Part shown: positions 1 through 56,568 of the stretch, piece after piece
Position numbering within the stretch: position 1 is the stretch's first letter
Layout of the letters: each line of letters starts with the position of its first letter
Virus record (IMG/VR): IMGVR_UViG_3300045988_108312
DNA length: 56,568 bases
DNA from: a virus
Strand: one strand, 5' to 3'
Translations under genes and position numbers: made by a program
Notes under the pieces: model-generated
Databases searched by the model: none
The model's input: only the letters and a program-made list of their open reading frames with translations
What the model was told of the DNA's origin: nothing

Positions 1-99
1 GAAATCCGACCTTGACTGGTATGGTTGGAGTGCAAACCCTTGGGTATGGGTGATCGAATTTGAACGGTGTGAAAAGCCAAAAGAAGAAAACTAAACTGA
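1..99 (+). repeat. Terminal direct repeat copy 1 (identical to 56470..56568); bases 1..94 duplicate the 3' end of CDS 55820..56563
   Basis: Same string gaaatccgaccttgactgg...aagaaaactaaactga read at both contig ends. Confidence 0.95.
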
Positions 100-117
100 G
101 ATTTAAGAGATAATTTT

Positions 118-288
118 ATGGAATTAGAAAAACAGGATATTAATTGCAAGAAGTGCAGAAAATACATTTTGACAGAGCAGAGAGGTCAGGACGGAAAAAT
201 ACGTTGCATTAAAGGCAGTTATGAAAATGGCGTTTATTATGGTATTGAGGATGCATTTTACTGTAATGAATGTGCAAAAATAAAATAG
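118..288 (+). CDS. Small zinc-ribbon-like protein (56 aa)
   Basis: ATG..TAG ORF below the 60-aa track cutoff; CKKC...CNEC cysteine pairs; weak RBS. Confidence 0.4.
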   Translation: MELEKQDINCKKCRKYILTEQRGQDGKIRCIKGSYENGVYYGIEDAFYCNECAKIK

Positions 289-307
289 AAAAGGAGTGAA
301 CTAATAA

Positions 308-520
308 GTGCGTTTTTCACAGCTTACAAGACCAGAACTTGAAAGCATCATTGAAAACGCAAATTTTACAGAAGAAGAATTAATAGTATTTAAAATGTTG
401 ACAAAAGGAAAGACTATTACAGAAATAGCACAAAAGACAAATGCGTGTAATCGCACAGTTAGCCGAAGAATTGAAAAAATAAAATCAAAAATAAATAGAA
501 TCGGAGGTTTAACTATATGA
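308..520 (+). CDS. Small sigma-70 region-4 / LuxR-type HTH regulator (candidate late-gene activator)
   Basis: GTG start 9 nt after AAAGGAG; EEELIVFKMLTKGKTITEIAQKTNACNRTVSRRIEKIK looks like a sigma region 4 HTH. Confidence 0.6.
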   Translation: MRFSQLTRPELESIIENANFTEEELIVFKMLTKGKTITEIAQKTNACNRTVSRRIEKIKSKINRIGGLTI

Positions 521-616
521 CAGTTGTGCTTACACAGAATGGGAAAGAAATTAATCCAGAAGATGTAGTTTTGCCGTCAGAAGTGCTAAAGCTGATTGCA
601 GAACTGATTAATTGAC
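518..616 (+). CDS. Hypothetical 32-aa protein
   Basis: ATGA overlap with stop of 308..520; no recognisable motif. Confidence 0.3.
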
Positions 617-694
617 GAAAAATTGATAATAGTGTAGAATGCGTCATGTGTAGTGAATATGGCGCATTCTTTTATATCTGATGGAGGAATAAGA

Positions 695-2056
695 ATGGAA
701 TGTGTCGCATATATGCGTGTTTCTACGGAGAAACAGGCAGAAGAGGGAAACGGATTAGAAAGTCAAAGGAGAGATATTGAGAATTATTGCAGGAAAAATG
801 AACTGGTAATTACAGATTGGTATATTGATGATGGGTACACAGGCGCAAATATGGACAGACCAGAATTGCAACGGCTTGTATCAGACTGTGATCGTAAGCG
901 CGTAGGCTATGTTGTTGCTTTCAAACTGGATAGAATATCACGTAGCATGGTGGACGGTATCTATCTGATTGAGCGTGTGTTTTTAAAGAACAACGTAGAG
1001 TTTAAGTGTGTACATGATAGTATCAGCTATGATAATCCAATGGAGCAGGCTTATACACAGATGATGGCAGTATTCGCACAACTTGACAAGAATACAATGC
1101 TGTTGCGCATGCGTGGTGGAATGTTAGAACGTGTCAAACAAGGCTACTGGATGGGCGGTGGGAATCTTCCATACTGCTATACATACAGCAAAGATACAGG
1201 AACACTTATACCAATTTCAGAACGCAAGGAACAGGCAAACAAGGCAATGGACTTGTTTTTACAGGGATATTCGGATGTAAAAATCCGTGATATGTTGGGA
1301 TTTAAAAGCGAATTTGTTGTGAAGCAGGTACTTACAAGCCCTGTGAATATTGGAATGATACCGTATAAGGGGAATATCTATCAGGGATTGCATGAACCTA
1401 TATTTAATAAGGAAGTGTTTGAAAAAGCCCAACAATTCAGAGCAATAAGGAAAAACAAAAGGGCAAGTTGCCATAACATCCAAACTAACTTATTGACAGG
1501 TTTGTGTTACTGCGGAATTTGTGGATGCGCTATGAGGTACCAGAAGTGGACGCATGGAAAACATAAGATTTACTGTTGTTCCAGGAATAAGGACTTGCAT
1601 TATCTTCCTAACCACAATCCAAATTGTAATAATACCTTGGAATGGGCTTCGGATATTGAAAAAGCTGTAGAGGACGAAATACTTTTAATATCTGCTAATA
1701 TATCAGACTATAAGCCAAGAGTAAAAGAATCTAAATTGGAAATATTGCAAGGGCAATTAGAAAAAGAGCAGACTAAGCGTAAAAGGCTATATAACCTGTA
1801 TGCAGAGGGTAATGATGATGTTATCGGCATGATTAAAGAAATTGAGAAAGTAATAGAAAATATCCGTGAACAGATCAAGGAAGAATCTGCAATAGAAACA
1901 AATAAAACTAGACAAAATGTATTTAAGAACATAAAAAATCTTGCCGACATTTGGGAAGATATCGACAAGAAACAAAAAAATATGTTACTAAAAAGTATAA
2001 TTGAAAAAATCATAATTAGCAATGGAAATATTGAGATAAAATTGAAAGATTTTTAG
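695..2056 (+). CDS. int: Large serine recombinase (phage integrase)
   Basis: ORF track 653..2056; ATG 695 lies 7 nt after GGAGG (683-687); resolvase motifs YMRVSTEKQ...FKLDRISRS, recombinase domain, Cys-rich zinc ribbon CYCGICGC..YCCS, C-terminal coiled coil. Confidence 0.9.
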   Translation: MECVAYMRVSTEKQAEEGNGLESQRRDIENYCRKNELVITDWYIDDGYTGANMDRPELQRLVSDCDRKRVGYVVAFKLDRISRSMVDGIYLIERVFLKNNVEFKCVHDSISYDNPMEQAYTQMMAVFAQLDKNTMLLRMRGGMLERVKQGYWMGGGNLPYCYTYSKDTGTLIPISERKEQANKAMDLFLQGYSDVKIRDMLGFKSEFVVKQVLTSPVNIGMIPYKGNIYQGLHEPIFNKEVFEKAQQFRAIRKNKRASCHNIQTNLLTGLCYCGICGCAMRYQKWTHGKHKIYCCSRNKDLHYLPNHNPNCNNTLEWASDIEKAVEDEILLISANISDYKPRVKESKLEILQGQLEKEQTKRKRLYNLYAEGNDDVIGMIKEIEKVIENIREQIKEESAIETNKTRQNVFKNIKNLADIWEDIDKKQKNMLLKSIIEKIIISNGNIEIKLKDF

Positions 2057-2086
2057 CACTACTATAATGCTATCCAATGGTATATA

Positions 2087-2123
2087 TTTACTGCTAATAT
2101 AGGTATATTAATTTAGCAGTAAA
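2087..2123. other. Candidate attP core: perfect 11-bp inverted repeat TTTACTGCTAA / TTAGCAGTAAA separated by 15 bp
   Basis: Read directly; lies 31 bp downstream of the serine integrase stop; not followed by a T-run, so unlikely to be a terminator. Confidence 0.35.
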
Positions 2124-2261
2124 ATAACGCCATACCCATGGCATGGGGTTAGTGCTAATGTGCATATTTACTACACTTTTGAGTCATTATAGTGGCAATT
2201 ATTAGGCGCTATTAATGGCTCTTTTTGTTTTATGATAATTACAAAGGGAGGAATAGAACCC

Positions 2262-2417
2262 ATGAATATTGAAACGGACGAAATCATAGAGAAGTTATGC
2301 GCAAGGGAAGATGTGCAGGCAATACCAACAATCTACCAAGTAGCCATGACCCATGCGATACAGGAAGTATTAAAAGATGTTAATGAGAATATGCAATCAA
2401 CAAGAACAGATTACTAA
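2262..2417 (+). CDS. Hypothetical 51-aa protein
   Basis: ATG 2262 preceded by AAAGGGAGG; in-frame part of ORF 2232..2417. Confidence 0.5.
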   Translation: MNIETDEIIEKLCAREDVQAIPTIYQVAMTHAIQEVLKDVNENMQSTRTDY

Positions 2418-2482
2418 ATACCTATCTTATGATGATACGAACATATTATATGAGACTGAAAAGCTGAAAAAGGAGAACCAAT

Positions 2483-2968
2483 ATGCAACCGTATGTGAAT
2501 CCATATTACCTACAGCAGAACCAGCAGGGTTATCCGCAGTATTATAACCCACTGGCACAGGTGCAAAACAGATCAATAGATTATCAGCAGAATATACCAA
2601 ACAGTTACCAGCAGAATCAGGTTGTACAGGGAATTAACGGAAAAATAATTGCGGAAATGAGTCAGATAACAGCAAATGATGTACCTATGGACGGTAGTGT
2701 TGCATTTTTCCCAAAGCAGGACTTGTCAGAGGTATACGCCAAGAGCTGGAATGCAGACGGTACAATCCGCACAGTTACTTATAAGCCTGTTTTGGATAAC
2801 GAGCCTAAGACAGCACCCGGACCAGAAAAAATTAAGTGTGACCTATCGGAAGAATCCTCACAGAATATTATGAACAAGTTTGATGAAATATCTGACAGGC
2901 TGGGGCAGTTAGAAAAATCTTTGCAATCCCAAAGAAAAACTTCACAGACGCAAAGAAAGGATGAGTAA
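2483..2968 (+). CDS. Hypothetical protein with Q/N/Y-rich (prion-like composition) N-terminus
   Basis: RBS AAAGGAG; first ~50 aa MQPYVNPYYLQQNQQGYPQYYNPLAQVQN..SYQQNQVVQ are Q/N/Y dominated. Confidence 0.7.
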   Translation: MQPYVNPYYLQQNQQGYPQYYNPLAQVQNRSIDYQQNIPNSYQQNQVVQGINGKIIAEMSQITANDVPMDGSVAFFPKQDLSEVYAKSWNADGTIRTVTYKPVLDNEPKTAPGPEKIKCDLSEESSQNIMNKFDEISDRLGQLEKSLQSQRKTSQTQRKDE

Positions 2969-2970
2969 GT

Positions 2971-3207
2971 ATGTTCAATCCAATGCAGTTAATGCAAATG
3001 ATGAGAGGTGGAAATCCACAGCAGATGATTCAACAGCTTATGGGTAATAGTCAGATAATGCAGAACCCTATGGCTAAGAATGCCATGCAGATGGCGCAGA
3101 ACGGAGACACCAAGGGCATTGAGCAGATGGCTAGGAATCTGTGCAAAGAAAAGGGATTGAATCCTGATGAAGCAATGAACCAAATTAAAAAACAGTTTCA
3201 TTTATAA
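2971..3207 (+). CDS. Hypothetical M/Q/N-rich 78-aa protein
   Basis: RBS AAGGATGAG; low-complexity MFNPMQLMQMMRGGNPQQMIQQLMGNSQIMQNPMAKNAMQMAQ. Confidence 0.65.
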   Translation: MFNPMQLMQMMRGGNPQQMIQQLMGNSQIMQNPMAKNAMQMAQNGDTKGIEQMARNLCKEKGLNPDEAMNQIKKQFHL

Positions 3208-3255
3208 AAGCTAATTCTTGCAAGATTAGAAATAAATTTAATGGAGGTAAAAAGT

Positions 3256-4017
3256 ATGTTTTCAAACAATTGTGCATCCGTTCCATTAGTAGCGAATATT
3301 GACGGAAATGGAAATAACAACGGATGGGGAGCAGAAGGCTCATGGTTATGGTTCATTATCGTTATTTTCGCTATCTTCGGATGGGGTGGATTCGGTAACG
3401 GATTCGGAGGAAACGGAATGAATGGCGGTGTCGGAAGCGAAATTCAGCGCGGATTTGATAATCAGGCGGTTGTATCAAAACTTGATGGCATTACAAACGG
3501 ACTTTGTGACGGATTTTATGCAGTGCAAAACGGCATGAATGGCATCAACACAAACATTTTGCAGACCGGATTCGGCATTCAGCAGGCGATCAACGCTGAT
3601 ACGGTTGCTAATATGCAGAATACAAATGCTTTGCAGACACAGCTTGCTAACTGTTGCTGTGAAACCCGTGAAGCTATTCAGGGAGTTAATTACAATTTAG
3701 CAACTAACACCTGTGCTTTGCAGAACACCATGAACAGCAATACAAGAGACATTATCGACAGCCAGCAGGCAGGAACAAGAGCAATTCTTGACTTCTTGAC
3801 CAATGACAAGATCGCATCCTTACAGGCAGAGAATAATGATTTACGCAGAGCCGCTTCACAGGATAGACAGAATGCACTTCTGACAACCGCTATGGCTACG
3901 CAGACGAATCAGATTATTGATGCTGTAAGACCGACACCTGTACCAGCATTTCCTGCATCTAACCTCTACGGTTATGCATACAACGGATGCGGATGTAATA
4001 CAGGATGTGGCTGCTAA
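3256..4017 (+). CDS. Membrane protein: Gly-rich segments flanking one TM helix, Q/N/T-rich helical middle, C-terminal CGCNTGCGC tail
   Basis: ATG 3256 follows GGAGGTAAAAAGT (track start 3241 sits in the RBS); GSWLWFIIVIFAIFGWGGFGNGFGGNG; CCC and CGC..CGC motifs. Confidence 0.7.
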   Translation: MFSNNCASVPLVANIDGNGNNNGWGAEGSWLWFIIVIFAIFGWGGFGNGFGGNGMNGGVGSEIQRGFDNQAVVSKLDGITNGLCDGFYAVQNGMNGINTNILQTGFGIQQAINADTVANMQNTNALQTQLANCCCETREAIQGVNYNLATNTCALQNTMNSNTRDIIDSQQAGTRAILDFLTNDKIASLQAENNDLRRAASQDRQNALLTTAMATQTNQIIDAVRPTPVPAFPASNLYGYAYNGCGCNTGCGC

Positions 4018-4042
4018 AAGTAGCAGCTAAAAGTAGCAGCTA
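4010..4042 (+). repeat. 13-bp tandem repeat GCTAAAAGTAGCA x2.3 spanning the stop codon of 3256..4017; also forms GCTGCTA/TAGCAGC hairpins
   Basis: Read directly: ggctgctaaaagtagcagctaaaagtagcagctacgc. Confidence 0.8.
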
Positions 4043-4116
4043 CGCAAAAATAAATAATTGAGTATCTTAATTGAGTTTAACTCGATCATGTCTGCTATGC
4101 AGTATTACTTAAATTT

Positions 4117-4152
4117 AAAGGGCAGACTTGTATGGTTTGCCCTTATTTTTTT
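4117..4152 (+). terminator. Rho-independent terminator
   Basis: GGGCAGAC-ttgtatg-GTTTGCCC (one G:U) followed by TTATTTTTTT. Confidence 0.7.
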
Positions 4153-4171
4153 AGAAAGAGAGGTAAAGATA

Positions 4172-4591
4172 ATGGAAATTACAGAAATTGCATTACAAAC
4201 AGTTGCCGCCGGCGAAGATGTGTCATTTACAGAAACACCGGTTTGCGGTAGTAAATGTATTGTACACAGACAGGGCAGTGGAATTATTAAATTAAGAGGT
4301 ATTACCAATCAATGCAAGGCTAGATTCCTTGTGTCGTATTCAGGCAACATTCAGATTCCGACAGGCGGTACGGTTGGAGAGATTTCGCTTGCAATCGCGG
4401 TTGACGGAGAGCCTTTGCAGTCAACAAAGATGATCGTAACCCCTGCAGCAGTTGAGAATTTCTTTAATGTATCAGCACAAGCATACGTTGATGTGCCTTG
4501 CGGTTGCTGCAGTACGGTAGCAGTGCAGAATACGTCCACACAGGCTATCGAGGTTCAGAACAGTAATTTGATTGCAGTAAGGGAGGCTTGA
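4172..4591 (+). CDS. 139-aa Cys-containing beta-rich protein resembling the BclA C-terminal (C1q/TNF-like) exosporium domain
   Basis: ATG 4172 after AGAGAGGTAAAG and after the terminator (the track start 4058 crosses it); pattern V.F...G.I.H..GSG.I.L.G...ARFLVSYSGN...GEISLAIAVDGEPL...VAVQN.S...I.V.NSNLIAVR. Confidence 0.5.
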   Translation: MEITEIALQTVAAGEDVSFTETPVCGSKCIVHRQGSGIIKLRGITNQCKARFLVSYSGNIQIPTGGTVGEISLAIAVDGEPLQSTKMIVTPAAVENFFNVSAQAYVDVPCGCCSTVAVQNTSTQAIEVQNSNLIAVREA

Positions 4592-4595
4592 TATT

Positions 4596-5288
4596 ATGCA
4601 TAAGTTTGCGAAACAGATTATGGATTGCGTGAAAGCCCACGTTGATGGCATCGGAATCGAGAATTTTGAGGGTCAAAACCTTGATGATCTTAAGGACTGG
4701 ACGGAGATTGCAAAGAACATCGTATGCTTTGACAAAGACTACCGAATTGTAGAAGCTATGGAAAAATCGGAAGATAACGAAGAAATTATGCGGATGATTG
4801 AAGAGTACGAAGATTACCCGGAACGTAGATTTTATGACAGTTATCGTTATAAGACTACTGGCAGATATGCACCAAAGGGCAGAGGTACGTATGTAGGCAG
4901 ACGTGGCTATGAAGAACCGCCATATATGCACATGATGAACAGGGAAGATTTACAAGACTGGGATTCCATGTCTGAACGTGAGCGTATGCGTGACCTTGAC
5001 AGGGCATCAAGGGGACGTATGTACTATACAGAGACAGAACCCATGCACAAAGACGGTGGTATGAGAGACAGCAGAGAGGGCAAAGCTGGCATGATGCGTA
5101 AGGGCTACATGGAAACCAAAGAAATGCATAAGGGCAGTACACCGCAGGACAAGGAAGCCAATATGCGCAGTCTGGAAGAATATCTGAAAGAATTGTCAGA
5201 GGATTTAACTGGTCTTTTGTCTGATATGACACCAGAAGAGCGTCAAATGGCAAAGACAAAGATTACCACACTTGCGGCTAAGATGTAA
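4596..5288 (+). CDS. Hypothetical highly charged, R/M/E/Y-rich (probably disordered) protein
   Basis: RBS AAGGGAGG; 230 aa, low complexity in the middle (RRFYDSYRYKTTGRYAPKGRGTYVGRRGYEEPPYMHMM...). Confidence 0.7.
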   Translation: MHKFAKQIMDCVKAHVDGIGIENFEGQNLDDLKDWTEIAKNIVCFDKDYRIVEAMEKSEDNEEIMRMIEEYEDYPERRFYDSYRYKTTGRYAPKGRGTYVGRRGYEEPPYMHMMNREDLQDWDSMSERERMRDLDRASRGRMYYTETEPMHKDGGMRDSREGKAGMMRKGYMETKEMHKGSTPQDKEANMRSLEEYLKELSEDLTGLLSDMTPEERQMAKTKITTLAAKM

Positions 5289-5294
5289 GGAAAT

Positions 5295-5326
5295 AGGCTA
5301 GGGCTAATAACTCTAGCCTTTTTTTA
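5295..5326 (+). terminator. Rho-independent terminator
   Basis: AGGCTAG-ggctaataact-CTAGCCT followed by TTTTTTT. Confidence 0.8.
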
Positions 5327-5375
5327 AATAGAACCTTGAAAATAAAATAATGGCTAGAAAATTTTGAAATAGTAC

Positions 5376-5404
5376 TTGACTTATTGTGCGTACTATTATA
5401 TATT
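5376..5404 (+). promoter_or_regulatory. Sigma-A-type promoter
   Basis: TTGACT (5376-81), 17-nt spacer, TATATT (5399-5404). Confidence 0.6.
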
Positions 5405-5435
5405 AAATGTGCGGACAGAAAGTGAGGTGCATAAA

Positions 5436-5609
5436 ATGTCTCCACGCACAGGAAGACCTAAATCTGACAATCCAATGAATGATAGAATTTATGTAAGGGT
5501 AACAAGGGAAGAAAAAAAGGAAATAATGGATTTTTCATCTAAAAATGGTTATACCATACTAGAATTAATCAGAATTGGAATTGAGAAGATAAAAAATCAA
5601 AAAAAATAG
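5436..5609 (+). CDS. Ribbon-helix-helix (CopG/MobC-like) DNA-binding protein
   Basis: ATG 5436 after GTGAGGTG; GRPKSDNPMNDRIYVRVTREEKKEIMDFSSKNGYTILELIRIGI is a typical RHH N-terminal strand plus two helices. Confidence 0.65.
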   Translation: MSPRTGRPKSDNPMNDRIYVRVTREEKKEIMDFSSKNGYTILELIRIGIEKIKNQKK

Positions 5610-5729
5610 AGTATTGCGACCGCTACCAACGAAAACAACACTCTATAAACCGAGATATCTCTCATGTGAAATATTCTATCACATAAGGGAATCTCACACA
5701 AGTATTATTTTGAAAGTGAGGTTTTAATA

Positions 5730-5973
5730 ATGGACAAATTTTTAGAAATCGTTTATGAAGGACAGTTTGAAGAAAGAAAAATGACAGACAAGTATATGGA
5801 ATTTTTTTAAGCCTACTCTTGATAAGCTAAAAGGAATTTTAAGCCCTGAACTTTACGAGACAATAGAGCAAGAGTTTATTGACAATGCTGTTGATTCTAA
5901 CAGATTTTATGCGGTTGAAGGTATGAAACTGGCTATTGGCATAATTGACGGAACTTATATTCCATTTGTTTAA
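5730..5973 (+). pseudogene. Frameshifted 80-codon ORF: 5730..5810 continues in the +1 frame 5809..5973 if one T of the T7 run (5802-5808) is skipped
   Basis: RBS GAAAGTGAGG; MDKFLEIVYEGQFEERKMTDKYMEFF* then KPTLDKLKGILSPELYETIEQEFIDNAVDSNRFYAVEGMKLAIGIIDGTYIPFV*. Confidence 0.45.
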
Positions 5974-5986
5974 TGGTGTGGCATTT

Positions 5987-6145
5987 ATGAATAAAGAAAT
6001 CAAGGTTAGCTCTAAAATTTTAAGGAAATCAGATGGAAGAACAGAAAAAGGGAAACACATTAAGGGATATATAGAAATTTTAGGTGAGAACCAAATGGTG
6101 CCGTCCGAATTTTTCATTTGGTTTCATGGAGTAATGTCTGAATAG
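5987..6145 (+). CDS. Hypothetical 52-aa protein
   Basis: In-frame ATG of ORF 5945..6145; weak RBS. Confidence 0.35.
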   Translation: MNKEIKVSSKILRKSDGRTEKGKHIKGYIEILGENQMVPSEFFIWFHGVMSE

Positions 6146-6156
6146 GGGGAACTGAT

Positions 6157-6849
6157 ATGGCAGAACTTGTAAAGATTGAAAATACAGAAATGGCAATCAA
6201 AGAATATAACGGTATGAGAGTTGTCACTATGAAAGATATTGACAGGGTTCATCATAAAAAATCCGATACGGCAAAGAAGTCATTTCAAAAGCATAAGAGT
6301 CATTTTATACTTGGAACGGATTACTTTGAAATTACAAGAAAAGAGTTAGGGGAACGATATTCCCCCAACGAAAAAATAGTCGGAAATCCCAATATGAAAA
6401 CATATCTCTTTACAGAAAGCGGATATCTCATGATAGTAAAAGTTTTTACGGATGATTTAGCATGGGAAGTACAGCGTCAACTGGTAAACTCTTACTTTGC
6501 GGTCAAGAATCAGATGGAAACAGCAGAACCAAAGATAGAGGATTGCAACTATCATGTCAGCATGACACCTGTACCAAAGACACCTACATGGTATGCAAGG
6601 AATCAGCGCAGGATTGAAAGGATAGTCCAGGCAATACACGGTAAAAAATCACAGTTGTATCATAGAATCCTGTTGTTTGTTGGAGAAGAATACGACCTTG
6701 ATGAAGCCGCTGCTATCTATGAACAGGAAAAGGGATATCCACCAAGATATTCCATGGACATGATTAGTTACTTCCCTGAATTATCAGAGTGCGCAGACAA
6801 ATATTTGGAATGTGCCGAAAAATCCTTAAAGGAAAGTGGAAAATTATAA
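6157..6849 (+). CDS. ORF6N/KilA-N-type DNA-binding protein (phage antirepressor-like)
   Basis: RBS GGGGGA; IKEYNGMRVVTMKDIDRVHHK...HFILGTDYFEI...LFTESGYLMIVKVFTDDLAWEVQRQLVNSYF; paralogue of 40816..41646. Confidence 0.75.
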   Translation: MAELVKIENTEMAIKEYNGMRVVTMKDIDRVHHKKSDTAKKSFQKHKSHFILGTDYFEITRKELGERYSPNEKIVGNPNMKTYLFTESGYLMIVKVFTDDLAWEVQRQLVNSYFAVKNQMETAEPKIEDCNYHVSMTPVPKTPTWYARNQRRIERIVQAIHGKKSQLYHRILLFVGEEYDLDEAAAIYEQEKGYPPRYSMDMISYFPELSECADKYLECAEKSLKESGKL

Positions 6850-6860
6850 TAGTGCAAAAG

Positions 6861-6892
6861 AAACCGCCAACCGTAAAAAGCTGGCGGTTTTT
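6861..6892 (+). terminator. Rho-independent terminator
   Basis: AAACCGCCA-12 nt-TGGCGGTTT followed by TT. Confidence 0.75.
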
Positions 6893-6909
6893 GGATAGGA
6901 GTTGATTTT

Positions 6910-7233
6910 ATGTATTTTATGGTAAATGGTCAGCTGTGGCAATTAGCTTTTGTTCCTGCCAATAGTCAAGACTTACAGCGCAGTGACGGAGCGTACACAT
7001 TTGGAGTTACAGACAACAACACTAAGACAGTATCAATAGCAAGCGGTATGTCTGCATATATGACAGAACGTGTAATCTGTCATGAACTAACTCATGTCAT
7101 GTGCTTTGAGCATGATATGTCTATACCTATAGATTTGGAAGAACGGTTGTGTAATTTCATGGCTGATTATGGAAAAGAGATAATATATCTGCTAGATGAT
7201 TTGCTGGCAAAGTTGCGTACTAATGCGATTTGA
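6910..7233 (+). CDS. Small HExxH zinc-metallopeptidase-like protein (ImmA/SprT-like size and layout)
   Basis: RBS TAGGAG; VICHELTHVMCFEHD contains HExxH. Confidence 0.6.
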   Translation: MYFMVNGQLWQLAFVPANSQDLQRSDGAYTFGVTDNNTKTVSIASGMSAYMTERVICHELTHVMCFEHDMSIPIDLEERLCNFMADYGKEIIYLLDDLLAKLRTNAI

Positions 7234-7332
7234 GATTGATTTTTGCAAAAAAATTTCAAATTTCCACAGAAAAATGTTGAAAAAAGATGTGTACCTAAAA
7301 ATCCCTAGGAGAAAAAAATATTCTGAAACAAA

Positions 7333-7443
7333 TTTGACCGCCCCTGGGGTACTTTTCTAACTGGGATTTTCAGAACGGTTTTGAAGCAAAATTTTGTTCT
7401 GATTTTCCGCAACATTCGGAAAAATTTTGATGCCCCCTGGGGT
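7333..7443. repeat. Two copies of TTTGA(C/T)(C/G)(G/C)CCCCTGGGGT(A/G), 93 bp apart, each with the palindrome CCCCTGGGG, set among four AAAATTTT/AAATTTT palindromes
   Basis: Copies at 7333-7350 and 7426-7443; AAAATTTT at 7388, 7421, 7480; AAATTTT at 7528. Confidence 0.7.
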
Positions 7444-7944
7444 GATTTACAGCTTGAAAAGTCATTTTAGAAATGCGCCAAAATTTTCAGAGGATTTTAA
7501 GCGGATTTTCTCCAGAAAATGAATCAGAAATTTTAGTGTGCTAAAGTGCCATGATTGAGCCTGTCAGAATGCGATCATGTAAGGGCATGGAAACACTACC
7601 AAATAGCAAGCCACTAAAAGCACCGTAAGCGTCCTGTGCGTATCTGGTGTATAAATCCATGCGCACATAATGCAATCGCTTAGAATCGGTTATAATGCTT
7701 TACAGGAAATGTTTACATAACTATGTTGACTTGATGCAATAGCCATGTGAACGCACAGAATGACCAGATAGCGACAATATAAGACCATGCACAGAATTAC
7801 AGCATAGTACAGTTATAGACAACTGTACGCCTGTTTTATGCTCTTGTCAAGGTACGGTTACTGCATACGGCTACATGAACGTATAACGCACACATAGCCC
7901 TGTACAGTAACATGGAACTGGAAAAAGAGCGGAACAAGTCCACT

Positions 7945-8532
7945 CTAAAAAATATAATCTAATATTGGATAATCACATATAAGTCTGTTTTTATCAAATC
8001 CTCTAAAATAATTAAAATCGTTAGTGCTTAGATTACAACTGTCCTTTTGCATCAGCGAATATTCGTATGCGCTGCATTCTCTATATCCAGAACCAAAACG
8101 ACCAAATTTGACCGCCTGTGCTGTATCTGGAGTGTATACATACGCTTTAAATTTCACCCATTTTATGCGACTAGCAACATCTTTTGTAAGCATAACAGAT
8201 ATGCGCTCTTTTAAAAATAAAGGCGCATAAATGGCTTTTATTTCTTGCGGAGCAACACGATCAACGATAAATTCATCGTAATTTCCCGCGTTGTAATCAT
8301 CTTTGCAAAACTCTACATGCCTTGCGTTTATTTCTTCCCGGATTTCTAACAAAATTAGTCCGTACATTACTAAGCAATTCCGATTTTTAGGCTTAAATAA
8401 GTAAACAACATTAGTCGGATTATTTGCTCTTCTTCCGTCATCCCAGTTATTATTTTTGCACTCGTCCATGGATAGAATGCCTTTTTTTAGTATAGATTCT
8501 AAATCTTTTATATCCACGTTTTTATAATACAT
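7945..8532 (-). CDS. Hypothetical 195-aa protein; the N-terminal ~110 aa resemble a compact DarT/DUF4433-type ADP-ribosyltransferase fold (speculative)
   Basis: ATG 8532 lies 5 nt after GAGGTGG (the track GTG 8541 is inside the RBS); ordered motifs YYKNVDIKDLESILKKGIL / VVYLFKPKNRNCL / DEFIVDRVAPQEIKAIY. Confidence 0.5.
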   Translation of the reverse strand: MYYKNVDIKDLESILKKGILSMDECKNNNWDDGRRANNPTNVVYLFKPKNRNCLVMYGLILLEIREEINARHVEFCKDDYNAGNYDEFIVDRVAPQEIKAIYAPLFLKERISVMLTKDVASRIKWVKFKAYVYTPDTAQAVKFGRFGSGYRECSAYEYSLMQKDSCNLSTNDFNYFRGFDKNRLICDYPILDYIF

Positions 8533-8595
8533 ATTAACCACCTCTTAAAAAATTATATAATAATAGCCTAGTTAATTCTAGGCTATGTTTTAAAA

Positions 8596-8619
8596 AGCAA
8601 GTCGGGGAATCGAACCCCG
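8596..8619 (-). other. tRNA T-arm-like hairpin plus 3'-acceptor-like strand (minus strand: CGGGG-TTCGATT-CCCCG-ACTTGCT); not a complete tRNA
   Basis: Canonical TTCGATT T-loop; no matching 5' acceptor strand, D arm or proper anticodon arm found upstream. Confidence 0.4.
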
Positions 8620-8657
8620 AAAAGACCATGAATAGCAAAGTGCGCATATTGCACCAA

Positions 8658-8918
8658 TTAAATATTTATCTTGTATTCTTTACGACTGCTATAGTCGTAT
8701 TTTGTGCTTAGTTCGCATGCATCCGAATAATATACAGAATATCCGCTGTTTTCTAATTCCTGTATAACACTTGGGTTTATTATATCCGTAAATTTTAAAA
8801 CGCAATACGGATGTAACAATATATTTCTGTTTTTCGGCTTTTCAAACTCTAAGAACTCTTTTATTTTGTTCTTATCTGGCTCTTTGTAGCCTAAACATAT
8901 CACATTGTATCTTTTCAT
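8658..8918 (-). CDS. Hypothetical 86-aa protein (shares the KPKNRN motif with 7945..8532)
   Basis: ATG 8918 lies 8 nt after AAAGGATGG; the track start 9011 lacks an RBS and overlaps the upstream gene. Confidence 0.55.
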   Translation of the reverse strand: MKRYNVICLGYKEPDKNKIKEFLEFEKPKNRNILLHPYCVLKFTDIINPSVIQELENSGYSVYYSDACELSTKYDYSSRKEYKINI

Positions 8919-9001
8919 GCCGTCAACCATCCTTTCATTTATGCCCTGTCTTATCAGTGCAGGTGGGGCAGTTCCTACAGACCGCCTTTTGGCGGTTTCG
9001 A

Positions 9002-9391
9002 CTATTCGCAAATTCTGCGGAAAATGTCTATTGTTAATTCTGCGACAGCTCTTTTTCTGCCTGCTGTATAGCCTTTGCGCTTGCTTTTTAATGCTTTTTC
9101 TGCTTGTTTAAGGTTTCCAACTCCCCAAGATGCCGCTTTATCAAGTTTTTTCCATTCATCCGGTGCAACTTTTACGGCTTTAAGCGTTGTCGTGTTGATT
9201 TCGTAATTGTCTTTGTCTTCCGGGTGCAAATCTTCGCAAACTGGAATATATTCATGCGTTCCCATGTTTTCACCAATATTCCAGATGAAAAATCTAACCG
9301 GGATTTTTTCCACGATTTCAAAAACATCGACTTCCTCGCTCATTGGTTTCTCACTGTAGATTTTTCCATTCTCTATTTTAAATTTTGTCAT
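9002..9391 (-). CDS. Hypothetical 129-aa protein
   Basis: RBS GAGGAAAA upstream of ATG 9391; first gene of the minus-strand island. Confidence 0.65.
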   Translation of the reverse strand: MTKFKIENGKIYSEKPMSEEVDVFEIVEKIPVRFFIWNIGENMGTHEYIPVCEDLHPEDKDNYEINTTTLKAVKVAPDEWKKLDKAASWGVGNLKQAEKALKSKRKGYTAGRKRAVAELTIDIFRRICE

Positions 9392-9442
9392 ATCGTTTTC
9401 CTCGCTTTCTGTGCTTCATTTGATACTTGTATTATACATAAA

Positions 9443-9552
9443 TTAAGCACTAATGTATATTGACAAAATATACAAAATTAAGCACTAATAACATATCAGA
9501 AATTATGCATTTTTATTAAGCACTAAAAAGTTATTGACTATTTAAGCACTAA
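9443..9552. promoter_or_regulatory. Four copies of operator-like box TTAAGCACTAA(T) in the divergent control region
   Basis: Copies at 9443, 9478, 9516, 9542 (spacings 35/38/26 bp); the fourth fills the spacer of the promoter at 9534. Confidence 0.65.
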
Positions 9553-9562
9553 TATATATAAT
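9534..9562 (+). promoter_or_regulatory. Consensus sigma-A promoter with an operator in the spacer
   Basis: TTGACT (9534-39), 17 nt containing TTAAGCACTAAT, TATAAT (9557-62). Confidence 0.65.
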
Positions 9563-9594
9563 GTAGTTATAACAATGCAAAGGAGGTTTGAAGC

Positions 9595-9792
9595 ATGGCA
9601 GTAACAGAAAATGAGAAAGCACTAAAAAACAGGCAAGCAGTAAAAAAATGTATGGAAAGCAGAGACAGAATAAACATAATATTACCGCAAGGCACAGTAG
9701 ACAGAATAAATGCATATGGATTAAAAACAAGCGCATTTGCGAGACAGTTAATATTAGAAGAACTGGCAAGAATGGACAAAATGAAAAAATAA
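9595..9792 (+). CDS. Ribbon-helix-helix (Arc/CopG-like) regulator
   Basis: RBS AAAGGAGG; DRINIILPQGTVDRINAYGLKTSAFARQLILEEL matches the 'r.s..lPkGtkerI...G.S.N.fi' RHH pattern also seen in 12353..12913. Confidence 0.7.
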   Translation: MAVTENEKALKNRQAVKKCMESRDRINIILPQGTVDRINAYGLKTSAFARQLILEELARMDKMKK

Positions 9793-9798
9793 TTTGAA

Positions 9799-9845
9799 TT
9801 AAGCACTAATTAAGCGTTGACAATTAAGCACTAATATGTTATTGT
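9799..9845 (+). promoter_or_regulatory. Two more TTAAGCACTAAT boxes (9799, 9824; degenerate TTAAGCGTTGA at 9810) overlapping a promoter: TTGACA (9817-22), 17 nt, TATTGT (9840-45)
   Basis: Read directly; the box again occupies the -35/-10 spacer. Confidence 0.55.
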
Positions 9846-9887
9846 ATAGTCAACAGGAAACAAGCAAAGAGAGAGGAGACGGAAACT

Positions 9888-10091
9888 ATGATAAAAGGAA
9901 AATATAAAACAGACATGGGTTTCATATATGTATACAGCAGCAATACTATATACACCATATCCACCTATGACGGTAACTGGAGTTGCTGTAAGGTTGGAGA
10001 GCGTACAGCAATGGGGCAAATACTGACCCAAGAAGCATACGACCGTTGGGAGTCTGAGTGCTCCAAGGTTGGAGAGTTTGAGTTGAAATAA
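9888..10091 (+). CDS. Hypothetical 67-aa protein
   Basis: RBS GAGAGGAGA. Confidence 0.6.
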   Translation: MIKGKYKTDMGFIYVYSSNTIYTISTYDGNWSCCKVGERTAMGQILTQEAYDRWESECSKVGEFELK

Positions 10092-10112
10092 GAAAGAGAG
10101 AGGAGAATAGAC

Positions 10113-10541
10113 ATGGTAGATTCATTATTTTTAAGAGCAAGAACAAGCGAAGGTAATAAGCTATGGACAAAATGCAAAGAAGCAGCTCCTGTAAACATTT
10201 TTAAACTTTTTAAAGAGTTTAACACAGAAAATGGTTTTAGTGGCTGGTTTGGTGACCCTGTAGCAGATGATTTCAAGCCGATTGATTCATACACAGATGT
10301 TCGCCATTTCAGAATAGATGAATCCTTTTTCTTCACTGACGAAGTTGTAAAAAAGGAAGGCTCGGAAGTGTTGGCTATTTCGTCGCATCCGTTTAAAATA
10401 ATCGGATGCATAACAGAGTACAGAAAATCCGTAGAGGGTGAGTGGGGACACACATTTTCGCACAATGTAAAACTGGAAAGACAAGAAAAAGATAAGGACG
10501 GCATATACAGAACTGTAGAAACGATAATCAAGGAGGAGTAG
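10113..10541 (+). CDS. Hypothetical 142-aa protein
   Basis: RBS GAGAGGAGA; tightly packed operon. Confidence 0.7.
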   Translation: MVDSLFLRARTSEGNKLWTKCKEAAPVNIFKLFKEFNTENGFSGWFGDPVADDFKPIDSYTDVRHFRIDESFFFTDEVVKKEGSEVLAISSHPFKIIGCITEYRKSVEGEWGHTFSHNVKLERQEKDKDGIYRTVETIIKEE

Positions 10542-10543
10542 CA

Positions 10544-10861
10544 TTGTTAGAGCAGTATGGAAACTATTACAAGTTATTTAAAGGGCATGGAACAACGCCG
10601 CAGAAAATAACAGTAGTGGAGATAGACGGCGAAAATGTCACTTTTATTATGGGGCATCACAGCAAAGATGAGCTTTTGAGCCGTGGCGATACGGTAGACG
10701 AAGCAATAAGAAACATGTGCCTTGTTAAAAACAAGTGCAATGCAAACAAAATTCTGCGTAAAGCCACAAAAAAGCAAATTGAAGCTTTGCATAAGGATGA
10801 GAAGAGAATAAAAAGAATGATCGAGAAAATGGACAAAGAAAAACAGGAGGGATTAAAATGA
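10544..10861 (+). CDS. Hypothetical 105-aa protein with a Lys-rich C-terminus
   Basis: TTG start 5 nt after AAGGAGGAG. Confidence 0.65.
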   Translation: MLEQYGNYYKLFKGHGTTPQKITVVEIDGENVTFIMGHHSKDELLSRGDTVDEAIRNMCLVKNKCNANKILRKATKKQIEALHKDEKRIKRMIEKMDKEKQEGLK

Positions 10862-11202
10862 ATAAAGTAGTAGAAAAGGCAATGCAGTTAATCGAGGAGA
10901 GCGATCGTACAGATACAACTATCCCAGATTTAGAGGTTGGGGATGTTGTAAGACTTTGGGATGTCTGGGATGGTGAAAGTGAAACAGGCATAGACCCATA
11001 TAATTACCATGTCGGAGAAGAGTATAGTAGCTCTTACATGGTAAACGAAATGGACGGCATTAACTACTTGTTTAAAATCGTAGAATGCAGTGAAAAGGTA
11101 GAACCAGAAATTGGAAAATACGAAGAATATACAAATTTGGACGAAGCCGCAGAAGCATTAAAAGATGTTGTTGTGGAGATAACAGATATATACATGATTT
11201 AA
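10858..11202 (+). CDS. Hypothetical, strongly acidic 114-aa protein
   Basis: RBS CAGGAGGGA; ATGA overlap with the upstream gene; D/E-rich throughout. Confidence 0.7.
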   Translation: MNKVVEKAMQLIEESDRTDTTIPDLEVGDVVRLWDVWDGESETGIDPYNYHVGEEYSSSYMVNEMDGINYLFKIVECSEKVEPEIGKYEEYTNLDEAAEALKDVVVEITDIYMI

Positions 11203-11229
11203 AGGAGCTACAATTGTAGCTCCTTTTGT
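11201..11229 (+). terminator. Rho-independent terminator
   Basis: AAAGGAGCTACA / TGTAGCTCCTTT stem followed by T. Confidence 0.8.
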
Positions 11230-11378
11230 GCTGGATATAACAATTAATACAACCTTTGTTGCGGTTCCAATTACTTATAAAAAGTAATATTATTTTAAAA
11301 CAACACTTGTTATTGTTCTATATCTAGCACAACAACATTATAACACAAAGGTTACTTTTTTCAAATAAGGAGTTAAAA

Positions 11379-12176
11379 ATGATAGAACAGGCAATTGACA
11401 TAATTAAAGTGGAAAATTTGGAAAAATTGGCTACAAAATGGCATAAACCAATAAAAGGGAACTATGTTATCGTATCGGAAGATAGGAAGTATAAAGTGCT
11501 AACGGAAAAGGAAGCAGAAGAGGATATAAACTGCAATTATATGGACTATTACAGCGAATTAGTAAGCATGAACAAACCTGTTACGAGCAAGCTAATATCT
11601 AGTAATAATATATATACTTTCTTTTGTCGCAACGTGGCAAAACTGCAAAAGACCGATATATACGACTACTTTACAGCACTAAATCTACCGTCGGAAAAAG
11701 AATGGCATATAAATTTTATTGTGGATAACATAAAGAGCCTAGCAGATCAGCACACAGGCATCATAAAGATATTCTTTCCGGGGACACTGGAAGAATACAG
11801 GAAAGCCGGTATTGCTAACTGGTACGATAAGAGCATAACACGTACTAAGTATTGCAAAGACCCTAATTATGGTACACCTGTAGGATTTACAGTAAATCCC
11901 AAAAAGCCATACGCGATAAGCACAAGACAATTATATCTTGTAAATCGAGACAAAGGGCTGCAATTTAAAATCTTTTACGATATATTAAAAGGCATGGCAA
12001 GGCATAATTATAATATTCTATATATGTGGGACGATAACATATTACCTTGCAAATTTAATGATCTCCCAGATTGCACGATCATAGGCGGCATAATGTTAGT
12101 GTTTAAACTGGACGATAGAGGACAAGTACAGATAATAGACATGGACACGATCCCAAGATACGACCCGCATATTTAA
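11379..12176 (+). CDS. Hypothetical 265-aa protein
   Basis: RBS TAAGGAG; bounded by terminators on both sides (single-gene unit). Confidence 0.75.
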   Translation: MIEQAIDIIKVENLEKLATKWHKPIKGNYVIVSEDRKYKVLTEKEAEEDINCNYMDYYSELVSMNKPVTSKLISSNNIYTFFCRNVAKLQKTDIYDYFTALNLPSEKEWHINFIVDNIKSLADQHTGIIKIFFPGTLEEYRKAGIANWYDKSITRTKYCKDPNYGTPVGFTVNPKKPYAISTRQLYLVNRDKGLQFKIFYDILKGMARHNYNILYMWDDNILPCKFNDLPDCTIIGGIMLVFKLDDRGQVQIIDMDTIPRYDPHI

Positions 12177-12187
12177 CAGATTTGCAA

Positions 12188-12210
12188 GAGCATCCGACAG
12201 GGTGCTTTTT
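12188..12210 (+). terminator. Rho-independent terminator
   Basis: AGCATCC-gaca-GGGTGCT (one G:U) followed by TTTTT. Confidence 0.65.
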
Positions 12211-12232
12211 GTTTACATTATACATATTTAAA

Positions 12233-12326
12233 GCAATTATCTATTGCAATTATGTATTGCGTGCGCTTAATGATTTATATTTAATTGATTATTGCAGTTG
12301 ACTATTGCAATTAACTATTGTATAAT
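12233..12326 (+). promoter_or_regulatory. Operator cluster built on the palindrome ATTGCAAT (CTATTGCAATTA x2 plus 3 degenerate copies) overlapping a consensus promoter
   Basis: CTATTGCAATTA at 12241 and 12302; TTGACT (12298-303), 17 nt, TATAAT (12321-26). Confidence 0.6.
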
Positions 12327-12352
12327 TATTTTAAAATCAGGAGGTAAAAAAC

Positions 12353-12913
12353 ATGAAAACAAGCAAAGAAATAGCGGAAAAAGCAAGAGAAAGAGCGAAA
12401 AATCAAAACGAACGTGCTAAAGAAACATGGGATAATGTTTCATGTAGGCTTCCGAAGGGAACTAAAGAAAGAATAACAAGAAGTGGTTTTACAGTTAATG
12501 GATTTATTAATACATGCGTGCTAGAAAAGCTAAAGCAAGTAGAGAATAATACGCATATAGATATTAATAATATATCTTTACCTACGGAACAAGAAGAAAT
12601 CAACATAAGAGAAATGACGCAAGAGGAAATAAACAGAAGACTGGCAAACAATACAGAATACCGTCCAAACGTCACAGAATCGTCTAGGACGAATGAAAAT
12701 GAATTTGACGGTAAAATTATCGATAACGATATTAAAATTGATTCTATGGCATTTAAGAAGCATGCGCCGACAGAAGAGGAAGAGACAGAAAACCGTATGC
12801 GACTGTTGAAGCTACAGGAAGAGATAAACGCAAGAAAGTCATGTATTATTAAGCCTGTAGAGCAAGAGCCAACACTGACCGACATACAACTACCAGATAA
12901 ACCACCGTTTTAG
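12353..12913 (+). CDS. RHH-type N-terminal domain fused to a long acidic/low-complexity tail
   Basis: RBS CAGGAGG; WDNVSCRLPKGTKERITRSGFTVNGFINTCVLEKL parallels 9595..9792. Confidence 0.7.
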   Translation: MKTSKEIAEKARERAKNQNERAKETWDNVSCRLPKGTKERITRSGFTVNGFINTCVLEKLKQVENNTHIDINNISLPTEQEEINIREMTQEEINRRLANNTEYRPNVTESSRTNENEFDGKIIDNDIKIDSMAFKKHAPTEEEETENRMRLLKLQEEINARKSCIIKPVEQEPTLTDIQLPDKPPF

Positions 12914-12949
12914 ACATTAAAATGTTTCCGCAATTTACCCGTTGTTTCC

Positions 12950-13026
12950 ATTTTGTATACATTTTGTATACGTAGGTTAGTATAGGTTAGGTAAGGTTAG
13001 TATAGGTTATATATCGCGTATACGCG
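12950..13026. repeat. Repeat block: ATTTTGTATAC x2 tandem (12950-71), four 10-bp phased units nnTAGGTTAG (12971-13010), perfect 12-bp palindrome CGCGTATACGCG (13015-26)
   Basis: Read directly; lies in the 770-bp ORF-free region upstream of terS. Confidence 0.85.
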
Positions 13027-13250
13027 CGAGACAACAAAAATTTTCCTGTTAAGAGCAAAACAGTTTTTAAATTTTGGATTTAAAGACAGATTTTTCTTAT
13101 CGGTTTAAATTTCCATTTGCGGATATATCTAACCGATTATCTACTGGATAATTTTAAAATATCCATTGCATTTTTATTTATTATGCGATATCCTACATAT
13201 GCCGACGGGGGCTCTATATACACTCAAGGGTATAAATAATTAACACATTT

Positions 13251-13285
13251 TACAGGTTAGGGGATTACTCCTAGCCTGTTTTTAG
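13251..13285 (+). terminator. Terminator-like hairpin inside the non-coding region
   Basis: ACAGGTTAGG-ggattact-CCTAGCCTGT followed by TTTTT. Confidence 0.55.
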
Positions 13286-13682
13286 TGCATGCAACAATGC
13301 GATTATGACCATTTTAAGCCCCTATAATTAATTTATATATAATATAAATGGGTGTATAAATTATACCATACCTTTAGGCTATATATCCCCCAGAGGTATA
13401 TATTTATATATAGCAATATTATAGTGCGTAATATGGTCAGAACTGGATAAAATATTTTTTTAAAAACCTATTGCATTTTTATAAAATGTGTTTTATTCTG
13501 TTTATAAGCTCATACGAGAGCTTTACACGATTAAGATTTACAGGACAGCTCATAATAGCTGTTTTATACGCAAGAAAAGCCTTTTAAGGCAAATATGTTT
13601 TACTTATGCTGTATTTATAACATGCAGTGTTTGTATTCTTATTTGGTTTAAAGGGCTTTTTGTTTTTCAAGGAGGTGTAAAC

Positions 13683-14291
13683 ATGGCAGATATTAAAGCT
13701 ATAGACCAATCTAATTGTATAAGCATTGTTAAAGATATTATAGCCAAATATTGCGCAGCCAACGATCTTGACGAGCATGATATACCCCCACAGATATGGA
13801 ACGATATCATAGATGAGATTTACATAAATGTCTTTAAGGATAACACTATACTTCTTAAAGATATACCTAGTCCATATAATCAATATAATCAGGATAAGGT
13901 ATTATATATATATAATTATATATACAAGAGGATATGTAATAATCATTGTCAGGAGGTTACATTAAAGGGATTTATAGACATGACAGGGATAGATAAACAG
14001 ACTATCTATAACTGGAAATCGAGTACGAATAGTTTCGACTTGCACGAAAAAATCATGGACGATAACGAGCAATCGTTGGAAGCTATGTTACATGACAAGC
14101 GTATAAATCCCATGAAAGTATTACCGTCACTAAATAAAAAACATGGATGGAATCTGCCTGGCGTGAGCCGAGAGAAAGCCAATAATACAGCTCTACCAAT
14201 GTCAGAATTACTACAGTTAGGTGCAAATAATGGCAGTTTTCAGCAATTAGAAGAAAATAATAGTATTATTGACAGTAATACAAACAGCTAG
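13683..14291 (+). CDS. Terminase small subunit (putative)
   Basis: ATG 13683 after CAAGGAGGTG (the track start 13488 has no RBS); HTH-like GFIDMTGIDKQTIYNW and C-terminal NPMKVLPSLNKKHGWNLPG resemble TerS families; position upstream of the packaging/head genes. Confidence 0.55.
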   Translation: MADIKAIDQSNCISIVKDIIAKYCAANDLDEHDIPPQIWNDIIDEIYINVFKDNTILLKDIPSPYNQYNQDKVLYIYNYIYKRICNNHCQEVTLKGFIDMTGIDKQTIYNWKSSTNSFDLHEKIMDDNEQSLEAMLHDKRINPMKVLPSLNKKHGWNLPGVSREKANNTALPMSELLQLGANNGSFQQLEENNSIIDSNTNS

Positions 14292-14557
14292 AAATTCAGT
14301 ATTTACAAGGGTTTCAAGACTTTTCGTAATGGTATTAAAGAGTACGGAAAATTAATATTTTGCGAATAGTTAACATACGTTCGATTGATGGCATGAACCT
14401 GGCAGGCAGGGGGAGGGGGTCGGAAGAACGGACGAGACAGCCCCTACTAAGTCAGCAAAACTACCCGATAAACAAAAAGCCCTTATCCAACACACAGATA
14501 TTAATTATCCAGACACACTATTTCTAAAAATTTTTCAAAAATAAAAAAAGGAGTCAA

Positions 14558-14698
14558 TATGGTCACAGGAATTATTCTTATATGGATTTTGATTAAGTTA
14601 CAGGCGCCAACATTGTTATTCTGGTTAGCAGGCGTGAAAATGGCATGGTCAGTTTTTGAAATACTTATGTTCGTTTACAAAACAGGTAAGGAGTCATA
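14558..14698 (+). CDS. Small hydrophobic 46-aa membrane peptide
   Basis: RBS AAAGGAG 6 nt upstream; MVTGIILIWILIKLQAPTLLFWLAGVKMAWSVFEILMFVY. Confidence 0.5.
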
Positions 14699-14701
14699 GC
14701 C

Positions 14702-14872
14702 GTGTTAATCTTCGGCAAGCAAATCACAGACGAGTGTTCAAAATGCGGTCAAGTCTTAGAATGTGAGTTATTCAGACAAGGTCATGGCATTAAATGCGAC
14801 AGGCAGAACATATCAAAGATGCTGGAATGCCAATTTGAACACAGGGAGAAGAGAGAAAATGCGAATAATTAG
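14702..14872 (+). CDS. Small Cys-rich (zinc-ribbon-like) 56-aa protein
   Basis: GTG start 8 nt after AAGGAG; CSKC...C..C pattern. Confidence 0.45.
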   Translation: MLIFGKQITDECSKCGQVLECELFRQGHGIKCDRQNISKMLECQFEHREKRENANN

Positions 14873-15143
14873 CCAGAAAAGAGATTTGTCGGTAGATTTT
14901 GAGAGTACGCCTATATCCGTAAATTACAATCATTTATTGGCACTTGTAGGAGATAAGGAACGTGTTATAGGGCAGTATGAAACGCCAGAACGTGCAAGGG
15001 AAGTATTTGACGAGATTAACGATTTTTATAATCCTATTGACATTCGATCTCTTGATGCAATAGGACTTATGCAAACTATGAGCGCCACAAAAAGAGAGTT
15101 ACAGGTCTTAAACAGAAATATATACGAAATTCCAAAGGAGTAA
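14859..15143 (+). CDS. Hypothetical 94-aa protein (paralogue of 47634..48008)
   Basis: ATG 14859 after GGGAGAAGAGAG; MRIISQKRDLSVDFES...YETPERAREVFDEI versus MRVISQDGTIDIPYDS...YSSEEKAKKAMEML. Confidence 0.65.
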   Translation: MRIISQKRDLSVDFESTPISVNYNHLLALVGDKERVIGQYETPERAREVFDEINDFYNPIDIRSLDAIGLMQTMSATKRELQVLNRNIYEIPKE

Positions 15144-15145
15144 TT

Positions 15146-15232
15146 ATGGACAATGTAAACCATCCAAGCTATTACAACTTATCAAGCAACGAAAACGGGC
15201 AGAGTAGGTTCGACTCCTACCGTTGCTATTAG
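15146..15232 (+). CDS. 28-codon ORF with a DUF3310-like N-terminus (MDNVNHPSYYN) that stops inside the tRNA-like minihelix; a truncated or interrupted gene
   Basis: Good RBS AAAGGAG 6 nt upstream; VNHPS(H/Y)Y is the hallmark start of DUF3310 phage proteins (from memory); the rest of that domain is not found downstream. Confidence 0.4.
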   Translation: MDNVNHPSYYNLSSNENGQSRFDSYRCY

Positions 15233-15660
15233 TCCTGTTTTCAGCATTTTGGACAGGACGCACACACTATTTACCTTTTCTTCCGAGATAGGTATGTAAT
15301 CTCCTCTACACCAGTTAGGACTACTGTTAAGGGCGGTGAGAGACCGTCCGACTGGTATCGGTCGAGTGAAATTCCACAACACTTGACCGCTTGGTGAAAC
15401 CCCGAACCATAGCTTACGCAGATATGACCGTTACAGTCGGATTCCCCTTTACTTAATAATTCTTAGTGGTAATAGCTTAAATAGTTACTACGCGAGTAGT
15501 AGATGTGTGGCGGAATGGGTAAACGCAAGCAAAGAAACTGATTGATAGCATGTTTGCCGAGTAATAAGCGGAGACTGTCCGTAATTAGCAACAAGCAGCT
15601 TTCAGAAATCAATCATGTGAGGTTCAAATGAGTATCAACCACCATCTAAAGAAGCGTTGA
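15182..15660 (+). ncRNA. Candidate large structured RNA (unknown class) beginning with a tRNA-like acceptor/T-arm minihelix
   Basis: No + strand ORF. Minihelix: AGCAACG (15185-91) pairs CGTTGCT (15221-27); T arm GTAGG-TTCGACT-CCTAC. Hairpins 15232-59 and 15331-49. Long-range helix 15346-63/15426-42. GCGA tetraloop hairpin 15485-502. Visibly higher GC than the flanks. Confidence 0.5.
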
Positions 15661-15801
15661 GAAATTTCGGCATAAATATTTCAAGAGAAATTTTAGATTA
15701 TTTTAGCGTTCCGAATATTCAGCCTGATAAGATAAAAACAACCGAATTTCCAGAATGGTCATGCCAATATAATCAAGAACCGATTGAGAGAGGTGTTGAG
15801 A

Positions 15802-16200
15802 ATGAAAAGAATACTTAAAATTGTAGCAAAGACATTAATTGAATATGCCAGAATAATTGCTATTTGCTTTGTGGCTTGCGTAATAGGAGCAATTTTTTAT
15901 ATTTTGTTAGGCAAAACAGCATATGCGTGCTATTGGATAGCGGTTATTTTGCTTGTGATTATCAGAGATATAACGATAAAGTCAAAAATGCAGGAAAGCA
16001 AAAAGATTAAATTATTACTTTTACAGTATGAGGACGGCAGTACAAGTTTGTGCGTCGGGGATAAGCAAATTAGGCATATGACAAATATTGATATGCATAT
16101 TGATAAGCTTCAGACAAAACTGGAAGTAGACCAAGTAACAAAAACTGGGAAAGTAACACATGTTGTTTTAATGGACGGTGGGAAGAATGAAGATAATTAG
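15802..16200 (+). CDS. Membrane protein (2 TM helices plus a soluble C-terminal domain)
   Basis: ATG 15802 after GAGAGGTG; IIAICFVACVIGAIFYILLG and YACYWIAVILLVII hydrophobic helices. Confidence 0.65.
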   Translation: MKRILKIVAKTLIEYARIIAICFVACVIGAIFYILLGKTAYACYWIAVILLVIIRDITIKSKMQESKKIKLLLLQYEDGSTSLCVGDKQIRHMTNIDMHIDKLQTKLEVDQVTKTGKVTHVVLMDGGKNEDN

Positions 16201-16369
16201 AGAGGGCAGTTTGGAATTTGCTAAGAAACTTATTCGCTTTGAGTGTAAGGAATGTAAGACCATATTTGAAGCGGATAAGGGAGAATATGAATATTGCGGA
16301 TGCCAGATTGAAGGTGACGAATGGAAAGCTGAATGTCCATTGTGCCACAATACGGTTTATGCAAGATAG
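16187..16369 (+). CDS. Small zinc-ribbon protein
   Basis: ATG 16187 after GGTGGGAAGA; CKEC...CGC...CPLC. Confidence 0.55.
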   Translation: MKIIREGSLEFAKKLIRFECKECKTIFEADKGEYEYCGCQIEGDEWKAECPLCHNTVYAR

Positions 16370-16387
16370 GAAAGAGAGGAAAGATTA

Positions 16388-16933
16388 ATGAAAAATAACT
16401 GGAAAATGGGATTAATAATTGCATCAGGAGTAATAGCGGTCATTGCTTTGTACATATTTGGGGTTCAGAGTTCGCAGAATAAGGCTTTTGTTTTGGAAGA
16501 AGCTGTAGACTCTGCAAAATCTGATATTAGTGTGCAGGAACAACGAAGAGTTGACCTAGTTTACAATCTTGCAGATTGTGTAAAACAGTATGATAAGCAT
16601 GAAGCAGAAACATTAAAAGCTATCGTAGCTGGTCGTGGCTCTACAGGAGATATTGAAAATGCCACAACAGCTATTACAGCGGTTTCAGAAGCATACCCAG
16701 AACTAAAAAGCAATGAAAATTATAAGCAGTTTATGAACGAATTATCTATTACAGAAAATCTGATTGCACAGTACCGGGAAAACTACAATAAGCAGATTAG
16801 AGAATATAAAAGATATGTCAGGAAGTTTCCCACAAGAATGTTTTTGGATATGTTGGGATATGAGGAACGGGAATACAAGTATCTTGAATATGATGCCCCA
16901 GAAAAAGCACCGCAAAATCTATTTGGAGATTGA
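16388..16933 (+). CDS. lemA: LemA family membrane protein
   Basis: N-terminal TM then QRRVDLVYNLADCVKQYDKHEAETL...AYPELKSNENYKQFMNEL..TENLIAQYRENYNKQIREYKRYVRKFP, a typical LemA layout. Confidence 0.85.
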   Translation: MKNNWKMGLIIASGVIAVIALYIFGVQSSQNKAFVLEEAVDSAKSDISVQEQRRVDLVYNLADCVKQYDKHEAETLKAIVAGRGSTGDIENATTAITAVSEAYPELKSNENYKQFMNELSITENLIAQYRENYNKQIREYKRYVRKFPTRMFLDMLGYEEREYKYLEYDAPEKAPQNLFGD

Positions 16934-16935
16934 TT

Positions 16936-17697
16936 ATGAGTAATTTTGAGATAACCAAAAGGGAAATACTTGCAAGCATCACTATTGTTGCTATCATGTT
17001 ACTTTTCGGTGTATTGATTTCAGAGAAAATATCAGAAAGCCAGGCAGATGAAAATGATATGTATAACAAAGCAATTCATATTGAATCTACAGATATTTTC
17101 CAATATGGAATGAACACAAATGTAGGTAACGCCTTTGTATATGGAGACTTGAAAGCAGTTGACACGGTTGCATATCCAGAAATAGGCGGCGAATACATTT
17201 ATGTGAAAAAAGTAGAAGAAAGATACGAAAAGCATGAAAGAGAAGTAACTAAGACAGATTCTAAGGGAAAAAAATATACGAAAACCGAAGAATACTATCG
17301 GTGGGACACATACGATTCAGAATCTTTACAGTCAGAAAAAGTCTCTTTCCTTGGAATAGTATTTCCGTGTGCTAAAATTAATTTGCCCAGTGCAGATTAT
17401 ATAACAACTATAAACGGTGGAAAAACATACAGTTGGAAATCTGGGGAATATGTAAAAGTAAAATTTGTTTACTATGGCATAGGAACAGAATTTATAGGAA
17501 CTATATTCACAGATTTGAGAGACGGAACAATTTCAGATAAAACAAATTTTTACAATGGATTATCTATTGACGATACGATTAACATATTGGAAACAAACGG
17601 AAAAATTGGAATTGTTTTGTTTTGGATTTTTTGGATTATCTTAACAGGGTCTTGCGTATTTGGATTTTACTATTTGGATAATGCATGGATTGAATAA
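16936..17697 (+). CDS. Membrane protein with N- and C-terminal TM helices flanking a ~200-aa domain (GIDE-like architecture, the type often paired with LemA)
   Basis: ATG 16936 lies 6 nt after GGAGA (the track TTG 16930 abuts the RBS); ILASITIVAIMLLFGVLI ... IGIVLFWIFWIILTGSCVFGFYYL. Confidence 0.6.
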   Translation: MSNFEITKREILASITIVAIMLLFGVLISEKISESQADENDMYNKAIHIESTDIFQYGMNTNVGNAFVYGDLKAVDTVAYPEIGGEYIYVKKVEERYEKHEREVTKTDSKGKKYTKTEEYYRWDTYDSESLQSEKVSFLGIVFPCAKINLPSADYITTINGGKTYSWKSGEYVKVKFVYYGIGTEFIGTIFTDLRDGTISDKTNFYNGLSIDDTINILETNGKIGIVLFWIFWIILTGSCVFGFYYLDNAWIE

Positions 17698-17747
17698 AAT
17701 AAATTAAAAATAATTTAGTTGTTGATTATCAGCGGAAAAGAGATTTT

Positions 17748-18119
17748 ATGAAAAAAATTTTTAAAACCATTATTCCCATTATTGTTATTGTTGTTAGCAT
17801 TGTTGCACTGATATTATTTTTAAATTGGGCTAATAAAACCAAAAAATACGAATATGAAATAGAAGAGATACAAAGTGGTATTTATGTTAGATACCAAATT
17901 ACAGCTTCATGTACGCCAGCTTACAACTATGAGATAATTACAGTTTGCATAAATGGACGACTGATAACCTACAAGGGAAGCGTTGAATTTATTTTTGTAG
18001 AAAATGAGAACAAAATCGAAGTCACAGAAAAACCTAATATGGTTCATGGCGATAAAGTCATTGTCTATACTTCAAAAGACAGTGTCGAATACTTAGGAAC
18101 TGTAGAAATTGGCAAATAA
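17748..18119 (+). CDS. Small membrane-anchored beta-rich protein
   Basis: N-terminal TM IIPIIVIVVSIVALILFL; weak RBS. Confidence 0.6.
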   Translation: MKKIFKTIIPIIVIVVSIVALILFLNWANKTKKYEYEIEEIQSGIYVRYQITASCTPAYNYEIITVCINGRLITYKGSVEFIFVENENKIEVTEKPNMVHGDKVIVYTSKDSVEYLGTVEIGK

Positions 18120-18203
18120 ATATATTTACCGGCTAACAAATGGAGTTAGTCGCTAACCTAGAAAAATTATAGGCAGAGGTCAAGGCACTTCTGCTATGCG
18201 GAG

Positions 18204-19976
18204 GTGTCCTTTTTGGCAAGTAAGGATTTAATAAACCAGTTAAAAGGTAATGACAATTACATAGAGCGAAAAGGAATCCATAACATTGTTAAAAATGGGG
18301 AATCCGAAGAAGTAATAAATGCCTATGTCAATTCTATACAGTGGGGTATGTATAATGACAAAGACATACCATTCTCACTGGAAATTTCCAATAAAACAAA
18401 GAAATTAATAGACAGCATAGTTGCGGAAAGCACAGGCGGCGGTCATATTGACGATTTAGAGATATACTGCGGAGATAATAACGCCGAATTTTTAGTCTTA
18501 AATAACTACTATGAGGTATTAAGACTGGAATCCGCATACCTGGTAGACAGCTTTTTCCGATATATTGAGATTGACGAAAAAGACCCATACAAGAGATTTT
18601 ATTTTCCGAGAAAGAAAGTATTACAGCCAGTTGTAGGTGCTTACCAAGAAATATATGACGGTAAACTTGATTTTCTGTCCGTATCACAGCCTAAACGTAC
18701 TGGAAAAACTACAGGCGGATTGCGACTTGCTATGATGATGGGCGGTCGTGACCCGGATGGCAGTATATTTGGCGTTGGTAAAGGAGAAGGACTTGTTAAG
18801 CGATTTTATGGCGGTTTGTTACAAGGATTTGAAACAGAAAGCACGTACAAAAGATTCTTAAGTGTTTTCCCAGAAGCAACGAAGATAGGAGAAAATTACA
18901 AGAGTGCTGAAAATCTTTCAATTGACCTTAAAAAGAAAAATATATTCCCGACATTCACTTGTAGACCTATAGACGGTGCCATTGTAGGATGTACCGAAGC
19001 AAATGTTCTTGTATACATTGACGACTGCGTAAAAAACCACGAAGAAGCAAGGAATCGTGACCGCCTGGAGTTCCTTTGCGAAAAGGTTACGGATGATGTA
19101 CTTGGACGTAGATTAGAGGGTACGCCTATTATTATACAGGGAACTAAATACAGTCTGTATGACCCGATTACAGCACTACAGAATAAAGCTGATGAATTGG
19201 AGTGGAGATGGAAAGAGGTTGCGATTCCGGCGCTTGACCCGATCACAGATGAAAGCAATTGGGAGATTTATCGAAAAGATAAAAAGGGATTGCGGAAGAT
19301 ATTCACAACCGTTTACTACCAAAAGGAAAGAAAACTTGTTTCGGAAGAAACGTGGGCGGCAGAGTTCCAACAAGAACCATTTGAAGCAAAAGGGCGAATG
19401 TTTGCAGAGAATGAGCTTAATTACTTTGAAGAATTACCAATTGACAGAGAACCAGATGCGATCATGGCGGCTTGCGATAGCGCAGATAAGGGAGAAGACA
19501 GTTGCTCAATGCCTATTGGTTATGTATACGGAAATGAGGTTTATATCGTAGATGTAGTGTTTGACAACGCCGGAACACAGTTTACCAAGCCGGAATGCGC
19601 AAATATGCTTATTAAGCACAACGTAAAGACGGTGACCTTTGAAAGCAACAGTGCAGGAGAATATTTCGGACGTGATGTAATGGAGCTTGTTAAAAAACTG
19701 GGTGGAAGATGCAGTGCAAGGTTTAAATTCAACTGTACTAACAAGATAACCAGAATGGAAAACGCTAGAGATAATATCATCCGTGATTATTATTTCAGAG
19801 ATTTTAAGAAAATGGACAGGCAAAGTCAGTATTACAAATTCATGAAAGAACTTACGACCATAACAAGAAGTGGAAAAGTAAAGCATGATGATGCACCGGA
19901 CTCTATAGCATTGTTTGAGAATGAAATGAGAAACGGTGGTATTAAGACAACTGTTATTATGCAAAGTCCTATTTAG
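18204..19976 (+). CDS. terL: Terminase large subunit
   Basis: Walker A SQPKRTGKTT, Walker B VLVYIDD, C-terminal RNaseH-like nuclease (ACDSADKGED...HDDAPDS). Start is GTG 18204 or, better spaced from GGAGG, TTG 18213. Confidence 0.9.
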   Translation: MSFLASKDLINQLKGNDNYIERKGIHNIVKNGESEEVINAYVNSIQWGMYNDKDIPFSLEISNKTKKLIDSIVAESTGGGHIDDLEIYCGDNNAEFLVLNNYYEVLRLESAYLVDSFFRYIEIDEKDPYKRFYFPRKKVLQPVVGAYQEIYDGKLDFLSVSQPKRTGKTTGGLRLAMMMGGRDPDGSIFGVGKGEGLVKRFYGGLLQGFETESTYKRFLSVFPEATKIGENYKSAENLSIDLKKKNIFPTFTCRPIDGAIVGCTEANVLVYIDDCVKNHEEARNRDRLEFLCEKVTDDVLGRRLEGTPIIIQGTKYSLYDPITALQNKADELEWRWKEVAIPALDPITDESNWEIYRKDKKGLRKIFTTVYYQKERKLVSEETWAAEFQQEPFEAKGRMFAENELNYFEELPIDREPDAIMAACDSADKGEDSCSMPIGYVYGNEVYIVDVVFDNAGTQFTKPECANMLIKHNVKTVTFESNSAGEYFGRDVMELVKKLGGRCSARFKFNCTNKITRMENARDNIIRDYYFRDFKKMDRQSQYYKFMKELTTITRSGKVKHDDAPDSIALFENEMRNGGIKTTVIMQSPI

Positions 19977-19989
19977 GAGAGGAGTAAGT

Positions 19990-20418
19990 ATGCAGACAAA
20001 GGAATATCTTAACCAGATAAGCAGGCTGAATAGAATGATTAATAACAAACTGGTGGAAATACAGCAGTTGCGAGAAATGGCTTGCAATGTTACGGCTATA
20101 CAGAATGATGAACGTGTAAAGTCTACCCCAGACCTAGACAAGTTAGGTGCTACGTTCTCTAAAATTGATGAAATGGAACGTGAGCTTGACTGCATGATAG
20201 ATGGATATGTTGACAAGAAAAATACGATTATAAGCCAGATAGACAGCATGGAAGATGAGAATGTCTATAACATTCTTTTTGCAAGGTACATTGAGAAAAA
20301 GACATTTGAAGTAATGGCAACTGAAATGAATTACTCTTTTAGGAATATTACTAGGCTACATGGCAGGGCATTAAAGGAATTTGAAAAAAAATACGGTGAA
20401 CAGTATATTGGATCATGA
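19990..20418 (+). CDS. Sigma-70 region-4-like phage transcriptional regulator (DUF1492/RinA-like class)
   Basis: ATG 19990 after GGAGAGGAG; YNILFARYIEKKTFEVMATEMNYSFRNITRLHGRALKEFEKK. Confidence 0.6.
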   Translation: MQTKEYLNQISRLNRMINNKLVEIQQLREMACNVTAIQNDERVKSTPDLDKLGATFSKIDEMERELDCMIDGYVDKKNTIISQIDSMEDENVYNILFARYIEKKTFEVMATEMNYSFRNITRLHGRALKEFEKKYGEQYIGS

Positions 20419-20503
20419 TGTTGTCCTAGAATGTCCTATATACAGCGTGGTATCATTAAAATGGTTAAAGACCAAATCAATAAGTTTTCACACCTCTCTC
20501 AAA

Positions 20504-20536
20504 AAGGCATCGTTTTCATGACGGTGCCTTTTTTAA
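20504..20536 (+). terminator. Rho-independent terminator
   Basis: AAGGCATCGT-tttcatg-ACGGTGCCTT followed by TTTT. Confidence 0.8.
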
Positions 20537-20557
20537 TGCATAAAAGGGGGATTTATC

Positions 20558-20752
20558 TTGATAGAATCAAAAACAATATACTGTCCAATATGTCATAGAA
20601 CGGTAGGCAGGCATGATATGCGGTCACAGACAAATACAATCTGTAAGTGCCGCAAATGTGAAAAGAGAATCATATACCACTATGACACAGGAGAGACAGA
20701 AGCAAAGAGATTACCACAGAGAGCCACATCAAGCGGCGTATCATTTGTTTAA
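20558..20752 (+). CDS. Cys4 zinc-ribbon small protein
   Basis: TTG start 6 nt after AAGGGGGA; CPIC...CKCRKC. Confidence 0.55.
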   Translation: MIESKTIYCPICHRTVGRHDMRSQTNTICKCRKCEKRIIYHYDTGETEAKRLPQRATSSGVSFV

Positions 20753-20764
20753 GGAGCAGTTATC

Positions 20765-22333
20765 ATGCATGCAGGAAGAAATGTTATCTATACAGACGTG
20801 CCAGAGATTACAAGGGAAAATGTAATTTCTGTATTACGTGAAGCAGTAATTGAACATGAATTGAATGGGCAAATGACGCAGTATCTTCTTGATTATGATG
20901 CAGGAAATCAGCCGTTACAGCGTGTTAAAAAGACCAGAACGGACATTGACATTCACTGCATAGATAACGTTGCAAACGAAATAACGGAGTTCTGGTGCGG
21001 TTTTGCTTTTGGTAATCCGATAACACTTGTACAGCGTGGAAAAGAGAAAGAAAGCATTGCAAGAGCCGTATCAATGTTGAATGATTGCTACGAGACAGAA
21101 AATGTAAAGGCAAAAACGCAGGAGCTTGGAAGATATCTGGAGATTTGCGGCGTCGGATATGTCTATGTAGATGTTAATATGGATTGGAAAGACGGAGACA
21201 GCTATTTCACATTAGATGTGTTAGACCCAAGAACATCATTTGTAGTACGATCAAATTATTACCCAGACCACAGGGTAATGTTAGGCGTTACTTACAGGCA
21301 GAATAAGAGAACGAAAGAAAAACATTTTACCTGTTTCTCAAAAAATATGCGCTTTGAAATTTTAGACCAGAGCGAAATACTCAACGGAGAAACAGTTACT
21401 TCAAAATGGGGGCATAAGGAACGAAGCGGAGAAGAAAATCCACTAGGACGCATCCCTATAGTTGAGTATATCCGTTCATACGACAGGACAGGCGTGTTTG
21501 AGAGACAGATATCAGAGCTTGATAATATAAATCTTATGATATCCGATTTTTCCAATGACGTAGACCAGAATACACAAGTAATATGGCATGGTAATGATGT
21601 TGTATTCCCTACAGAAAATGTAGAGGATGCAGACGGAAATATGGTAGAAGTCGTAAAGAAGCCAGTAGCAAATGAATGGGTGCTTACTTACACGCCAGAT
21701 AGCGGCAAATCACCTACTATTAAACCGTTGACCGTTGACTATGATTACTCTGGTATGCTGAATAACATTGTCACTAGACGTTCTCTTGTATTACAGAAAT
21801 GCAATGTGCCACAGAGAAATGACAATAGCGGTGGCAGTACTGGTATCGCTATGAGTGATGCAACGGGTTGGAGTTCCGCTGAAAATGCGGCGGCAAAACA
21901 GCAAATGATTATTGACTCCTGTAAGATGGAAGAAGTAAAAGTTGTCCTTGCTGCAATTGCCATATCTCCAGATGTTGAGACAGGAAACCCATTACTCAAT
22001 CTTAAAGCATCTGATATGCAGACAAATGTAAAACGCCAGAAAACCTATGAAATGACTACTAAAGCTAATGCAATAGCAACACTATTAAGTCATGGAATTT
22101 ACGGCGAAGATGTTTTGAATGCTATAGCGTTTTTTGATGACCCTAACGAAGTATGGCAGAGAAGCAAAGATTTGATTGAAAAATATCAGAGTAGCATATT
22201 CGATAAAAGCACCAATAATGAAGCAGTCGGCGGTTCTGATGAGAAAAGTCCAAATTCAGACAGGACAATGCAGGATTTGTCAGATCAGATAGATAATAGC
22301 CCTGTCATTGATAAAAGCAGGACGGATAAGTAA
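20765..22333 (+). CDS. Portal protein (SPP1 gp6-like)
   Basis: 522 aa directly after the terL region; RBS AAGGAG; N-terminal motifs typical of SPP1-type portals. Confidence 0.85.
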   Translation: MHAGRNVIYTDVPEITRENVISVLREAVIEHELNGQMTQYLLDYDAGNQPLQRVKKTRTDIDIHCIDNVANEITEFWCGFAFGNPITLVQRGKEKESIARAVSMLNDCYETENVKAKTQELGRYLEICGVGYVYVDVNMDWKDGDSYFTLDVLDPRTSFVVRSNYYPDHRVMLGVTYRQNKRTKEKHFTCFSKNMRFEILDQSEILNGETVTSKWGHKERSGEENPLGRIPIVEYIRSYDRTGVFERQISELDNINLMISDFSNDVDQNTQVIWHGNDVVFPTENVEDADGNMVEVVKKPVANEWVLTYTPDSGKSPTIKPLTVDYDYSGMLNNIVTRRSLVLQKCNVPQRNDNSGGSTGIAMSDATGWSSAENAAAKQQMIIDSCKMEEVKVVLAAIAISPDVETGNPLLNLKASDMQTNVKRQKTYEMTTKANAIATLLSHGIYGEDVLNAIAFFDDPNEVWQRSKDLIEKYQSSIFDKSTNNEAVGGSDEKSPNSDRTMQDLSDQIDNSPVIDKSRTDK

Positions 22334-22369
22334 CTTATAAATGAAGATTGAATAACAAACTGATATTGA

Positions 22370-22399
22370 GCCATTAGGAGTTTTCCTAGTGGCTTTTTA
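22370..22399 (+). terminator. Rho-independent terminator
   Basis: GCCATTAGGA-gtttt-TCCTAGTGGC followed by TTTTT. Confidence 0.75.
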
Positions 22400-22487
22400 T
22401 ATTTCAAATGTCAGGGAAGACAATAATCGCAAAACTTAGAGAAAAAGTATAAAGAGCGAATTGCTAGAAAGAATGAGGTAATTAACT

Positions 22488-23069
22488 ATGGCAGATGTAA
22501 ACACAGAAGTAACTACAGAAAATCAGCAGCCGAATACAGATAGTCAGCAGAATGACACGCCTACTGTTGAAGAATTAATGACACAGCTTGCCAGTGAAAG
22601 AGCTGAAAAGGAATCTTACAAAAACAAGGCTGATAAGGCTAGTTCGGAAGCGGCACAGTACAAGAAACAGCTACGCTCTAAGCAGACAGCAGAGGAGCAG
22701 GAAGCGGAAGCCAAGGCAGAAGCGGAAAGATTGCAAGCTGAAAAATTCGAGTCTATGAGCAAAGAATTGAATCATATCAAGGCGGTTGCAGCTTATCAGA
22801 AAGGTATTTCTGATGATAACGACATAGAGTCATTGATCGAAGCAGTTGCGGACGGTGACCATAGTTCGATACTTGCAGTTTTTGAGAATGAATATCAAAG
22901 AAGAATCAAAGCGGAAAAGACAGAATGGATGAAGTCAAGACCGCAGGTAAATGCAGGAGCAGGAGATAACAGCGCACCTAGTAAAGAACAGTTTGCAAAG
23001 ATGAGCTATCAGCAGCGTGTTGAATTTAAAAATCAGTACCCAGAAATTTATAAGAAATATACAGAATAA
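22488..23069 (+). CDS. Capsid scaffolding protein
   Basis: Charged coiled-coil protein (EEQEAEAKAEAERLQAEK) immediately upstream of the major capsid gene. Confidence 0.7.
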   Translation: MADVNTEVTTENQQPNTDSQQNDTPTVEELMTQLASERAEKESYKNKADKASSEAAQYKKQLRSKQTAEEQEAEAKAEAERLQAEKFESMSKELNHIKAVAAYQKGISDDNDIESLIEAVADGDHSSILAVFENEYQRRIKAEKTEWMKSRPQVNAGAGDNSAPSKEQFAKMSYQQRVEFKNQYPEIYKKYTE

Positions 23070-23083
23070 CGGAGGTAAAAAAT

Positions 23084-24103
23084 ATGGCACAGACAAAATT
23101 AGCCAATTTAGTAGACCCACAGGTTATGGCAGATATGGTATCTGCTAAGTTACCTAAGAAGATCAAGTTTGCACCAATCGCAAGAATTGACAGCACATTG
23201 GTAGGCAGACCAGGCAGTACAATTATCGTACCCAAATATGCATATATCGGTGATGCAGAGGACGTAGCAGAAGGTGTGGCTATGGGAACTACCGTACTTA
23301 CAACAACTACTACAGAAGCAAAGGTAAAGAAGGCAGGAAAGGCAGTAGAAATTACAGACGAAGCGGCTTTATCTGGTTATGGCGACCCTATCGGCACGGC
23401 TATTAACCAGTTAGCAATGTCTGTAGCAGCAAAAGTAGATAACGACAGTTATGACGCTTTGTGTGGAGCATCTCTTACATATGATGGTACAAGCGCAGCA
23501 ATAAGTTATTCTGCTGTGGTAGCTGCTAACAGCAAGTTTGATGATGAGTCGGATGCTTCTCTTACAAAAATCCTGTTTATCAATCCAGAGCAGGAAGCAA
23601 CGTTACTTAATGATGATGACTTCAAGAGTAATGATAAGTACCCACTCAATGTAATTATGAATGGTACAATCGGCTCTATCGCAGGCGCACAGGTCGTCAA
23701 ATCTAAGAAAGTAAAGCTGATAAAGTACACAAAGAATGCAAGCGGTACTATCACAATCGTAGCAGATGGAACAGCAGAGGACACAACAAACATTCATCTG
23801 GACACAGCACTTGCACATACTCTTAATGAGAAGTTGGCAGTAGGAGATAAGGTAAACACCGTTTCCACTGAATACTGGGCTTGCCCTATCGTTATTGTGT
23901 CCGCAGAAGACCCTAACGAAGACCCAAGTGCAGACGGTGCATCCGAAGAGGAAAGCGCACTGACAATCTACATGAAGAGAGCAGTTGAGATTGAATCTGA
24001 CAGAGACATTCTTGCAAAGACAACTGTTATTTCTGCTGATGAACATTACACAGCAGTATTGAGCAATGAGTCCAAGGTTGTTCTTGCTAAGTTTGGCAAG
24101 TAA
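23084..24103 (+). CDS. Major capsid protein
   Basis: 339 aa; RBS GGAGG; MAQTKLANLVDPQVMADMVSAKLPKKIKFAPIARID... typical capsid N-terminus; position. Confidence 0.85.
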   Translation: MAQTKLANLVDPQVMADMVSAKLPKKIKFAPIARIDSTLVGRPGSTIIVPKYAYIGDAEDVAEGVAMGTTVLTTTTTEAKVKKAGKAVEITDEAALSGYGDPIGTAINQLAMSVAAKVDNDSYDALCGASLTYDGTSAAISYSAVVAANSKFDDESDASLTKILFINPEQEATLLNDDDFKSNDKYPLNVIMNGTIGSIAGAQVVKSKKVKLIKYTKNASGTITIVADGTAEDTTNIHLDTALAHTLNEKLAVGDKVNTVSTEYWACPIVIVSAEDPNEDPSADGASEEESALTIYMKRAVEIESDRDILAKTTVISADEHYTAVLSNESKVVLAKFGK

Positions 24104-24115
24104 GGCGGTGATTTG

Positions 24116-24391
24116 ATGCTTTTACGCAGACATAAAATTAATTCAGTCAGACAGGGAGATAAATTACCAGAAAAAGAACAGGTACAGCAGGAACAGATAT
24201 ACGGTGATGAGCTGAAATATGAGCCAGAGGAAGAAAAACACTCTGGCTCTTTTCAGTATACAAGAACGTATATTAACCGTATGAGTACAGCAGACTTACA
24301 GGCACTTGCGACAGAAAAAGGAATTGCTAATGCTGATTCTATAAGCGGTGCGGAAATCAAGAAGATGCTAATTGAGCTTATGAGCTTATAA
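24116..24391 (+). CDS. Small head-associated protein with a Rho-N/SAP-like C-terminal motif
   Basis: MSTADLQALATEKGIANADSISGAEIKKMLIELM; start is ATG 24116 or TTG 24113. Confidence 0.55.
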   Translation: MLLRRHKINSVRQGDKLPEKEQVQQEQIYGDELKYEPEEEKHSGSFQYTRTYINRMSTADLQALATEKGIANADSISGAEIKKMLIELMSL

Positions 24392-24400
24392 GGGGTTGCC

Positions 24401-24787
24401 ATGGAAGAATACAGTATTTTACAACAAGTAAAAATCAGATTAGGACAATTTCATACTGAGGAAGTCACAGACCCAGATACAGGAATTATGTCTGATGTTA
24501 CTGTATTCGACCATAAGGAAGATAACCCAAGGTTAGAGCTTCTTATAAAGCAGTGTACCAATGAGGTAATCAACAAGCGGATGTACCCTAAGACCTATAC
24601 GCAGGAACAGATTGACAACGACTTGAAGCAATTTGAGGACACAATCATTAACCTAACGGTTTATGACCGTTCACAGGCAGGAGAAGCGTACATGGAGTCT
24701 TATACAGAAAACGGTGCAGTAAGCCGTAAATGGGTAGACAGAAGTACGCTTCTTACTGGTGTATATCCGTTTGTTAAGATTATATAA
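24401..24787 (+). CDS. Head-tail connector (gp6-like) protein
   Basis: Position after the capsid gene; size and pattern (LELLIKQCTNEVINKR...VYDRSQAGEAYMESYTENGAVSRKW). Confidence 0.55.
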   Translation: MEEYSILQQVKIRLGQFHTEEVTDPDTGIMSDVTVFDHKEDNPRLELLIKQCTNEVINKRMYPKTYTQEQIDNDLKQFEDTIINLTVYDRSQAGEAYMESYTENGAVSRKWVDRSTLLTGVYPFVKII

Positions 24788-24801
24788 GAAGATTGTGCAT
24801 G

Positions 24802-24868
24802 ACCATATTGCTGATGTCGGCAATATGGTTGTAGGCGGCACACAGTAAGAGGTGGAGGGCAGTGTGCC
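24802..24868 (+). promoter_or_regulatory. Two strong hairpins in the intergenic gap before the holin-like genes
   Basis: ACCATATTGC-8 nt-GCAATATGGT (24802-29) and GGCACAC-18 nt-GTGTGCC (24837-68); no T-runs. Confidence 0.5.
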
Positions 24869-24893
24869 TGTATTAAATTGCAGGAGATATAAA

Positions 24894-25199
24894 ATGAAAG
24901 AAATTTTATTACAGACTTACACCATAGCGTTACCAATATTGCTTGGTTATATAGTTTGGCTTCTGAAGCAACAGAAAAAAGACAAAGACGCCAATAGTAA
25001 AGGTACAATGTTACTTTTGCGAGTACAGCTTATCGAATATCACGATAAGTATATGAAACTCGGCGAAATACCATCTTATGCGTATGACAATTTTGTTGAA
25101 ATGTATAACGCATATCACGCATTGGGCGGTAATGGTATGGTAACCAAAATGTATAACGAAATACAGGAAATTCACTTAAAGAATGGAGGTAAGGATTAA
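24894..25199 (+). CDS. Single-pass membrane protein (possible holin partner/antiholin)
   Basis: ATG 24894 after CAGGAGA; N-terminal TM TYTIALPILLGYIVWLL. Confidence 0.55.
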   Translation: MKEILLQTYTIALPILLGYIVWLLKQQKKDKDANSKGTMLLLRVQLIEYHDKYMKLGEIPSYAYDNFVEMYNAYHALGGNGMVTKMYNEIQEIHLKNGGKD

Positions 25200-25200
25200 A

Positions 25201-25470
25201 ATGGATATAACATCAGTATCAACAGTAGTTGCAATCGTTGTAATTACATATCTGATAGGCTTAGGAGCTAAAGCAATCCCACACATTAAGGATAATTACA
25301 TTCCTATAATCGTAGGCATTGCAGGCGGTATCTTAGGTATTGTTGGAATGTATGTAATTCCAGATTTTCCGGCAAATGACATTCTTAATGCAATCGCAGT
25401 AGGAATTGTGTCCGGATTATCAAGCACAGGCGTCAATCAGATTTATAAACAGGTAAAGAAAAATGCTTGA
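25201..25470 (+). CDS. Holin (A118 Hol118 / Hol44-like, holin superfamily V)
   Basis: ATG 25201 after GGAGGTAAGG; TM helices and the C-terminal GLSSTGVNQIYKQVKK motif resemble the Hol118-type holin. Confidence 0.65.
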   Translation: MDITSVSTVVAIVVITYLIGLGAKAIPHIKDNYIPIIVGIAGGILGIVGMYVIPDFPANDILNAIAVGIVSGLSSTGVNQIYKQVKKNA

Positions 25471-25921
25471 TATTAATAAGCAGAAAATGAAATACGCCTT
25501 GCAAGTAGAATCAGTTACAATCCCTGTTACTGATGAGGATGGAAATCCTGTCTATGAGGGATATACGGATTCCAGTGGTACTTTTATTCCATACCTTGAT
25601 TCACAGGGCAATCCGATTCCTAAGACACAGGAAGTCAGCGGATTCGCAGAACCAGTTACTTTTTACGCCAACATCTCAAATAAATTGAGTGAAGTACTGG
25701 TAAAGCAGTTCGGTATTGACGATAGCACGTCCTATGTACAGATTTGCACTGATAAAGGCTATTTGCCAATTAAAGCAGGAGATGTTATATGGAAAAAGTC
25801 AGAAGTCATATTGAAAGATAACGGACTTCCAGACGAAGATAGCGCAGACTATGTTGTAAAGGGCGTAGCTGATGAGGGTCTGACCGCAGACCTTTTTTTA
25901 TTGCAGAAAGTTGTTAAGTAG
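25463..25921 (+). CDS. Head-tail joining region protein (hypothetical)
   Basis: Overlaps the holin stop; position in the connector module. Confidence 0.6.
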   Translation: MLDINKQKMKYALQVESVTIPVTDEDGNPVYEGYTDSSGTFIPYLDSQGNPIPKTQEVSGFAEPVTFYANISNKLSEVLVKQFGIDDSTSYVQICTDKGYLPIKAGDVIWKKSEVILKDNGLPDEDSADYVVKGVADEGLTADLFLLQKVVK

Positions 25922-25929
25922 GTGCTGAT

Positions 25930-26463
25930 ATGGCAAGAAAAGTTATCAAGATGGAATTATCCCAGAAATCAATACAGAACGCTATACAAGAACTTAGGAG
26001 CTATCAAAACTCATTAGAGTATAAATGTAGGCTATTAGCTGAAAAACTTGCTGAAAAGGGCGTAGAGATTGCAAGATTGCAAGTAACAGACCTTGATGCA
26101 GTATTTACTGGTGATTTGATGAGAAGTATTCATTCAGAGCACGTAAGAGATATAAAAGGCGGTGGCGTATACTCGGTTATAGCTGATGATGAATCAGCAT
26201 TGTTCGTAGAGTTTGGAACAGGAATTGTAGGACAGGAATCACCATATCCAGGAGAACTACCAGACGGTGTTACATGGGAATATGCAAGCGGTAAGACTAT
26301 AAGAAAGTTAGCAGACGGACGCTACGGATGGTTTTACCGTGACGATAACGGTCAATGGTGGTTTACGGAAGGTATGCCTAGCAGACCATTCATGTACTAC
26401 ACGGCTAATGAACTTAGGAAAATAATTCTCGAAACTGCAAAGGAGGTGTTCGGCAGTGATTGA
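25930..26463 (+). CDS. HK97 gp10-like tail-completion/head-tail adaptor protein
   Basis: FVEFGTGIVG ... GMPSRPFMYYTANEL pattern. Confidence 0.6.
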   Translation: MARKVIKMELSQKSIQNAIQELRSYQNSLEYKCRLLAEKLAEKGVEIARLQVTDLDAVFTGDLMRSIHSEHVRDIKGGGVYSVIADDESALFVEFGTGIVGQESPYPGELPDGVTWEYASGKTIRKLADGRYGWFYRDDNGQWWFTEGMPSRPFMYYTANELRKIILETAKEVFGSD

Positions 26464-26878
26464 TAATTCATGGGTGTTACGATTGCCAGACCAGATTTTC
26501 AATATGTTCTCTCATGAGATGAAACTTGCATATGGCAGTAAGTACAAAAATCTGTACATCACGCAGGATGAAGCAGTCACAGGAACACCGAAGTTTCCTA
26601 CAGTGCTAATGAGACAGATAGGCGCTAAAGAAGAAGGACAGGATTTAACAGGCGAGAGGATAAACGCTGTAAGACCAACATTTCAGATTACCATTAACTA
26701 CCAAGGCGAAAAAGCAGAAGACAGGGCAGAATTAGTTGATATGACAGCAACGGCTATCAACTTTTTTAAATGGAAGAGGTTCGAGGTAAGAGACCCTGAT
26801 TATACGATAACCAATAAAATCAGGACGGCAACATTTAGGGCAAGCCGATTATTCGGCTCTATGGACCCGTTACAATAA
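26456..26878 (+). CDS. Tail terminator/completion protein (hypothetical)
   Basis: GTG start 7 nt after AAGGAGGTG; position before the major tail gene. Confidence 0.55.
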   Translation: MIDNSWVLRLPDQIFNMFSHEMKLAYGSKYKNLYITQDEAVTGTPKFPTVLMRQIGAKEEGQDLTGERINAVRPTFQITINYQGEKAEDRAELVDMTATAINFFKWKRFEVRDPDYTITNKIRTATFRASRLFGSMDPLQ

Positions 26879-26945
26879 CTATTAACTGGCACACAACAGG
26901 GTGTGTCACTGACCGCATTAATTAGCGGTAGAAAGGACGGTATAT

Positions 26946-27419
26946 ATGGCGGCAACTATAGCTGGCTTATCCAGTCTGGGTATTACGTTTGGGTATGGCG
27001 TAGAAGATACAGCAGGAACAAAACCAGATACATTTACCCAGTTGGACAGAATTAATGCTATCGGCGGTATCACAATCGAGAATGAACAGATTGATGCATC
27101 TGCGCTGGAAGATTTAGTTTCCAGATACATTCAGGGGCGTGGTGATACAGGCGGTTCATTTGCAGTTACTATTAACTTTACAACAGAAACTCTTACGCAG
27201 TGGGAAACGGTAATATCTACTTACACAGCGCTGACAGGTGGTAAAAGAATGTGGTTTGAGACGATCATTCCTAAGTTTGAAAAGGCTTTCTTTGTTGTGG
27301 CACAGCCGCCTACAGCAATTCCTGCGCCAGAGTTTGCACAGAATGAGTTGCTTACCCTTGAGATGAACCTTACAATCGAGGAATACAAGGGCATGGAAAC
27401 AAAGGTAGCGTTTACCTAA
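26946..27419 (+). CDS. Major tail protein
   Basis: 157 aa, directly upstream of the frameshifted chaperone pair and followed by a strong terminator. Confidence 0.7.
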   Translation: MAATIAGLSSLGITFGYGVEDTAGTKPDTFTQLDRINAIGGITIENEQIDASALEDLVSRYIQGRGDTGGSFAVTINFTTETLTQWETVISTYTALTGGKRMWFETIIPKFEKAFFVVAQPPTAIPAPEFAQNELLTLEMNLTIEEYKGMETKVAFT

Positions 27420-27434
27420 GTTAGATTAAAAAAC

Positions 27435-27464
27435 AGGGGCGGTCTTAGGACTGCCCCCTTTCTT
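27435..27464 (+). terminator. Rho-independent terminator (attenuating, after the major tail gene)
   Basis: GGGGCGGTC-ttag-GACTGCCCC followed by CTTTC. Confidence 0.75.
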
Positions 27465-27491
27465 ACTAATAGTAAGGGAAAGGAAAATAAT

Positions 27492-27923
27492 ATGATGAAA
27501 ATTAAAGTAAATGAAAAAGAATACACAATCAAATTCGGTTATGAACCGACACTGAAATCAAGATTGCTTTCAAGAGTAGCAAAAATGTCCGTATCTATGA
27601 AAGAGAACGCACAGGATAATATGGAGCAGATTGAAAATATGCTTTTATTTATCCCAGAAATGGTACTGGTCGGATTGCAGAAGTTTCACGCTGATGAGTT
27701 CGGCTATAACCTTGATACCAAAGAGGGTTACGAGGAGGCAAAAAATAAGGCTTTTGAGCTTGTCGGAAATTATGTAGATAATGGTGAAGTAGACGTAACA
27801 GACTTCTTTACAGATTTACAGGAGGAAATGACTTCTAACGGTTTTTTAAAGAAGATGTTCGAGAGGGAGGTTCAGAAAGAACAGGCGGCAACTCCGAACA
27901 GCAAGCAGAAAGCCGAGAATTAA
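27492..27923 (+). CDS. Tail assembly chaperone (gpG-like, zero-frame product)
   Basis: Position between the major tail and tape measure genes; MMKIKVNEKEYTIKFGYE... Confidence 0.75.
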   Translation: MMKIKVNEKEYTIKFGYEPTLKSRLLSRVAKMSVSMKENAQDNMEQIENMLLFIPEMVLVGLQKFHADEFGYNLDTKEGYEEAKNKAFELVGNYVDNGEVDVTDFFTDLQEEMTSNGFLKKMFEREVQKEQAATPNSKQKAEN

Positions 27924-28324
27924 CATGGAAATTATACTGTGAGGAAATACGTCCTTATTGGCTTGCTGTAACTAAGGGATATGGACTCACAGTGCATGAT
28001 ATAGACTGGTCTTGTCCTTCTGATTTAAGACCATACGAACTGGCATACAGACTGGAAAAACAGAAAAATGACAATGACGCATGGCTTATGTTTGGCACAT
28101 ATGGCATATCTGCTCTTACGGTTGCTATTGACCATTGCTTGAATGGCAGAAAAGCACGTAGCAGTTACATTGATAAGCCCATAATGAAAGAACTTGAAGA
28201 AAAGAATAAGCCATTATCGGAAGAAGAAATGGACAGACAAAGAGAGCTGTTTGTGGCAAAATTGGAAGCCATGAGAGTTAATTTTGAATTGAATCACAAA
28301 AAGAAAGAAGCTGATAAAAAATGA
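27492..28324 (+). CDS. Tail assembly chaperone -1 frameshift fusion (gpGT-like): 27492..27848 joined to 27848..28324
   Basis: The -1 frame is open from the slippery site through the track ORF 27992..28324 (hand-translated, no stops). Confidence 0.65.
27842..27848 (+). promoter_or_regulatory. -1 programmed ribosomal frameshift slippery heptamer T TTT TTA
   Basis: Zero-frame codons GGT TTT TTA AAG; canonical X XXY YYZ. Confidence 0.7.
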
Positions 28325-29196
28325 GTTATATCGGTATAGATGTATCGGCATATCAGGGAACTATTGACTGGGCAAAAGTCAAGGCAAGCGGCATCCAGTT
28401 TGCCATCCTTAAAATCATCCGTAAGGACTTGAACCGTGATAAGCAGTTTGAAGCTAACTGGTCAGGCTGTAAAGCAAACGGATTGACGATACAGGGCGTT
28501 TACAACTACAGCTATGCGACAACAGTTACAAAGGCTAGAAATGATGCAAGAAAAGTAGCAGAAATTCTTAATGGTCGTGAGACAATGGTATGGCTGGACG
28601 TTGAGGACAACTGTCAGAGAGGACTTAGAAGCAAGCTGATTGATATTATCAACGCTTACGGTGATGTTATCAGAAGTTATGGGCTTGCATTCGGAGTGTA
28701 TACTGGAAAGTCTTTCTACAATTCCTACATCAAGCCATATGGTGGCGTGAAATATCCTATGTGGATTGCGGCATATGGAAAGAATAAAGGAAACATGGAC
28801 TTGAAGTACCAGCCACAGATTGATAGTTTGATAGGGTGGCAGTACACGTCTAAAGGAGCTGTAAGCGGCGTTAATGGCAATGTTGATATGAATGTATGGT
28901 ATCGTGAATTAAACGAATTACAGAACGTCTACGACACGCACAATAACCCATATCCAGAGCCTACGAGAATCCTTTATAAGAAAGTACCCTGTATGCGTGG
29001 GGATGATGTGAAGTGGCTACAGACGGAACTTATCTATCATAAGTGCCTGTCTGCCACAAATGCAAAAGGCAAGAGCAATATTGACGGTATATTGGGAAAT
29101 GATACAGCCAGTGCAATCGGAGTTTTCCAAAAACGTGTAGGAATAACGGTAGATTGCAAGGCAGGAAAAGTAACAAGAGAATACCTGAAAAGATAA
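28321..29196 (+). CDS. Endolysin: GH25 muramidase plus a C-terminal PG_binding_1 domain
   Basis: IGIDVSAYQGTIDWAKVKASGIQFAILK...WLDVED; C-terminus GDDVKWLQTEL...DGILGNDTASAIGVFQKRVGITVDCKAGKVT. Confidence 0.9.
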   Translation: MSYIGIDVSAYQGTIDWAKVKASGIQFAILKIIRKDLNRDKQFEANWSGCKANGLTIQGVYNYSYATTVTKARNDARKVAEILNGRETMVWLDVEDNCQRGLRSKLIDIINAYGDVIRSYGLAFGVYTGKSFYNSYIKPYGGVKYPMWIAAYGKNKGNMDLKYQPQIDSLIGWQYTSKGAVSGVNGNVDMNVWYRELNELQNVYDTHNNPYPEPTRILYKKVPCMRGDDVKWLQTELIYHKCLSATNAKGKSNIDGILGNDTASAIGVFQKRVGITVDCKAGKVTREYLKR

Positions 29197-29201
29197 CACA
29201 G

Positions 29202-29234
29202 GGGCGGTAGAGGTCATAGTCTACTGCCCTTTTT
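29202..29234 (+). terminator. Rho-independent terminator
   Basis: GGGCGGTAGA-8 nt-TCTACTGCCC followed by TTTTT. Confidence 0.8.
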
Positions 29235-29289
29235 ACTGGCTATCGGTTGGAGATAGTCACTCACTTTAACAGTTGAAAGTAGGTGCAGT

Positions 29290-32200
29290 ATGGCAGAGAT
29301 TGATTCACTGGAAATTCAAATTAAAGCGCAGGCAACAAAGGCGAATAATGCGATTGACAAGCTGATTACAAAACTTGATAAACTGTCTACTTCATTGAAC
29401 AGCATTAATACCAGTAATTTGAATGGTCTTGCGAATAGTGTAAATAGGCTTTCAAGTGCCATGCAGAGCATGAATAATGTTAAGACAACAGACTTTACAA
29501 GGCTTGCAAAGGGCATAGAAAAGATATCCACAGTAGACACAGCAAAAATAAACCGTGCGGCATCCTCTATGAACCAGCTTAGTAAAGCGTTTGGAAATAT
29601 TAAGGCTAGTAGTTCTGCTACTGCACAGATATCAGAACTGGCAAGAGGAATTTCACAGTTAGGTTATAAGTCCTCGACCAAAGCTATTGAGAATATCCCT
29701 AAACTTGCTACAGCTATGAACAGCCTTATGACAACACTTTCCAAAGCACCTACAGTCAATAGAAACATTATTGACATGACAAATGCACTGGCTAAACTTG
29801 CAAGGACAGGTTCTTCTAGTGGTCGTGCGGCTAATTCCCTTGCAAGCAGTCTGAATGTTTTTGGCAAGTCTGCTAAAAGTGCAAAGATAAACAGCTTTTC
29901 CCTTGCTTCTGCCTTTGGAAAATTATATGCATCATACTGGCTATTGTTCAGAGCGTTCCATAAGCTGGGGGATGCAATCGACATATCATCCTCATTGACG
30001 GAAGTAGAAAACGTTGTAAGGACGACATTCGGAAATTACGAAAAACTGATACAGGACTTTTCAAAGACCTCTATACAGGACTTTGGTATGTCAGAGCTGA
30101 TGGCAAAACAGGTAGCAAGCCGATTTCAAGCTATGGGCGTTGCCATGGGATTCTCACAGAAAAACATGGCGAATATGTCTTTGGAATTAACAAAACTGAC
30201 CGCAGATATGGCATCTTTCTATGATATGTCACAGACGGATGTTGCAAGGAATTTACAGGCTATTTTCACAGGTGAAACTGAGCCTTTAAGGAAATATGGT
30301 CTTGATTTGACGCAGGCAACTCTAAAAGAATGGGCGTTAAAACAGGGGTTAGATGCTGATATAACATCAATGACGCAGGCACAAAAGGCTATGTTACGTT
30401 ATCAGTATGTTATGCAGAATACAGCCGCCGCACAAGGAGACTTTGCACGTACAGCGGACACATGGCATAATCAGTTAGTAGTACTTACACAGTCATTCCA
30501 ACAGCTTGCATCTATTATTGGTGGTGCTTTAATCAACGCATTCAAGCCATTTGTACGTACACTGAATCAGACAATGCAGTATGTAATTGCATTTGCGGAG
30601 ACTGTTACCAATGCTTTAGGCTCAATATTCGGTTGGAAGTATGAGGTATCTGCTGGCGGTGTAGCCAAGGACTGGGCAGACGGAATGGACGATTTTTCAG
30701 ATGCTACTGGTGATGCGGCAAAGAACGCTAAAAAACTGAAAAATAATCTTCTTGGAATTGATGAATTAAATATTATTTCAGAGGATAAGGACAGTAAGGG
30801 CAGTGGCGGCAGTGCAGGAGCAAGCAAGGTTGATAAGACACAAGGCGGTCTTGTACAGGTAGATACCATTTTTAAGGACTATGAGAGCAGTATTAAGACT
30901 CTTGAACAGTTAGGAAATAAGGTAAGAGATACCCTTATAGGAACCATGGATTCTATAGAATGGGATAGTGTTTTCGAAAAGGCTAGAAACTTCGGTACAG
31001 GACTTGCAGAATTCTTGAATGGTTTACTTGACTATGATGGAGAGGGCAGAACATTATTCGGTAAGGTTGCGCAGACTTTGGCAAATACTTTGAATGCTAT
31101 CGTATATGCAGCACAGTCTTTTTCGGAAACGTTTGACTTTTATCAGTTTGGCGTGAATATTGCAGATGCAATCAATAATTTCTTTGCTACGTTTGATTTT
31201 TCGGCTTTAGCTAATACCTTGAATAAATGGGTAAACGGTATAAAAGATGCTATCAATGGATTCTTAGATAAAGTAGACTGGAAAACAGTTTTTAACGGAC
31301 TATATGACTTTTTCTCAAATTTAGAAATAGATACTGTAGAATTTATTGTTGGAACATTGCTTTTGAAAAAAATAGGTGCGGTAAGAATTGCAAGCGGTTT
31401 ATGGGAATCATTAAAAAAATCAATAAAGTTAGCAATAGACTTTGGACTAAAAGGCGGTATAGGATATTCTGACTTACTGATAAATTTAACCAGTTTTTCT
31501 GTTGCTTTTTCTCCAAATCTTGCGGCAATATGGGCTACCATAGAAGACCAATTTTTAAAAGGAACTATTTTCGATACAAATACATGGACAGGATTTCCAG
31601 CAAAAGTTAATGACGCTATAGACAATGCTATTGATTCGGTTGGAAATTTCCTTGTAAATGCTATGAGGGAAACTCTGACAACATTGTTCAACTGGGATGA
31701 AACAATGAGCCTTTTTGAACAGGCAAAAGATAACTTCAAAAAAGGTGGCGTATACATCTTAGAGGGAATATTAGACGGATTTGCAGGGGCAATAGCATTT
31801 ATCTTAGAACCAGTAAAAGACCTGTTTACAGCTATCTACAATGCAATCTGTGACGTATTCGGTATTCATTCCCCTGCGGAAACCATGAAGCCTTTAGGAG
31901 AGTATATCTTATTAGGAATCGTAGAGGGATTCTCCTCTATGTTTGATTCTTTTACGGAAAGTATAACGGAGTTTTGGGAGAATTACGTAGCACCATGGTT
32001 TTCTATCGAAAAATGGTCAGAGCTTCTTACCAATGTCACTACTGCATTTCAGACAAAATGGAATGAGATCGTAGAATGGTGGAATGGAACAGCTCTTGTC
32101 ACATGGTGGGAAGAAAGCGTTGTACCATGGTTCTCATTAGATACATGGCTTACTTTGCTCAACAATATAAAAGAGTCTTTTTCTACAAAATTTGGAGAAA

Positions 32201-32787
32201 CTATCACAAAATGGAAAACGGACATAAACACATGGTGGACTGTTAATGTTGCGCCATGGTTTACTAAACAAAGATGGGACACTATGCTCAATAAAATCCC
32301 AGAAGCCTTTAAAAATGCTTTTAAATTAGCTGCTAATGGTGCTATTGAATTCCTGAACGGTGTAATCAGTGGCGTAGAAAGCCTTGTTAATCATGCTATA
32401 GACGGATTAAAAAAGTTGGCAGAAGCGGCAAGCAAAATACCGGGGATTAGCTTTAGTATTGATATACCCAATGTATCTCTTCCAAGAATCCCAAAATTTT
32501 CGACTGGTGGCTTCCCAGAAACAGGAAGCCTTTTTTATGCAAATGAAGCAGGTCCCGAACTGGTAGGAACGATTGGCGGTAAAACAGCGGTAGCACCAAA
32601 TGAAGAAATAACAGGAATTAAAGAAGCTGTGTACGATAGTGGCACAAACACTGCTCAACTTCTATCCACAGCAATACAACTACTGCAAATTATTGCTGAT
32701 AAAGACTCTACAATCAATATAGACGGAAGAGAGCTTGTTAGTGCAACAGACGAAAGAAGAAACCGTAACGGATTTAGTTTTGCATAA
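29290..32787 (+). CDS. Tape measure protein
   Basis: 1165 aa; helical N-terminus, central TM-like segments, three Trp-rich repeats (V/A)PWF(S/T)..W..L near the C-terminus. Confidence 0.9.
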   Translation: MAEIDSLEIQIKAQATKANNAIDKLITKLDKLSTSLNSINTSNLNGLANSVNRLSSAMQSMNNVKTTDFTRLAKGIEKISTVDTAKINRAASSMNQLSKAFGNIKASSSATAQISELARGISQLGYKSSTKAIENIPKLATAMNSLMTTLSKAPTVNRNIIDMTNALAKLARTGSSSGRAANSLASSLNVFGKSAKSAKINSFSLASAFGKLYASYWLLFRAFHKLGDAIDISSSLTEVENVVRTTFGNYEKLIQDFSKTSIQDFGMSELMAKQVASRFQAMGVAMGFSQKNMANMSLELTKLTADMASFYDMSQTDVARNLQAIFTGETEPLRKYGLDLTQATLKEWALKQGLDADITSMTQAQKAMLRYQYVMQNTAAAQGDFARTADTWHNQLVVLTQSFQQLASIIGGALINAFKPFVRTLNQTMQYVIAFAETVTNALGSIFGWKYEVSAGGVAKDWADGMDDFSDATGDAAKNAKKLKNNLLGIDELNIISEDKDSKGSGGSAGASKVDKTQGGLVQVDTIFKDYESSIKTLEQLGNKVRDTLIGTMDSIEWDSVFEKARNFGTGLAEFLNGLLDYDGEGRTLFGKVAQTLANTLNAIVYAAQSFSETFDFYQFGVNIADAINNFFATFDFSALANTLNKWVNGIKDAINGFLDKVDWKTVFNGLYDFFSNLEIDTVEFIVGTLLLKKIGAVRIASGLWESLKKSIKLAIDFGLKGGIGYSDLLINLTSFSVAFSPNLAAIWATIEDQFLKGTIFDTNTWTGFPAKVNDAIDNAIDSVGNFLVNAMRETLTTLFNWDETMSLFEQAKDNFKKGGVYILEGILDGFAGAIAFILEPVKDLFTAIYNAICDVFGIHSPAETMKPLGEYILLGIVEGFSSMFDSFTESITEFWENYVAPWFSIEKWSELLTNVTTAFQTKWNEIVEWWNGTALVTWWEESVVPWFSLDTWLTLLNNIKESFSTKFGETITKWKTDINTWWTVNVAPWFTKQRWDTMLNKIPEAFKNAFKLAANGAIEFLNGVISGVESLVNHAIDGLKKLAEAASKIPGISFSIDIPNVSLPRIPKFSTGGFPETGSLFYANEAGPELVGTIGGKTAVAPNEEITGIKEAVYDSGTNTAQLLSTAIQLLQIIADKDSTINIDGRELVSATDERRNRNGFSFA

Positions 32788-32860
32788 GTTATGGTAAACT
32801 TTTGTAGAAATCTCCCTCTTAATATGATATAATTGTCAAAAAAAAGAGGGGGATATCTAC

Positions 32861-33505
32861 ATGGATAACCAAAACACAGAAATGAAAACTTGTAAATACT
32901 GCATGACGCAGATACCAAAGAAAGCAAAAATCTGCCCGAACTGCAAAAAGAAGCAGAGCCATACTGTACGGTGGGTAGTATTAGGGATTTTAGTATTTTT
33001 AATTCTTGTATCTTTATTTGGAGGTGGAAATAGTGAAACTACAAACAAAGATAAGAACCCACAAAAAGTAGACGAGGTTAAAACTTCAAAGGAAGAGACG
33101 GCAGAAAAAGAAGAACCCGTTAGCAATGTATTTAATGTGGGTGACGTTGTTGAAACAGAAAACATGAGAATTACTTTTATATCTGCTAAAGAATATGAAA
33201 GTGATAACCAGTTTTTACAACCTAAGGACGGATATACTTACTGGGAATTTTCTTTCAAGTTTGAAAATATATCAGACCATGACCAGTCTGTATCATCAAT
33301 GCTTAATTGGGAATGTTATGCTGATAATTCCAAATGTGATCAAACATGGCTAGGTGATGATAATGGGCTTGATGCAACATTGTCTAAGGGCAGAGAAACA
33401 CAAGGAACTGTAATGTTTGAAGTGCCAAAAGACGCAAACAGCATAGAGCTTGAATATGATGTAAATTTCTGGAAAGAAGATAAGATAATATTTGTAGGGA
33501 AATAA
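32861..33505 (+). CDS. Zinc-ribbon / TM / DUF4352-domain surface protein (moron)
   Basis: CKYC...CPNC, TM VVLGILVFLILVSLFG, then the DUF4352-like pattern FNVGDVVETENMRITFISAKE...GYTYWEFSFKFENIS...GTVMFEVPKD. Confidence 0.75.
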   Translation: MDNQNTEMKTCKYCMTQIPKKAKICPNCKKKQSHTVRWVVLGILVFLILVSLFGGGNSETTNKDKNPQKVDEVKTSKEETAEKEEPVSNVFNVGDVVETENMRITFISAKEYESDNQFLQPKDGYTYWEFSFKFENISDHDQSVSSMLNWECYADNSKCDQTWLGDDNGLDATLSKGRETQGTVMFEVPKDANSIELEYDVNFWKEDKIIFVGK

Positions 33506-33518
33506 ATAAGAAAATTAA

Positions 33519-33548
33519 GTAGGACGGCACTTGACCGTCCTATTTTTA
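33519..33548 (+). terminator. Rho-independent terminator
   Basis: AGGACGG-cacttga-CCGTCCT followed by ATTTTT. Confidence 0.8.
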
Positions 33549-33705
33549 TGCATAAAAAGTAGCGCCGTATTTTCGGCTCTATTAAAAAGAAATTAACAGC
33601 ATCTACATAACGTAGGTGTTTTTCTTTTATATAAATTATTAATTATGTAAACGTAATACATTGTACAATATACTTTGCAATAGCAATGAACAGGGGGTTG
33701 ACATA

Positions 33706-34005
33706 ATGGCAAAAGCAACACTTCCAACAAATTTTAAGGACGATATATTGGATAAAAAAATGGGTGGTCGTCGCAGATACCGAATGACTACCAATTCAGA
33801 CGGAACGGTGACACTGGAAGATGTAACGACATATACACAGATTGGCGGCGAGTTTAAAGCAGCTAATATCAACGCTACAAATAAAGCTATCAATGCGGCG
33901 GCAGATAAAGCTAAGATTCTTAAAAGTCTTGATGATGTTAAAGCTTGTACACAGTCTGGTTACATGGTTGATTGTCTGGTTATTAAAGCTATGTTGGAGG
34001 GATAA
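33706..34005 (+). CDS. Stand-alone copy of the tail-fibre N-terminal module (99 aa)
   Basis: ATG 33706 after CAGGGGG; MAKATLPTNFKDDIL...DGTVTLEDVTTYTQIGGEFKAANINATNKAIN parallels residues 1-100 of 37245..38120. Confidence 0.65.
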   Translation: MAKATLPTNFKDDILDKKMGGRRRYRMTTNSDGTVTLEDVTTYTQIGGEFKAANINATNKAINAAADKAKILKSLDDVKACTQSGYMVDCLVIKAMLEG

Positions 34006-34008
34006 GCT

Positions 34009-34395
34009 ATGTCAATAAGTTCATTCTTAAATGTTAATGGGTATGACTTCCCTTGCCCCGCTGTCGGCTTTTCATGGACGATATCTACTACAGTAAATGC
34101 AGGAAGAAACGCGAATAATGCAGTTATCGGTCAGAGAGTCGGAAGAGATTTATATAAACTGGACAATCTGAAATGGGTAGGACTGACACCAGAACAGCGA
34201 CAAATGATGTTAAAGGCAATCGAACCGTTCTATGTTCCTGTTACATTTGAAGACATGAAGAATCCGGGCAATCCTATCACAATCACTATGTACCCTGGAG
34301 ACAGAAAAGGCGTACCGCTATTCGTTGACCGACTTACGCACATGATAACCAAAGACGAAACATTGTCCTTTAACTTGATAGATTGTGGGTGGTAG
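34009..34395 (+). CDS. Tail component (hypothetical, distal-tail position)
   Basis: RBS GGAGGGA; position after the tape measure gene. Confidence 0.6.
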   Translation: MSISSFLNVNGYDFPCPAVGFSWTISTTVNAGRNANNAVIGQRVGRDLYKLDNLKWVGLTPEQRQMMLKAIEPFYVPVTFEDMKNPGNPITITMYPGDRKGVPLFVDRLTHMITKDETLSFNLIDCGW

Positions 34396-34397
34396 TT

Positions 34398-36653
34398 ATG
34401 CAGAACGTATCAAAATCCTATAAGCAGTCCATGAAAGGCATAGGACGTAACAGGGGATATATAAAAGCGACAATCGGTGTAATAAACTCACAGGCACAGA
34501 AAAATGTTGCTGTAGATAATCGTACGTCTGTTACTTACTTTTCGGACGTGAGAAAGCCTTTTAATAATTACACGGTAGACAATGTATACGCCACAGCAGA
34601 GCAGGATTTTTCCAAGGTAGACGGTACAATGTATTTTCTGCCACCAAAGAACAGTACATTGGATTTTTACAATAATGGAATTGTGACAGATAACATATTG
34701 GGTACTATCTATATATCCTTTTCTGGCGTTACAGGGCTTGATATAAAGGGCTTAACAATAGACTGGGGAGAATATTACCCAGTTGATTTTACAGTCCAAA
34801 ATGACAGCGTTACACGCTTTTACAGCGGTAATGATAAATCCTACTGGGTGACAGAAGATGTATTCAACGGTACTTCCTACATCATCATTACACCTACAAA
34901 AATGATAAATGGACAGGGCAGACTTAGGATATATCAGTTTTATTGCGGTATCGTCAACGCATTTAGCAATAAGGAAGTAAAAAAATACAGCGGTAAACAG
35001 TATGTATCTTCCATAACAGATACGATACCGTCTAACGATATATCACTGACGATAGACAATCAGAATCAATATTATTCTCCAGACAATCCAGACAGCGCAC
35101 TTGCTTACATGGAAGTCGGACAGGAAGTAAAGATTCAATTCGGCTATGATGTGTTGGGAAATAACGAAATAGAATGGCTACCAGAGGAAACAACCTACCT
35201 TAAAACATGGTCGGCAACTGATACGGAAGCCAAGTTTACGGCAACTGACAGATTCGATTACATGACAGGTAAGTACTACCGTGGACTTTACAGGGAAACT
35301 GGAATAAGCCTATATGACCTTGCAATTGACGTTCTGAATGATGCAGGCATAACAGACGATAGAGAGTACTTCATAGACCCATATTTAAAGAATATCAAAG
35401 TACAGAATCCTATGCCAGCAGTAAAGCACAGCGAAGCACTACAGATAATCGCTAATGCCGGACGTTGTGTTTTATTTGAAGATAGAAACAGTAAAATCCA
35501 TATGCAGGCTTCATTCATACCAGATATGACAGCATTATCCAACGGAGAGACAGCATACAGCCATGTATCTGATGTGCTGAATGGAGAAGATAAAGAAGAC
35601 TATGCAATATGCAGTTCCAATTTTTCTACAGTTGACGGAACTGTATTTTTTATGCCCCCTGACAGCAATTATCTAAAGACAGGATATATCAGTTCACAGA
35701 TTGCAGATTCGGACGGTAATTTCAACGAGAATCCCAAAATCACAATTAATCTGGAAGCGGCATTTGTAGCATATGGATTGCAAGTGCAGTTTAGGAATGT
35801 TGCACCGAAGCAATTCAAGGTAACAACGTATTACCAAGATTTAGAGGTGGACAGCTACACGGTAGAACAGGGTGGGGAACTGGAATACACCACATTTGAA
35901 CAATTTAATCTGTTTGACAAAATTGTATTAGAATTTACCAAAGCACAGCCGAACAGCAGAATCACGGTAGATAATATCACTGTTGGGGATGTCACTGACT
36001 ACCATATCACAAGGAATGACATGACAGCCAGCCCTACAGCAGTAAGACAAAATAAAATCAAGGCTATCAGCGTAATTAAGACACAATACCGTAAATCAAG
36101 TGAGAATAAGGATATCTCAACAGAAGAGATTACCATTAGCCCTGCTAACAATGTGCATACGGTATACTTTCAAAATCCCTGTTACGGACTGACTGCAGTA
36201 ATTGATAACGGAACAGATGACGGTGGAAATCCGATTCCAAGCACTATATCGGTGCAGATTACAGACAGTAGCAGTTATTATGCGACTCTACAGTTTAGCG
36301 GTATGACGGAAGAAACGATTGTTAAGTATGTAATTAAAGGATATGAGTACGTTACCGAGGAAATCGGCTACACGGTCACACATAATGACAATGGGGATAT
36401 TAAGACATGGAAAAATCCGTTAATCAGTACAACAGAGTTAGCAAAAGACCTAGAAGAATGGCTTGCAAGCTATTATTTAGGGGATGTTGACTATCAGATA
36501 AAATGGCGTGGAGACCCCAGAACGGATGCAAACGACTTATATTATATGGAATTAAAAGACCGTGGAGAAACCATGATAAGGACGTACCAAAATGAAATAA
36601 CATTTAATGGTGCATGGTCGGGAACAATGAAAGCAAGAAAGGCGGTGCTGTAA
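34398..36653 (+). CDS. Large baseplate/tail-tip structural protein
   Basis: 751 aa; ATG 34398 directly after the upstream stop, RBS GGGTGG. Confidence 0.7.
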   Translation: MQNVSKSYKQSMKGIGRNRGYIKATIGVINSQAQKNVAVDNRTSVTYFSDVRKPFNNYTVDNVYATAEQDFSKVDGTMYFLPPKNSTLDFYNNGIVTDNILGTIYISFSGVTGLDIKGLTIDWGEYYPVDFTVQNDSVTRFYSGNDKSYWVTEDVFNGTSYIIITPTKMINGQGRLRIYQFYCGIVNAFSNKEVKKYSGKQYVSSITDTIPSNDISLTIDNQNQYYSPDNPDSALAYMEVGQEVKIQFGYDVLGNNEIEWLPEETTYLKTWSATDTEAKFTATDRFDYMTGKYYRGLYRETGISLYDLAIDVLNDAGITDDREYFIDPYLKNIKVQNPMPAVKHSEALQIIANAGRCVLFEDRNSKIHMQASFIPDMTALSNGETAYSHVSDVLNGEDKEDYAICSSNFSTVDGTVFFMPPDSNYLKTGYISSQIADSDGNFNENPKITINLEAAFVAYGLQVQFRNVAPKQFKVTTYYQDLEVDSYTVEQGGELEYTTFEQFNLFDKIVLEFTKAQPNSRITVDNITVGDVTDYHITRNDMTASPTAVRQNKIKAISVIKTQYRKSSENKDISTEEITISPANNVHTVYFQNPCYGLTAVIDNGTDDGGNPIPSTISVQITDSSSYYATLQFSGMTEETIVKYVIKGYEYVTEEIGYTVTHNDNGDIKTWKNPLISTTELAKDLEEWLASYYLGDVDYQIKWRGDPRTDANDLYYMELKDRGETMIRTYQNEITFNGAWSGTMKARKAVL

Positions 36654-37244
36654 TTGGCAATAACTAAAGTAACAGCGACGGTTGCTGATGATACAACCGA
36701 TTTAAAACATAGCAATTCAACGTATACTGGAAGCCTTACAGCACCTAAAGAATCGGGTGATTATCCCGTTACGGTGTCTGCTTATGATGATGCAGGAAAT
36801 GTAACCATAGATAAATCAGCGGTATCGGAAGTAAGCCTATGGCATGCTCCTAAGACTAATTGGAAAGCAACCGACAGATTCAATTATGTGGACTATAACC
36901 GTATTAAGAACAATTTGACTTATCTGTATGAACTAGCACAGGAAGTATATAAGCAGTTTTCAATTGTGGATATGGGCGCAGATATTGAAGATTACACAGG
37001 ATGGTTTACAGCGGCGGCTTTTAATGCTTTTGAAAGCAATCTTGAAACGATTAACAAGAACATATTCACACAAGACTACGGAGTATCACAAAGATTCTTT
37101 AATAACGGACAGTTTATCAAATGGGATGAATTAAACCGTATAGAGTCGGCTACGTTGCAAATGAATGACTTACTAGAGCGGCAGAAAGCCACTCTTAGGA
37201 AATTGCCATTCAGACTGGGAGCATTTAGGGAGGTAAGAATATAA
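36654..37244 (+). CDS. Tail/baseplate component (hypothetical)
   Basis: TTG start 6 nt after AAGGCGGTG; abuts flanking genes. Confidence 0.6.
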   Translation: MAITKVTATVADDTTDLKHSNSTYTGSLTAPKESGDYPVTVSAYDDAGNVTIDKSAVSEVSLWHAPKTNWKATDRFNYVDYNRIKNNLTYLYELAQEVYKQFSIVDMGADIEDYTGWFTAAAFNAFESNLETINKNIFTQDYGVSQRFFNNGQFIKWDELNRIESATLQMNDLLERQKATLRKLPFRLGAFREVRI

Positions 37245-38120
37245 ATGGCAAAGGCAAATTTACCTGTCAATTTTAAAGACGATATATTAAAAGAAAATAT
37301 GAACGGCAAGCGTAGATTCAAAATGATTCAGAACATTGACGGTACAGTCAGTTTTGAAGATGTGACAGATTATACACAGGTTGGGAGTACATTCGGAGCG
37401 GCGCAGATAAATGCAACAAATGAAGCTGTAAATAATGCGGCAGATGCAAGCAAGATTATTGACAGTTTAGAAACGATAAAAGCAAATACACAGTCTGGAT
37501 ATATTGCTGGGGCATTGGCAGTTAAGGCATTAGATAGTAATTTAGCAAACAATATCGTTAGTGGTTATTCGGATACACCTATAGGCAACGGTAAATCAAC
37601 AGCTACAGTATCAATAAAAATACCATCTGATAACTGTGTAATTATACTTGCACACCCCGAAGATACAAGAGCTACTACGACGTTAGAACTACCAACGGGT
37701 GCAACGTTGCTATTATCAGATATAACAAGTGCAACAGGTGTATATTACAGATGCAGATACTATGTAGTAAAAGTTACAGGAAGAGCTGGAGCTACTCTTG
37801 ACTTCAATTTCACCTCAACGGGAGCTAATAATTATCTGTATATCCGTTATGTAACAATTAATAGCAATGTCTCCACTGCAATGGCAAAAACAAGTTTTGA
37901 AAAAAATAACTTGTATGTAATAGTGAGAAATGTAGACTATAGGGCAATTTATCATGATTTTTATGGTGCTATTTATCAATATTACGACATGCCTTATACA
38001 ACTACTTATTTTGTTAATTATCAAATGGCGAATATAACAGTGCTTAAAGCGTTAGAAGATAGTGAAAGAAATTTAAAAACAAGTGGAAATTATTCTGATG
38101 TTATTATTAAGTTAGAATAA
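37245..38120 (+). CDS. Tail fibre / receptor-binding protein
   Basis: RBS AGGGAGG; conserved N-terminal module plus a divergent C-terminal 190 aa. Confidence 0.65.
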   Translation: MAKANLPVNFKDDILKENMNGKRRFKMIQNIDGTVSFEDVTDYTQVGSTFGAAQINATNEAVNNAADASKIIDSLETIKANTQSGYIAGALAVKALDSNLANNIVSGYSDTPIGNGKSTATVSIKIPSDNCVIILAHPEDTRATTTLELPTGATLLLSDITSATGVYYRCRYYVVKVTGRAGATLDFNFTSTGANNYLYIRYVTINSNVSTAMAKTSFEKNNLYVIVRNVDYRAIYHDFYGAIYQYYDMPYTTTYFVNYQMANITVLKALEDSERNLKTSGNYSDVIIKLE

Positions 38121-38162
38121 CTAAATTACTATTTAATTTATAAAAGAAAGGAGGTATAGCCC

Positions 38163-38879
38163 ATGGCATACCTAAAATTTTTAGATTCACAAAAAATAAT
38201 CCAGTGTATCGTAGTCCCGGAATCGGAACACGTAGTAACACTGAAATTCCATGATGCAGTTGTCGTAGACACAAACGGATTTGATTTGTTCTTAGATGAA
38301 AAAGGAGAACTTGACATTGGCGGTGATTCTTACCACGGATATAATACCGTTTACAGGAATGACGATACAACAGCAGAATATAACGGATATCAGCTTTCTA
38401 ATAACGGTTCTGTTTATGAGGAACAGCCACAGCCAACACCTGTTGAACCGACTCTTGACGAACTGAAAGAGCAGAAGATTGCAGAAATGAATGCGGCACA
38501 GCAGGAATCAATACAGAACGGTGTTGACGTTACCTTATCAGACGGAACAATTGAACATTTCACGTTGACAGACCATGATCAGACAAGCCTTATGGGATTG
38601 CAGACTAAGGTTGCGCAGGGAGAAACACAGATACCGTGGCATACATCAGATGTGAATGAACCATGTAAATACTACAGCAACACGGACATGAGATTGATTA
38701 CGGAAACAGCTATGCAGGCGGTTACGTATGCAGTAACGTATTTCAGAGATTTGCGTATTTATATCAACTCCTTAGAAGATTCTACGTCCGTCCAGAATGT
38801 TACATATGGAATGACTATTCCTGCTGAATATCGTTCAGAAGTGCTTGCGGATATCTACGCAAGTAAAGGTATTGCGTAA
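38163..38879 (+). CDS. DUF4376/XkdW-like tail-fibre-associated protein
   Basis: RBS AAAGGAGG; LDELKEQKIAEMNAAQQESIQNGVDV...FTLTDHDQTSLMGL... pattern (from memory). Confidence 0.5.
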   Translation: MAYLKFLDSQKIIQCIVVPESEHVVTLKFHDAVVVDTNGFDLFLDEKGELDIGGDSYHGYNTVYRNDDTTAEYNGYQLSNNGSVYEEQPQPTPVEPTLDELKEQKIAEMNAAQQESIQNGVDVTLSDGTIEHFTLTDHDQTSLMGLQTKVAQGETQIPWHTSDVNEPCKYYSNTDMRLITETAMQAVTYAVTYFRDLRIYINSLEDSTSVQNVTYGMTIPAEYRSEVLADIYASKGIA

Positions 38880-39288
38880 GATTATCAAGCCACTTATTCT
38901 ATTTGCGATAGGTGGCTTTCTTTATGTGTGCATAGAGCTGTTATATCGTGGTCGTAGCCATTGGACAATGTTCATTCTTGGCGGTTTATGCTTCCTGTAT
39001 GCAGGAGAACAGAACGAACGCACAGACTGGGATTATCCGCTTATCCTGCAATCAATAAAGGTTGCGACAGCAATTACCATATTAGAGTTTGTATGCGGTC
39101 TTATCGTAAATATATGGTTAGGTTGGAATGTATGGGATTACAGCAATATGCCGTTGAATCTGTTAGGGCAGATATGCCTACCATTCAGCCTGTTATGGAT
39201 AATTGTAGGAACGATTGCAATTATTCTTGACGATTATTTGCGGTACTGGATATTCAAAGAAGAAAAGCCACACTACAGATTGCTGTAA
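38845..39288 (+). CDS. Polytopic membrane protein of the 'putative ABC-transporter type IV' (PF06541-like) family; possible lysis accessory
   Basis: GGFLYVCIELLYRGRSHWTMFILGG...WNVWDYSNMPLNLLGQICLPFSLLW; start uncertain (TTG 38845 or TTG 38872). Confidence 0.55.
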   Translation: MRISTQVKVLRKIIKPLILFAIGGFLYVCIELLYRGRSHWTMFILGGLCFLYAGEQNERTDWDYPLILQSIKVATAITILEFVCGLIVNIWLGWNVWDYSNMPLNLLGQICLPFSLLWIIVGTIAIILDDYLRYWIFKEEKPHYRLL

Positions 39289-39305
39289 TTTGTCGAATTT
39301 TACCG

Positions 39306-39329
39306 CAGAATATGTCGAACGTATTTTCT
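39306..39329. promoter_or_regulatory. Operator-like element CAGAATA-tgtc-GAACGTAT-TTTCT (copy 1)
   Basis: Shares the blocks CAGAATA/GAACGTAT/(A/T)TTCT with 39470-39489. Confidence 0.5.
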
Positions 39330-39465
39330 TGAATCCTTGCACTTATAGAAGTACAATAAACTTGTCCACAGTGATGTGGTGCTTCAAGTTCTGGCAGGGG
39401 CGGTATTGCTATTGGCGTGGCGTACCGTCCTGTAACCATACTACAAAACAAATGTTCTAATTTAG

Positions 39466-39494
39466 TTGACAGAATAGAACGTATATTCTATAAT
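39466..39494 (+). promoter_or_regulatory. Consensus promoter (TTGACA, 17 nt, TATAAT) whose spacer is operator-like copy 2 (AGAATA..TATTCT inverted repeat)
   Basis: TTGACA 39466-71; TATAAT 39489-94. Confidence 0.65.
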
Positions 39495-39527
39495 GGTGTC
39501 ATAACATTACGGACAGGGGTTGATTAC

Positions 39528-39695
39528 ATGAATCAGAGTTGTAGAGAGGGCAAGGATATGGCAGGGGATAATGGCAATGATGCAGAATTTTACAAGAGAG
39601 AATCAAAAAAGATGCTAGATGAAATAAAAGATTTAAAGAATTTACAATTCATCTATGTATACATAAAAAGAACAATGAAGTATGAAAAGGACTAG
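39528..39695 (+). CDS. Hypothetical 55-aa protein (moron candidate)
   Basis: ATG 39528 after CAGGGG; own promoter and terminator. Confidence 0.5.
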   Translation: MNQSCREGKDMAGDNGNDAEFYKRESKKMLDEIKDLKNLQFIYVYIKRTMKYEKD

Positions 39696-39724
39696 GGTTT
39701 GCGCAATGCCCTAGTCCTTTTTTT
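39689..39724. terminator. Bidirectional terminator between convergent genes
   Basis: GGACTAGGG-11 nt-CCCTAGTCC flanked by A-run/T-run. Confidence 0.8.
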
Positions 39725-40085
39725 ATTTGTTTGTAATTGCGTCTATCAAATCTTCTAACTTTTGCCAACCATCAGAATCTAGTTTAGCAAGTGCTAAAAT
39801 CAATCTTTTTTGAAAATTATCATCATTAAGATGCTGAACATCAGATAGAAAATTAGATATTTCCGCTTCTTTTGGTAAATTTACAAACATTTCTCCAGTT
39901 CCATTCAAAAGCCATTCTTCATTAACATTAAATTTCTCACATATGTCAGAAATAGTTCTGCTAGATGGTTTTTTTATTCCAGATTCAACTTGCGCTATAA
40001 AATTTCGGGAAAGACCAATCTTTGAAGAAAATTCTTCTTGCGTCAATTCTAAATGACTTCTCAATTTTTTTATTCGTTCATTCAA
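39723..40085 (-). CDS. CI-like repressor (XRE-family HTH)
   Basis: TTG 40085 lies 6 nt after AAAGGAGGG and downstream of the mapped -10; IKKLRSHLELTQEEFSSKIGLSRNFIAQVESGIKKPS. Confidence 0.8.
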   Translation of the reverse strand: MNERIKKLRSHLELTQEEFSSKIGLSRNFIAQVESGIKKPSSRTISDICEKFNVNEEWLLNGTGEMFVNLPKEAEISNFLSDVQHLNDDNFQKRLILALAKLDSDGWQKLEDLIDAITNK

Positions 40086-40107
40086 TATTTTCCCTCCTTT
40101 CATAATT

Positions 40108-40175
40108 ACTATACAACAAAAAAGTCCCCTAGTCAACAAAAAAGTATTGACAAAATGTTTCCAAGGGACTATACT
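40108..40175. promoter_or_regulatory. Divergent immunity promoters with repeats
   Basis: Leftward: TTGACT (rc 40131-36), 17 nt, TATAGT (rc 40108-13). Rightward: TTGACA 40147-52, 17 nt, TATACT 40170-75. CAACAAAAAAGT at 40114 and 40134 (third, shorter copy at 40189). IR AGTCCC/GGGACT. Confidence 0.6.
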
Positions 40176-40225
40176 TTGTTTACAAGGTCAACAAAACCTT
40201 AAAATTAAAGGAAAGAGGCGAGAAT

Positions 40226-40417
40226 ATGGTAAGTAGCAACATGACAATTGAAATTAATGGTGAAAAGAACAGATTAGAGGATTGTGTAGAAAGCATAGCT
40301 CTGACGATTTCAAGAACCGTTATGGAAGAAAAAGAAAAGAGAACCGAAGATGTGTTGCAGGAATGCAAAATACTCGATTCTCTATCCAATGCCTTAATCG
40401 CTATTAGAGCAAATTAG
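40226..40417 (+). CDS. First rightward early gene (Cro position, no recognisable HTH)
   Basis: RBS AAAGGAAAGAGG. Confidence 0.5.
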   Translation: MVSSNMTIEINGEKNRLEDCVESIALTISRTVMEEKEKRTEDVLQECKILDSLSNALIAIRAN

Positions 40418-40581
40418 CGGAAAGGATTTTTAATAATTTCTACTTTTGCAGGCGTGTTATCAATCGTATCCATAAATTCATCATAGTATTTGCGGTACTC
40501 GGACTTGAATTTTTCTACATCACCTTGATAACCATTTATCTTAGCATTTGCATAAGCAGAAGCAAGAGCAACATTATCCAA
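40414..40581 (-). CDS. Hypothetical 55-aa protein on the minus strand within the early region
   Basis: TTG 40581 lies 8 nt after AAGGAGGTG; the track start 40686 lacks an RBS. Confidence 0.45.
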   Translation of the reverse strand: MDNVALASAYANAKINGYQGDVEKFKSEYRKYYDEFMDTIDNTPAKVEIIKNPFR

Positions 40582-40640
40582 CAGTATCACCTCCTTATTA
40601 TCTGATAAGGAGAGTATACCACAGAAAGGAAGTGAAATGA

Positions 40641-40787
40641 ATGAGTGAAAAGGAAAAGCAGATTGTTGAGAAGTTAAAAGATGCAATCCCTAAAATGTCA
40701 GACTTTGACAAGGGCTATATTCTTGGCAAGGTCGAGAACATGGCAGAAAATTCTGCGAAAAAAGAGGTTTCCGAAAGCAAAGAATAA
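40641..40787 (+). CDS. Hypothetical 48-aa protein
   Basis: RBS GAAAGGAAGTG; below the track cutoff. Confidence 0.45.
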   Translation: MSEKEKQIVEKLKDAIPKMSDFDKGYILGKVENMAENSAKKEVSESKE

Positions 40788-40815
40788 TTTATCAGAATTT
40801 AGGAAAGGAGAAGAA

Positions 40816-41646
40816 TTGAATAAATTAATTCACATTGGAAATGCTGATATTTCCATCAAAGAGTACAAAGGAAAAAGAGTGGTCACGTTTAAGGACATTG
40901 ATATGGTTCATGAAAGACCGGACGGAACAGCAAGAAAAAGATTTTCAGACAACAGAAAGCATTTTGTTGAGGGAGAAGATTATTTCGTTTTGAAACCGTC
41001 AGACCTTGAAAATACTGAACTGTCCGAAAAACGGACACTAGAAAATGTAGTAATGAGTAACTTCGGAACAGCACTCATTACCGAACAGGGCTATCTAATG
41101 TTGGTCAAGTCATTCACGGATGATTTGGCATGGGAAGTGCAAAGAAAATTAGTTTCTTCTTATTTCAATGTACATCAAAGCGTCAACAATCAGTTATCTC
41201 CAGAATTGCAAGCATTGCAAGGACTTCTTAATCAGATGGTTCAAAAAGAACTTGCTGACAAGGAGAGAGACAGGCAGATCGCCAAGGCACAGGAAACAGC
41301 ACAGAAAGCAATAGAAACAACTAACAGTATCAAAGAAGCTGTAAAACCTGTTTTCGATAATTGGCGTGATGAAATCAATGTTAAATTTAATCGTATTCAG
41401 AAAAGTGCATCTACACCATTTAATCTTTTACGTACAGAAATGTATTGTGAATTGGAACGTAGAGCAGGATGCGATTTGTCTACCAGATTAAGAAACCGTA
41501 AACAGCGCATGACTGATAATGGATGCACGAAAACAGAAATTAATAAGTTGAATCGCATGGATGTAATTGAGGAAGATAAGAAATTACGTGAGATATTTAC
41601 AAAAATAGTTTCAGAGTATGAAATTGAGTACTGCGCTTTTAAATAA
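40816..41646 (+). CDS. ORF6N/KilA-N-type antirepressor-like protein (paralogue of 6157..6849)
   Basis: TTG 40816 lies 5 nt after AGGAAAGGAG; IKEYKGKRVVTFKDIDMVHERP...HFVEGEDYFVL...ITEQGYLMLVKSFTDDLAWEVQRKLVSSYF. Confidence 0.75.
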   Translation: MNKLIHIGNADISIKEYKGKRVVTFKDIDMVHERPDGTARKRFSDNRKHFVEGEDYFVLKPSDLENTELSEKRTLENVVMSNFGTALITEQGYLMLVKSFTDDLAWEVQRKLVSSYFNVHQSVNNQLSPELQALQGLLNQMVQKELADKERDRQIAKAQETAQKAIETTNSIKEAVKPVFDNWRDEINVKFNRIQKSASTPFNLLRTEMYCELERRAGCDLSTRLRNRKQRMTDNGCTKTEINKLNRMDVIEEDKKLREIFTKIVSEYEIEYCAFK

Positions 41647-41831
41647 GAAAAAGAAGGGATATTAATGAAGAATATAAGCACTAAAACATTATGCAGAATA
41701 TCTATAGGTTTATCAATATACTCTATTATCATCAACGTATTAGCACATTGGGGGTGAGGACATGGAAAAACAGAGGTATTCCATAGACGCTGAAAACAGT
41801 CAGATGCGAATTGATAGAGAGGATAATCAGG

Positions 41832-42044
41832 ATGAATTTTATTAAAGAAAAATTAAATACAACAGCTTTTACGTCGTGCCTTTCAATTTGCATATATGCT
41901 TTTATCCAGGGAACAAAATTATCTGATTGCTTGTATGCATTTTTAAAAAGTTATATTTTGTGTCTTTTGTTATTTTATGCAATTTATTACACCATTTTAT
42001 TTATTGTCAAGATTATCAAAAATTTTAAGGGGGATGAAACATGA
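41832..42044 (+). CDS. Small membrane protein
   Basis: In-frame ATG of ORF 41811..42044; hydrophobic helices. Confidence 0.45.
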   Translation: MNFIKEKLNTTAFTSCLSICIYAFIQGTKLSDCLYAFLKSYILCLLLFYAIYYTILFIVKIIKNFKGDET

Positions 42045-42108
42045 AAGTTTACGACTTAATCAAACAGCTTACTCGATTTCCTGCTGATGCGGAAGTGAGG
42101 TTTGAGAA

Positions 42109-42507
42109 ATGAAGAATAGAGAGAAGTTTGCAGAACAGATTATTGATATTGCTCTTCAAAAAAATGAAATCGCTGTAAATTTAGAGTCAGGAGAGCTGGG
42201 CATTTGTGGAAAAACAAAATGTTCCGAGTGCCTTTTCAATGAAAGAGGTAAGGATTGCGAAGCTTTGTTAAGAGAATGGGCAGAAAAGGAATATGAAGAA
42301 CCACATGTTGATTGGAGCAAGGTTGCGGTCGATACGCCGATTTGCGTTAGACGTTCTGAAAACGAACAGTGGAAGAAAAGACATTTTGCAAAATATGAAT
42401 ATGGGAGAGTACATACATGGTGTGATGGAGCAACATCATGGAGCAGTGATGCAGATATTACAGTCATATGGAAATTTGCTAAATTAGCAGAAGAGGTGGA
42501 ATCATGA
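42109..42507 (+). CDS. Hypothetical 132-aa protein
   Basis: RBS GTGAGG; overlapping-stop operon packing. Confidence 0.65.
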   Translation: MKNREKFAEQIIDIALQKNEIAVNLESGELGICGKTKCSECLFNERGKDCEALLREWAEKEYEEPHVDWSKVAVDTPICVRRSENEQWKKRHFAKYEYGRVHTWCDGATSWSSDADITVIWKFAKLAEEVES

Positions 42508-42749
42508 TTATAGCAAATGATTCAAGAGTGGATTTTATCGGTAAAGATACAGAAATGTGTCTCGATCTTGCGAATATCATCAGAGCGTTACGGTTTAGAT
42601 TTGAACAGCACTTTGATGAAGATACAGCAGAAATGCTGATCGCACAGGCTGTAGAGGATTCACGAAGGACAGAATCAGAGGTCATAAAGGACATGAAGCA
42701 GTTTCAGAAATCGGCTTCAAGAGGAATGACAAAAGCAATGCTATTTTAA
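42504..42749 (+). CDS. Hypothetical 81-aa protein
   Basis: ATGA overlap with the upstream gene. Confidence 0.6.
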   Translation: MIIANDSRVDFIGKDTEMCLDLANIIRALRFRFEQHFDEDTAEMLIAQAVEDSRRTESEVIKDMKQFQKSASRGMTKAMLF

Positions 42750-42772
42750 ATAAGAAGAAAGGGAAAACAGAT

Positions 42773-42877
42773 ATGGGAGATTTTACAATTGCGGAAGTAG
42801 AAAAAATGTGTGAGGACTTAGGTGTTGGAGTTCTTATCAATGATGGAAAAATCGTAGGATTTGAAGTCGAGGAATGA
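42773..42877 (+). CDS. Hypothetical 34-aa protein
   Basis: Short ORF filling the gap; overlaps the next start. Confidence 0.35.
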   Translation: MGDFTIAEVEKMCEDLGVGVLINDGKIVGFEVEE

Positions 42878-42879
42878 TT

Positions 42880-43230
42880 ATGGATAACAGACTTAGAAAA
42901 ATAGAGAATGCCTTGATTGAAATGGGAATCGAGCCTAGTATGCGTGGATTCTACTATATCGTGGAACTGACTGTAGGAAAGATAATAAATCCGACAAAGA
43001 AACTACAGGATATGTATGACGAAATTGCATCTGAACATGGAATTACAGGCGGTTCAGTCCATAAAGTTGTAACACGCACAGTAGAACTTGCGGACTCAAG
43101 AACTCCTACCTACAAAAAGTATATCGGGAGTGAGTTCAAAACGAACAGCGGTTTTGTTTCCCTACTGGCATTCAACATCAGAAGGGAGCTGGAAGATGAA
43201 CAGGATAACGCTATGCGGAAGGATGAATGA
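42880..43230 (+). CDS. Receiver-less Spo0A C-terminal (DNA-binding effector) domain homologue
   Basis: ATG 42880 lies 6 nt after GAGGA. EMGIEPSMRGFYYIVEL / MYDEIASEHGITGGSVHKVVTRTVELA / KTNSGFVSLLAFNIR align with B. subtilis Spo0A EIGVPAHIKGYLYLREA / [27 protein letters not shown] / KPTNSEFIAMVADKLR (from memory). Confidence 0.7.
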   Translation: MDNRLRKIENALIEMGIEPSMRGFYYIVELTVGKIINPTKKLQDMYDEIASEHGITGGSVHKVVTRTVELADSRTPTYKKYIGSEFKTNSGFVSLLAFNIRRELEDEQDNAMRKDE

Positions 43231-43768
43231 AAAACCTAAATACAGCCACACTGTAGGTAAAATCCGATTCTACAGCTTTCAAATGATTGTTAGACGATTA
43301 AGCGGATATGAGGACATTATTCCATGTATCGCAGAACAGGGGATTGCGAATCAGATTCAAAACGGAACAGTACATAAAATAACAGGTGCTATCCATAGTA
43401 GACAGGTGTTTGACGGGAAACGGACGCACTTAGAGTTATTTGTCCATGTAGAATCTATATCAATGGTATTTGAAGCAGATGGAAACCATGTAGAAATAAC
43501 AGGTGTTATTGTAAAAAAACCAGTATTTAGACAGACACAAAGTGGAAGATATATAGCAGAGTTGCTAGTGGTATCTTCACGGAAGAATGGAAAAACGGAT
43601 TGCATACCGTGTATCGTGTGGTCAGTAAATGCTTTATTTGCAAAGAATTTGGAAATAGGGCAGACAGTTACTATAAAAGGAAGATTCCAGTCAAGGCAGT
43701 ATGAGAAAGACGGACGGACTAAGACAGTTTACGAATTGTCTGGGAATGAATTTAAGTTAGGAGAGTGA
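43196..43768 (+). CDS. Tandem OB-fold (SSB/PriB-like x2) protein
   Basis: ATG 43196 after GGGAGCTGGAAG; two repeats of I(T/E)(L/I).G.....P........(R/Y)......(V/L)..........D.IPC... G..V.I.G...SRQ. Confidence 0.55.
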   Translation: MNRITLCGRMNEKPKYSHTVGKIRFYSFQMIVRRLSGYEDIIPCIAEQGIANQIQNGTVHKITGAIHSRQVFDGKRTHLELFVHVESISMVFEADGNHVEITGVIVKKPVFRQTQSGRYIAELLVVSSRKNGKTDCIPCIVWSVNALFAKNLEIGQTVTIKGRFQSRQYEKDGRTKTVYELSGNEFKLGE

Positions 43769-43772
43769 GAAC

Positions 43773-44012
43773 GTGACAGTATATGAATTAATACAGGAAT
43801 TGGCAAAACACAAAGGAGACACAGAAGTCGAATTTCATGTACAAGCTGAATTTTCAACTGATGTAGAAGCTGAATTTGACAGAGAAGACGAAAATAACAC
43901 ACAGGAAGTAACTGTAGATGCTAAATTTGATGAAGATGTTGATTTTTACGAAATTGTTGATTTTAGCAACAACAGATACAACCCGAGAATTGTTATCGAA
44001 TTTGAATATTAG
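43773..44012 (+). CDS. Hypothetical acidic 79-aa protein
   Basis: GTG start after GGAGAGTGAG. Confidence 0.55.
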   Translation: MTVYELIQELAKHKGDTEVEFHVQAEFSTDVEAEFDREDENNTQEVTVDAKFDEDVDFYEIVDFSNNRYNPRIVIEFEY

Positions 44013-44021
44013 GAGATAGAT

Positions 44022-44261
44022 ATGGAAGATTTAATTAAGGCTAAATCCTGCGATACTGTCACTATTTCGCAGGAACGGTATGAGCAGTTAGTTGCTTTAG
44101 AGAGCAGAGTTGATGCGGCGGTTGACTATATCGTTAATACGGACTTTTGCAACATAAAGACCGCATTAAGAATCATGGGATTTTATAAAGAAGCAAACAA
44201 GCAGGCAGAGAAAGAAAAGAAACTGTTTGATTCAGAAGATGCAATGAATTATACAGAGTAG
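44022..44261 (+). CDS. Hypothetical 79-aa protein
   Basis: RBS TAGGAGA. Confidence 0.55.
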   Translation: MEDLIKAKSCDTVTISQERYEQLVALESRVDAAVDYIVNTDFCNIKTALRIMGFYKEANKQAEKEKKLFDSEDAMNYTE

Positions 44262-44273
44262 GGAGAAGTTGGA

Positions 44274-46211
44274 ATGAAAATAAGATTAAAGAAGCTGATT
44301 CTTGAAAATTTCATGATGTATGCACAGGCAGAATTTGATTTCTCGGAACTGACAAGAATTATGGGGAAGAATGGCAAGGGCAAGTCCAGTATAGTAAATG
44401 CCTACACATGGCTTCTTTTTAACTGCGACTACGATTTATCGGATAATCCAGTGGTTAGAAGAACAGTTGACGGAAAGAGCGTAGACGATATGGACACAGC
44501 AGTCACAGCAGTACTGGATATTGACGGTAAGGAAGTTACGGCTAAGAAAATGCAGAAGCGCACATATGGTGAAGCAGTAAAAGATGGTATTGTTGTTGAA
44601 ACCGTAAGCGATACTAACTCATATTACATTAACAGTGTTCCCAAAACATTAAAGGCATTTAATGAGTACTTTGATGTAAATATGAAGCTGTTTAAAATGT
44701 GTAGCAATATCAATGCTTTTATTAACCAGAAACCTACTGAAATGAGAGAATTTTTGTTCCAATTTGTCAGTAAAATATCAGACATTGATTTTGCAAGTAG
44801 TAATTCTGAATTACATGAACTTGTTCCTTTGCTTGAAAAATACAAAGCAGATGAAATTCGGGCTATGAATCAGAAAGTAAAGAGTGATTACAACACAAAT
44901 TCTAAAATTTTGGACGGTCAAATTAAGGAAAAGGAAAGAGATATTCAGATTAAATCCGACATTGACACAGCAGAAATTGTCTTACAAAAAAATGCATTAC
45001 AAGAACAGCTTGAACAGAACCTTTACAAGCAGAATGGGAATGAAAACTTACTGGCAGAGTATGATAAGGCTACACAGGATATCATGCAGTTGCAAATGAA
45101 GCTTTCTGAAATGCAGAATACGGCTAATAGTGAGTTAGAATCTCAAAGGGCAGAACTTAGGGCAACCATGATGAATAAGAGATTTACAATCAACTGTCTG
45201 AAACACAGTATTAGGATTGCAGAGAATGAAATTTCCAACAGCAATAAGAAGATTACAGAATTGACAGAGGAAAAGACAAGACTGCGGAATGCATGGAAAA
45301 CGGTCAATGCAGAGAAATTTGACTCCAATACAGCTATTTGTCCGACTTGTCACAGAGAGTTGCCGGAAGAAGATGTTAAGAATCTCATGGAAACCTTTGA
45401 AAAGTCAAAAACTGATAGAATCGGTAAAATTGAGACGGACGGATTCAAGGTTAAAGGAGAAATCGAAAAAGAACAGAAGTTATTAAAAGATAAAGAACAG
45501 TTGTTATCTGATTTAAACGAAAATTTGAACACTGTAAATAAAGAATACGCAGAAATGACTGCAAAGTTAGAGTCTATCCCGCAGTATGTTGATATCCACG
45601 ACAGGGAAGATTATAAGTCTGTACAGGCTGAAATCGTCCGTAAGGAAGAATTATTGAAGCAGTCAACGTCACTGTCAGATATCAAGAAATCTTTAAAGAT
45701 GGAAGAATCTGAAATCAGAGCGCAGTTAGCAGAGGTTGAAAAGAAAATAGCTTCTACAAACACGGAATCTGATGAAGCAAGACTGGAAGAACTTAGAAAT
45801 CAGAAAACAGACTTGGAACAGGCGAAAACGGATGCAGAGAAAATACTTGCCCTGTTAGACCAGTTAGACAGAGCAAAGAATGAAGCCTTGACAGATTCGG
45901 TCAATAGCCACTTCTCATTAGTTAAATGGCAGTTGTTTGACACGGCTAAGAACGGTAATTATAAATCCGTTTGCATACCTACTGTAGAGGGTAAATCAAT
46001 TCTTACCACCATGAGCAACAAGGGCAACAGGATTTTGGGAAGAGTGGATATCTGCAATTCAATTCAGAAAATGTGTGGAATCAGCACACCAGTGTTCCTT
46101 GATGATTCGGAGTCACTTGACGATGATAACCAGGCAAAGGTTGCTGAAATGGTTGATTCACAGTTGATTATGCTGATTGTAAATGAAAATGAGAGGTTAG
46201 AGGTGGTTTAA
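44274..46211 (+). CDS. SMC/Rad50/SbcC-like AAA ATPase with coiled coil and a CxxC hook
   Basis: N-terminal Walker A GKNGKGKSS, long coiled coil, CPTCHREL, C-terminal Walker B-like VFLDDSESLD. Confidence 0.85.
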   Translation: MKIRLKKLILENFMMYAQAEFDFSELTRIMGKNGKGKSSIVNAYTWLLFNCDYDLSDNPVVRRTVDGKSVDDMDTAVTAVLDIDGKEVTAKKMQKRTYGEAVKDGIVVETVSDTNSYYINSVPKTLKAFNEYFDVNMKLFKMCSNINAFINQKPTEMREFLFQFVSKISDIDFASSNSELHELVPLLEKYKADEIRAMNQKVKSDYNTNSKILDGQIKEKERDIQIKSDIDTAEIVLQKNALQEQLEQNLYKQNGNENLLAEYDKATQDIMQLQMKLSEMQNTANSELESQRAELRATMMNKRFTINCLKHSIRIAENEISNSNKKITELTEEKTRLRNAWKTVNAEKFDSNTAICPTCHRELPEEDVKNLMETFEKSKTDRIGKIETDGFKVKGEIEKEQKLLKDKEQLLSDLNENLNTVNKEYAEMTAKLESIPQYVDIHDREDYKSVQAEIVRKEELLKQSTSLSDIKKSLKMEESEIRAQLAEVEKKIASTNTESDEARLEELRNQKTDLEQAKTDAEKILALLDQLDRAKNEALTDSVNSHFSLVKWQLFDTAKNGNYKSVCIPTVEGKSILTTMSNKGNRILGRVDICNSIQKMCGISTPVFLDDSESLDDDNQAKVAEMVDSQLIMLIVNENERLEVV

Positions 46212-46637
46212 ATGGAAAGACTTACAGACAGCAAAAGAAATTCTGACGGTACAGCATCTTCTAAAGAATCACTTATAGACATAGAGCATGACAGACCTAG
46301 TGCGTATTGTGGTGAGATTCTTACCAAACTGGCAGATTATGAGGACTTAGAGGAACAGGGCAGACTGTTAGCTCTTCCATGCAAAATTGGAGACAGGCTG
46401 TATTGGATTGATGATGAGGACGATGACGGAAACAAAGGACTTTGCATTAAACAGTACAATGAGGACGAAAAAGTACAAGCTATTGGAATTGACAAAGACG
46501 GTGACATTTTTGTAATGCTTGGAATTGATGAATTTTTTACAGCTCCAGATACAATCGGTTCTCAATATGCACTTCTCACACTGGAAGATGCAAATAAGAT
46601 GTTAGCAGAAATGAAGAAGAATGAAAGTGAGGAATAA
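46212..46637 (+). CDS. Hypothetical 141-aa protein
   Basis: Abuts flanking genes; KLADYEDLEEQGRLLALPCKIGD motif common in phage early genes (from memory). Confidence 0.6.
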   Translation: MERLTDSKRNSDGTASSKESLIDIEHDRPSAYCGEILTKLADYEDLEEQGRLLALPCKIGDRLYWIDDEDDDGNKGLCIKQYNEDEKVQAIGIDKDGDIFVMLGIDEFFTAPDTIGSQYALLTLEDANKMLAEMKKNESEE

Positions 46638-46639
46638 TT

Positions 46640-47647
46640 ATGGCAGATACAAAGCAGGCATTAGCAGAAAAAAAAGAATTTACAACATCATTAAGCCAGT
46701 GGTCGAATGAAATCACAGGACTTATTGCAAGAGATTATGAATCATGTGGGGTAAAATTTGATGATTACGCAAAAAAATGCGCAATGGAAGCTATGACAAG
46801 CATTTATACACTTGTTAAGAATGATGATAAGGCAGACATGAGGAGCATTGATACAAGCAACCTTAGACAGATTGTAGAGCAGTGTGCAAGCCTTAAACTG
46901 AATGCGAGCGCATATCCGAGAGAGTGTTACTTCCAGTTACGAAGCGTTAAGCAAGGTAATGAATGGGTAAAAGTTGTTGAAATGGGTATCGAGGGAACAG
47001 GCTATGACTCATTGCTTTCCAACTACGGAAAAGACGTTGACAAGGTTTATCCGTTTTGGGTCATAAAAGAAGGAGACGAATATATACCGCCCAAGCATAA
47101 AGGGCTGGAAGTTACGCCGCCAGAGTGGGAAGAAAAAGGATTGTCAAGTAAGGCTGTAAGAGTTGTATATCCTGTAAAACTTACAGACGGAACAGTAACA
47201 TACCTTATGGCAGACAGAGACAGCGTTAAGGTCAACCTTTTAGCACACGTCAAGCAAAACATGATGAATGCCACTTTTGGTATCTGTGAGGATAGATACA
47301 AAGCAACTCCTAAGCAGAAAGAGGAAATCAAGGCTAAGAAAAATGAAATCTTGGATGCTTTAAGAGCGTGTGCGACAGTGGATGATATGTTGCAGTGTGA
47401 AGTAGCCAGACCATATATCAGCGGTGCATGGCTTGACACGCCAGAAAGCATGATTCAGAGGAAGATGTGTAACAATGCAACACGTAAATATCCTAAGAAT
47501 TATGACCCTATGGCAAGACAGGCGCAGATTGAAATGGACAAAGTTTATCAGTTGGCACAGGAAGATATCGCCGAGAACGCTAATTCAGTAGACTTTGACG
47601 AAGCTATAGAAGCACAGGCAACGGAGGTACAGGATGAGAGTAATTAG
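46640..47647 (+). CDS. RecT-like single-strand annealing protein (putative)
   Basis: 335 aa; context with the ATPase, MBL hydrolase and SSB; pattern SLKLNASAYPRECYFQLR...VEMGIEGTGYDSL...VIKEGDEY. Confidence 0.55.
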   Translation: MADTKQALAEKKEFTTSLSQWSNEITGLIARDYESCGVKFDDYAKKCAMEAMTSIYTLVKNDDKADMRSIDTSNLRQIVEQCASLKLNASAYPRECYFQLRSVKQGNEWVKVVEMGIEGTGYDSLLSNYGKDVDKVYPFWVIKEGDEYIPPKHKGLEVTPPEWEEKGLSSKAVRVVYPVKLTDGTVTYLMADRDSVKVNLLAHVKQNMMNATFGICEDRYKATPKQKEEIKAKKNEILDALRACATVDDMLQCEVARPYISGAWLDTPESMIQRKMCNNATRKYPKNYDPMARQAQIEMDKVYQLAQEDIAENANSVDFDEAIEAQATEVQDESN

Positions 47648-48008
47648 TCAGGACGGAACAATAGATATTCCTTATGATTCTGTTACTTTAGAAGAATCAT
47701 ATGTTGGAATATATGGAGATGGATTAGACAGATGGGAGATCGTAGCATACTTTGCTTTACATGAGAGACCTAAATATATAGCACTTTATAGTTCGGAGGA
47801 AAAAGCAAAGAAAGCTATGGAAATGCTTAGAGATGCATATATCGGTATGCCTATCGTAATGCAGAATGTTGATATTTCGGAAGATGCGGCGAAGGAATTT
47901 GAAAGATTAAAGAAATGCGGTATTGTGGTGCAAGCAGATAATCAACCGTCAAAAGTAGAATATATTAACAATGCTGTTTTCCAGTTTCCAGAAGATAGTG
48001 AGGTGTAA
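47634..48008 (+). CDS. Hypothetical 124-aa protein (paralogue of 14859..15143)
   Basis: Shared N-terminus MR(I/V)ISQ and the Y..(P/E)E(R/K)A(R/K) helix. Confidence 0.6.
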   Translation: MRVISQDGTIDIPYDSVTLEESYVGIYGDGLDRWEIVAYFALHERPKYIALYSSEEKAKKAMEMLRDAYIGMPIVMQNVDISEDAAKEFERLKKCGIVVQADNQPSKVEYINNAVFQFPEDSEV

Positions 48009-48011
48009 ATC

Positions 48012-48662
48012 ATGAGTGAAAAATATTTGAGTATCATAACAAATTTTGGATGCCACGGGAAATGCCCATATTGCATTACCAAAACAAACAATATAGCAGT
48101 TCCCAAAACTACTATTGATGGATTGAAAAATTTGTATGGATATTTGCATCCTGTAAAGAAATACAATATAGTTTCTGTTTCTGGCGGCGGCGACCCTTTA
48201 TTCCAATATGAAAAAAACGTTGAGTGGTACAGAACTTTATTTAAGATTTTGGACGGTATTCCACTTGAAATGCATACAAGCTACATGACAGATGAAACTA
48301 CATTCCCTTTTTATGATTGCAAAAGAGTCGTATATCATCCGAACAGTTTTTCACAGTTACAGCATATTCACAGGACTGGTAACGAAAAGGTTAGAGTAGT
48401 CTATGTAGTAACAGAAGACTTTACGTTTGAAACGATAATGAACATAGCCTTGTTTGTGTCACAAAGCAAAGATATTGACGAATTGAGTTTTAGACAACTC
48501 GTAAAACCAGATTATGAGACTACAGATTACTGGCAAGATTTTCTTGAATTAGGTCACGAGAAACTCTGGTATTACATCAAACAGTGCGATTACAACGACT
48601 ATTATGCGGAGAATAAAATCTATTATCGGTTTTCAGATATTGGGAAAGAGGTTGAATCATGA
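48012..48662 (+). CDS. Small radical-SAM enzyme (orphan)
   Basis: CHGKCPYC = Cx3Cx2C cluster motif at residues 14-21; VSVSGGGDPL = SAM-binding GGE/D-P motif. Confidence 0.7.
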   Translation: MSEKYLSIITNFGCHGKCPYCITKTNNIAVPKTTIDGLKNLYGYLHPVKKYNIVSVSGGGDPLFQYEKNVEWYRTLFKILDGIPLEMHTSYMTDETTFPFYDCKRVVYHPNSFSQLQHIHRTGNEKVRVVYVVTEDFTFETIMNIALFVSQSKDIDELSFRQLVKPDYETTDYWQDFLELGHEKLWYYIKQCDYNDYYAENKIYYRFSDIGKEVES

Positions 48663-49351
48663 GATTACGCTGTCTAGCATCAGGCAGTAGCGGTAACTGC
48701 TACATACTAACAAATTCCAACTGTAAATCCCTTATTCTTGACTCTGGTGTATTGATTATGGATATCAAGAGAGGACTGGACTGGAACATCAGAAATGTGG
48801 TTGGGTGTGTGGTTTCACACATCCATAAAGACCACAGCAAAAGCGCAGACGCAATAGAAAAAATAGGTATTCCAGTATGGAAACCATACGAAGAAGAAAA
48901 TCCGAAGATGCAGAAATACGACAGTTTCACAATCCAGTGTTTCCAGTTGCCACATAACGGAACTACCAATTACGGATTTTACATCAAGGCAGACGGACAG
49001 AAGCTATTATACATGACAGACATGGAGTATTGTCCTTACAGTTTTAGGAAACAGGCGGTAGATCACATGCTGATTGAGTGCAACTACATAGCGGATATGG
49101 TGGACAGGGATATCCCAAATTACGAACATAAGATTCTAGGGCATTGCGAATTGGAAACTTGCAAAGGTATTGTAGAAACCAATAAGTCAGATGCATTGCA
49201 GAACGTCATATTGTGCCACACAGCGAAAGAAACTTGCGATAAGGATAGAATTATTGAAGAGATTCGTAAAATCGTTCCTAGTGCAAATGTGAGCGTTGCA
49301 CAGGGCGGTATGGAATGGGAACTTAGAAATGCGGATGAATGTCCGTTTTAG
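48659..49351 (+). CDS. Metallo-beta-lactamase-fold hydrolase (putative recombination exonuclease)
   Basis: SGSSGNCYIL...LDSG...VVSHIHKDH (HxHxDH). Confidence 0.8.
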   Translation: MRLRCLASGSSGNCYILTNSNCKSLILDSGVLIMDIKRGLDWNIRNVVGCVVSHIHKDHSKSADAIEKIGIPVWKPYEEENPKMQKYDSFTIQCFQLPHNGTTNYGFYIKADGQKLLYMTDMEYCPYSFRKQAVDHMLIECNYIADMVDRDIPNYEHKILGHCELETCKGIVETNKSDALQNVILCHTAKETCDKDRIIEEIRKIVPSANVSVAQGGMEWELRNADECPF

Positions 49352-49373
49352 GAGAAAGTGATGGATTAAGTCA

Positions 49374-49688
49374 ATGAAATTGTATTTTTATATACTGGAA
49401 GAACCATATAATGGTAAACCATTTATTCAGTTTGAAGAGTGTGAAGCTGACGAGAAACCTAAGACTTATTGGTTGCATGTACGCCCTATAGGTTTTTATT
49501 GGAAAAAAATAAGTAAAGAAAATATTGGTAAACGAATCGAGAACGCTGTTATATTGCTTGAAAAAGATGATTTTCTTGCTAGAAGTATTTTCGCTGAATC
49601 AATTAATAAAAAAATATCTGATGAAGAAAAACAGGTGAAATGGTTAAGAGAACAGTTAGAAGTAGTAGAGAAAGGAGAAATACAGTGA
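49374..49688 (+). CDS. Hypothetical 104-aa protein
   Basis: ORF track; operon packing. Confidence 0.55.
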   Translation: MKLYFYILEEPYNGKPFIQFEECEADEKPKTYWLHVRPIGFYWKKISKENIGKRIENAVILLEKDDFLARSIFAESINKKISDEEKQVKWLREQLEVVEKGEIQ

Positions 49689-50092
49689 ACAGTGTAGATA
49701 TATCAGGAAGAATGACAAGAGATCCAGAAGTAAGGTATGCGGCAGATAAGCCATTTGCAAAATTCTGCCTTGCAGTAAATCGCAGATTCAAACAGGACGG
49801 ACAGGCAAATGCAGATTTTATTAACTGCGTGGCGTTTGGTAAAACTGCTGAATTTATCGAAAAATACGGTCGCAAGGGCGTTAAGTTTGAAATTCATGGT
49901 CGTTGGCAGACTGGAAGCTATAAGAACAAGGACGGTCAGACGGTATACACAAATGACTGCCTTGTTGAGCAGATAGAGTTTTCAGAGAGTAAAAGCAGTA
50001 ACAGCGGTGGTAATGATAGTCCGAGTACGCAGGAGAATGACGGATTTATGAATATACCGGACGGAATAGACGAAGAGTTACCATTTAATTAG
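49685..50092 (+). CDS. ssb: Single-stranded DNA-binding protein
   Basis: GTG 49685 after AAAGGAGAAATACA; OB-fold ISGRMTRDPEVRY...NCVAFGKTAEF...GRWQTGSYKNKDGQTVYT and the acidic tip DGIDEELPF. Confidence 0.85.
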   Translation: MNSVDISGRMTRDPEVRYAADKPFAKFCLAVNRRFKQDGQANADFINCVAFGKTAEFIEKYGRKGVKFEIHGRWQTGSYKNKDGQTVYTNDCLVEQIEFSESKSSNSGGNDSPSTQENDGFMNIPDGIDEELPFN

Positions 50093-50097
50093 GGAGT

Positions 50098-50709
50098 GTG
50101 ATTTATTTGAGTAAAGCAGATTTTTCAAATGCACGACAACGGTATGCAATCGAGCAGAAGAACCGTAAAAAGCTATTACAGGTAAATCCGAACCTTGATG
50201 ATAACAGCGGTATTTATTTTCTGACCAGAGTTGATGAAAACGGCTTTCGATACGCTTATATCGGGCAGGCGGTACATATTTTGCAGAGATTAGCAGGACA
50301 CCTTGTAGGATATCAGCATATAGACCTTAGTCTAAAAAAACATGGGTTATACGCTGATGATAACCATCACGGTTGGAAAATCGGGTTTCTGAATTTTCCA
50401 ATATCAGAACTGGATAAGCAGGAACAGCACTATATTAAAGCCTATGCCGATTATGGCTATCAGTTGCGTAACAAGACAAGCGGTAGCCAGGGAGAGGGAA
50501 AAGCACAGATTGATGAATACCGACCACAAAAAGGCTATCGTGACGGCATCAAACAGGGCAGAAAGAACCTTGCAAGGGAATTATCCAGTATTGCAGATAA
50601 GCACCTTACGATATCTGTCAGAGCGGATAAGCAGGGTAATAAGGTATCGGAAAAGCAGTTTGAGAAATTTAAGAAATTGTTGAAAGAGGGTGAAAGCGAT
50701 GGAGATTGA
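50098..50709 (+). CDS. GIY-YIG family nuclease
   Basis: SGIYFLTRVDENGFRYAYIGQAVHILQRLAGH (GIY...YIG...R), later E and N motifs; start is GTG 50098 or TTG 50107. Confidence 0.65.
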   Translation: MIYLSKADFSNARQRYAIEQKNRKKLLQVNPNLDDNSGIYFLTRVDENGFRYAYIGQAVHILQRLAGHLVGYQHIDLSLKKHGLYADDNHHGWKIGFLNFPISELDKQEQHYIKAYADYGYQLRNKTSGSQGEGKAQIDEYRPQKGYRDGIKQGRKNLARELSSIADKHLTISVRADKQGNKVSEKQFEKFKKLLKEGESDGD

Positions 50710-50938
50710 AACTATTGATATTGAAGTTCAGGATTATGTCAAGAAGCTCGTGAACGTAGTTGCTAAGACAATGGTTGATTCATTTGAAAATCTGACTATT
50801 GAAGATGTAAATATGTTTAAGTTGGGCTATAACAAGGCTGTTGATGACACTATAAAAGCTATCAAGGAAGAATATGCTTTCACAATCTTAGAAGAAGAAA
50901 AGATTGACGAGATAGCAAAACGGTTAAAGGAGTGTTGA
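50699..50938 (+). CDS. Hypothetical 79-aa protein
   Basis: ATG 50699 lies 5 nt after AGAGGGTGA. Confidence 0.55.
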   Translation: MEIETIDIEVQDYVKKLVNVVAKTMVDSFENLTIEDVNMFKLGYNKAVDDTIKAIKEEYAFTILEEEKIDEIAKRLKEC

Positions 50939-50943
50939 CAAAA

Positions 50944-51165
50944 ATGGACATTCTTAACGAAATTATTTCTCTTTTGAAGAGAAATTTTCCAGAACGTATA
51001 CAGATGTTTAGCAATAGAGGTATTTTTCATGATGAAAAACTCACGATCTATCAAAAAGATGGAGTTATTGTAGATTGGTGTCCTTATTATGAATACGTAG
51101 AAATTTTAGGATTACCAAAAAGAGATTTTGAAATAATAGAAAGAGAATGTGGAGACAACGAATAG
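50944..51165 (+). CDS. Hypothetical 73-aa protein
   Basis: ATG 50944 lies 8 nt after AAGGAGTG. Confidence 0.55.
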   Translation: MDILNEIISLLKRNFPERIQMFSNRGIFHDEKLTIYQKDGVIVDWCPYYEYVEILGLPKRDFEIIERECGDNE

Positions 51166-51182
51166 GAAAAGGAGCGTTGAAA

Positions 51183-51323
51183 ATGTACAATAAATTTCAA
51201 CAGGTTTACGACTACTATTGTAGAGTATTCAGAAAAATTCAATTAGATACAGGAACACCACCAAAGAAATACGGTCAGATGATTTCTTACAAGAAAGGAA
51301 AAGGCAAAAAATATGGAAGATAG
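51183..51323 (+). CDS. Hypothetical basic 46-aa protein
   Basis: RBS AAAGGAG; below the track cutoff. Confidence 0.45.
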   Translation: MYNKFQQVYDYYCRVFRKIQLDTGTPPKKYGQMISYKKGKGKKYGR

Positions 51324-51780
51324 ATATCTGTATAAAGCTAAGACAACTCCAAAAGAAAAAGGAGAATTTAACAATGTTTGGGTTACTGGAAATCTTATTG
51401 TTTCCAATGGAAAGTATTACATACATCCTGTGGGCAATGTTGTAAATGTTAAGAATGAGATCGGAAGAATAATTGTGATGCACGAAGTAATTCCAGATAC
51501 AATCTGCCAATGCACAGGATTAAAGGACAAGAACGGCAATCTGATCTGGGAAAATGACATTATTCACAAACAATTCTATATAGATTATGACGCTTATGCT
51601 AATTCAGAAGCATATACTGGGCGTATTCAGTATGAATATGGCGGTTGGTCTGTAGAAATTACAAAGTCTGATGGAAGTGTATGTGTATCACCTATTATTG
51701 AGATGATTGCTTATTCAAAAGATATAGAACATTTTGAGGTTATCGGCAACATATTTGACAATCCAGAACTTTTGCAATAA
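51313..51780 (+). CDS. YopX family protein
   Basis: ICQCTGLKDKNGNLIWENDII...EVIGNIFDNPELL. Confidence 0.8.
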   Translation: MEDRYLYKAKTTPKEKGEFNNVWVTGNLIVSNGKYYIHPVGNVVNVKNEIGRIIVMHEVIPDTICQCTGLKDKNGNLIWENDIIHKQFYIDYDAYANSEAYTGRIQYEYGGWSVEITKSDGSVCVSPIIEMIAYSKDIEHFEVIGNIFDNPELLQ

Positions 51781-51807
51781 TTAAGACAAAGAACTTGAAG
51801 TAAGGAA

Positions 51808-52299
51808 GTGATTAGTACGGCAGAACGCAGGATGTTTGCTAAGAAGATAACTGAAAGTGATGCATTTTTAGAGATGCCAAGTAGTACGCAGATGCTTTAC
51901 TTTCATTTATCCATGAACGCTGATGATGACGGATTTGTCAACAATCCGAAGAAGATTCAACGAATGTGCGGTGCTTCTGATGATGATTTTAGATTGTTGA
52001 TTGCTAAGTCATTCGTACTGACATTTGACAGTGGAATCATAGTGATAAAACATTGGAAAATGCACAACTACATACAATCTGACAGATACGTGCCAACTGA
52101 TTACACGGATGAAAAATCCATGTTGGGTTTGAAAAAGAATAAGGCATACACGTTTGATGAATCTAAAATGGTTACAAGGTGCATACAGGATTCCAAGAAT
52201 AAAGAGAAAAAGACTGCTTATAACAGGAACAGCTTTAATCATAAAGAACAAAATAATTACGATTATGGCAAGATAGAGAAAGGCTTGGGAATAACATGA
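51808..52299 (+). CDS. Replication-initiator / replisome-organiser-like winged-helix protein (putative)
   Basis: ITESDAFLEMPSSTQMLYFHLSMNADDDGFVNNPKKIQRMCGASDDDFRLLIAKSFVLTFDSGIIVIKHWKMHNYI resembles Firmicute phage replication proteins (from memory). Confidence 0.45.
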   Translation: MISTAERRMFAKKITESDAFLEMPSSTQMLYFHLSMNADDDGFVNNPKKIQRMCGASDDDFRLLIAKSFVLTFDSGIIVIKHWKMHNYIQSDRYVPTDYTDEKSMLGLKKNKAYTFDESKMVTRCIQDSKNKEKKTAYNRNSFNHKEQNNYDYGKIEKGLGIT

Positions 52300-52418
52300 A
52301 TCTGAATGATTTACCTGTTGGCACACCTACAAATGTGATTACGCGTATAAGGTTGGAAAATGCAGAGGTTGTGATTTAACTGAATGTACAGCATGGGCGG
52401 TCAGAAAGAGGGGGAAGC

Positions 52419-52601
52419 ATGAGACGAACAAATCTTAGCGTTGCGGAACAGTTGACAAGAGACAGTGCAAGAGGTCAGATGCAAAGTATGAAATGTACGG
52501 ATGATGCAAAGGAAAGTTTCCGGCACAAGCCGTACAGCTATGATACATCTGTAACATCACAGAATCGGTCAGAATTGATTAAATTACCGTCAATGAGGTA
52601 A
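52419..52601 (+). CDS. Hypothetical 60-aa protein
   Basis: RBS AGAGGGGGA. Confidence 0.45.
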   Translation: MRRTNLSVAEQLTRDSARGQMQSMKCTDDAKESFRHKPYSYDTSVTSQNRSELIKLPSMR

Positions 52602-52618
52602 TGGGAAGTGAGGTAAAA

Positions 52619-52834
52619 ATGGAAGAAGAAGCAAAAGAACAGATTAAGGCAATGTTGCTGTTATTAGCAAATACACTACAGAATAATCGCGTAAGTATGG
52701 CAACTGACACAAAAGGGAATCTATATTTTTTTGATACAGAGACTTTTTTAAAAAATCGAGAATACAGTGGACTAAGAGTAAACATACAAGAATTGGTGGG
52801 TAGTAACGATGAAATCTACACAGAACCGCTATAA
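52619..52834 (+). CDS. Hypothetical 71-aa protein
   Basis: ATG 52619 after GGAAGTGAGG (the track start 52601 has no RBS). Confidence 0.5.
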   Translation: MEEEAKEQIKAMLLLLANTLQNNRVSMATDTKGNLYFFDTETFLKNREYSGLRVNIQELVGSNDEIYTEPL

Positions 52835-52846
52835 GGAGTTGATAAA

Positions 52847-53425
52847 ATGCGACAAAGAAGTAAATCCGAACTGCTATTGAACATGAGAGCGTATGAATCT
52901 CTGAAAAAGACAAAGGCAGACGGAACAGAAATAAACGAAAGAGCGCCGTATTGGAGAATGGGAGTAGAATGGTCTTATACACTTTGGAAGATTGAAAACT
53001 GGTCTGCTAACGAGATTGCGAAACTTCTATCTTACGTGGCAGAACATGATGTGACCGATTTATCCGAAGAACGGCGAGAAGAAATCAGATGTATGCTAAA
53101 GGATAAAGTGCGGTGGGTTCTTAAGAATCGGGCGGTTGTAAACGCTAAGAATGTAGTAGATATCGCAATTCAAAACAATCAAGAAAATTGCACAAGAATT
53201 ATGGTTGATTACTGCTTATTGGCTTGCGAATATCTTATGAGTAATAAAGGGTACAGCACTAAAAGACTGAACAGGGTTATGGATAATGTGTATGCGTTGG
53301 ATAACCAAAATGCTGTGCAGGTATGCAATATGCGGAAAGAATTATTTGACCATAAGGGCATCTGGATTGACCTAAATGGGGATATGCCAGAGGAAGTATC
53401 GGAGGTAATACAGAATGGAAAATAA
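52847..53425 (+). CDS. Hypothetical 192-aa protein
   Basis: RBS TAAGGAG. Confidence 0.65.
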   Translation: MRQRSKSELLLNMRAYESLKKTKADGTEINERAPYWRMGVEWSYTLWKIENWSANEIAKLLSYVAEHDVTDLSEERREEIRCMLKDKVRWVLKNRAVVNAKNVVDIAIQNNQENCTRIMVDYCLLACEYLMSNKGYSTKRLNRVMDNVYALDNQNAVQVCNMRKELFDHKGIWIDLNGDMPEEVSEVIQNGK

Positions 53426-53618
53426 ACACACAATGTCAGACTTATATCAGATGCAATCACTTCCGCTATCTGTAAAAATCAGAATGACCGTCAAAGAGCT
53501 TTTAAGAAAGTTGGACATTTTAACAAACGATACGAATTTATCGTTGGAAGAATGTATAAACTTTTATAGGGCAAAGGCGGTTGCGCAGAGAATTTATGAA
53601 GGGAGCTGTGGAAAATGA
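53415..53618 (+). CDS. Hypothetical 67-aa protein
   Basis: Overlapping operon packing. Confidence 0.5.
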   Translation: MENKHTMSDLYQMQSLPLSVKIRMTVKELLRKLDILTNDTNLSLEECINFYRAKAVAQRIYEGSCGK

Positions 53619-54127
53619 CAGAGAATGAAGCAATCGAAAGATTGAAGTGCATGAGATTATTTATGAAGTTGGAGGATAAAGAAAATAAATCCAAATTTCT
53701 TGACAGTGATTATGAAGCAAACCACATGGCAATAAAGGCACTTGAAACAGTACAGAAATACAAAGACCTTGAATCTGAATTATCTAAACGCAATCTGACA
53801 ATCGACCATATCAGGGAATACATACAGTTTGAGGACGAATGTGTAAAACATGAATTTACTTTTAAATCCCTGTTGGAAGCAAGAGAGAAGCAGAGCGGAA
53901 ATAATCCAATTTTAAGTATGTATGAAAAAGGTTGTATGGCTATTGACTATGCAGATGGGCGTGGAGAAATAAAACAGACTGAAAACAATTTCTGGCGTTG
54001 TCCTAAATGCAAATCAGTTGTTGGAGAAAGAATTATTGTACATGACAGAATTCATGACCAGCGGAAAAAGAAATATTGTGAAAATTGTGGTCAGAAAATC
54101 GACTGGGAGGTTGTGAAAAATGAATGA
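53615..54127 (+). CDS. Hypothetical protein with a C-terminal zinc ribbon
   Basis: CPKCKS...CENCGQ. Confidence 0.6.
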   Translation: MTENEAIERLKCMRLFMKLEDKENKSKFLDSDYEANHMAIKALETVQKYKDLESELSKRNLTIDHIREYIQFEDECVKHEFTFKSLLEAREKQSGNNPILSMYEKGCMAIDYADGRGEIKQTENNFWRCPKCKSVVGERIIVHDRIHDQRKKKYCENCGQKIDWEVVKNE

Positions 54128-54206
54128 TGCATGGAAAGCTGTACTGACTGTGATTGTTCTGCTTGTTGCAATGATGATTGATAGTCGGTGCGATAGTGAG
54201 TATTAG
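54120..54206 (+). CDS. 28-aa hydrophobic peptide
   Basis: RBS GGGAGG 8 nt upstream; AVLTVIVLLVAMMI. Confidence 0.4.
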   Translation: MNDAWKAVLTVIVLLVAMMIDSRCDSEY

Positions 54207-54327
54207 ACAAAATATGGATTTGGCACAGAAAGGAACAATGAAATGGGAGTGTGTTTAACAAGTAAAAAATCTGATTATTCATTTGATATGGGATATATCG
54301 GTTTTAAGAATTTACGGAGGTATAAGA

Positions 54328-54483
54328 ATGATATTATTGCAAGACGGTGTAGAAGTGCTTTGCCCGATTGGATATTGTAAAGCAGATGATAAAAAAAGAA
54401 ATCCAAATGATATAGAACAATGTCCGATTGGGTGTGAAACGTGCGCCGGAGACTGTTTTTATTATGATGAGGATTTAAACTAA
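54328..54483 (+). CDS. Small Cys-rich 51-aa protein
   Basis: ATG 54328 after ACGGAGG; C..GYC...C..GCETCAGDC. Confidence 0.45.
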   Translation: MILLQDGVEVLCPIGYCKADDKKRNPNDIEQCPIGCETCAGDCFYYDEDLN

Positions 54484-54530
54484 ACTTAAAGTTTAGGAGT
54501 ATATAGAATTAAAGGAGAAGAGTAAAGTAT

Positions 54531-54842
54531 ATGGATTTATTAAAAAGAGTGGCAAATTATTTTGCATATGAGTATCAGGGTGATGATAAAACCGCCCCAG
54601 AGTTTAGAGTAGGCGTTGATGATTTGCGAGAAATTGCAAGTATAAATGTGGATAAGTGCAGATTAGAAACAGAATTAAGGGAAGCCAGAGAAACCATAAG
54701 AAAATTGCTTTGTTCTGAGTATGGTAGTTCATGTTCTTTTTGCATACATGATAATAATCCTGATGCAATGTGTTGTAATGTTGGTGGTAGCGGAAGCTGG
54801 TGTTGCGAAAATGCTAAATGGAATGGAAGAAGCAAGGAATAA
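54531..54842 (+). CDS. Cys-rich 103-aa protein
   Basis: RBS AAAGGAGAAG; CSEYGSSCSFC...CCNVGGSGSWCC. Confidence 0.55.
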   Translation: MDLLKRVANYFAYEYQGDDKTAPEFRVGVDDLREIASINVDKCRLETELREARETIRKLLCSEYGSSCSFCIHDNNPDAMCCNVGGSGSWCCENAKWNGRSKE

Positions 54843-54885
54843 TAAACGATTAAATTAAAACTGATTAAAGTTTAACGGAGGAAAT

Positions 54886-55371
54886 ATGAGCAATCGACCA
54901 GAAATTACGAAAGAACTTTCTCTTTCGCTAGAAAGATATATAAATCCTAAAAATGATACAAGAATTTATATGGCTAAAGAAGTCACATTTGATTATGCCA
55001 CAGGACACGCAATTAGAGTGGATTATATGAGATTTAAGCCTGTAAATAATACAGTCTCCGGCATTGAAAAAGGAGATTTTTACTGTTATGAGATAAAATC
55101 TTCTGTTGAGGATTTTCATTCTGGGCATGGCTTAAATTTTATCGGTGATTACAACTATCTTGTAATGCCAGAGGAAGTATATGTGGCGGTATCAAAAGAA
55201 ATTCAATATTTTGTCGGCGTGATTGTACCAGCAGAAAGTAGTCGGTGTAATAATTGGAGAGAGCTGACAGTAATTAAGAATGCGAAACGCATAAATAGAG
55301 AAAAATCATTATCAGAAATGCTTTTTATGATGTTTCGTTCTGCATCAAGAGATAGATATAAGTTATCTTAA
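54886..55371 (+). CDS. PD-(D/E)xK nuclease-like (MmcB-like) protein (putative)
   Basis: RBS ACGGAGG; RVDYMRF...FYCYEIKSSVEDF...GDYNYLVMP resembles the D...ExK layout. Confidence 0.45.
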   Translation: MSNRPEITKELSLSLERYINPKNDTRIYMAKEVTFDYATGHAIRVDYMRFKPVNNTVSGIEKGDFYCYEIKSSVEDFHSGHGLNFIGDYNYLVMPEEVYVAVSKEIQYFVGVIVPAESSRCNNWRELTVIKNAKRINREKSLSEMLFMMFRSASRDRYKLS

Positions 55372-55395
55372 ACTGAAATTTAAGGAGTAACGCTT

Positions 55396-55779
55396 ATGAA
55401 GAGTGACATAGTATCTTTTGAGTTTGTAAGAATCAATCGTGCCAGAGGTAAAATATGCAAATGCAATCCACCACATTATGAAGTAGATACCACCAACAGG
55501 ATAGTTACTTGCAGCGATTGCGGAGCGGTTATTGATGCATTTGACACACTTGTACATTTGACAGAAATGCATGAGGATATTGAGGAAACGCAACAAAGAA
55601 TGTTATCTAAGGCGCAGAGTTATGCTAAGCTGGCAGATGAGGAATTTCAAAGAATGAGAAGGAATAAAGTTTTTAGGGATATGGAAAGTAACTATCGTAA
55701 TGGTTTGTTTCCAATGTGTCCCAAGTGCATGCAAGCGTTTGATCCTGTACATATACAGGGTTGGACAAGAGGTAATTAG
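55396..55779 (+). CDS. Zinc-finger protein
   Basis: RBS TAAGGAG; CKC...CSDC...CPKC. Confidence 0.55.
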   Translation: MKSDIVSFEFVRINRARGKICKCNPPHYEVDTTNRIVTCSDCGAVIDAFDTLVHLTEMHEDIEETQQRMLSKAQSYAKLADEEFQRMRRNKVFRDMESNYRNGLFPMCPKCMQAFDPVHIQGWTRGN

Positions 55780-55819
55780 TGGATTCGTCATAGAATAAGG
55801 ATTTAAGGAGTGATAAAGA

Positions 55820-56563
55820 ATGAGCATAAAGCCTATATTATTTAATACTGATATGGTTCGGGCAATTCTGGACGGAAGAAAAGGTTGTACCAGACGAATT
55901 GTAAAAGGATTCATTCCAAATGATGCAAAATGGGGATATACCGCTTTTACACCTAAAGGGTGCATATCGTGTAGAGGTACATTTGCAGATGGGTATGGAG
56001 AGAAATTCTTTAAGTTGCCTTGCGAGCCGGGCGATATCCTTTATGTCAGAGAAACATGGCAATGTTGGCGAGCACACCGATACGAAGCAACTGCTGACAT
56101 AAGATTCAGAGCAGGCGGAGATGATGTGAGGTTGCAATTTGCAAATGGAAATACAGATTCCATAGACCGATTAGACTATGACACATTTGTACATAAGTGG
56201 TTTTGCCACAATGGAGAGTGGAAACCATCATTATTTATGCCGAAAGAAGCCGCACGCATCTGGCTTAAGGTTACGGATGTGAGAGTAGAGCGGCTGCAGG
56301 AGATGAAGCCGGTTGATGTGATAAAAGAGGGAGCTTATCCTGATTGTTGGGATTGTCTTAATACATACGGAGAAAGCGGTTCGCAGTGCTGTTATGGGAC
56401 AGAAGAACAGTGCAGTCAATGTGATGAAGTGATGATGGAATGGGAAAAACTTTGGACCTCCACCATCAAGAAATCCGACCTTGACTGGTATGGTTGGAGT
56501 GCAAACCCTTGGGTATGGGTGATCGAATTTGAACGGTGTGAAAAGCCAAAAGAAGAAAACTAA
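55820..56563 (+). CDS. ASCH/PUA-like domain protein (putative)
   Basis: RBS TAAGGAGTG; KPILFNTDMVRAILDGRKGCTRRIV...GDILYVRETW. The 3' end (56470-56563) lies within the terminal duplication, so it is also present at bases 1..94. Confidence 0.55.
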   Translation: MSIKPILFNTDMVRAILDGRKGCTRRIVKGFIPNDAKWGYTAFTPKGCISCRGTFADGYGEKFFKLPCEPGDILYVRETWQCWRAHRYEATADIRFRAGGDDVRLQFANGNTDSIDRLDYDTFVHKWFCHNGEWKPSLFMPKEAARIWLKVTDVRVERLQEMKPVDVIKEGAYPDCWDCLNTYGESGSQCCYGTEEQCSQCDEVMMEWEKLWTSTIKKSDLDWYGWSANPWVWVIEFERCEKPKEEN

Positions 56564-56568
56564 ACTGA
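56470..56568 (+). repeat. Terminal direct repeat copy 2 (identical to 1..99)
   Basis: See copy 1. Confidence 0.95.

Follow-up and report, generated by a model that had tools for sequence, protein, structure and literature searches.

The window, that is, the whole stretch of 56,568 nucleotides analysed here, represents a complete 57-kb phage that was also found as a circle (L173 and L174). The ORF list and the sequence place six open reading frames on the + strand between positions 2232 and 5326, each preceded by a GGAGG-type ribosome-binding site. The original prediction had described a cassette of five co-oriented genes with an internal and a final terminator, adjoining int/attP. The common orientation, both terminators (hairpin and T-run scan) and the position immediately downstream of the integrase (653/695–2056) and attP (core approximately 2135–2140) were recovered, but the number of genes was six, and the earlier list itself named six products. 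The features are as follows:

308–520, + strand: LuxR/GerE-type HTH protein, 70 aa (Pfam GerE, 27.5 bits, cut-off 23.5)
695–2056, + strand: large serine integrase, 453 aa (467 aa from GTG 653; phrog_95 integrase, E = 3e-102)
2115–2165, no strand assigned: attP (direct comparison of attP, attR and attL)
2228–2241, + strand: weak copy of a promoter-like/operator motif, TTTTATGATAATTA (motif scan)
2262–2417, + strand: p1, 51 aa (61 aa from the alternative start at 2232; ORF with SD site)
2483–2968, + strand: p2, 161 aa (phrog_21718, E = 7.5e-11)
2971–3207, + strand: p3, 78 aa, M/Q/N-rich (family comparison)
3256–4017, + strand: p4, 253 aa (258 aa from the alternative start at 3241; phrog_16490, E = 2.6e-58)
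4118–4152, + strand: terminator/attenuator between p4 and p5, 11-bp stem (hairpin 4118–4144) and T run (scan)
4172–4591, + strand: p5, 139 aa, six Cys (AF2 model and Foldseek)
4596–5288, + strand: p6, 230 aa (family directly 3′ of p5)
5295–5326, + strand: closing terminator, 9-bp stem (hairpin 5295–5319) and T7 (scan)
42874–43230, + strand: stand-alone Spo0A_C (DNA-binding) protein (Pfam E = 2e-06, 28.2 bits, cut-off 25)

The cassette is a single copy of a phage operon that is very widespread and unstudied. Co-occurrence of its genes elsewhere, proposed earlier as a check, was observed as a conserved module whose gene order was kept in 84 diverse loci. This order, the PHROG matches of p2, p4 and p5 (E = 5.7e-69 for p5) and the large families of p4 and p5 indicate that the ORFs are not due to chance. 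As expected from the start, no virion or replication family matched any of the six products. The module typically runs from a LuxR/GerE-type regulator through a terminator with a promoter-like motif, p2–p3–p4, an attenuator hairpin and p5–p6 to a terminator. In 79 of the 84 loci, p5 was immediately preceded by p4, showing that these two genes are the core pair. The p6 family followed p5 directly in 73 of the loci, the p2 family was present in 68, and the p3 slot was occupied in at least 60. Fifteen loci carry the window type of p3, which C. perfringens phage XP41-N3 also encodes (E = 3.6e-11), and a second sequence type of equal size filled the slot in 45 loci. Homologues of p1 were restricted to L002, L088 and L111 among the loci compared, and p1 is, judged by this comparison, a lineage-specific protein.

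The module is insulated by terminators, and its location differs between phage genomes. A GC-rich hairpin with a T run fills the p4–p5 gap in 49 of 79 loci; in the window, only approximately 20 nt separate this hairpin from the p5 start, thereby leaving no room for a promoter. Of the 65 loci with enough upstream DNA, 36 encode a regulator homologue no more than 1.5 kb before the module. The upstream motif, with the consensus T-run + TGC(N)AAAAT(T/A)T(A)..GCATA, occurred within 400 nt before the module in 28 of 71 loci (background, 0.068 per 400 nt). In the window itself, int and attP separate the regulator from the module, the motif match is weak, the terminator hairpin usual upstream of the motif has degenerated, and the terminator scan revealed no + strand terminator between 2056 and 4118.

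A profile search returned at least 7,925 homologues of p4, a protein containing 14% N, 12% G and 10 Cys and ending in CGCNTGCGC. In the family alignment (A4), an acidic N-tail of approximately 30 aa leads into a TM helix, which a Gly/aromatic linker connects to a helical domain of approximately 150 aa. This domain contains the invariant motif CCC and is followed by the motif P.P.PAY.V.NP and, last, by the CGC..GCGC tail. The AF2 model placed helices at residues 29–41, 70–95 and 105–224; it was poor overall (pLDDT 56), and no structural neighbours were found for it. The TM segment is conserved and hydrophobic (mean hydropathy 2.2). Among 144 homologues, K/R averaged 0.26 on the N side and approximately 2 on the C side, and 94% carried fewer K/R on the N side. 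Thus, p4 is predicted to be a single-pass membrane protein oriented N-out/C-in with a cytoplasmic long helix, the charge bias being the sole basis for this topology. Full-length p4 is retained in crAss-like Buchavirus, and p4 occurs in crAss-like phages of Bacteroidales.

The p5 model was of high quality (pLDDT 92.3, pTM 0.85). Foldseek searches against PDB ranked the C-terminal domain of F-BclA first (9h38, E = 8e-9), followed by matches to BxpB (8d02, TM 0.75), ExsFA and the BclA C-terminal domain (1wck), with TM values of 0.67–0.76 to F-BclA, BxpB/ExsFA and BclA. EDA-A1 and 4-1BBL were also among the top fold matches, and phage-fibre matches included the cyanophage A-1(L) fibre (8ke9) and the phi812 spike. 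Searches against BFVD returned stand-alone phage proteins, two of which are named 'BclA protein'. The fold guessed earlier, a BclA-C/TNF-like jelly roll, was therefore borne out by structure prediction, and p5 is, according to the model, a stand-alone TNF/C1q-type jelly-roll protein with conserved Cys at C48 and the C112–C113 pair. The family contains at least approximately 7,900 homologues (profile search) in 944 clusters at 50% identity; the best 150 cluster representatives are all no longer than 196 aa, so that none of them has an added domain. Unrelated small beta proteins occupy the p5 slot in C. perfringens phages and crAss-like phages, indicating that p5 is not obligatory. The NCBIfam exosporium-leader model and Pfam BclA_C matched neither p4 nor p5.

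The products p2, p3 and p6 are of low complexity, and their compositions agree with those first noticed. Q, N, Y and P constitute 69% of the first 48 residues of p2, which continues into a small conserved beta-rich core and a C-terminal helix; its alignment (A8) matched nothing in PDB or Pfam. M, Q and N make up 45% of the 78 residues of p3. The charged protein p6 contains 16% R, 11% Y and 10% M in residues 71–175, and has helices at the N- and C-terminus around a disordered R/G/Y/M/D-rich middle; p6, with its family alignment (A11), had no match in Pfam or PDB.

TNF/C1q knobs occur at the tips of many phage fibres, including 8ke9 and the phi812 spike, and p4 has been labelled 'viral fiber/spike' by crAss annotators. 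The module might accordingly encode a virion component, with p4 as a coiled-coil fibre shaft and p5 as the distal knob of a head or tail fibre or decoration, and the other products as assembly chaperones. In 11 of the 84 loci, the module is embedded in the head gene cluster, with the gene of the minor head protein on one side and those of the scaffold/major capsid on the other, which is consistent with such a role. We nevertheless consider this quite improbable: the conserved TM segment and membrane-type charge bias of p4 do not suit a shaft, the best 150 p5 representatives are unfused to one, and the module is terminator-insulated and shifts in position, whereas structural genes keep synteny. 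In the window, it lies apart from the structural operon at 18–39 kb.

Our best model, held tentatively and at somewhat less than an even chance, is that of a membrane-anchored stalk-and-knob accessory operon. On sequence grounds, p4 would span the cytoplasmic membrane, its short acidic N-tail exposed on the outside and its helical stalk of approximately 150 residues and Pro/Cys-rich tail lying in the cytoplasm. By analogy, p5 may form a TNF-like trimer capping the p4 tail, much as the ExsF/BxpB trimer receives the docking Pro-rich leader peptides of exosporium proteins; a precedent is the ExsF/F-Anchor peptide complex 9H3D (PMC12357932). The conserved Cys could cross-link p4 with p5 or bind metal, and the low-complexity p2, p3 and p6 could coat or chaperone the assembly. 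The p4–p5 hairpin may render p2–p4 more abundant than p5–p6. Together, these proteins would line the inner membrane face of the infected or lysogenic cell with a proteinaceous layer of stalks and knobs. A comparable combination of TM anchor, stalk and TNF-homology knob is found in TNF-superfamily ligands, for instance EDA-A1 and 4-1BBL. In the module, however, these parts reside on two polypeptides, the predicted topology is opposite with a cytoplasmic stalk, the stalk is a coiled coil instead of collagen or linker, and no sequence relationship exists.

A lysis or egress accessory role, in which p4 would act as a long BhlA/XhlA-like membrane protein with holin and endolysin while the other products tune timing or envelope breakdown, appears unlikely to us. 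The layout of p4 recalls that of BhlA/XhlA-type holin-like proteins, in which a TM helix at the N-terminus precedes a cytoplasmic coiled coil and whose genes lie beside those of endolysins. Upstream of the module, the neighbouring genes belong predominantly to endolysin, amidase and holin families, and at least 25 of 56 loci have an endolysin within 3.5 kb on this side; in L156, p5 is directly followed by a TM-plus-coiled-coil protein and a 474-aa lysin, and the crAss-like p4 comes after a holin and a LysB/FtsL-like gene. The presence of the module in a virulent phage also fits. This adjacency is ambiguous because the site behind the lysis genes is also a classic moron insertion site. Moreover, p4 is three to four times longer than BhlA/XhlA, carries Gly-rich, CCC and Cys-tail motifs and matched no holin, BhlA or XhlA family, and a TNF-like knob with three low-complexity proteins is without precedent in lysis cassettes. 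The 11 loci within head gene clusters, and the window module with its own terminators far from the late genes, also argue against lysis.

The operon is best explained as a horizontally mobile, self-contained 'moron'-type accessory operon common in phages of Clostridia, which are the hosts of the module. Similar to phage morons (lambda bor/lom, HK97 gp15 and att-adjacent toxin genes of Firmicutes), it has a terminator, a promoter-like motif and a closing terminator, its insertion point varies within otherwise syntenic genomes, and it often lies after lysis genes or beside att. The latter position, after int/attP, was found in the window lineage and Dulem virus 39. It differs from morons in being a conserved operon of five to seven genes that includes a regulator of its own and an attenuator between its genes, and in its carriage by a virulent phage. 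Of the complete carriers, the majority (the window phage and Dulem viruses 33, 35 and 39) are temperate, and the full module is also present in Butyrivibrio phage Ceridwen, for which only lytic growth was seen and which its authors judged virulent (PMC7372960). Temperate carriers, the moron-like build, the att-proximal position and a membrane-anchored core protein could also suit superinfection exclusion or another membrane-acting defence encoded by prophages. This is very improbable in our assessment: known exclusion systems do not resemble a set of five to seven conserved genes encoding low-complexity products of structural appearance, and the module occurs in a virulent phage and in crAss-like phages.

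The window phage integrates into sigG. Its integrase (domains Resolvase, Recombinase and Zn_ribbon_recom) is identical to the one adjoining the sigG 3′ half in L170 and L176, and comparison of attP (AACGCCATACCCATGGCATGGGGTTAG), attR (AACGCCATACCAATGATCATGGGCGAG) and attL (TACGCAGTTCCCATGGCATGGGGTTAG) placed the crossover within CCCATG at 2135–2140, with imperfect inverted repeats on both flanks. Insertion is colinear and truncates SigG after residue 97, and the truncated SigG′ frame stops in attL at TAG 2150–2152. The lysogen order is ftsZ–spoIIGA–sigE–sigG′(1–97)–p1...p6, with the operon approximately 110 nt behind sigG′ and no terminator in between. The two related prophages of L088 and L107 are inserted in sigG the other way round. 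The literature searched contained no report of a prophage that interrupts sigG. Prophage-like elements are known to interrupt other sporulation genes, namely, skin/sigK, SPbeta/spsM and gin/gerE (PMC4191935, PMC5595907). The window phage shares with them a large serine recombinase beside att and insertion within the coding sequence of a sporulation gene. It differs in being a complete phage, also circular, and in its target, a forespore sigma factor.

The original prediction had proposed a phage module that alters the spore or cell surface. In its spore form, the lysogen sporangium would make these proteins for the coat or exosporium, where Cys and Tyr cross-links would join them into a nap like that of BxpB/BclA. 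Part of this proposal stands: p5 matches best to Bacillus exosporium proteins, the genes co-occur, the hosts are Clostridia, the operon lies directly 3′ of spoIIGA–sigE–sigG′, and the phage encodes a Spo0A_C protein and a GerE-type regulator. The Cys-, Gly- and Tyr-rich products carry no signal peptide by sequence (p2, p3 and p6 included), similar to coat proteins made in the mother cell. As in the BxpB/ExsFA–BclA nap of the B. cereus group (including ExsF–F-Anchor/F-BclA of F-ENA), the module combines a TNF-like jelly roll of approximately 140 aa, Cys-rich partners and, in p4, a conserved Pro-rich peptide that recalls the leader docking into the ExsF trimer. Unlike the nap, it lacks the BclA_C and exosporium-leader matches and collagen repeats, its genes are phage-borne, and the partner of p5 is a membrane-anchored coiled coil whose long domain is predicted inside the cell instead of surface-exposed. 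The TNF fold is also frequent in phage fibres. In Bacillus, sigG belongs to the forespore, but the mother cell makes the coat and exosporium. Because the insertion breaks sigG, lysogens would be unable to finish spores and should stall before coat maturation unless the phage excises, and excision in the mother cell would not rescue a forespore sigma factor. The opposite orientation in L088 and L107, the retention of p4 by crAss-like phages and the full module in Ceridwen, which was judged virulent and whose Butyrivibrio host is non-sporulating, are further arguments against this proposal. We regard spore-surface conversion as unlikely, and the role of the module is probably not spore-specific.

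The short distance behind sigG′ and the missing terminator suggest that, in lysogens, transcripts of the operon may start at the sigG promoter and may also arise by spoIIGA–sigE read-through, as the gene order implies. In the excised circle, int read-through could serve instead. Outside the cassette, the Spo0A_C-like gene noted earlier at 42880 does encode a Spo0A_C domain protein, its score exceeding the Pfam cut-off, and adds to the sporulation links of the window phage.

The cassette at positions 2232-5326 consists of six co-oriented open reading frames on the + strand, designated p1 to p6. The original prediction was right about the shared orientation and both terminators; it counted five genes in its title, against six products in its own list. 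All six ORFs carry a GGAGG-type ribosome-binding site, and they are regarded as real genes on sequence grounds because p2, p4 and p5 match PHROG families, all of them unnamed (E 7.5e-11, 2.6e-58 and 5.7e-69, respectively).

Features of the cassette and of its 5' neighbour
695-2056, large serine integrase, directly 5' of the cassette
2262-2417, + strand, p1, 51 aa, lineage-specific
2483-2968, + strand, p2, 161 aa, Q/N/Y/P making up 69% of the first 48 residues
2971-3207, + strand, p3, 78 aa, M, Q and N together 45%
3256-4017, + strand, p4, 253 aa, N 14%, G 12%, 10 Cys, C-terminal end CGCNTGCGC
4118-4152, + strand, terminator, hairpin and T run
4172-4591, + strand, p5, 139 aa, 6 Cys
4596-5288, + strand, p6, 230 aa, middle part rich in R/Y/M/D/E
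5295-5326, + strand, terminator, hairpin and T run

No Pfam or NCBIfam family matched any of the six proteins, and scans of Pfam, NCBIfam and PHROG that included homologues from distant loci returned unnamed PHROGs only. PDB sequence-profile searches with p5, p2, p6 and g0 (an additional upstream gene of relatives) gave nothing meaningful, the Rfam search of positions 1900-5500 gave no match, and literature searches yielded nothing on the module.

Profile searches retrieved at least 7,990 proteins for p5 and at least 7,925 for p4, none of them named and none with a Pfam domain. In sequences from gut and rumen phages, each of the two families numbers thousands of proteins that have been neither named, nor assigned to a Pfam family, nor studied, and on this scale they represent a common, unexplored piece of Clostridia phage biology. 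Among cultured phages, Butyrivibrio phage Ceridwen and several phages of C. perfringens are carriers. The module was compared across 84 diverse loci taken from phage records and genome contigs, and its genes were found to co-occur as a shared, conserved unit. The p4 gene lies directly 5' of p5 in 79 of the 84 loci; the p2 and p6 families are present in 68 and 73, respectively, and the p3 slot holds a Q/M/N-rich protein of 65-87 aa, of two sequence types, in at least 60. Many relatives also carry g0 (phrog_3754), an upstream protein of ~127 aa with invariant Cys and His residues, and g6, a downstream protein of ~110 aa; both are absent from the window, and p1 is confined to close relatives of the window phage. 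The gene order in Ceridwen is g0-p2-p3-p4-p5-(HNH insertion)-p6-g6. The insertion (L001:8494-9288) encodes a putative HNH/homing endonuclease-like protein of 264 aa between p5 and the p6 homologue.

The module is reduced or altered in more distant phages. C. perfringens phage XP41-N3 (L169:5042-7954) keeps homologues of p2, p3, p4 and g6 among its early genes, 3' of an anti-repressor, and its p5 slot is occupied by a different, Cys-rich beta protein of 125 aa with the N-terminus MTCNRRCNCCNRR. The crAss-like Buchavirus loci (L167:5072-7688 and L168:5030-7718) hold a full-length p4 (HMM E 7e-37) with in-frame recoded stop codons. A holin gene, a LysB/FtsL-like gene and the gene for a DUF7841 protein whose tail is R/G/Y-rich precede it, and an unrelated beta-rich protein of 144 aa comes next. 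Assignment of the 125-aa and 144-aa slot proteins to DUF4183/Ena-like proteins or to p5 homologues was unsupported by Pfam and by the p5 profile. On one contig, L156, a rubrerythrin-like protein of 99 aa (3293-3592; Pfam 29.4 bits) was observed ahead of p2, and a BhlA-like protein with a TM segment and a coiled coil, together with a 474-aa lysin, directly follows p5 in place of p6 (5696-7447). Several p5 contigs had been assigned to MAGs of Bacteroidales, Collinsella or Methanobrevibacter. Bacteroidales hosts were rejected, as Shine-Dalgarno sequences precede 73-100% of the genes, a fraction somewhat inflated by start-site choice and similar to that in Firmicutes phages, compared with 2 of 15 genes in a crAss locus; the Bacteroidales-binned contigs were therefore probably mis-binned.

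The placement and the flanking signals of the module were those of a mobile accessory operon. Morons are marked by insulation, a promoter-like element of their own and variable placement. A hairpin with a T run is found upstream of the module in most relatives, and a terminator closes it downstream. The usual order in relatives is regulator gene, terminator hairpin, motif and first module gene. The regulator, an HTH protein of LuxR/GerE type (65-85 aa), is encoded no more than 1.5 kb upstream in 36 of 65 loci, with a window copy at 308-520 (27.5 bits; cut-off 23.5). Of 71 loci, 28 have the motif, TTTTTATGC(N)AAAAT(T/A)T(A)..GCATA, ahead of the module (background, 0.068 per 400 nt). The window copy of the motif is weak (2228-2241) and the hairpin upstream of it is decayed; scanning the + strand between 2056 and 2262 with the sigma-70 consensus detected no promoter. 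In the window, int and attP separate the regulator from the module, elsewhere the homologue is mostly directly upstream, and the arrangement suggests insertion of the int-attP unit between the parts of a regulator-module unit. Within the module, the gap between p4 and p5 contains a GC-rich hairpin with a T run in 49 of 79 loci, the remaining gaps being 11-32 nt long, and in the window ~20 nt separate this hairpin from the p5 start. The hairpin is probably an attenuator that sets the expression of p2-p4 above that of p5-p6.

Insertion points differ among related genomes, the module being found after the lysin, in the head gene cluster or after int/attP, the last in the window lineage and Dulem virus 39. 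Being insulated, variably placed and, in 28 of the 71 loci, preceded by a promoter-like motif, the module is a moron-like mobile accessory operon that comprises five to seven genes and brings its own regulator. Two of these locations bear on its function. Lysis families predominate among the upstream neighbours, and at least 25 of 56 loci have an endolysin no more than 3.5 kb upstream, thereby lending some support to the operon being a lysis accessory; searches of Pfam, PHROG and NCBIfam for holin, BhlA or XhlA families gave no holin match for p4. A role as a virion fibre also has some support, and in 11 of the 84 loci the module is flanked by the minor head protein gene on one side and the scaffold/major capsid genes on the other. 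This placement is no proof of a structural role, because Dulem virus 35 carries the module in its head gene cluster and is nevertheless temperate, with a normal lysogeny module elsewhere.

The structure of p5 was modelled from an alignment of 122 database homologues. The model is an all-beta sandwich (mean pLDDT 92.3, pTM 0.85), a ten-strand jelly roll that superposes on the BclA C-terminal domain (CTD), as expected of a TNF/C1q-type domain. The following structures were retrieved.

Foldseek matches of the p5 model in the PDB
F-BclA C-terminal domain, 9h38, E 8e-9, TM 0.70-0.73
BxpB, 8d02, TM 0.75
ExsFA/ExsF, 7r5i, 7r1m and 9h3d, TM 0.66-0.76
BclA CTD, 1wck, also 2z5w/3tyj, TM 0.67-0.69
EDA-A1, 1rj7, among the matches listed
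4-1BBL, several entries, among the matches listed
Phage fibre/spike knobs, 8ke9 and 9eul, among the matches listed

The BclA-C/TNF-like fold had been guessed from sequence, and the AlphaFold2 (AF2) model and the Foldseek search bear this guess out, since p5 matches BclA/BxpB-type structures. Stand-alone phage proteins in BFVD share the fold, two of which were named 'BclA protein' by their annotators. No match to the Pfam BclA_C family (PF18573) was obtained at E up to 1 for p5 or for its homologue in L125, and the PDB sequence-profile search with p5 matched no chain, BclA, BxpB and ExsF included. By sequence, p5 is a new family of known fold. As a 139-aa domain alone, it lacks a collagen GXY stalk and an N-terminal exosporium leader, and the NCBIfam exosporium-leader model matched none of the six cassette proteins. 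The family comprises 944 clusters at 50% identity; the best 150 representatives are all at most 196 aa long, and no fusion to collagen or another domain was found among them. A p4-p5 fusion, sought as Rosetta-stone evidence, was likewise absent from these 150 of 944 representatives. As modelled, p5 resembles a BxpB/ExsFA-type anchor in both fold and stand-alone size.

The alignment of p4 showed, from the N- to the C-terminus, an acidic tail of ~30 residues and a hydrophobic helix, which are followed by a Gly/aromatic linker, a long helical region with an invariant CCC motif, the stretch P.P.PAY.V.NP and a C-G-C tail. The AF2 model of p4 was poor overall (pLDDT 56), with helices at 29-41, 70-95 and 105-224, and Foldseek with this low-confidence model returned no structural neighbours. 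Among 144 homologues, Lys and Arg residues average 0.26 on the N side of the hydrophobic helix and ~2 in the first 40 residues past it, and they are fewer on the N side in 94%. From this bias and the positive-inside rule, an N-out/C-in topology is predicted for p4, which fits with p2, p3, p5 and p6 being without signal peptides. The original prediction had likened the composition of p4 to that of the tiny YjcZ-type sporulation membrane proteins; NCBIfam gave no match for p4 at E up to 1, and the likeness is one of Gly-rich TM composition only.

As a whole, the operon matches no described system; the kinds with which it is grouped, moron and BxpB/BclA-like assembly, are already known. By analogy, we tentatively propose, as a possibility somewhat short of an even chance, that p4 would be anchored in the membrane with its long domain in the cytoplasm as a stalk, that a p5 trimer would cap each stalk by way of the Pro/Cys-rich p4 tail, and that p2, p3 and p6 would act as low-complexity matrix or chaperone proteins. 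The proposed docking of the p4 tail on p5 follows the precedent of ExsF, whose trimer cleft takes up docking Pro-rich exosporium leader peptides (PMC12357932). Superinfection exclusion as the task of the operon has some support as well. The pairing of a TNF/BxpB-like fold with a membrane-anchored coiled coil in the stalk-and-cap proposal offers a concrete, testable structural model.

The integration site was determined from contigs sharing genes with the window. Among contigs with an identical integrase, int is followed by the module in L171-L174 (circular form), and by a 162-aa Sigma70_r3/r4 fragment, with host genes beyond it, in L170 and L176. Contigs with an identical p2 (L178, L180 and L183) read, on the + strand, ftsW-murA-ftsQ-ftsZ-spoIIGA-sigE, a 100-aa Sigma70_r2 fragment and p1 to p6. 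The same phage is therefore represented by circular (L173, L174) and integrated contigs (L170, L178). NCBI labels the host, an uncultured Lachnospiraceae, 'Roseburia sp.'. The two fragments are identified as the halves of SigG from the position after sigE, the NCBI name SigE for the neighbour and what is known of B. subtilis SigG. The N-terminal half reads MAISKVEICGVNTSKLPVL...STYAVPM (97 aa) followed by AWG and a stop, and the C-terminal half (162 aa) begins with MIMGEIRRFLRDNNAIRVSRSL.... The attP site lies at 2115-2165, insertion occurs at codons A-V/I-P-M of SigG region 2 (L170:11340-11932 and L178:5290-5800), and comparison of attP, attL and attR places the crossover in CCCATG (2135-2140). 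As in other prophages that interrupt sporulation genes (skin/SPbeta type), a large serine recombinase lies beside the att site and the ORF of a sporulation gene is split; no RDF was identified.

Because the att comparison fixes the crossover, the arrangement in the lysogen is known: the sigG' stop falls at 2150-2152, p1 starts 109 nt further on the same strand, and scanning for terminators between them found none. Two other module-bearing prophages, in L088 (Lachnospira intestinalis; 7421-8219) and L107 (6603-8019), are inserted at this sigG site the other way round, and beside the module the 3' half of sigG is on the - strand; the att core is near-palindromic. Given this opposite orientation, any promoter capture would be specific to the window lineage. 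The literature searched contained no report of a prophage interrupting sigG, and a phage that interrupts sigG and captures a promoter seems not to have been described. A complete active phage in sigG with cargo behind spoIIGA-sigE-sigG' would be a new sporulation-gene interruption, in a forespore sigma factor, and bears on the loss or regulation of sporulation in gut Lachnospiraceae.

A sigma-G/F-type consensus match (GCATA-18 nt-CATTATA) was observed at 2162-2191, 70 nt 5' of p1. Such matches number four on the + strand versus 1.35 expected, and this one is not conserved in L088; a promoter here is a weak lead. The L143 locus carries an intact sigG-like gene (5339-6109, - strand) ~2.6 kb downstream of the module, with 57-67% identity to the host SigG halves, which may be either a host gene or a phage-borne sporulation-type sigma factor. 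At 42874-43230 the window encodes a protein that consists of a stand-alone Spo0A_C DNA-binding domain (28.2 bits in Pfam; cut-off 25) and could act on 0A boxes, for example at the spoIIG promoter.

The cassette had been proposed to alter the spore or cell surface of the lysogen. As a general function, a role confined to spores is unlikely. SigG is cut short by the insertion, and its gene is active in the forespore, whereas the mother cell produces coat and exosporium. The Ceridwen host, Butyrivibrio fibrisolvens, is non-sporulating. The crAss-like phages retain p4, and the module is carried by Ceridwen, which was seen in lytic growth only and judged virulent by its authors (PMC7372960). For the window phage itself, a spore link has partial support from the integration in sigG, the sporulation promoters upstream in the lysogen, the Spo0A_C protein and the exosporium-like fold of p5. 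One specific version, which we consider quite improbable, is that the sigG insertion captures promoters, so that sigma-G is blocked, the stalk-and-knob operon comes under the spoIIG (sporulation-onset) and sigG (forespore) promoters, and the membrane of an arrested sporangium or forespore is remodelled. If this were true, the phage Spo0A_C protein would help, and the phage would gain, for example, a dormant cell that carries it. In broader terms, the operon, with its predicted membrane coiled coil, proposed BxpB/BclA-like TNF trimer and low-complexity matrix proteins, would then represent a new class of phage-encoded assembly, intracellular, membrane-bound and very widespread.

Several other window genes were recorded. 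The stretch from the tail genes to the anti-repressor at 40681 (37245-40139) showed no recognisable endolysin; it holds a 291-aa ORF with no PHROG match (37245-38120), a CmpB-like membrane protein (38845-39288) and an XRE-type HTH protein (39723-40139, - strand). Two anti-repressor paralogues, both phrog_4608, lie in separate parts of the genome (6157-6849 and 40681-41646).

Follow-up and report, generated by a model that had tools for sequence, protein, structure and literature searches.

What does the last gene of a three-gene island on the minus strand of a temperate phage encode, does it depend on its neighbors, and what could it do for the phage that carries it? The island lies at positions 7945-9391 of the window, the whole 56,568-nucleotide stretch of viral DNA that was analyzed. 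A sequence-only reading of this locus had proposed that the distal gene encodes a compact, DarT-like ADP-ribosyltransferase (ART), and that the three genes could make up a new toxin-antitoxin, abortive-infection, or host-takeover module. ADP-ribosylation of nucleic acids and immune proteins is a fast-growing theme in conflicts between phages and bacteria, with DarTG, CmdTAC, and AcrIF11 as examples.

Organization of the island

Open reading frame (ORF) calling places three ORFs in a row on the minus strand: genes C, B, and A in the order of their coordinates. The claim of three consecutive genes is borne out by public gene calls, where an identical gene C occurs on 11 contigs together with the same set of 129-, 86-, and 195-aa proteins; gene B is called there as 86 aa. 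The features of the locus are the following.

7808-7927, minus strand: junction J3, conserved, which closes the cargo island at its distal end directly after gene C
7945-8532, minus strand: gene C, stop codon included, encoding the 195-aa putative ART-fold protein; ATG at 8532
7948-8217, minus strand: predicted C-terminal domain of gene C, residues 106-195, delimited by conservation and a separate AF2 model
8218-8532, minus strand: predicted N-terminal ART-fold domain of gene C, residues 1-105, delimited by model secondary structure and hhalign
Key codons of gene C: K4 at 8521-8523, R35 at 8428-8430, Y44 at 8401-8403, E87 at 8272-8274
8538-8546, minus strand: Shine-Dalgarno sequence of gene C, AAGAGGTGG
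8563-8586, minus strand: perfect 9-bp palindrome, ATAGCCTAG-6-CTAGGCTAT, followed by a U-rich tract and lying shortly before the ribosome-binding site of gene C
8593-8623, minus strand: junction J2, a GC-rich hairpin (TCGGGGTTCGATTCCCCGA) with a T-run, terminator-like
8658-8918, minus strand: gene B, 86 aa, or 117 aa if the start is the TTG at 9011
8923-9006, minus strand: junction J1, a conserved segment after gene A and ahead of the variable cargo
9002-9391, minus strand: gene A, 129 aa, the first gene of the island
9443-9552, plus strand: four TTAAGCACTAA repeats, overlapping divergent promoter-like sites (minus, 9459-9431; plus, 9534-9562)
9595-9792, plus strand: gene for a 65-aa probable ribbon-helix-helix (RHH) regulator, phrog_31631
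9799-9834, plus strand: two further TTAAGCACTAA repeats, overlapping the next promoter-like site (9817-9845)

Two terminator-like hairpins stand ahead of gene C and separate it from gene B. Judged by its sequence, the palindrome at 8563-8586 is operator-like or terminator-like, and it is part of the gene C cassette. No convincing promoter belonging to gene C itself was found upstream of it. The sole TATAAT there (8552-8557) was considered as a piece of a dedicated sigma-70 promoter and rejected, because the transcription start would fall inside the Shine-Dalgarno sequence. J2 bears a resemblance to a tRNA T-arm (GGGGTTCGATTCCCC). A tRNA or attachment-site remnant at 8590-8625 was discarded after ARAGORN and Rfam returned no match for it; the site is a conserved hairpin junction instead.

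Fold of the gene C protein

Sequence models of gene C gave nothing significant in Pfam, NCBIfam, PADLOC, or PHROGs, and a PDB sequence search with the family profile gave no match. Membership of the DarT family, as Pfam defines it, does not hold: gene C has no PF14487 match, the best E-value being 0.064, reached in 2 of 75 members. Searches for relatives recovered 27 homologs at first and then ~235 representatives at 50% identity, a family that is without annotation in these four collections.

An AF2 model of the protein was made without templates (pLDDT 81, pTM 0.79). When this model was compared with the PDB by Foldseek, the best 15 matches were all Tpt1/KptA or DarT proteins, with probabilities of 0.63-0.99, and the Tpt1 matches aligned over ~113-118 columns. 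The E-values are only ~0.03 and the TM-scores ~0.3-0.4, so the fold call rests on consistency and not on one strong match. Against the BFVD, two uncharacterised homologs come first (E = 1e-12 and 3e-11); most of the weaker matches, with E ~1e-2, are uncharacterised proteins, but one protein annotated as DarT and one catalytic domain of a PARP are among them.

The resemblance that had been proposed from the motifs also persists in a proper profile alignment. By hhalign, the gene C family aligns to the DarT and Tpt1 profiles with P = 3e-4 and 2e-4 (scores 29.6 and 29.9), and none of 60 column shuffles reaches either observed score, the shuffle maxima being 17.8 and 20.3. The model, its structural matches, and the shuffle-controlled alignments agree, and the gene C protein very probably has a DarT/Tpt1-like ART fold. 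Once the ARTT loop is removed from the DarT profile, the alignment is collinear from beta1 to beta6 with no rise in score; the statistics thus favor neither a DarT-specific nor a Tpt1-specific relationship. This alignment pairs K4 with H13, D10 with N19, R35 with R51, D79/N81 with D117/H119, and E87 with E160; beyond beta1-alpha1 the pairings come from an alignment of low confidence, with Y44 one position off DarT Y71. The roles of the DarT residues, including catalytic R51 and E160, have been described (PMC9967889). The elements assigned to the putative ART domain are beta1 YYKNV, alpha1 KDLESILKKG, beta2 VVYLFK, beta3 LILLE, the D79-x-N/H81 motif, beta5 YDEFIV, and beta6 IKAIYAP.

Conservation of the predicted active site and the C-terminal domain

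The three motifs recognized at the outset are all there, at residues that do not vary across the family, Y44 and E87 among them. In each of 75 sequences, Y44, Y85, E87, G18, I14, and I98 are unchanged, and at R35, N38, W30, and D79 the residue is kept in 73 or more. At position 4, 60 sequences have K and 10 have H. Since K/H4, R35, Y44, D79, and E87 are kept, an ART-like catalytic set is conserved, and the positions of the ART triad are occupied by K/H4, Y44, and E87, with Lys as a non-canonical occupant. The statement that Tyr replaces His in the first motif needs correction, for in register it is Lys4 that occupies the ART His position, and 10 of the 75 homologs have His there. Lys at this canonical His/Arg position is unusual, and catalysis by the family is a prediction from sequence.

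The spacing of the motifs is much tighter than in DarT, as had been noted, and the ART domain of gene C is far more compact: only ~5 residues lie between D79-x-N81 and Y85-x-E87, and the long ARTT loop is missing. The ~90 residues that follow form a separate domain of the unfamiliar kind already suspected. It carries a conserved motif, F-N-[YF]-F-R177-G ... D187 ... Y193, has a pI of 8.8, and was modeled on its own with a pLDDT of 74; a fold search with it in the PDB gave no match with probability >0.08. Among longer or fused homologs, Pfam recognizes one HTH fusion and otherwise nothing, and the 464-aa fusion P0034 found no match in the PDB. If the assignment is right, the family illustrates how small a DarT/Tpt1-type ART can become, with Lys at the His position, and how the ARTT loop can be swapped for a separate domain.

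Genes A and B and the divergent regulator

Gene A is a conserved backbone gene that heads a hypervariable cargo island. Its homologs form 1143 clusters, mostly without gene C, many of which are 78-99% identical and sit on 50-75 kb phage contigs; one homolog occurs in the lytic Streptococcus phage MS1, and Pfam, PHROG, and NCBIfam searches gave no match. Gene B is an ORFan, with one cluster only in 5.8 billion proteins and nothing significant in Pfam, PHROGs, PADLOC, or NCBIfam; another gene replaces it in the related locus L001, and it is absent from L012.

The hexapeptide KPKNRN had been pointed out as common to genes B and C. It is at chance level, as 6 of 4095 ORF pairs in the window share a 6-mer; the shuffling p of ~0.001 holds for the B-C pair alone, and ~90 adjacent pairs were available to pick from. 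Gene C shares another 6-mer, EEINAR, with an unrelated gene, and KPKNRN is not conserved within the gene C family. The further idea that gene B descends from the ART domain as a degenerate paralog was rejected on a BLASTP E-value of 0.018 for B against C and on the chance level of the hexapeptide.

The earlier description of an RHH regulator across an operator array stands in part. The array is there: TTAAGCACTAA occurs in six exact copies, four in front of the 65-aa gene and two behind it, a number reached in 0 of 100 shuffles. The RHH label is plausible from the sequence pattern, with no confirmation of that fold from Pfam, NCBIfam, or PDB searches; in the PHROG search the protein matches phrog_31631, whose function is unknown (E = 2.7e-21). 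The gene is present in siblings without gene C, and an XRE-HTH gene takes its place in L012 and L003. It is a backbone gene and not specific to gene C.

These comparisons bear directly on the proposal of a single new system, for toxin-antitoxin, abortive infection, or takeover, with A, B, and C as its three components. The genes are adjacent on one strand, diverge from a regulator with an operator array, and, in B and C, have a hexapeptide in common. The proposal is nonetheless already contradicted by the comparative data and appears highly improbable: gene A is found in more than 1000 clusters compared with 27 for C and one for B, sibling phages retain A beside entirely different cargo, gene C occurs without A and B, the hexapeptide is no more than chance would give, and terminator-like hairpins lie between B and C.

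Gene C as a mobile cassette

Gene C is stand-alone, swappable cargo, distal in a hypervariable island of a temperate gut Clostridia phage. The 820-bp block at 7808-8628, which contains the palindrome, is 97% identical in L012, a locus without A, B, and the RHH-like gene. Gene C itself is 96-97% identical there, with a dN/dS of 0.38 between the two copies and no RHH-like gene within 6 kb. The junctions recur in other loci: J1 is 86-97% identical in L001, L012, L158, L159, L161, and L165; J2 finds a 31-bp match at 93.5% in L158, L159, L161, and L165, where it lies between cargo genes; and J3, which in L159 and L161 follows another final cargo gene, is 92.5% identical there and 97% identical in L012. 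The cassettes of the island are exchanged between these conserved junction hairpins.

Across 16 lineages, gene C has no constant neighbor. In the window phage no gene lies downstream of it, and it is inherited independently of A, B, and the RHH-like gene. The immediate neighbors of its homologs are proteins other than a DarG macrodomain or NADAR, and none of the phage's genes has a recorded Pfam match to Macro or NADAR, in agreement with the view that no macrodomain partner is present. An antitoxin-type gene (HicB/Arc, MazE, or RelB-type) follows downstream in only 4 of the 16 lineages, and an Abi gene adjoins the homolog in Javan14. PADLOC 2023 defense models matched none of A, B, C, or the RHH-like protein.

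Other surroundings are varied. In sibling phages, the slot of gene C holds an N-terminal fragment of Cas8c (PF09709, E = 7.6e-20), for which AcrIB4, a Cas8b fragment, is a precedent. In L009, an ArdA-like gene lies two genes upstream of the homolog. The L004 homolog is flanked by a Pnkp/Rnl RNA-repair fusion on one side and by the NAD-salvage genes PncA-Prs-Nampt on the other, and tblastn across all loci and the window found no further occurrence of these neighbors. In large phages, the homolog is placed among arrays of small same-strand genes. When 22 cargo proteins of sibling islands were compared with PHROGs, every match was to a family of unknown function. The region had no megablast match among GenBank phages, and gene C had no tblastn match among plasmids. 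The family is confined almost entirely to phages, prophages, and one integrative element of gut and oral Firmicutes, mostly temperate siphovirus-like phages and prophages; in one relative, gene C is broken by an IS-like insertion.

Relation to DarT

DarT (PF14487/DUF4433) is the ssDNA-base ADP-ribosyltransferase toxin of DarTG, which modifies thymidine or guanosine in an NAD+-dependent reaction, and its long ARTT loop forms a scaffold for ssDNA binding. Gene C would share its ART fold (DarT1 and DarT-DarG structures rank high among the structural matches), and its beta1-alpha1 element, [LI]Y[HK]xxxIx[ND]LxSILxxGxL, is very similar. Candidate equivalents of R51, D117/H119, and E160 come from the low-confidence alignment, and both proteins are carried on mobile elements in phage conflict. 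Unlike DarT, gene C does not significantly match the DarT HMM and has an ART domain of ~105 residues instead of ~200, with an ARTT loop of ~5 residues instead of ~38. Most members carry Lys for His at beta1, nothing corresponds to M78, a C-terminal domain is added, and the phage has no DarG macrodomain or NADAR partner.

Possible roles of gene C

We favor, at about even confidence, the explanation that gene C is a single-gene cassette for a compact ART-superfamily enzyme, a phage conflict effector that acts on a host or rival target. We infer this role from neighbors, by guilt by association at few loci. In the proposed mechanism, the N-terminal 105 residues would bind NAD+ through beta1-alpha1 (K/H4, N5, D7, D10, and G18), Y44 would stack on nicotinamide, and E87, probably with R35, would help to break the nicotinamide-ribose bond and to transfer ADP-ribose. 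The novel and mildly basic C-terminal domain, standing in place of the long ARTT loop of DarT, would select the target, which may be a defense protein or a nucleic acid of the host or a competitor. The outcome would be counter-defense or manipulation of the host, as with AcrIF11 or T4 Alt/Mod, and self-poisoning of the DarT type would be less likely; we give counter-defense a small edge over a role as a toxin or in abortive infection.

AcrIF11, an ART of phages and plasmids, inactivates Cascade by ADP-ribosylating Cas8f (PMC12421852). Like the putative gene C enzyme, it is a small, solitary ART carried as accessory phage cargo; a small DNA-binding regulator gene follows some gene C homologs, as in acr-aca operons, and the same island slot holds the Cas8c fragment in siblings. 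The two differ in that AcrIF11 has no detectable sequence or structure similarity to gene C (it is not among the top 50 of 140 Foldseek PDB matches with E <= 10), and a CRISPR link for gene C is hypothetical. Phages also use ARTs on host macromolecules without an antitoxin (PMC9503650). T4 Alt, ModA, and ModB are antitoxin-free, phage-encoded ARTs of this kind; they fall in the R-S-E clade and have proteins as their substrates, with RNA attachment as a further activity of ModB, whereas the gene C family appears to be of the H-Y-E, DarT-Tpt1 type.

Alternatively, gene C may be the DarT-like toxin of a prophage-expressed toxin-antitoxin or abortive-infection module, held in check by a small DNA-binding antitoxin (the RHH-like protein or an unrecognised factor), which on infection would ADP-ribosylate DNA or RNA and stop growth. 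An antitoxin-type protein is encoded next downstream, often overlapping, in several independent lineages: HicB/Arc in L002 (overlapping), MazE/AbrB in L006, RelB in L038, and, in seven ~37-kb temperate phages, a 66-aa RHH-like gene that overlaps by 19 nt; in L008, the downstream neighbor is an RHH-like protein 45% identical to that of the window. This toxin-first order is that of darTG, homologs occupy moron positions from the lysis genes to the integrase or att site, the Javan14 Abi gene fits, and the two hairpins ahead of gene C could hold expression low. We nevertheless find this reading rather doubtful. No such neighbor exists in 12 of 16 lineages, a 28-locus large-phage group among them, and L012 combines a 96% identical gene C with the lack of an RHH-like gene nearby. 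The window's RHH-like gene is present with or without C. The partners, at 58-67 aa, are barely larger than a DNA-binding domain, and an aca-type regulator would fit equally; PADLOC matches and plasmid copies are missing.

The other two alternatives keep the fold and change the chemistry. As a divergent Tpt1/KptA-type RNA-repair enzyme, gene C would use NAD+ for 2'-phosphate removal or 5'-phosphate capping on RNA that anticodon nucleases of the host have cut. Tpt1 provides the best structural matches (probability 0.99), with a similarly compact ART core and a collinear beta1-beta6 alignment that scores on a par with DarT, and the L004 homolog lies downstream of a kinase-phosphoesterase-RNA-ligase fusion beside NAD-salvage genes; phages are known to carry KptA alongside RNA ligases (PMC9503650). 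Such a context is found at 1 of ~60 loci, however, and no RNA ligase is on record for the window phage. Gene C lacks the N-terminal, RNA-binding winged-helix domain and starts directly at ART beta1, with its extra domain at the C-terminus, so that the domain order is reversed. In Tpt1, the winged-helix domain carries three of the four catalytic Arg-His-Arg-Arg residues. The motif is K/H-Y-E and not H-H-h: Tyr and Glu take the places of the His and the hydrophobic residue of Tpt1. An invariant Glu is a usual mark of transferases whose nucleophile is something other than phosphate, and there is no match to Pfam PTS_2-RNA (PF01885). This leaves RNA repair quite improbable. A little less remote, and still unlikely, is an ART fold kept without ADP-ribose transfer, as an NADase or NAD+ phosphorylase like RES/MbcT or as a non-catalytic binder of NAD- or ADPr-derived signals. 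Lys or Asn in place of the canonical beta1 His-Gly would suit it, as would the NAD-salvage neighbors in L004, and examples of an ART fold whose triad is altered are found in inactive PARPs and in RES-domain NAD+ degraders (PMC9503650). The invariant Tyr and Glu, with conserved Arg35 and Asp79, are what a DarT-type transferase needs, however, and the conserved extra domain suggests recognition of a macromolecule.

A narrower form of the conflict-effector explanation is put forward tentatively. Gene C may represent an undescribed family of minimal K/H-Y-E ARTs joined to a new target-recognition domain, an enzymatic counter-defense weapon of temperate Firmicute phages directed at Cascade, another immune component, or an immune signaling nucleic acid, and exchanged as a cassette between the hairpin junctions of an anti-defense island that also carries Cas8c-fragment anti-CRISPRs. 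Once the target of gene C is found, the result would be either an anti-defense mechanism of a new enzymatic kind or a new toxin that does without an antitoxin. In addition, the cassette island, whose junction hairpins are conserved, offers a place to mine for more counter-defense genes of Clostridia phages.

Island organization

The three minus-strand ORFs and the operator repeats reported in the sequence-only reading are present at 7945-9391 and just upstream:

9002-9391, minus strand: gene A, 129 aa
8658-8918, minus strand: gene B, 86 aa from ATG or 117 aa from an upstream TTG
7945-8532, minus strand: gene C, 195 aa
9443-9552 (four) and 9799-9834 (two): exact copies of TTAAGCACTAA
9595-9792, plus strand: 65-aa ribbon-helix-helix (RHH)-like gene, phrog_31631, a family without known function

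Public gene calls give the same 129/86/195 aa set (11 contigs with identical gene C), and the ATG of gene C is preceded, at a distance of 5 nt, by a good ribosome-binding site, AAGAGGTGG. The six TTAAGCACTAA copies lie upstream of the three ORFs, bracket the 65-aa gene, and overlap three promoter-like sites; this copy number was reached in 0 of 100 shuffles. The 65-aa product had been called an RHH regulator: its sequence pattern is RHH-like, but Pfam, NCBIfam, and PDB searches give no confirmation. A seventh copy with one mismatch (CTAAGCACTAA), in the 3' part of gene C (8021-8031, minus strand), may be due to chance.

Fold and family of the gene C protein

Gene C is not recognized by the curated libraries Pfam, PHROGs, PADLOC, NCBIfam, and PDB sequences. 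Its family comprises 27 homologs in a collection clustered at 90% identity and ~235 representatives at 50% identity. AlphaFold2, run without templates on 21 sequences, gives a confident model (pLDDT 81, pTM 0.79) in which residues 1-104 are arranged as beta-alpha-beta-beta-beta-beta-beta. In Foldseek searches of the PDB, the best 15 matches are exclusively Tpt1/KptA (RNA 2'-phosphotransferase) and DarT, the latter being E. coli DarT1 and the Thermosipho DarT-DarG fusion; probabilities are 0.63-0.99 and E-values modest, at ~0.03. Alignments span ~113-118 columns for Tpt1 and ~190 columns, with high rmsd, for DarT. A viral structure library yielded two strong matches, both uncharacterised proteins (E 1e-12 and 3e-11), and weaker ones (E ~1e-2), mostly uncharacterised, with one annotated DarT and one PARP catalytic domain among them.

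Profiles of DarT and Tpt1 were rebuilt from real sequences (PDB chains and viral homologs). Against these, hhalign scored the family's N-terminal domain at 29.6 for DarT (P=3e-4) and 29.9 for Tpt1 (P=2e-4), above every control (maxima of 17.8 and 20.3 in 60 column shuffles; 11.5 and 17.2 for reversed profiles). The signal is dominated by beta1-alpha1, LYKNVDIxDLxSILxxGIL versus IYHITHIDNLKGILRMGKL. Predicted structure and profile comparison support membership of gene C, at the level of fold, in the DarT/Tpt1-like branch of the ADP-ribosyltransferase (ART) superfamily. The earlier observation is largely real, and its assignment of an ART fold is supported.

Strict DarT membership fell away: the Pfam DarT model fails (best E 0.064, in 2 of 75 members), the long ARTT loop of DarT is missing, and neither a DarG nor a NADAR partner is encoded by any gene of the window phage, in agreement with the claim that a macrodomain antitoxin is absent. 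Tpt1 membership was also rejected, as Tpt1 has an N-terminal RNA-binding and catalytic domain that is absent here, and an H-H-h motif, whereas the gene C protein has K/H-Y-E. Residues 106-195, read earlier as a C-terminal domain of unknown type, make up a domain that is conserved, mildly basic, and marked by FN[YF]FRG...D...Y; modelled alone (pLDDT 74), it found no credible match in a PDB fold search. The gene C protein represents a family of minimal ARTs that is associated with phages and lacks annotation; it falls within a well-known superfamily, whose diversity in phages is already known (PMC9503650).

Active-site candidates and proposed mechanism

With the ~36-residue ARTT region removed from DarT, the hhalign alignment is collinear across all six strands and pairs gene C with DarT residues as K4-H13, D10-N19, R35-R51, D79-x-N/H81 with D117-x-H119, and E87-E160; these pairings are tentative because removing the loop did not raise the score. 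In DarT, H13, N19, R51, D117, H119, and E160 are NAD-binding and catalytic residues (PMC9967889). Across 75 sequences, Y44, Y85, E87, G18, I14, and I98 are invariant, and R35, N38, W30, D79, N5, and D7 are conserved at >=90%, a pattern that fits an active enzyme. Lys occupies position 4 in 60 sequences and His in 10, so the proposed replacement of His by Tyr was a register error; the actual substitution is Lys for His.

The analysis shows an ART fold, a K/H-Y-E set conserved together with an Arg and an Asp, an extra conserved domain, solitary inheritance of the cassette, and the absence of a reversing enzyme. In the mechanism we propose, NAD+ would be bound by beta1-alpha1 and Y44, and E87 with R35 would activate the ribosyl-nicotinamide bond. 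The target would be presented by the C-terminal domain, which would stand in for the ARTT loop, and a host or competitor macromolecule would receive the ADP-ribose.

Inheritance as a cassette

The three genes had been read as one module, which we reject: gene A travels with other cargo, gene B is replaceable, and gene C is inherited separately. Clusters homologous to gene A number 1143, many of them from 50-75 kb phage contigs; in these sibling phages A always opens the island, and the subsequent genes are entirely different. Gene B has no homolog beyond its own 99%-identical cluster and is swapped for another gene in L001, a 60-kb relative. Gene C recurs at 96-97% identity in L012, a 61-kb phage without A, B, or the RHH-like gene, where the regulator is XRE-HTH instead; dN/dS between the two copies is 0.38, from only 13 differences. 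The hexapeptide KPKNRN, taken to link B and C, is at chance level (6 of 4095 ORF pairs of the window have a common 6-mer; BLASTP E=0.018), and gene C has another 6-mer in common with an unrelated gene.

Pairwise DNA comparison places the gene C cassette at window 7808-8628. Siblings with different cargo share short junction elements, J1 to J3, listed here together with a palindrome:

8923-9006: J1, common to siblings
8593-8623: J2, a 31-bp GC hairpin, tRNA T-arm-like and terminator-like, between B and C
8563-8586: perfect palindrome, terminator-like, between B and C
7808-7927: J3, common to siblings

The junction elements flank interchangeable cargo cassettes in this phage group; they may serve as hot spots of recombination or as transcription attenuators common to all cassettes. 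We found no convincing promoter of gene C's own; two hairpins precede the gene. In L001 (10001-11070), an oppositely oriented 230-aa IS-transposase-like gene has cut gene C to 126 aa, with loss of the C-terminal domain; gene C is therefore dispensable. The cassette island is perhaps as informative as gene C itself.

Genomic contexts and role

Homologs at 59 loci fall into 16 lineages at 70% identity, with no constant neighbour. Genome sources include Christensenella, Lachnospiraceae, Clostridiales, Peptostreptococcus, and Streptococcus prophages.

A self-poisoning toxin or defence effector, which we favour slightly less, would suit the four lineages in which the homolog is directly followed by a small DNA-binding gene of the antitoxin type: HicB/Arc (overlapping the stop), MazE/AbrB, RelB, or an overlapping 66-aa RHH-like gene. 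The last comes from seven temperate phages of ~37 kb; at least two of these (L045, L054) carry it just 5' of a large serine recombinase gene. The homolog of Streptococcus phage Javan14 lies between lysin and paratox and adjoins an Abi gene. In 12 of 16 lineages there is no fixed antidote, which would be surprising for a toxin with the potency of DarT; we therefore slightly prefer an effector directed outward to a toxin that poisons its own host. In the classic acr-aca layout, too, a variable effector is directly followed by a small DNA-binding gene, so the RHH-like and AbrB neighbours fit either role.

A counter-defence effector is slightly favoured, with its evidence coming from neighbours and slot-mates. 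In siblings, the same distal slot (window 7945-8532) holds a Cas8c/Csd1 N-terminal-like protein of 230 aa (L158:5209-5901; also L160 and L162), whose match covers the 197 N-terminal positions of Cas8c (PF09709, E=7.6e-20). Homologs of Cas8b fragments are proven anti-CRISPRs (AcrIB4), and by analogy the sibling protein may be an anti-CRISPR of the subunit-mimic kind, directed at type I-C. The Peptostreptococcus homolog has an ArdA-like gene two genes upstream. On a Christensenella contig (L004:2231-9610), the homolog sits between a 732-aa RNA-repair fusion (kinase / metallophosphoesterase / T4-Rnl1-type RNA ligase) and a NAD-salvage set (isochorismatase/PncA-like, PRPP-synthetase-like (Prs), and Nampt); taken together, these resemble a counter-defence block. 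In phage contigs of 70-180 kb, which form the largest lineage, the homolog is on its own within arrays of small same-strand genes that differ from one phage to the next.

The phage and its host

The window is a 56.6-kb temperate phage genome, with these landmarks:

653-2056: large serine recombinase gene
near 39.7-40.1 kb: CI-like HTH gene

It integrates beside ftsZ-spoIIGA-sigE of a Clostridia-type chromosome (82-93 kb contigs). In these contigs the prophage lies inside the sporulation sigma-factor gene sigG (L170:16381-16746, minus strand): the gene after ftsZ-spoIIGA-sigE is sigG, whose ORF stops after '...KFSTYAVPMAWG', at ~codon 100, exactly at the prophage end. The attP of the window is expected between 2057 and 2482. 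The phage would thus be an element that splits sigG and carries a large serine recombinase (653-2056); the insertion recalls the skin element in sigK, but here the target is a forespore-specific gene.

Other observations in the window

The ~700 bp 3' of gene C (7233-7945) contain no credible ORF and carry direct repeats with a CCCCTGGGG core (e.g., 7327-7355, 7420-7448); positions 7213-7549 are 86-95% conserved in siblings, and 7550-7807 are unique to the window phage. It may encode a non-coding RNA or hold a group of binding sites. At 6910-7233, adjoining an ORF6N antirepressor-type gene (6157-6849), a gene kept at the island boundary in all siblings encodes a 107-aa protein with an HExxH motif (VICHELTHV); it has no Pfam match and could be an ImmA/IrrE-like metallopeptidase. 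For a 230-aa early-region protein (48659-49351), Pfam matches are limited to faint ones, to Anti-Pycsar Apyc1 and the metallo-beta-lactamase fold; it may be an anti-defence enzyme that degrades cyclic nucleotides.

What the first reader, a model, noticed from the sequence alone, without database searches (positions are those of the whole stretch)
15146..15790. ~0.5-0.6 kb ORF-free, densely structured RNA-like element starting with a tRNA-like acceptor/T-arm minihelix, wedged between terS and terL
What the sequence shows:
- AGCAACG (15185-91) pairs perfectly with CGTTGCT (15221-27) around a canonical T arm, GTAGG-TTCGACT-CCTAC. Only 12 nt sit where the D and anticodon arms belong.
- Further helices: GTCCTGT/ACAGGAC (15232-59) and GGGCGGT-gagag-ACCGTCC (15331-49).
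- A ~16-bp long-range helix 15346-63/15426-42 encloses GCTTGGT..ACCAtAGC.
- A GNRA (GCGA)-capped TTACTAC/GTAGTAG hairpin (15485-502), plus GCAAA/TTTGC (15529-57) and CGGA/TCCG (15569-81).
- GC content is visibly higher than in the flanks, and all three stop codons litter every + frame.

Immediately upstream, a well-initiated ORF begins MDNVNHPSYYN, the hallmark N-terminus of DUF3310 phage proteins. It stops after 28 codons inside the minihelix, as if the gene were truncated or interrupted by the element.

Hypotheses:
1. A large ornate ncRNA of the GOLLD/ROOL kind. Those are prophage-borne, 0.6-0.8 kb and tRNA-associated.
2. An endonuclease-free group I-like intron splitting the DUF3310-like gene. 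I could not find the rest of that domain downstream, nor the P/Q/R/S core in the right order.
3. A new RNA class using a tRNA-like handle for RNase P, CCA-adding enzyme or EF-Tu.
Basis: partly seen in the sequence, partly recalled or inferred. Interest (0 to 1): 0.85.

Follow-up and report, generated by a model that had tools for sequence, protein, structure and literature searches.

The report
Decayed phage tRNA island, conserved RNA
The region is the decayed remnant of a gut-phage tRNA gene cluster, and it still carries one copy of a conserved folded RNA, absent from Rfam, that in every related phage examined sits just after a tRNA or a cut-down tRNA-like stub.

Summary
It is a mosaic of five pieces.

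1. 15146-15178: an 11-codon stub of a DUF3310 gene. Relatives carry the intact gene directly upstream of their tRNA array. This is a deletion scar, not a split gene.
2. 15185-15228: a tRNA-Ser(GCU) that has lost its D, anticodon and variable arms. This is the "minihelix".
3. 15229-15465: element "X", a 237-nt structured RNA.
4. 15466-15629: the 5' parts of two tRNA-like genes, cut inside a T loop at 15629.
5. 15630-15818: a 5'-truncated small protein gene.

X belongs to a family with no match in Rfam 15. The family occurs in at least 240 loci from human-gut and Lachnospiraceae phages. Its helices covary. In all 185 testable contexts X lies 30-135 nt downstream of a tRNA or a reduced acceptor/T-arm element, and reduced elements of at least six distinct forms occur at that position.

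The best reading is that X is cut out of the tRNA-array transcript by RNase Z and RNase P, with the minihelix kept as a processing handle. That step is inferred, and X's function is unknown. Membership of ROOL or GOLLD, a group I intron and tmRNA are rejected.

The parts
15146..15232 (+). Stub of a DUF3310 gene (MDNVNHPSYYN...). Only about 11 codons (15146-15178) are homologous to the intact genes; the reading frame then runs into the minihelix and stops.
   Evidence: tblastn finds intact DUF3310-like genes in L062, L070, L079, L080, L081 and L083. In L062, L070 and L079 the gene sits directly upstream of tRNA-Gln. They match Pfam PF11753 at E = 2e-18 and 6e-15. The remainder of the domain is absent from the whole window.
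15185..15228 (+). Internally deleted tRNA-Ser(GCU), the 'minihelix'. Acceptor stem 15185-91 with 15221-27, 12-nt linker, T arm 15204-20, discriminator A at 15228, no encoded CCA.
   Evidence: A full 85-nt tRNA-Ser(GCU) occupies the same position in L003, L005, L006, L012, L019, L021 and L034, with an identical or nearly identical T arm. The linker keeps GGGCAGA from the variable arm. Rfam tRNA scores 23.2 bits, below the gathering score of 29. ARAGORN finds nothing.
15229..15465 (+). Element X, a conserved structured RNA of the 'window-type' architecture. Features in order: hairpin 15232-59; hairpin 15272-94; pyrimidine tract 15300-07; helix Pa, 15310-15 with 15351-56; conserved junction TAGGACTACTGTTAA, 15316-30; hairpin Pb, 15331-49; hairpin 15362-86; helix 15389-94 with 15407-13; 3' tail.
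   Evidence: It is conserved in all close relatives. Its core is shared with short and long forms in more distant phages. Pa/Pb covariation: 95.6% of cells paired against 84.1% in shuffles, 0 of 500 shuffles as high, and 5 of 6 Pa pairs changed on both sides. MFE z = -2.7. No Rfam match.
15346..15442 (+). Alternative long-range 16-bp helix (15346-63 with 15426-42). It competes with the 3' strands of Pb and Pa.
   Evidence: RNAalifold on 18 window-type sequences predicts it. It has one compensatory double change (L286, G-C to A-U) and one G-U/A-U switch. Variation in this subfamily is too low to decide between the two folds.
15466..15501 (+). First 16 nt (GTGGTAATAGCTTAAA) of a tRNA-like gene that is complete in L002 and L004, followed by a GCGA-capped hairpin (15485-15502).
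   Evidence: Rfam calls a tRNA at 45.3 bits at L002 13031-13100 and L004 4600-4531. Homology with the window ends at 15481.
15502..15629 (+). 5' portion of tRNA-like element 'Y'. It has an acceptor 5' strand (GATGTG), a class-II-type D arm (TGGCGGAATGGGTAAACGC) and a long irregular arm, and it is cut inside its T loop (GTGAGGTTCAAAT|).
   Evidence: The complete copy in L001 ends ...GTGAGGTTCAAATCCTCACCACATCA. It folds with a 6-bp acceptor stem and a 6-bp T stem, z = -2.75. Window and L001 homology stops at 15629.
15630..15818 (+). 5'-truncated small protein gene (frame of ORF 15657-15818). The deletion junction lies at 15629/15630.
   Evidence: It is homologous to the 71-aa gene MKNIDNPLSEYQPPSKEAMINFGIDISRE... 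of L016 and L019. The window retains ...NEYQPPSKEALRNFGINISRE... without the start codon.

Best explanation
The interval is the degraded tRNA island of a temperate Lachnospiraceae-type gut phage. Related phages carry here a variable array of 2-7 tRNA genes, all on the + strand, upstream of terL.

In this phage two deletions reshaped the array. The left one fused codon 11 of the upstream DUF3310 gene to a tRNA-Ser(GCU) that has lost its D, anticodon and variable arms. The right one removed everything from the T loop of a tRNA-like gene to codon 9 of a small ORF; L001 carries about 1.7 kb, including tRNA-Ile(UAU), across that interval.

What survives between the two deletions is element X (15229-15465). 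X is a member of a conserved, covarying structured-RNA family that is not in Rfam.

Proposed mechanism (inferred, not shown):
1. X is co-transcribed with the array.
2. Its 5' end is made by RNase Z cutting after the discriminator of the upstream CCA-less tRNA or tRNA-like minihelix.
3. Its 3' end is made by RNase P cutting at the 5' end of the next tRNA(-like) element.
4. This releases a discrete stable RNA.

On this view the acceptor/T-arm minihelix is retained, after decoding function was lost, because it is the minimal substrate for these enzymes. What X does once released is unknown. I favour a trans-acting protein- or RNA-binding role over a cis-regulatory one.

In this particular window the downstream tRNA-like element is truncated, so 3' processing of X may be impaired.
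For: Shown:
- Relatives found through terL carry tRNA arrays at this site, whereas the window has no intact tRNA.
- The minihelix is colinear with full tRNA-Ser(GCU) genes and keeps pieces of them.
- Intact DUF3310 genes (PF11753) sit just upstream of tRNA-Gln in L062, L070 and L079.
- The homology breakpoints are at 15481 and 15629, and 15630-15818 is a truncated ORF.
- X helices covary. In the long form, 54 pairs are 98.4% paired, 15 pairs changed on both sides (0 of 500 shuffles reach this), and slid controls give 31-43%. In the shared core including the window, 5 of 6 Pa pairs changed on both sides.
- G-U pairs fall on the + strand, the strand of the tRNAs.
- Of 185 unique contexts with enough upstream sequence, 137 have an ARAGORN tRNA (Gln, Ile, Ser or Thr) 30-135 nt upstream and 47 have an uncalled acceptor/T-arm element. 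The one remaining context (L216) has a minihelix by eye.
- At least six different reduced forms occur at that position, with linkers of 12, 15 and 30 nt, two aberrant longer forms, and the L216 form.
- In the window's lineage the acceptor stem became fully Watson-Crick: 1:72 is A-U and 3:70 is C-G, against G-U wobbles in the full gene of L003.
- 526 of 543 array tRNAs lack an encoded CCA.
- In 161 of 173 contexts no further tRNA is called within 700 nt upstream of X beyond the adjacent element.

From established knowledge: CCA-less precursors in Firmicutes are 3'-processed by RNase Z, and acceptor/T-arm minihelices are cleaved by RNase P and tRNase Z.
Against: - There are no expression or end-mapping data, so processing is inferred from geometry alone.
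- Reduced and chimeric tRNA-like elements also occur elsewhere in these arrays, for example L001 2135-2088 and the L046 chimera. Decay is therefore common, and the 'retained handle' argument rests on a handful of independent events.
- Many sampled loci are closely related, so the counts overstate the number of independent observations.
- Some relatives have arrays with no detectable X (L062, L070, L079), so X is dispensable.
- One family member (L216) puts the minimal core directly in front of the terL start codon, with the Shine-Dalgarno sequence inside helix Pa. That points to a cis role.
- Within the window-type subfamily variation is too low to choose between the family fold (Pa/Pb) and the competing 16-bp helix.
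- The consensus scan reports no + strand promoter-like site upstream of or within the element and no terminator-like site apart from the T arm itself. That scan is weak evidence either way.
Confidence: 0.6

Rival explanations
1. Neutral debris. In this phage the whole interval, X included, is a functionless relic of a tRNA island that is being lost, and the minihelix keeps its shape only by chance of where the deletions fell.
For: - The window has lost every decodable tRNA.
- It carries two deletion scars.
- The element downstream of X is truncated.
- Deletion variants of X itself exist in relatives, for example L181, L183 and L035.
- Some relatives lack X altogether.
Against: - The X family is conserved and covaries across phages whose terL proteins are 83-96% identical to the window's, and across hundreds of metagenome loci.
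- The window's copy keeps every family-conserved feature and is 99.8% identical to that of L001 and L007, whose arrays are fuller.
- 185 of 185 contexts keep an upstream acceptor/T-arm element.
- The minihelix acceptor stem became better paired, not worse.
Confidence: 0.2
2. Cis-acting leader. The X core (helices Pa and Pb plus the conserved junction) regulates downstream late genes, for instance by masking a ribosome-binding site, by sensing a ligand or protein, or by making RNA polymerase resistant to termination. It would not act as a free RNA.
For: - In L216 the minimal core lies immediately upstream of the terL start codon, and the 3' strand of Pa (GGAGG) is the Shine-Dalgarno sequence.
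- X always points the same way as the packaging genes and lies in the interval between terS and terL.
- The window-type has two mutually exclusive folds, which is switch-like.
Against: - Only 1 of about 180 contexts places the core next to an ORF. In nearly all of the rest it is followed by tRNAs or tRNA-like elements, and terL is 2-4 kb away behind unrelated genes.
- No known riboswitch or leader model matches.
Confidence: 0.12
3. DNA-level element. The conserved core is a packaging (pac/cos) site or a recombination site rather than an RNA.
For: - It lies between terS-like and terL genes.
- The region is highly mosaic, with recurrent breakpoints.
Against: - Compensatory changes preserve the helices.
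- Many G-U pairs would be A-C mismatches on the other strand, which argues for a single-stranded RNA read from the + strand.
- The strict spacing from tRNA 3' ends has no obvious meaning at the DNA level.
Confidence: 0.04
4. Member of ROOL or GOLLD, or an endonuclease-free group I intron that interrupts the DUF3310 gene.
For: - The context is a phage tRNA island, like that reported for ROOL and GOLLD (PMC12286853).
- An ORF with a DUF3310 N-terminus ends inside the element.
Against: - No Rfam family other than tRNA reaches E<=10 in 14900-15700 (the remaining weak matches lie at 15767-15901), and none does on the longest X form.
- X is 237 nt.
- No second DUF3310 exon exists anywhere in the window.
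- Relatives have uninterrupted DUF3310 genes.
- X follows complete tRNAs in other phages.
Confidence: 0.02

Closest known systems
ROOL and GOLLD large ornate RNAs
   Same: They are structured non-coding RNAs encoded by phages and prophages, often next to or containing tRNAs, and their function is unknown (PMC12286853).
   Different: There is no sequence or structure match to their Rfam models even at E<=10. X is 60-330 nt depending on form, not 0.6-0.8 kb. Nothing suggests multimeric cage formation.
Phage T4 'species 1' and 'species 2' stable RNAs in the T4 tRNA gene cluster (from my own knowledge)
   Same: They are non-tRNA stable RNAs encoded inside a phage tRNA cluster, co-transcribed with the tRNAs and released by the tRNA-processing machinery. 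Their function is unknown.
   Different: The phage group and host are unrelated and no sequence relationship was tested. Obligate pairing with an upstream tRNA-like handle is not a described feature of the T4 RNAs.
tRNA-linked release of non-tRNA RNAs: E. coli 3'ETS(leuZ) spacer RNA, MALAT1/mascRNA, and the tRNA-miRNA (TMER) transcripts of murine gammaherpesvirus 68 (from my own knowledge)
   Same: In each case a tRNA or tRNA-like fold serves as a cleavage signal for RNase P, RNase Z or RNase E, which defines the end of an adjacent functional RNA.
   Different: Those cases are demonstrated experimentally, whereas here the mechanism is inferred from gene geometry. In this family the tRNA-like element lies 5' of the released RNA and is often a decayed decoding tRNA.
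Canonical tRNA-Ser(GCU)
   Same: The minihelix shares the T arm, the 3' acceptor strand and the discriminator with the full gene in L003, and its 5' acceptor strand differs from those of the full genes by one or two bases.
   Different: The D arm, the anticodon arm and most of the variable arm are deleted. It cannot decode, and it is below threshold for Rfam and ARAGORN.

Membership tests
tRNA (Rfam RF00005 / ARAGORN) | Full cloverleaf with D and anticodon arms, scoring at or above the family threshold | tested here: not met
   The score is 23.2 bits against a gathering score of 29, and the D and anticodon regions are collapsed to 3+3 nt. ARAGORN finds no gene, even in relaxed mode.
tRNA (Rfam RF00005 / ARAGORN) | 7-bp acceptor stem stacked on a T arm with a TTCRANY loop | tested here: met
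   15185-91 pairs with 15221-27 in seven Watson-Crick pairs. The T arm is GTAGG-TTCGACT-CCTAC.
ROOL / GOLLD | Match to the Rfam covariance model of the family | tested here: not met
   There are no hits at the gathering threshold in the window. There are none at E<=10 in 14900-16000 or on the long form in L064 4250-5400.
ROOL / GOLLD | Phage or prophage location near tRNA genes | tested here: met
   The window is a phage with terL, a serine recombinase and RecT. Relatives carry a tRNA array at this site.
Group I intron | Interrupts a gene whose exons rejoin into an intact reading frame or RNA | tested here: not met
   Only the first ~15 residues of DUF3310 are found in the window. Intact homologues have no insertion. 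The same RNA follows complete tRNAs elsewhere.
Group I intron | Conserved catalytic core (P3-P9, G-binding site) recognised by the Rfam group I intron model | tested here: not met
   There is no group I hit at E<=10. The helices found (Pa, Pb, Pd, Pe, Pf, Pg, Pc) do not follow the group I order.
tmRNA | tRNA-like domain enclosing a tag-peptide reading frame, detectable by ARAGORN or Rfam | tested here: not met
   ARAGORN reports no tmRNA in the window or in L001-L004. Rfam has no tmRNA hit.
DUF3310 (Pfam PF11753) | 60-residue domain scoring above the Pfam threshold | tested here: not met
   The 28-aa ORF gives no Pfam hit. Only ~11 codons are homologous to intact genes, which do score (E = 2e-18).
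Element X family (defined here) | Core of pyrimidine tract, Pa 5' strand, TAGGAC-N3-6-TGTTAA junction, Pb hairpin (GGRCGGT-GMGAG-ACCGTCC) and Pa 3' strand | tested here: met
   The window carries it at 15300-15356 in register with 32 other distinct core sequences. Pa pairs are kept through double changes.
Element X family (defined here) | Lies 30-135 nt downstream of the 3' end of a tRNA or tRNA-like acceptor/T-arm element on the same strand | tested here: met
   In the window the discriminator is at 15228 and TAGGAC begins at 15316, which is 87 nt. In the family, 184 of 185 contexts meet this by script and the last by eye.

The most novel reading that the evidence does not exclude
X together with its upstream tRNA(-like) element is a previously undescribed class of phage non-coding RNA. 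Its biogenesis depends on the host's tRNA-processing enzymes. Selection for that processing has repeatedly whittled decoding tRNAs down to bare acceptor/T-arm minihelices that serve only as cleavage handles, a bacterial-virus counterpart of mascRNA/MALAT1-type processing. The released RNA would then have a dedicated role in infection, for example binding a host translation or tRNA-metabolism factor.
Probability: 0.4. Interest if true: 0.75.

Novelty: new variant of a known kind. Interest (0 to 1): 0.58.

Why it matters
- If X is a real processed RNA, an abundant group of human-gut Lachnospiraceae phages carries an uncharacterised structured RNA family.
- The family gives a natural series of tRNAs reduced to their minimal processing substrates. 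That series makes it directly testable what RNase P and RNase Z need in vivo, and whether phages use tRNA folds as RNA-processing signals.
- It adds a compact, tractable member (60-330 nt) to the poorly understood set of structured RNAs in phage tRNA islands, alongside ROOL and GOLLD.
- For annotation, it shows that a stretch that looks like one ornate RNA can be a mosaic of pseudo-tRNAs, a true structured RNA and truncated genes.

Tried and rejected
- Rfam at gathering thresholds on the window found nothing. Permissive E-value scans of the window region, L001 and L064 found only tRNAs and noise.
- ARAGORN in standard mode and in relaxed, intron-allowing mode found no tRNA or tmRNA in the window.
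- BLASTN of 14700-16300 against 50,697 GenBank phage records gave no match.
- The group I intron idea was rejected because there is no second exon, relatives have uninterrupted genes, and the Rfam group I intron model does not hit.
- I considered, from memory of consensus sequences, resemblance to RNase P RNA, 5S rRNA loop E, the 16S 3' end and anti-Shine-Dalgarno sequence (the CCUCCUUUC tract), Y RNA/YrlA, T-box leaders, and pistol or hatchet ribozymes. None held up on order or pairing, and none is supported by Rfam.
- A possible pairing of the Pb loop with the 5' pyrimidine tract was not supported. L177 changes the loop without a compensating change.
- Literature searches on tRNA arrays or islands, phage structured RNAs and minihelices found no description of this element.
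- The core sequence was absent from the 200 of 408 supplementary files held for the human-microbiome structured-RNA survey PMC8040213.
- The first viral pattern scan and the genome scan returned many chance matches inside protein-coding genes. These were filtered out by requiring the Pb hairpin.
Full report
**Observation.** G+C rises to 0.46-0.47 across 15200-15499, against 0.32-0.40 in most of the flanks. Rfam's tRNA model aligns 15185-15228 through the acceptor and T arms only, at 23.2 bits against a gathering score of 29. ARAGORN finds no tRNA or tmRNA anywhere in the window. No Rfam family reaches its gathering score. Folding energy for the whole of 15146-15640 is not unusual, with z = -1.8 on the + strand and -2.0 on the - strand.

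The neighbourhood is a temperate phage:
- terL at 18204-19976 (PHROG terminase, E = 2e-40), a LemA-like gene and other small genes;
- a serine recombinase and RecT elsewhere in the window.

**Relatives show what the region was.** An exact search with the 3' half of the minihelix found four IMG/VR contigs that are 93-98% identical to the window. In L003 the minihelix position holds a full 85-nt tRNA-Ser(GCU) whose T arm, 3' acceptor strand and discriminator are identical to window 15199-15228. Eighty more loci were fetched through terL, at 83-96% protein identity. Nearly all carry, a few kb upstream of terL and on the same strand, a variable array of tRNA genes. The isotypes are Gln-UUG, Glu, Ile-UAU, Phe, Ser-GCU, Ser-UGA, Trp, Tyr, Met, Asn and Arg-UCU. 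The window has none intact, so the finding lies in a decayed tRNA island.

**Left edge: the DUF3310 stub.** The ORF at 15146 begins MDNVNHPSYYN. Relatives L062, L070, L079, L080, L081 and L083 carry intact genes (…DNVNHPSHYETGSFECIDVML…KAKWYIDKYIELSE). These match Pfam DUF3310 at E = 2e-18 and 6e-15. In L062, L070 and L079 the gene ends about 15 nt before the first tRNA. In the window, homology stops after about 11 codons, near 15178, and the rest of the domain is absent from the whole window. This is a deletion scar, not an intron-split gene.

**The minihelix is a degraded tRNA-Ser.** The 5' acceptor strand of the close allele in L002 and L004 (GGCAACG) is the 5' acceptor strand of the intact tRNA-Ser in L034. 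The linker retains GGGCAGA from the variable arm. A second, independent internal deletion of the same gene, with a 15-nt linker, is present in L008-type phages. In the window's lineage the acceptor stem is fully Watson-Crick: A1-U72 and C3-G70, where the full gene in L003 has G-U wobbles.

**Right edge: truncated tRNA-like genes and a truncated ORF.** Homology to L002, L003 and L004 ends at 15481, inside a tRNA-like gene that Rfam calls at 45 bits in L002 and L004. Homology to L001 ends at 15629. That position is inside the T loop of a tRNA-like element I call Y. In L001, Y reads GTGAGGTTCAAAT|CCTCACCACATCA and folds with acceptor, D-like and T arms plus a long irregular arm, z = -2.75. From 15630 the window continues in the middle of a small protein gene. 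L016 and L019 have the full 71-aa version, MKNIDNPLSEYQPPSKEAMINFG…; the window keeps …NEYQPPSKEALRNFG… without a start codon. So 15466-15629 consists of truncated tRNA-like genes, and 15630-15790 is protein-coding remnant, not RNA.

**The middle piece, X (15229-15465), is the interesting part.** It is conserved in all close relatives. Its core also appears in the more distant phages, always shortly after a tRNA. The core has, in order:
- a pyrimidine tract;
- the 5' strand of helix Pa;
- the junction TAGGAC-N3-6-TGTTAA;
- the hairpin Pb, GGRCGGT-GMGAG-ACCGTCC;
- the 3' strand of Pa.

The family has three main architectures:
- the window-type;
- a short form, in which a long hairpin Pc with the conserved loop UAUCCCAC follows directly;
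- a long form, with an extra ~110-nt domain (helices Pd, Pe, Pf, Pg).

A few copies consist of the minimal core alone.

*Covariation.*
- On 40 distinct long-form sequences, RNAalifold predicts 54 pairs, 15 of which have compensatory double changes.
- Counting on that structure gives 98.4% of cells paired, with 0 of 500 shuffles reaching the observed number of doubly changed pairs. Slid controls give 31-43%.
- On the shared core, with the window among 33 distinct sequences, Pa shows double changes at 5 of 6 pairs (CCAC/GTGG, CCAG/CTGG, CCAAC/GTTGG, CCTC/GAGG). Overall 95.6% of cells pair, against 84.1% in shuffles (0 of 500) and 26-52% when slid.
- The many G-U pairs place the RNA on the + strand.
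- X alone in the window folds with z = -2.7.
That helix overlaps the 3' strands of Pb and Pa and has one compensatory change, in L286.

*Distribution and databases.*
- No Rfam family matches X, even in permissive mode on the longest form.
- GenBank phages have no match.
- A genome scan found true copies only in Lachnospiraceae-type MAGs: two Roseburia, one Lachnospiraceae from water-deer caecum, and one unclassified Hadza gut MAG.
- A metagenome scan hit its 120-locus limit. The hits are metagenome assemblies, many labelled human gut, and many are 55-62 kb contigs.

**The tRNA link.** I compiled 197 unique contexts from 244 instances.
- ARAGORN finds a tRNA (Gln 91, Ile 42, Ser 5, Thr 1) whose 3' end lies 50-125 nt upstream of the core motif in 141 of them.
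- The contexts with no ARAGORN call that I inspected, among those with enough upstream sequence, still have an acceptor/T-arm element at the same distance. The forms are the window's 12-nt-linker minihelix, the 15-nt-linker form, a tRNA-Ile lacking only its anticodon arm (30-nt linker), two forms with aberrant interiors, and a minihelix in L216.
- With stricter bookkeeping, 137 of 185 contexts have a called tRNA and 47 have an uncalled tRNA-like element. The single context the script left over (L216) has a minihelix by eye.
- In 161 of 173 contexts no further tRNA is called within 700 nt upstream of X beyond the adjacent element, and 526 of 543 array tRNAs lack an encoded CCA.

**Interpretation.** The decomposition of the interval into five pieces is well supported; I put it at about 0.9. 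For mechanism, I propose that X is co-transcribed with the array and released by two cuts. RNase Z would cut after the upstream discriminator, which is the expected route for CCA-less precursors in Firmicutes (established knowledge). RNase P would cut at the next tRNA(-like) 5' end. The minihelix, which is the minimal substrate for both enzymes (established knowledge), would be retained as the processing handle. This is inference from geometry and from recurrent reduction without loss; I put it at about 0.5. In this window the downstream element is truncated, so X may not be correctly 3'-processed.

**Rival explanations.**
- Neutral decay.
- A cis-regulatory leader. In L216 the minimal core abuts the terL start codon and Pa contains the Shine-Dalgarno sequence. 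That is 1 of about 180 contexts.
- A DNA-level site. The G-U-rich, strand-specific covariation argues against it.
- ROOL or GOLLD membership, a group I intron, and tmRNA are all rejected by direct tests.

**Comparison and novelty.** X lives like ROOL and GOLLD, as a structured RNA in a phage tRNA island (PMC12286853). It may be made like the T4 species 1/2 RNAs or other tRNA-linked RNAs. It is not a member of any family I could test. I found no description of it in the searched literature, but those searches were limited. I rate it a new variant of a known kind, of moderate to good interest.

Noticed in passing
L057 4028-4101; L070 2670-2741; L079 3248-3319: Some relatives encode a tRNA with anticodon UUA, which ARAGORN labels 'tRNA-Stop'. 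In L057 it occupies the position of tRNA-Gln(UUG) and its anticodon loop reads TTTTAAT where the tRNA-Gln genes have TTTTGAT. It looks like an ochre suppressor derived from tRNA-Gln, and might point to stop-codon recoding in these phages.
   Followed up: no
L001 2432-2260 (- strand); L027 ~2390-2530; window 15502-15629 (truncated copy): Recurrent tRNA-like elements ('Y') that ARAGORN and Rfam do not call. They have a 6-bp acceptor stem, a class-II-type D arm (GGCGGAAUnGGUAnACGC), a T arm, discriminator A, and a 75-100-nt irregular arm in place of the anticodon and variable arms. The acceptor strands covary between types (GATGTG/CACATC against AGGTGG/CCACCT). L046 looks like a 5'/3' chimera of the two types.
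   Followed up: partly
L216 715-780: In a Lachnospiraceae MAG from water-deer caecum, the minimal X core (Pa and Pb only) sits directly upstream of the terL start codon. The 3' strand of Pa (GGAGG) serves as the Shine-Dalgarno sequence, and a tRNA-like minihelix lies just upstream.
   Followed up: partly
L002 6961-7030 (- strand of the locus); L004 5806-5887 (- strand of the locus): Close relatives carry a type II hammerhead ribozyme (63.6 bits) and a RAGATH-27 RNA (77.1 bits, just above its gathering score). Neither is found in the window. The RAGATH-27 copy lies in a ~1-kb insertion of L004 relative to the window, near 14532-14548.
   Followed up: no
window 15630-15818: A small ORF has lost its first ~9 codons and its start codon to the deletion at 15629/15630. 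It overlaps the start of the next gene (ATG at 15796). It may be a pseudogene, or it may restart at the TTG at 15657.
   Followed up: partly
window 15796-18119: Between the tRNA-island remnant and terL lie five small genes, several of which look membrane-associated from their sequences. They are a 134-aa protein, a zinc-ribbon protein (phrog_2834), a LemA-family protein (PF04011, E = 3e-30; the PHROG annotation is 'virion structural protein'), phrog_3886 and a 123-aa protein. They look like an inserted accessory module rather than packaging genes.
   Followed up: no
L183; L181; L035 (X region of each): Deletion variants of X itself exist. L183 joins the 5' strand of Pb to the 3' strand of Pc. 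L181 breaks off inside Pb. L035 keeps only the core, followed at once by tRNA-Glu. This region is a hotspot for short deletions and recombination.
   Followed up: no
window 48012-49351: Adjacent genes have weak matches to radical SAM (E = 2e-6, below threshold) and to the metallo-beta-lactamase fold (Lactamase_B_2, 29.2 bits against a cut-off of 27). Their function was not examined.
   Followed up: no

Follow-up and report, generated by a model that had tools for sequence, protein, structure and literature searches.

Described relatives of phage LemA and its partner

In bacteria, the usual companions of lemA are htpX, TPM-domain or GIDE-like genes, and no cellular LemA is known to have an established molecular function. 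LemA domains have been linked to membrane remodelling (MamQ) and described as membrane-associated scaffolds, and a LemA-like domain has been proposed as a membrane scaffold in mycobacteria (bioRxiv 10.64898/2026.07.15.738315). The bacterial family (PF04011), which includes Thermotoga maritima TM0961 (PDB 2ETD), Listeria LemA and MamQ, has the LemA domain and an N-terminal transmembrane (TM) anchor in common with the phage protein described here, which differs in being phage-borne and fixed beside a TMEM43-like partner.

For this partner, two described families come closest. GIDE/MUL1 (PF12483) has the same succession of a TM segment, a ~200-aa domain and a second TM segment, a layout that is not specific to GIDE; the partner differs from it in having no PF12483 match and in lacking the C-terminal RING of the eukaryotic members. 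TMEM43/LUMA (PF07787, formerly DUF1625) also has a comparable layout, in which a first TM helix precedes a large, beta-rich, non-cytoplasmic domain with more TM helices behind it, but the eukaryotic TMEM43 proteins have 4 TM helices and ~400 aa, whereas the phage partners have ~250 aa and 2 TM helices.

Several phage systems provide further points of comparison. T4 Imm/Sp and the lactococcal Sie2009 are membrane proteins that cause superinfection exclusion by blocking DNA entry or adsorption. Together with Streptococcus Ltp, they resemble the proteins considered here as small phage membrane proteins encoded in accessory regions of both lytic and temperate phages, but they show no homology to them and are single genes of narrow spread, unlike a two-gene module with ~950 clusters at 50% identity. 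Another comparison is with anti-Thoeris islands: in relatives, Tad2-like (PF11195) and Tad3 (PF25185) genes stand right beside the pair, as do, more rarely, genes for SIR2, NAPRTase and isochorismatase, and Tad3 is an inhibitor of ThsB (PMC13402655). The LemA pair differs from such islands in having no similarity to known anti-defence proteins, and the association is partial.

The nearest cultured, tractable examples of the pair itself are gp156-gp157 of EFDG1, their counterparts in other Enterococcus Schiekvirus, and the pair of Lysinibacillus phage LC76P1, in which the gene order is the same and the two genes overlap or abut. These ~150 kb, strictly lytic phages differ from the DNA studied here in sequence (41% identity for LemA and 28% for the partner), and their pair stands within nucleotide/NAD metabolism genes, away from the terminase. 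A literature search on LemA together with phage, virion, GIDE or TMEM43 brought up neither a study of the phage LemA-partner pair nor functional data on any phage LemA or partner.

The LemA locus of the window phage

The window, meaning the whole stretch of 56,568 nucleotides that was analysed (IMG/VR record IMGVR_UViG_3300045988_108312), belongs to a temperate phage that encodes a large serine integrase. Its LemA gene belongs to a block of five ORFs (g1 to g5) that precedes the TerL gene, with the following features.

13683-14291, + strand: candidate TerS, 202 aa; PF16677 (GP3_package) with 16 bits (cutoff 29.4), E 0.013
15185-15228, + strand: tRNA 3' remnant (T-arm and acceptor strand); Rfam tRNA at 23.2 bits against a gathering score of 29
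15802-16200, + strand: g1, 132 aa; ORF and hydropathy
16187-16369, + strand: g2, zinc ribbon, 60 aa; ATG start, alternative GTG at 16178
16388-16933, + strand: g3, LemA family protein, 181 aa; PF04011
16936-17697, + strand: g4, the partner, 253 aa, TM-beta-TM; ATG start, alternative TTG at 16930
17748-18119, + strand: g5, 123 aa, N-terminal TM segment (hydropathy)
18204-19976, + strand: TerL, directly downstream of g5; phrog_38 at E 1.6e-40

The initial annotation correctly described five genes between 15802 and 18119, and these are consecutive ORFs on the + strand. Each is preceded by a purine-rich ribosome-binding site and has homologues elsewhere, which argues that they are real genes and not chance ORFs. 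The presence of membrane proteins around a LemA gene, with a partner of TM-domain-TM layout, is likewise borne out by the PF04011 match, hydropathy and an AF2 model, and hydropathy predicts TM segments in four of the five products. The genes had also been called tightly packed and overlapping, which applies to g1 and g2 (overlap of 14-23 nt) and to LemA and g4 (2 nt between stop and start or, with the TTG start, an overlap of 4 nt), but not to the remaining gaps of 18, 50 and ~84 nt. Similarly, a location inside the packaging module is supported on the downstream side, where TerL follows directly, but the sole TerS candidate gives a sub-threshold match, with no informative match in PHROG or PDB. 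A gene call on the source contig places the TerL start at window position 18213.

Between the TerS candidate and g1 there are small ORFs and the remains of a tRNA array. The tRNA remnant is situated in a 660-nt gene-free stretch upstream of g1, and although ARAGORN finds no tRNA in the window, relatives carry intact tRNA genes at the homologous place, namely a tRNA-Ser(GCU) and a second tRNA in one (L001) and five tRNAs in another (L008). A structured RNA or attP in this gap was considered and rejected, as no Rfam match reaches the gathering score, the fold z-score is -1.95 and the gap corresponds to the decayed tRNA array. A consensus scan revealed no convincing promoter upstream of g1 and no convincing dedicated promoter or terminator bracketing the block, of the kind that would mark a moron (a lysogenic-conversion cassette with expression of its own), with 25 promoter-like sites against 32 expected from shuffles. 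Downstream of g5 there is a single weak hairpin (18184-18208), which runs into the start of TerL. In addition, the five proteins and two upstream proteins matched 0 families of PADLOC-DB v2 at E<=0.1.

Three of the five genes stand outside the conserved pair. The g1 product has two adjacent hydrophobic TM-like segments (residues ~18-36 and 36-59, by hydropathy) followed by a soluble tail of ~70 aa, gives no match in Pfam, PHROG, PADLOC or NCBIfam, and has 7 homologue clusters, all 83-98% identical; it is a lineage-restricted ORFan outside the conserved module. The g2 start overlaps the g1 stop, and its product is a zinc ribbon (CKEC...CPLC, that is CxxC...CxxC) without a TM segment, which matches phrog_2834 (unknown function, E 8.2e-7) and, in Pfam, weak zinc-ribbon families only, all below threshold. 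Each of g1 and g2 is present in 1 of the 80 partner-carrying IMG/VR loci, and both are confined to the closest relatives of the window phage. The g5 product, with 124 homologue clusters, had been described as TM-anchored and beta-rich; the anchor is predicted by hydropathy, and the domain after it is probably beta-rich, an assignment taken from a poor AF2 model (pLDDT 48.8). In related 52-60 kb phages that lack LemA (L168-L171), g5 is directly upstream of TerL, and the close relatives L001-L004 have different genes in its slot. The g5 gene is a resident of the pre-TerL slot that is independent of the LemA pair.

These distributions bear on the original proposal that the five genes form a single membrane complex belonging to the packaging or late module, which is now highly improbable. 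The common strand, the close spacing, the predominance of TM segments and the TerL gene immediately downstream would all suit such a complex, but only LemA and the partner are co-inherited, g1 and g2 are nearly absent from the partner loci, g5 also precedes TerL in phages without LemA, close relatives have other genes in the g5 slot, and a TerL of the window type occurs within 6 kb in just 15 of the 80 IMG/VR loci. The gene distribution largely refutes the five-gene model. The block is a mosaic: its accessory genes are unrelated and occupy a variable slot in front of TerL, where g1, g2 and g5 are mere neighbours of the pair.

The LemA protein

The assignment of g3 to the LemA family is supported at several levels. 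Residues 44-176 match Pfam LemA (PF04011) with 105.5 bits (cutoff 26.2, E 2.9e-30) over profile positions 2-146 of 149, residues 35-172 match PDB 2ETD_A at E 3.6e-23, and the protein matches phrog_1383 (E 3e-47). Hydropathy places a single N-terminal TM anchor at residues 8-26, which is followed by the LemA helical domain. The match to the NCBIfam MamQ equivalog (NF040966) is 78.5 bits, below the cutoff of 250, and the similarity to MamQ reflects the shared LemA domain only.

Some database records point to a quite different role. The phrog_1383 label reads 'virion structural protein, head and packaging', and EFDG1 gp156 also bears the name 'virion structural protein', which would make the phage LemA a component of the particle. 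This is extremely improbable, since g3 has an N-terminal TM anchor and homology to cellular LemA, other records of the same gene say 'LemA family protein', and the Schiekvirus LemA gene is located outside the structural module; a literature search found no proteomic report of a phage LemA in virions. The PHROG label probably amounts to an erroneous annotation, which continues to propagate among phage genomes.

The partner protein

The AF2 model of g4 (pLDDT 84.6) consists of a helix (10-47), a beta domain (49-209) and a second helix (213-248), and the protein matches phrog_3886 over its full length (E 1.2e-82). The family is large, its homologues forming 2514 clusters when grouped at 90% identity and 953 when grouped at 50%, and its most conserved segment is the C-terminal tail after TM2 (FYYLDNxW[LI]E). 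Positive-inside counts leave the membrane topology ambiguous. Foldseek found no match for the fold in PDB (best E 0.014, TM-score <0.2), a profile search of PDB sequences returned nothing, and a comparison of the model with BFVD recovered only uncharacterised phage and giant-virus proteins.

The partner had been called GIDE-like, and the TM-domain-TM layout on which this was based is present. Membership of the GIDE family itself was rejected, as PF12483 is matched neither by g4 (E up to 10) nor by 32 + 61 other family members, nor by the EFDG1 and LC76P1 homologues. A RING E3 domain is also absent from g4, which has no Cys/His-rich tail and ends 9 residues after TM2. In the GenBank record of phage EA1, a partner homologue is named 'RING-type E3 ubiquitin transferase', and for the Enterococcus phage homologue the name 'transmembrane protein 43' is used in some GenBank entries.

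The Pfam family nearest to the partner seems to be TMEM43, through a distant and transitive link via relatives. One relative (P0246), which matches the partner family profile at E 4.8e-51, scores 28.0 bits against PF07787 (cutoff 23.3, E 1.8e-6; residues 156-271, profile positions 80-205), a score to which the TM segment may contribute, and another (P0232) reaches 21.3 bits against the same cutoff of 23.3. Altogether, PF07787 matches were obtained for 3 of the 62 partner family members scanned, and the Pfam scan gave no PF07787 match for g4 or EFDG1 gp157 themselves.

LemA and its partner as a co-inherited unit

The gene order at this locus is close to invariable. LemA lies directly upstream of the partner in 78 of 80 IMG/VR loci and in all 78 with readable flanks, the two exceptions being cut by a contig end, and the same holds for 62 of 64 bacterial-genome loci, which come from a genome scan with alignment A1 and leave out loci at contig edges. 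The short distance between the LemA stop and the partner start in the window is typical, as it is mostly 2-5 nt elsewhere. The surveyed loci are the best matches to the query, and the sample is therefore biased towards gut Clostridia phages.

The association withstands considerable divergence. It is kept at 28% partner identity in Enterococcus Schiekvirus and phage LC76P1, and LemA is 71-79% identical in loci where the identity of the partner is 54-62% and the flanks carry unrelated genes. Two loci have a GIY-YIG/NUMOD homing endonuclease between LemA and the partner, and both genes are kept even there. One sequence (P0005) was considered as a natural LemA-partner (Rosetta-stone) fusion and rejected, since it represents an internal deletion that joins LemA residue ~110 to partner residue ~41 and is cut by a contig end. 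LemA and the partner are a conserved two-gene unit that is co-inherited in nearly every locus, while the other genes differ completely, and the pair is a widespread, uncharacterised phage membrane module.

Genomic settings of the pair

The carriers of the module are Bacillota phages, both temperate and strictly lytic, with Lachnospiraceae, Enterococcus, Lysinibacillus and Latilactobacillus as hosts. It occupies variable slots for accessory genes, which adjoin tRNA arrays, homing endonucleases, and genes of replication or nucleotide metabolism. Among the strictly lytic carriers are the Enterococcus Schiekvirus (Herelleviridae), in which the pair stands among NrdD, PnuC and NMN-adenylyltransferase genes; in EFDG1 it is placed between a HAD-like gene and an NMN adenylyltransferase gene, with two PnuC genes as flanks. 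Isolate prophages have the pair beside phage DNA polymerase/primase and helicase genes. Because it occurs both in strictly lytic Schiekvirus and in prophage replication modules, the pair does not seem to be tied to packaging or to lysogeny: its connection with packaging is incidental, and a lysogen-specific role is unlikely.

The neighbours of the pair include genes of counter-defence. Tad3, with 6 members, is the most frequent Pfam family in a set of 122 immediate neighbours (70 lineages), which also includes Tad2-like (2), SIR2, NAPRTase, isochorismatase and AAA_28. Within 3 kb, 42 of 161 loci encode a Tad3 domain and 47 of the 161 a HAD-like EFDG1 gp155 homologue. A Tad2, Tad3 or SIR2 gene lies within 6 kb in only about a quarter of the lineages (18 of the 70, a raw count), and none of the three is present in the window.

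Proposed function and alternatives

The following model would account for these features. LemA, with its one TM anchor and a domain of the four-helix-bundle type, and the TMEM43-like hairpin protein, whose two TM helices flank a beta domain of ~160 aa, would act as a functional unit. The two proteins may be translationally coupled and assemble in the cytoplasmic membrane, where they would associate probably via their TM helices and the conserved partner C-tail. The complex would be made in lytic growth, when it would condition the host membrane or protect it by way of counter-defence or exclusion, a reading to which we assign a probability of roughly 0.4. In its favoured form, the pair would blunt the membrane-targeting effectors of abortive infection or other defences, or otherwise preserve membrane integrity until programmed lysis, and it could equally serve the phage by excluding competitors. 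The counter-defence idea draws on guilt by association with neighbouring genes and is put forward with low confidence. A stricter version, in which the pair is a counter-defence or membrane-protection module at the cytoplasmic membrane that is functionally linked to the NAD+/Thoeris arms race, is doubtful.

Superinfection exclusion, in which the pair would block DNA entry or adsorption of other phages to the benefit of the infected cell or lysogen, is unlikely. Both proteins are membrane-anchored, they occupy variable accessory slots in temperate and lytic phages as exclusion genes do, and the exposed domain of the partner evolves faster than LemA. However, the known proteins of this kind are small and restricted to individual phage lineages, whereas this pair is conserved across very different phages and hosts, which argues for a generic target, and neither similarity to known exclusion or defence proteins nor a PADLOC match was detected. 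The empty PADLOC result for the five proteins also weighs against a prophage-borne defence or abortive infection system by which the cell would be killed or arrested on infection by another phage. Such a system would be compatible with the temperate nature of the window phage and with the membrane effectors that are common in these systems, and a SIR2 gene is found directly upstream of LemA in three loci (L005-L007), but the presence of the pair in strictly lytic Herelleviridae and the predominance of counter-defence genes (Tad2-like, Tad3) over defence genes among its neighbours make this improbable.

A part in lysis timing, either as a holin/antiholin regulator or in protecting the membrane against premature holin triggering, would be in line with the membrane location, with the links of the LemA family to membrane remodelling and with a spread across phage types that fits a lytic-cycle role. 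The chances of this are nevertheless slim, as the pair is not beside lysis genes in the window, where the only holin-type Pfam match is at 25201-25470, no lysis gene family (holin or endolysin) is among the 25 commonest neighbour Pfam families listed of 47 matched, and the Schiekvirus pair lies among genes of nucleotide metabolism. Those same Schiekvirus genes raise the prospect of a membrane scaffold for phage metabolism or replication, which might organise PnuC-type transporters and NAD salvage or anchor replication; the position of the EFDG1 pair amid HAD-like, NMN adenylyltransferase and PnuC genes, the polymerase/primase and helicase genes beside prophage pairs and the scaffold role proposed for the mycobacterial LemA-like domain all agree with it. 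The probability of a scaffold is similarly low, since the neighbours vary by lineage, the window lacks such metabolic or replication genes, and variable clients are hard to square with a highly conserved LemA.

Significance of the phage module

Few bacterial membrane proteins of unknown function are as common as LemA. TMEM43, whose human member is a cardiomyopathy gene, is hardly better understood. Phages lock LemA and a TMEM43-like family together, with ~950 partner clusters at 50% identity and near-universal adjacency, and lytic Enterococcus phages that are open to culture and genetic manipulation are among the carriers. Together with the recurrent anti-Thoeris and NAD-salvage neighbours, these culturable carriers make the pair a testable candidate for membrane-level counter-defence or exclusion. 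If the stricter, Thoeris-linked reading were true, it would provide the first molecular function for the LemA and TMEM43 families.

A mosaic block in a complete temperate phage genome

Positions 1-99 of the window are identical to 56470-56568 (the first 50 nt recur at 56470), and this 99-nt overlap identifies it as a circular assembly and a complete genome of ~56.47 kb, not a fragment. The phage, found on 19 public contigs that all derive from gut metagenomes, is temperate and encodes RecT as well as a large serine recombinase. Two anti-repressor paralogues sit in separate genome regions.

653-2056: large serine recombinase (phrog_95, E 3e-102)
6157-6849: anti-repressor paralogue 1 (phrog_4608, E 2.5e-43)
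40681-41646: anti-repressor paralogue 2 (phrog_4608, E 1.5e-45)

The five plus-strand ORFs lie exactly where the initial annotation had placed them, and ribosome-binding sites together with database homologues for all five show that they are real genes.

15802-16200, + strand: g1, 132 aa, two adjoining hydrophobic segments
16187-16369, + strand: g2, 60 aa, CKEC...CPLC zinc ribbon, phrog_2834
16388-16933, + strand: g3 (LemA), 181 aa, one N-terminal TM helix
16936-17697, + strand: g4 (partner), 253 aa, full-length match to phrog_3886 (E 1e-82)
17748-18119, + strand: g5, 123 aa, N-terminal TM helix

The assignment of g3 to the LemA family is borne out by PF04011 (105.5 bits, cutoff 26.2) and by PDB 2ETD (E 3.6e-23). 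The description of the block as tightly packed and overlapping is true of g1/g2, which overlap, and of LemA and g4, which are 2 nt apart, but the remaining gaps are 18, 50 and ~84 nt. For g5 the membrane anchor holds, while a beta-rich fold is merely plausible, as its model is weak (pLDDT 48.8). Scans for promoters and terminators gave no indication that the block is expressed as a unit of its own.

A location inside the packaging module is not established: TerL (phrog_38) does adjoin the block directly downstream, with a DUF1492/phrog_36 regulator and then an SPP1-type portal beyond it, but the upstream TerS candidate at 13683-14291 is unsupported (GP3_package E 0.013, no PDB match). The position of the regulator between TerL and portal is unusual; in three related phages (L168-L170) this interval holds a GH25/CW_7 endolysin. 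The protein matching a holin family sits amid the head-tail genes, distant from the usual lysis position.

19990-20418: DUF1492/phrog_36 sigma-like late regulator, between TerL and portal
20558-20752: 64-aa four-cysteine zinc-ribbon ORF, after the regulator
25201-25470: 89-aa protein matching Phage_holin_5_2 (PF16079)

Upstream of g1, a gene-free 660 nt (15144-15800) contains a tRNA 3' remnant (15185-15228; T-arm and acceptor strand), and the same slot carries intact tRNAs, including tRNA-Ser(GCU), in the relatives L001 and L008. Beside the remnant lies a non-coding block of ~250 nt (~15229-15481), 87-95% conserved with relatives, where it is flanked by two tRNAs. A short ORF (15147-15200) that continues straight into the remnant may be a truncated gene, and its start, MDNVNHPSYYN, appears to resemble the N-terminus of DUF3310-type phage proteins.

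The initial annotation treated the five genes as one cassette, and their distributions contradict this. Among 80 partner-bearing IMG/VR loci g1 and g2 occur in one, and g1 has just 7 homologue clusters, each at least 83% identical. g5 has 124 homologue clusters and directly precedes TerL in related phages of 52-60 kb devoid of any LemA (L168-L171), and in the closest LemA-bearing relatives (L001-L004) different genes fill its slot. The block is thus mosaic: g1 and g2 are lineage ORFans, LemA and its partner make up a mobile two-gene module, and g5 is resident in the slot ahead of TerL. That all five products form a single complex is poorly supported and very improbable.

The LemA-partner pair

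LemA and its partner are strictly co-inherited, abutting genes for two membrane-anchored proteins. The partner family numbers 2514 clusters when grouped at 90% identity; at 50% identity it has 953 representatives (E up to 1e-3). LemA lies directly upstream in 78 of 80 IMG/VR loci, which were fetched by partner and, like the survey overall, are biased towards the closest relatives; both exceptions are cut by the contig end. Bacterial genomes and MAGs contributed another 64 non-edge loci; the two genes adjoin in 62 of these, one of the 62 being fragmented. The LemA stop and partner start are mostly 2-5 nt apart. In two loci (L048, L051) a GIY-YIG/NUMOD homing endonuclease has inserted precisely between the genes (332 aa, 4964-5962 in L048), and both are kept. 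Where the two genes are compared within shared loci, LemA is the more conserved, at 71-79% identity compared with 54-62% for the partner. P0005, a 300-aa protein on public contigs of up to 61 kb, represents an in-frame deletion in a variant of the window phage; it joins LemA residue ~110 to partner residue ~41 at a short NEN/DEND microhomology, removing the C-terminal half of LemA and the first TM helix of the partner, and is either a naturally occurring knockout or a chimera created in assembly.

In the partner model (pLDDT 84.6) two helices (10-47 and 213-248) enclose a beta domain (49-209). A GIDE-like architecture had been proposed, and the TM-domain-TM layout fits, but GIDE (PF12483) is matched neither by the window partner at E up to 10, nor by 93 other family members, nor by the Enterococcus and Lysinibacillus homologues. 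TMEM43 (PF07787) is matched by 3 of 62 diverse members, one of them above the gathering score of 23.3: P0246 reaches 28.0 bits (E 1.8e-6; residues 156-271 aligned with profile positions 80-205) and P0232 21.3 bits. GenBank names the Enterococcus phage homologues 'transmembrane protein 43' or 'RING-type E3 ubiquitin transferase'. Among solved structures nothing resembles the model; BFVD yielded one viral protein that carries no name (TM-score 0.72), besides ORFans of giant viruses (TM-score 0.35-0.44). Conservation is strongest in the C-tail (F-Y-Y-L-D-N-x-W-[LI]-E), and also marks the motif E-I-T-x-R-E near the N-terminus, the beta-domain stretch G-N-A-F-V-Y-G and aromatic residues of TM2. The partner is best described as distantly TMEM43-like, a link that runs through its relatives, and as GIDE-like in layout with no demonstrable GIDE membership.

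Neither sequence is new, for the genes belong to PHROG families 1383 and 3886 and also occur in phage records of GenBank; a literature search found no publication on the pairing or any function. What is described here is a LemA two-gene membrane module that is phage-borne and has a TMEM43-like partner.

Genomic neighbourhoods

The pair is not a packaging feature, since a window-type TerL occurs within 6 kb in merely 15 of the 80 IMG/VR loci. Its carriers are Bacillota phages of both lifestyles, lytic and temperate, and the accessory slots it occupies repeatedly house counter-defence genes. Cultured carriers include the strictly lytic Enterococcus Schiekvirus, Lysinibacillus phage LC76P1 and one Latilactobacillus phage. 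In EFDG1 a HAD-like gene directly precedes LemA (gp156) and gp157, NMN adenylyltransferase is on their other side, and PnuC and NrdD genes flank them. Lachnospiraceae and other Clostridia also harbour relatives of the window's partner, among them isolates of Blautia, Hungatella, Enterocloster, Roseburia, Cuneatibacter and Flintibacter. In isolate prophages the pair sits next to phage genes for DNA polymerase/primase, helicase and NrdD.

A fusion of a HAD-like domain with Tad3 (PF25185, E 3e-33), a published ThsB inhibitor (PMC13402655), directly follows the partner in 27 of 80 IMG/VR loci, and a Tad2-like gene (PF11195, E 9e-19) is frequent upstream. The HAD-like phosphatase domain corresponds to phrog_1238, mislabelled 'phosphoheptose isomerase'; in EFDG1 this domain forms a gene of its own, the one just ahead of LemA.

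L045 6739-7758: HAD-Tad3 fusion directly downstream of the partner, as in 26 other IMG/VR loci
L125 8833-9900: HAD-Tad3 fusion directly downstream of the partner
L005 6412-7170 (likewise L006, L007): SIR2-family gene (PF02146) directly upstream of LemA, phage contig ~130 kb

The SIR2 gene adjoins adenylosuccinate synthetase, phosphoribosyltransferase and YqeY-like genes. When each of the 70 lineages defined at 90% identity is represented once (122 immediate neighbours scanned), Tad3 is the most frequent Pfam family (6), followed by PAPS reductase (3) and by DNA methylase, DUF6275 and Tad2-like (2 each); SIR2, NAPRTase, isochorismatase and AAA_28 are among those found once. In raw counts, 18 of 70 lineages carry Tad2, Tad3 or SIR2 at a distance of up to 6 kb, and 47 of 161 loci have a homologue of the HAD-like EFDG1 gp155 no more than 3 kb away. 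The window itself was searched for Tad2, Tad3, SIR2 and other such neighbour genes, and none is present.

Proposed role

EFDG1 gp156, phrog_1383 and the RefSeq entries NC_029009 and NC_048087 label phage LemA a 'virion structural protein'. The GenBank versions of the same genomes name it 'LemA family protein', and the label looks like a propagated mis-annotation; that LemA is a virion protein is poorly supported and extremely improbable. Control of lysis by the pair is improbable, with no holin or endolysin among the 25 commonest neighbour Pfam families listed, of 47 matched. Prophage defence is improbable too, as the PADLOC search of the five proteins gave no match, and there is a similarly small chance that the pair scaffolds metabolism or replication. 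Superinfection exclusion is unlikely, though the likeliest of these alternatives.

A counter-defence or membrane-integrity role is favoured, at a probability of roughly 0.4, for four reasons: the pair occurs in lytic phages; Tad2, Tad3 and NAD-salvage genes are found in its neighbourhoods; LemA is highly conserved, as would suit a generic target; and the LemA family has ties to membrane remodelling and scaffolding (bioRxiv 10.64898/2026.07.15.738315). LemA and its partner would then be co-produced in lytic growth and assemble into a membrane complex that may condition or protect the host membrane.
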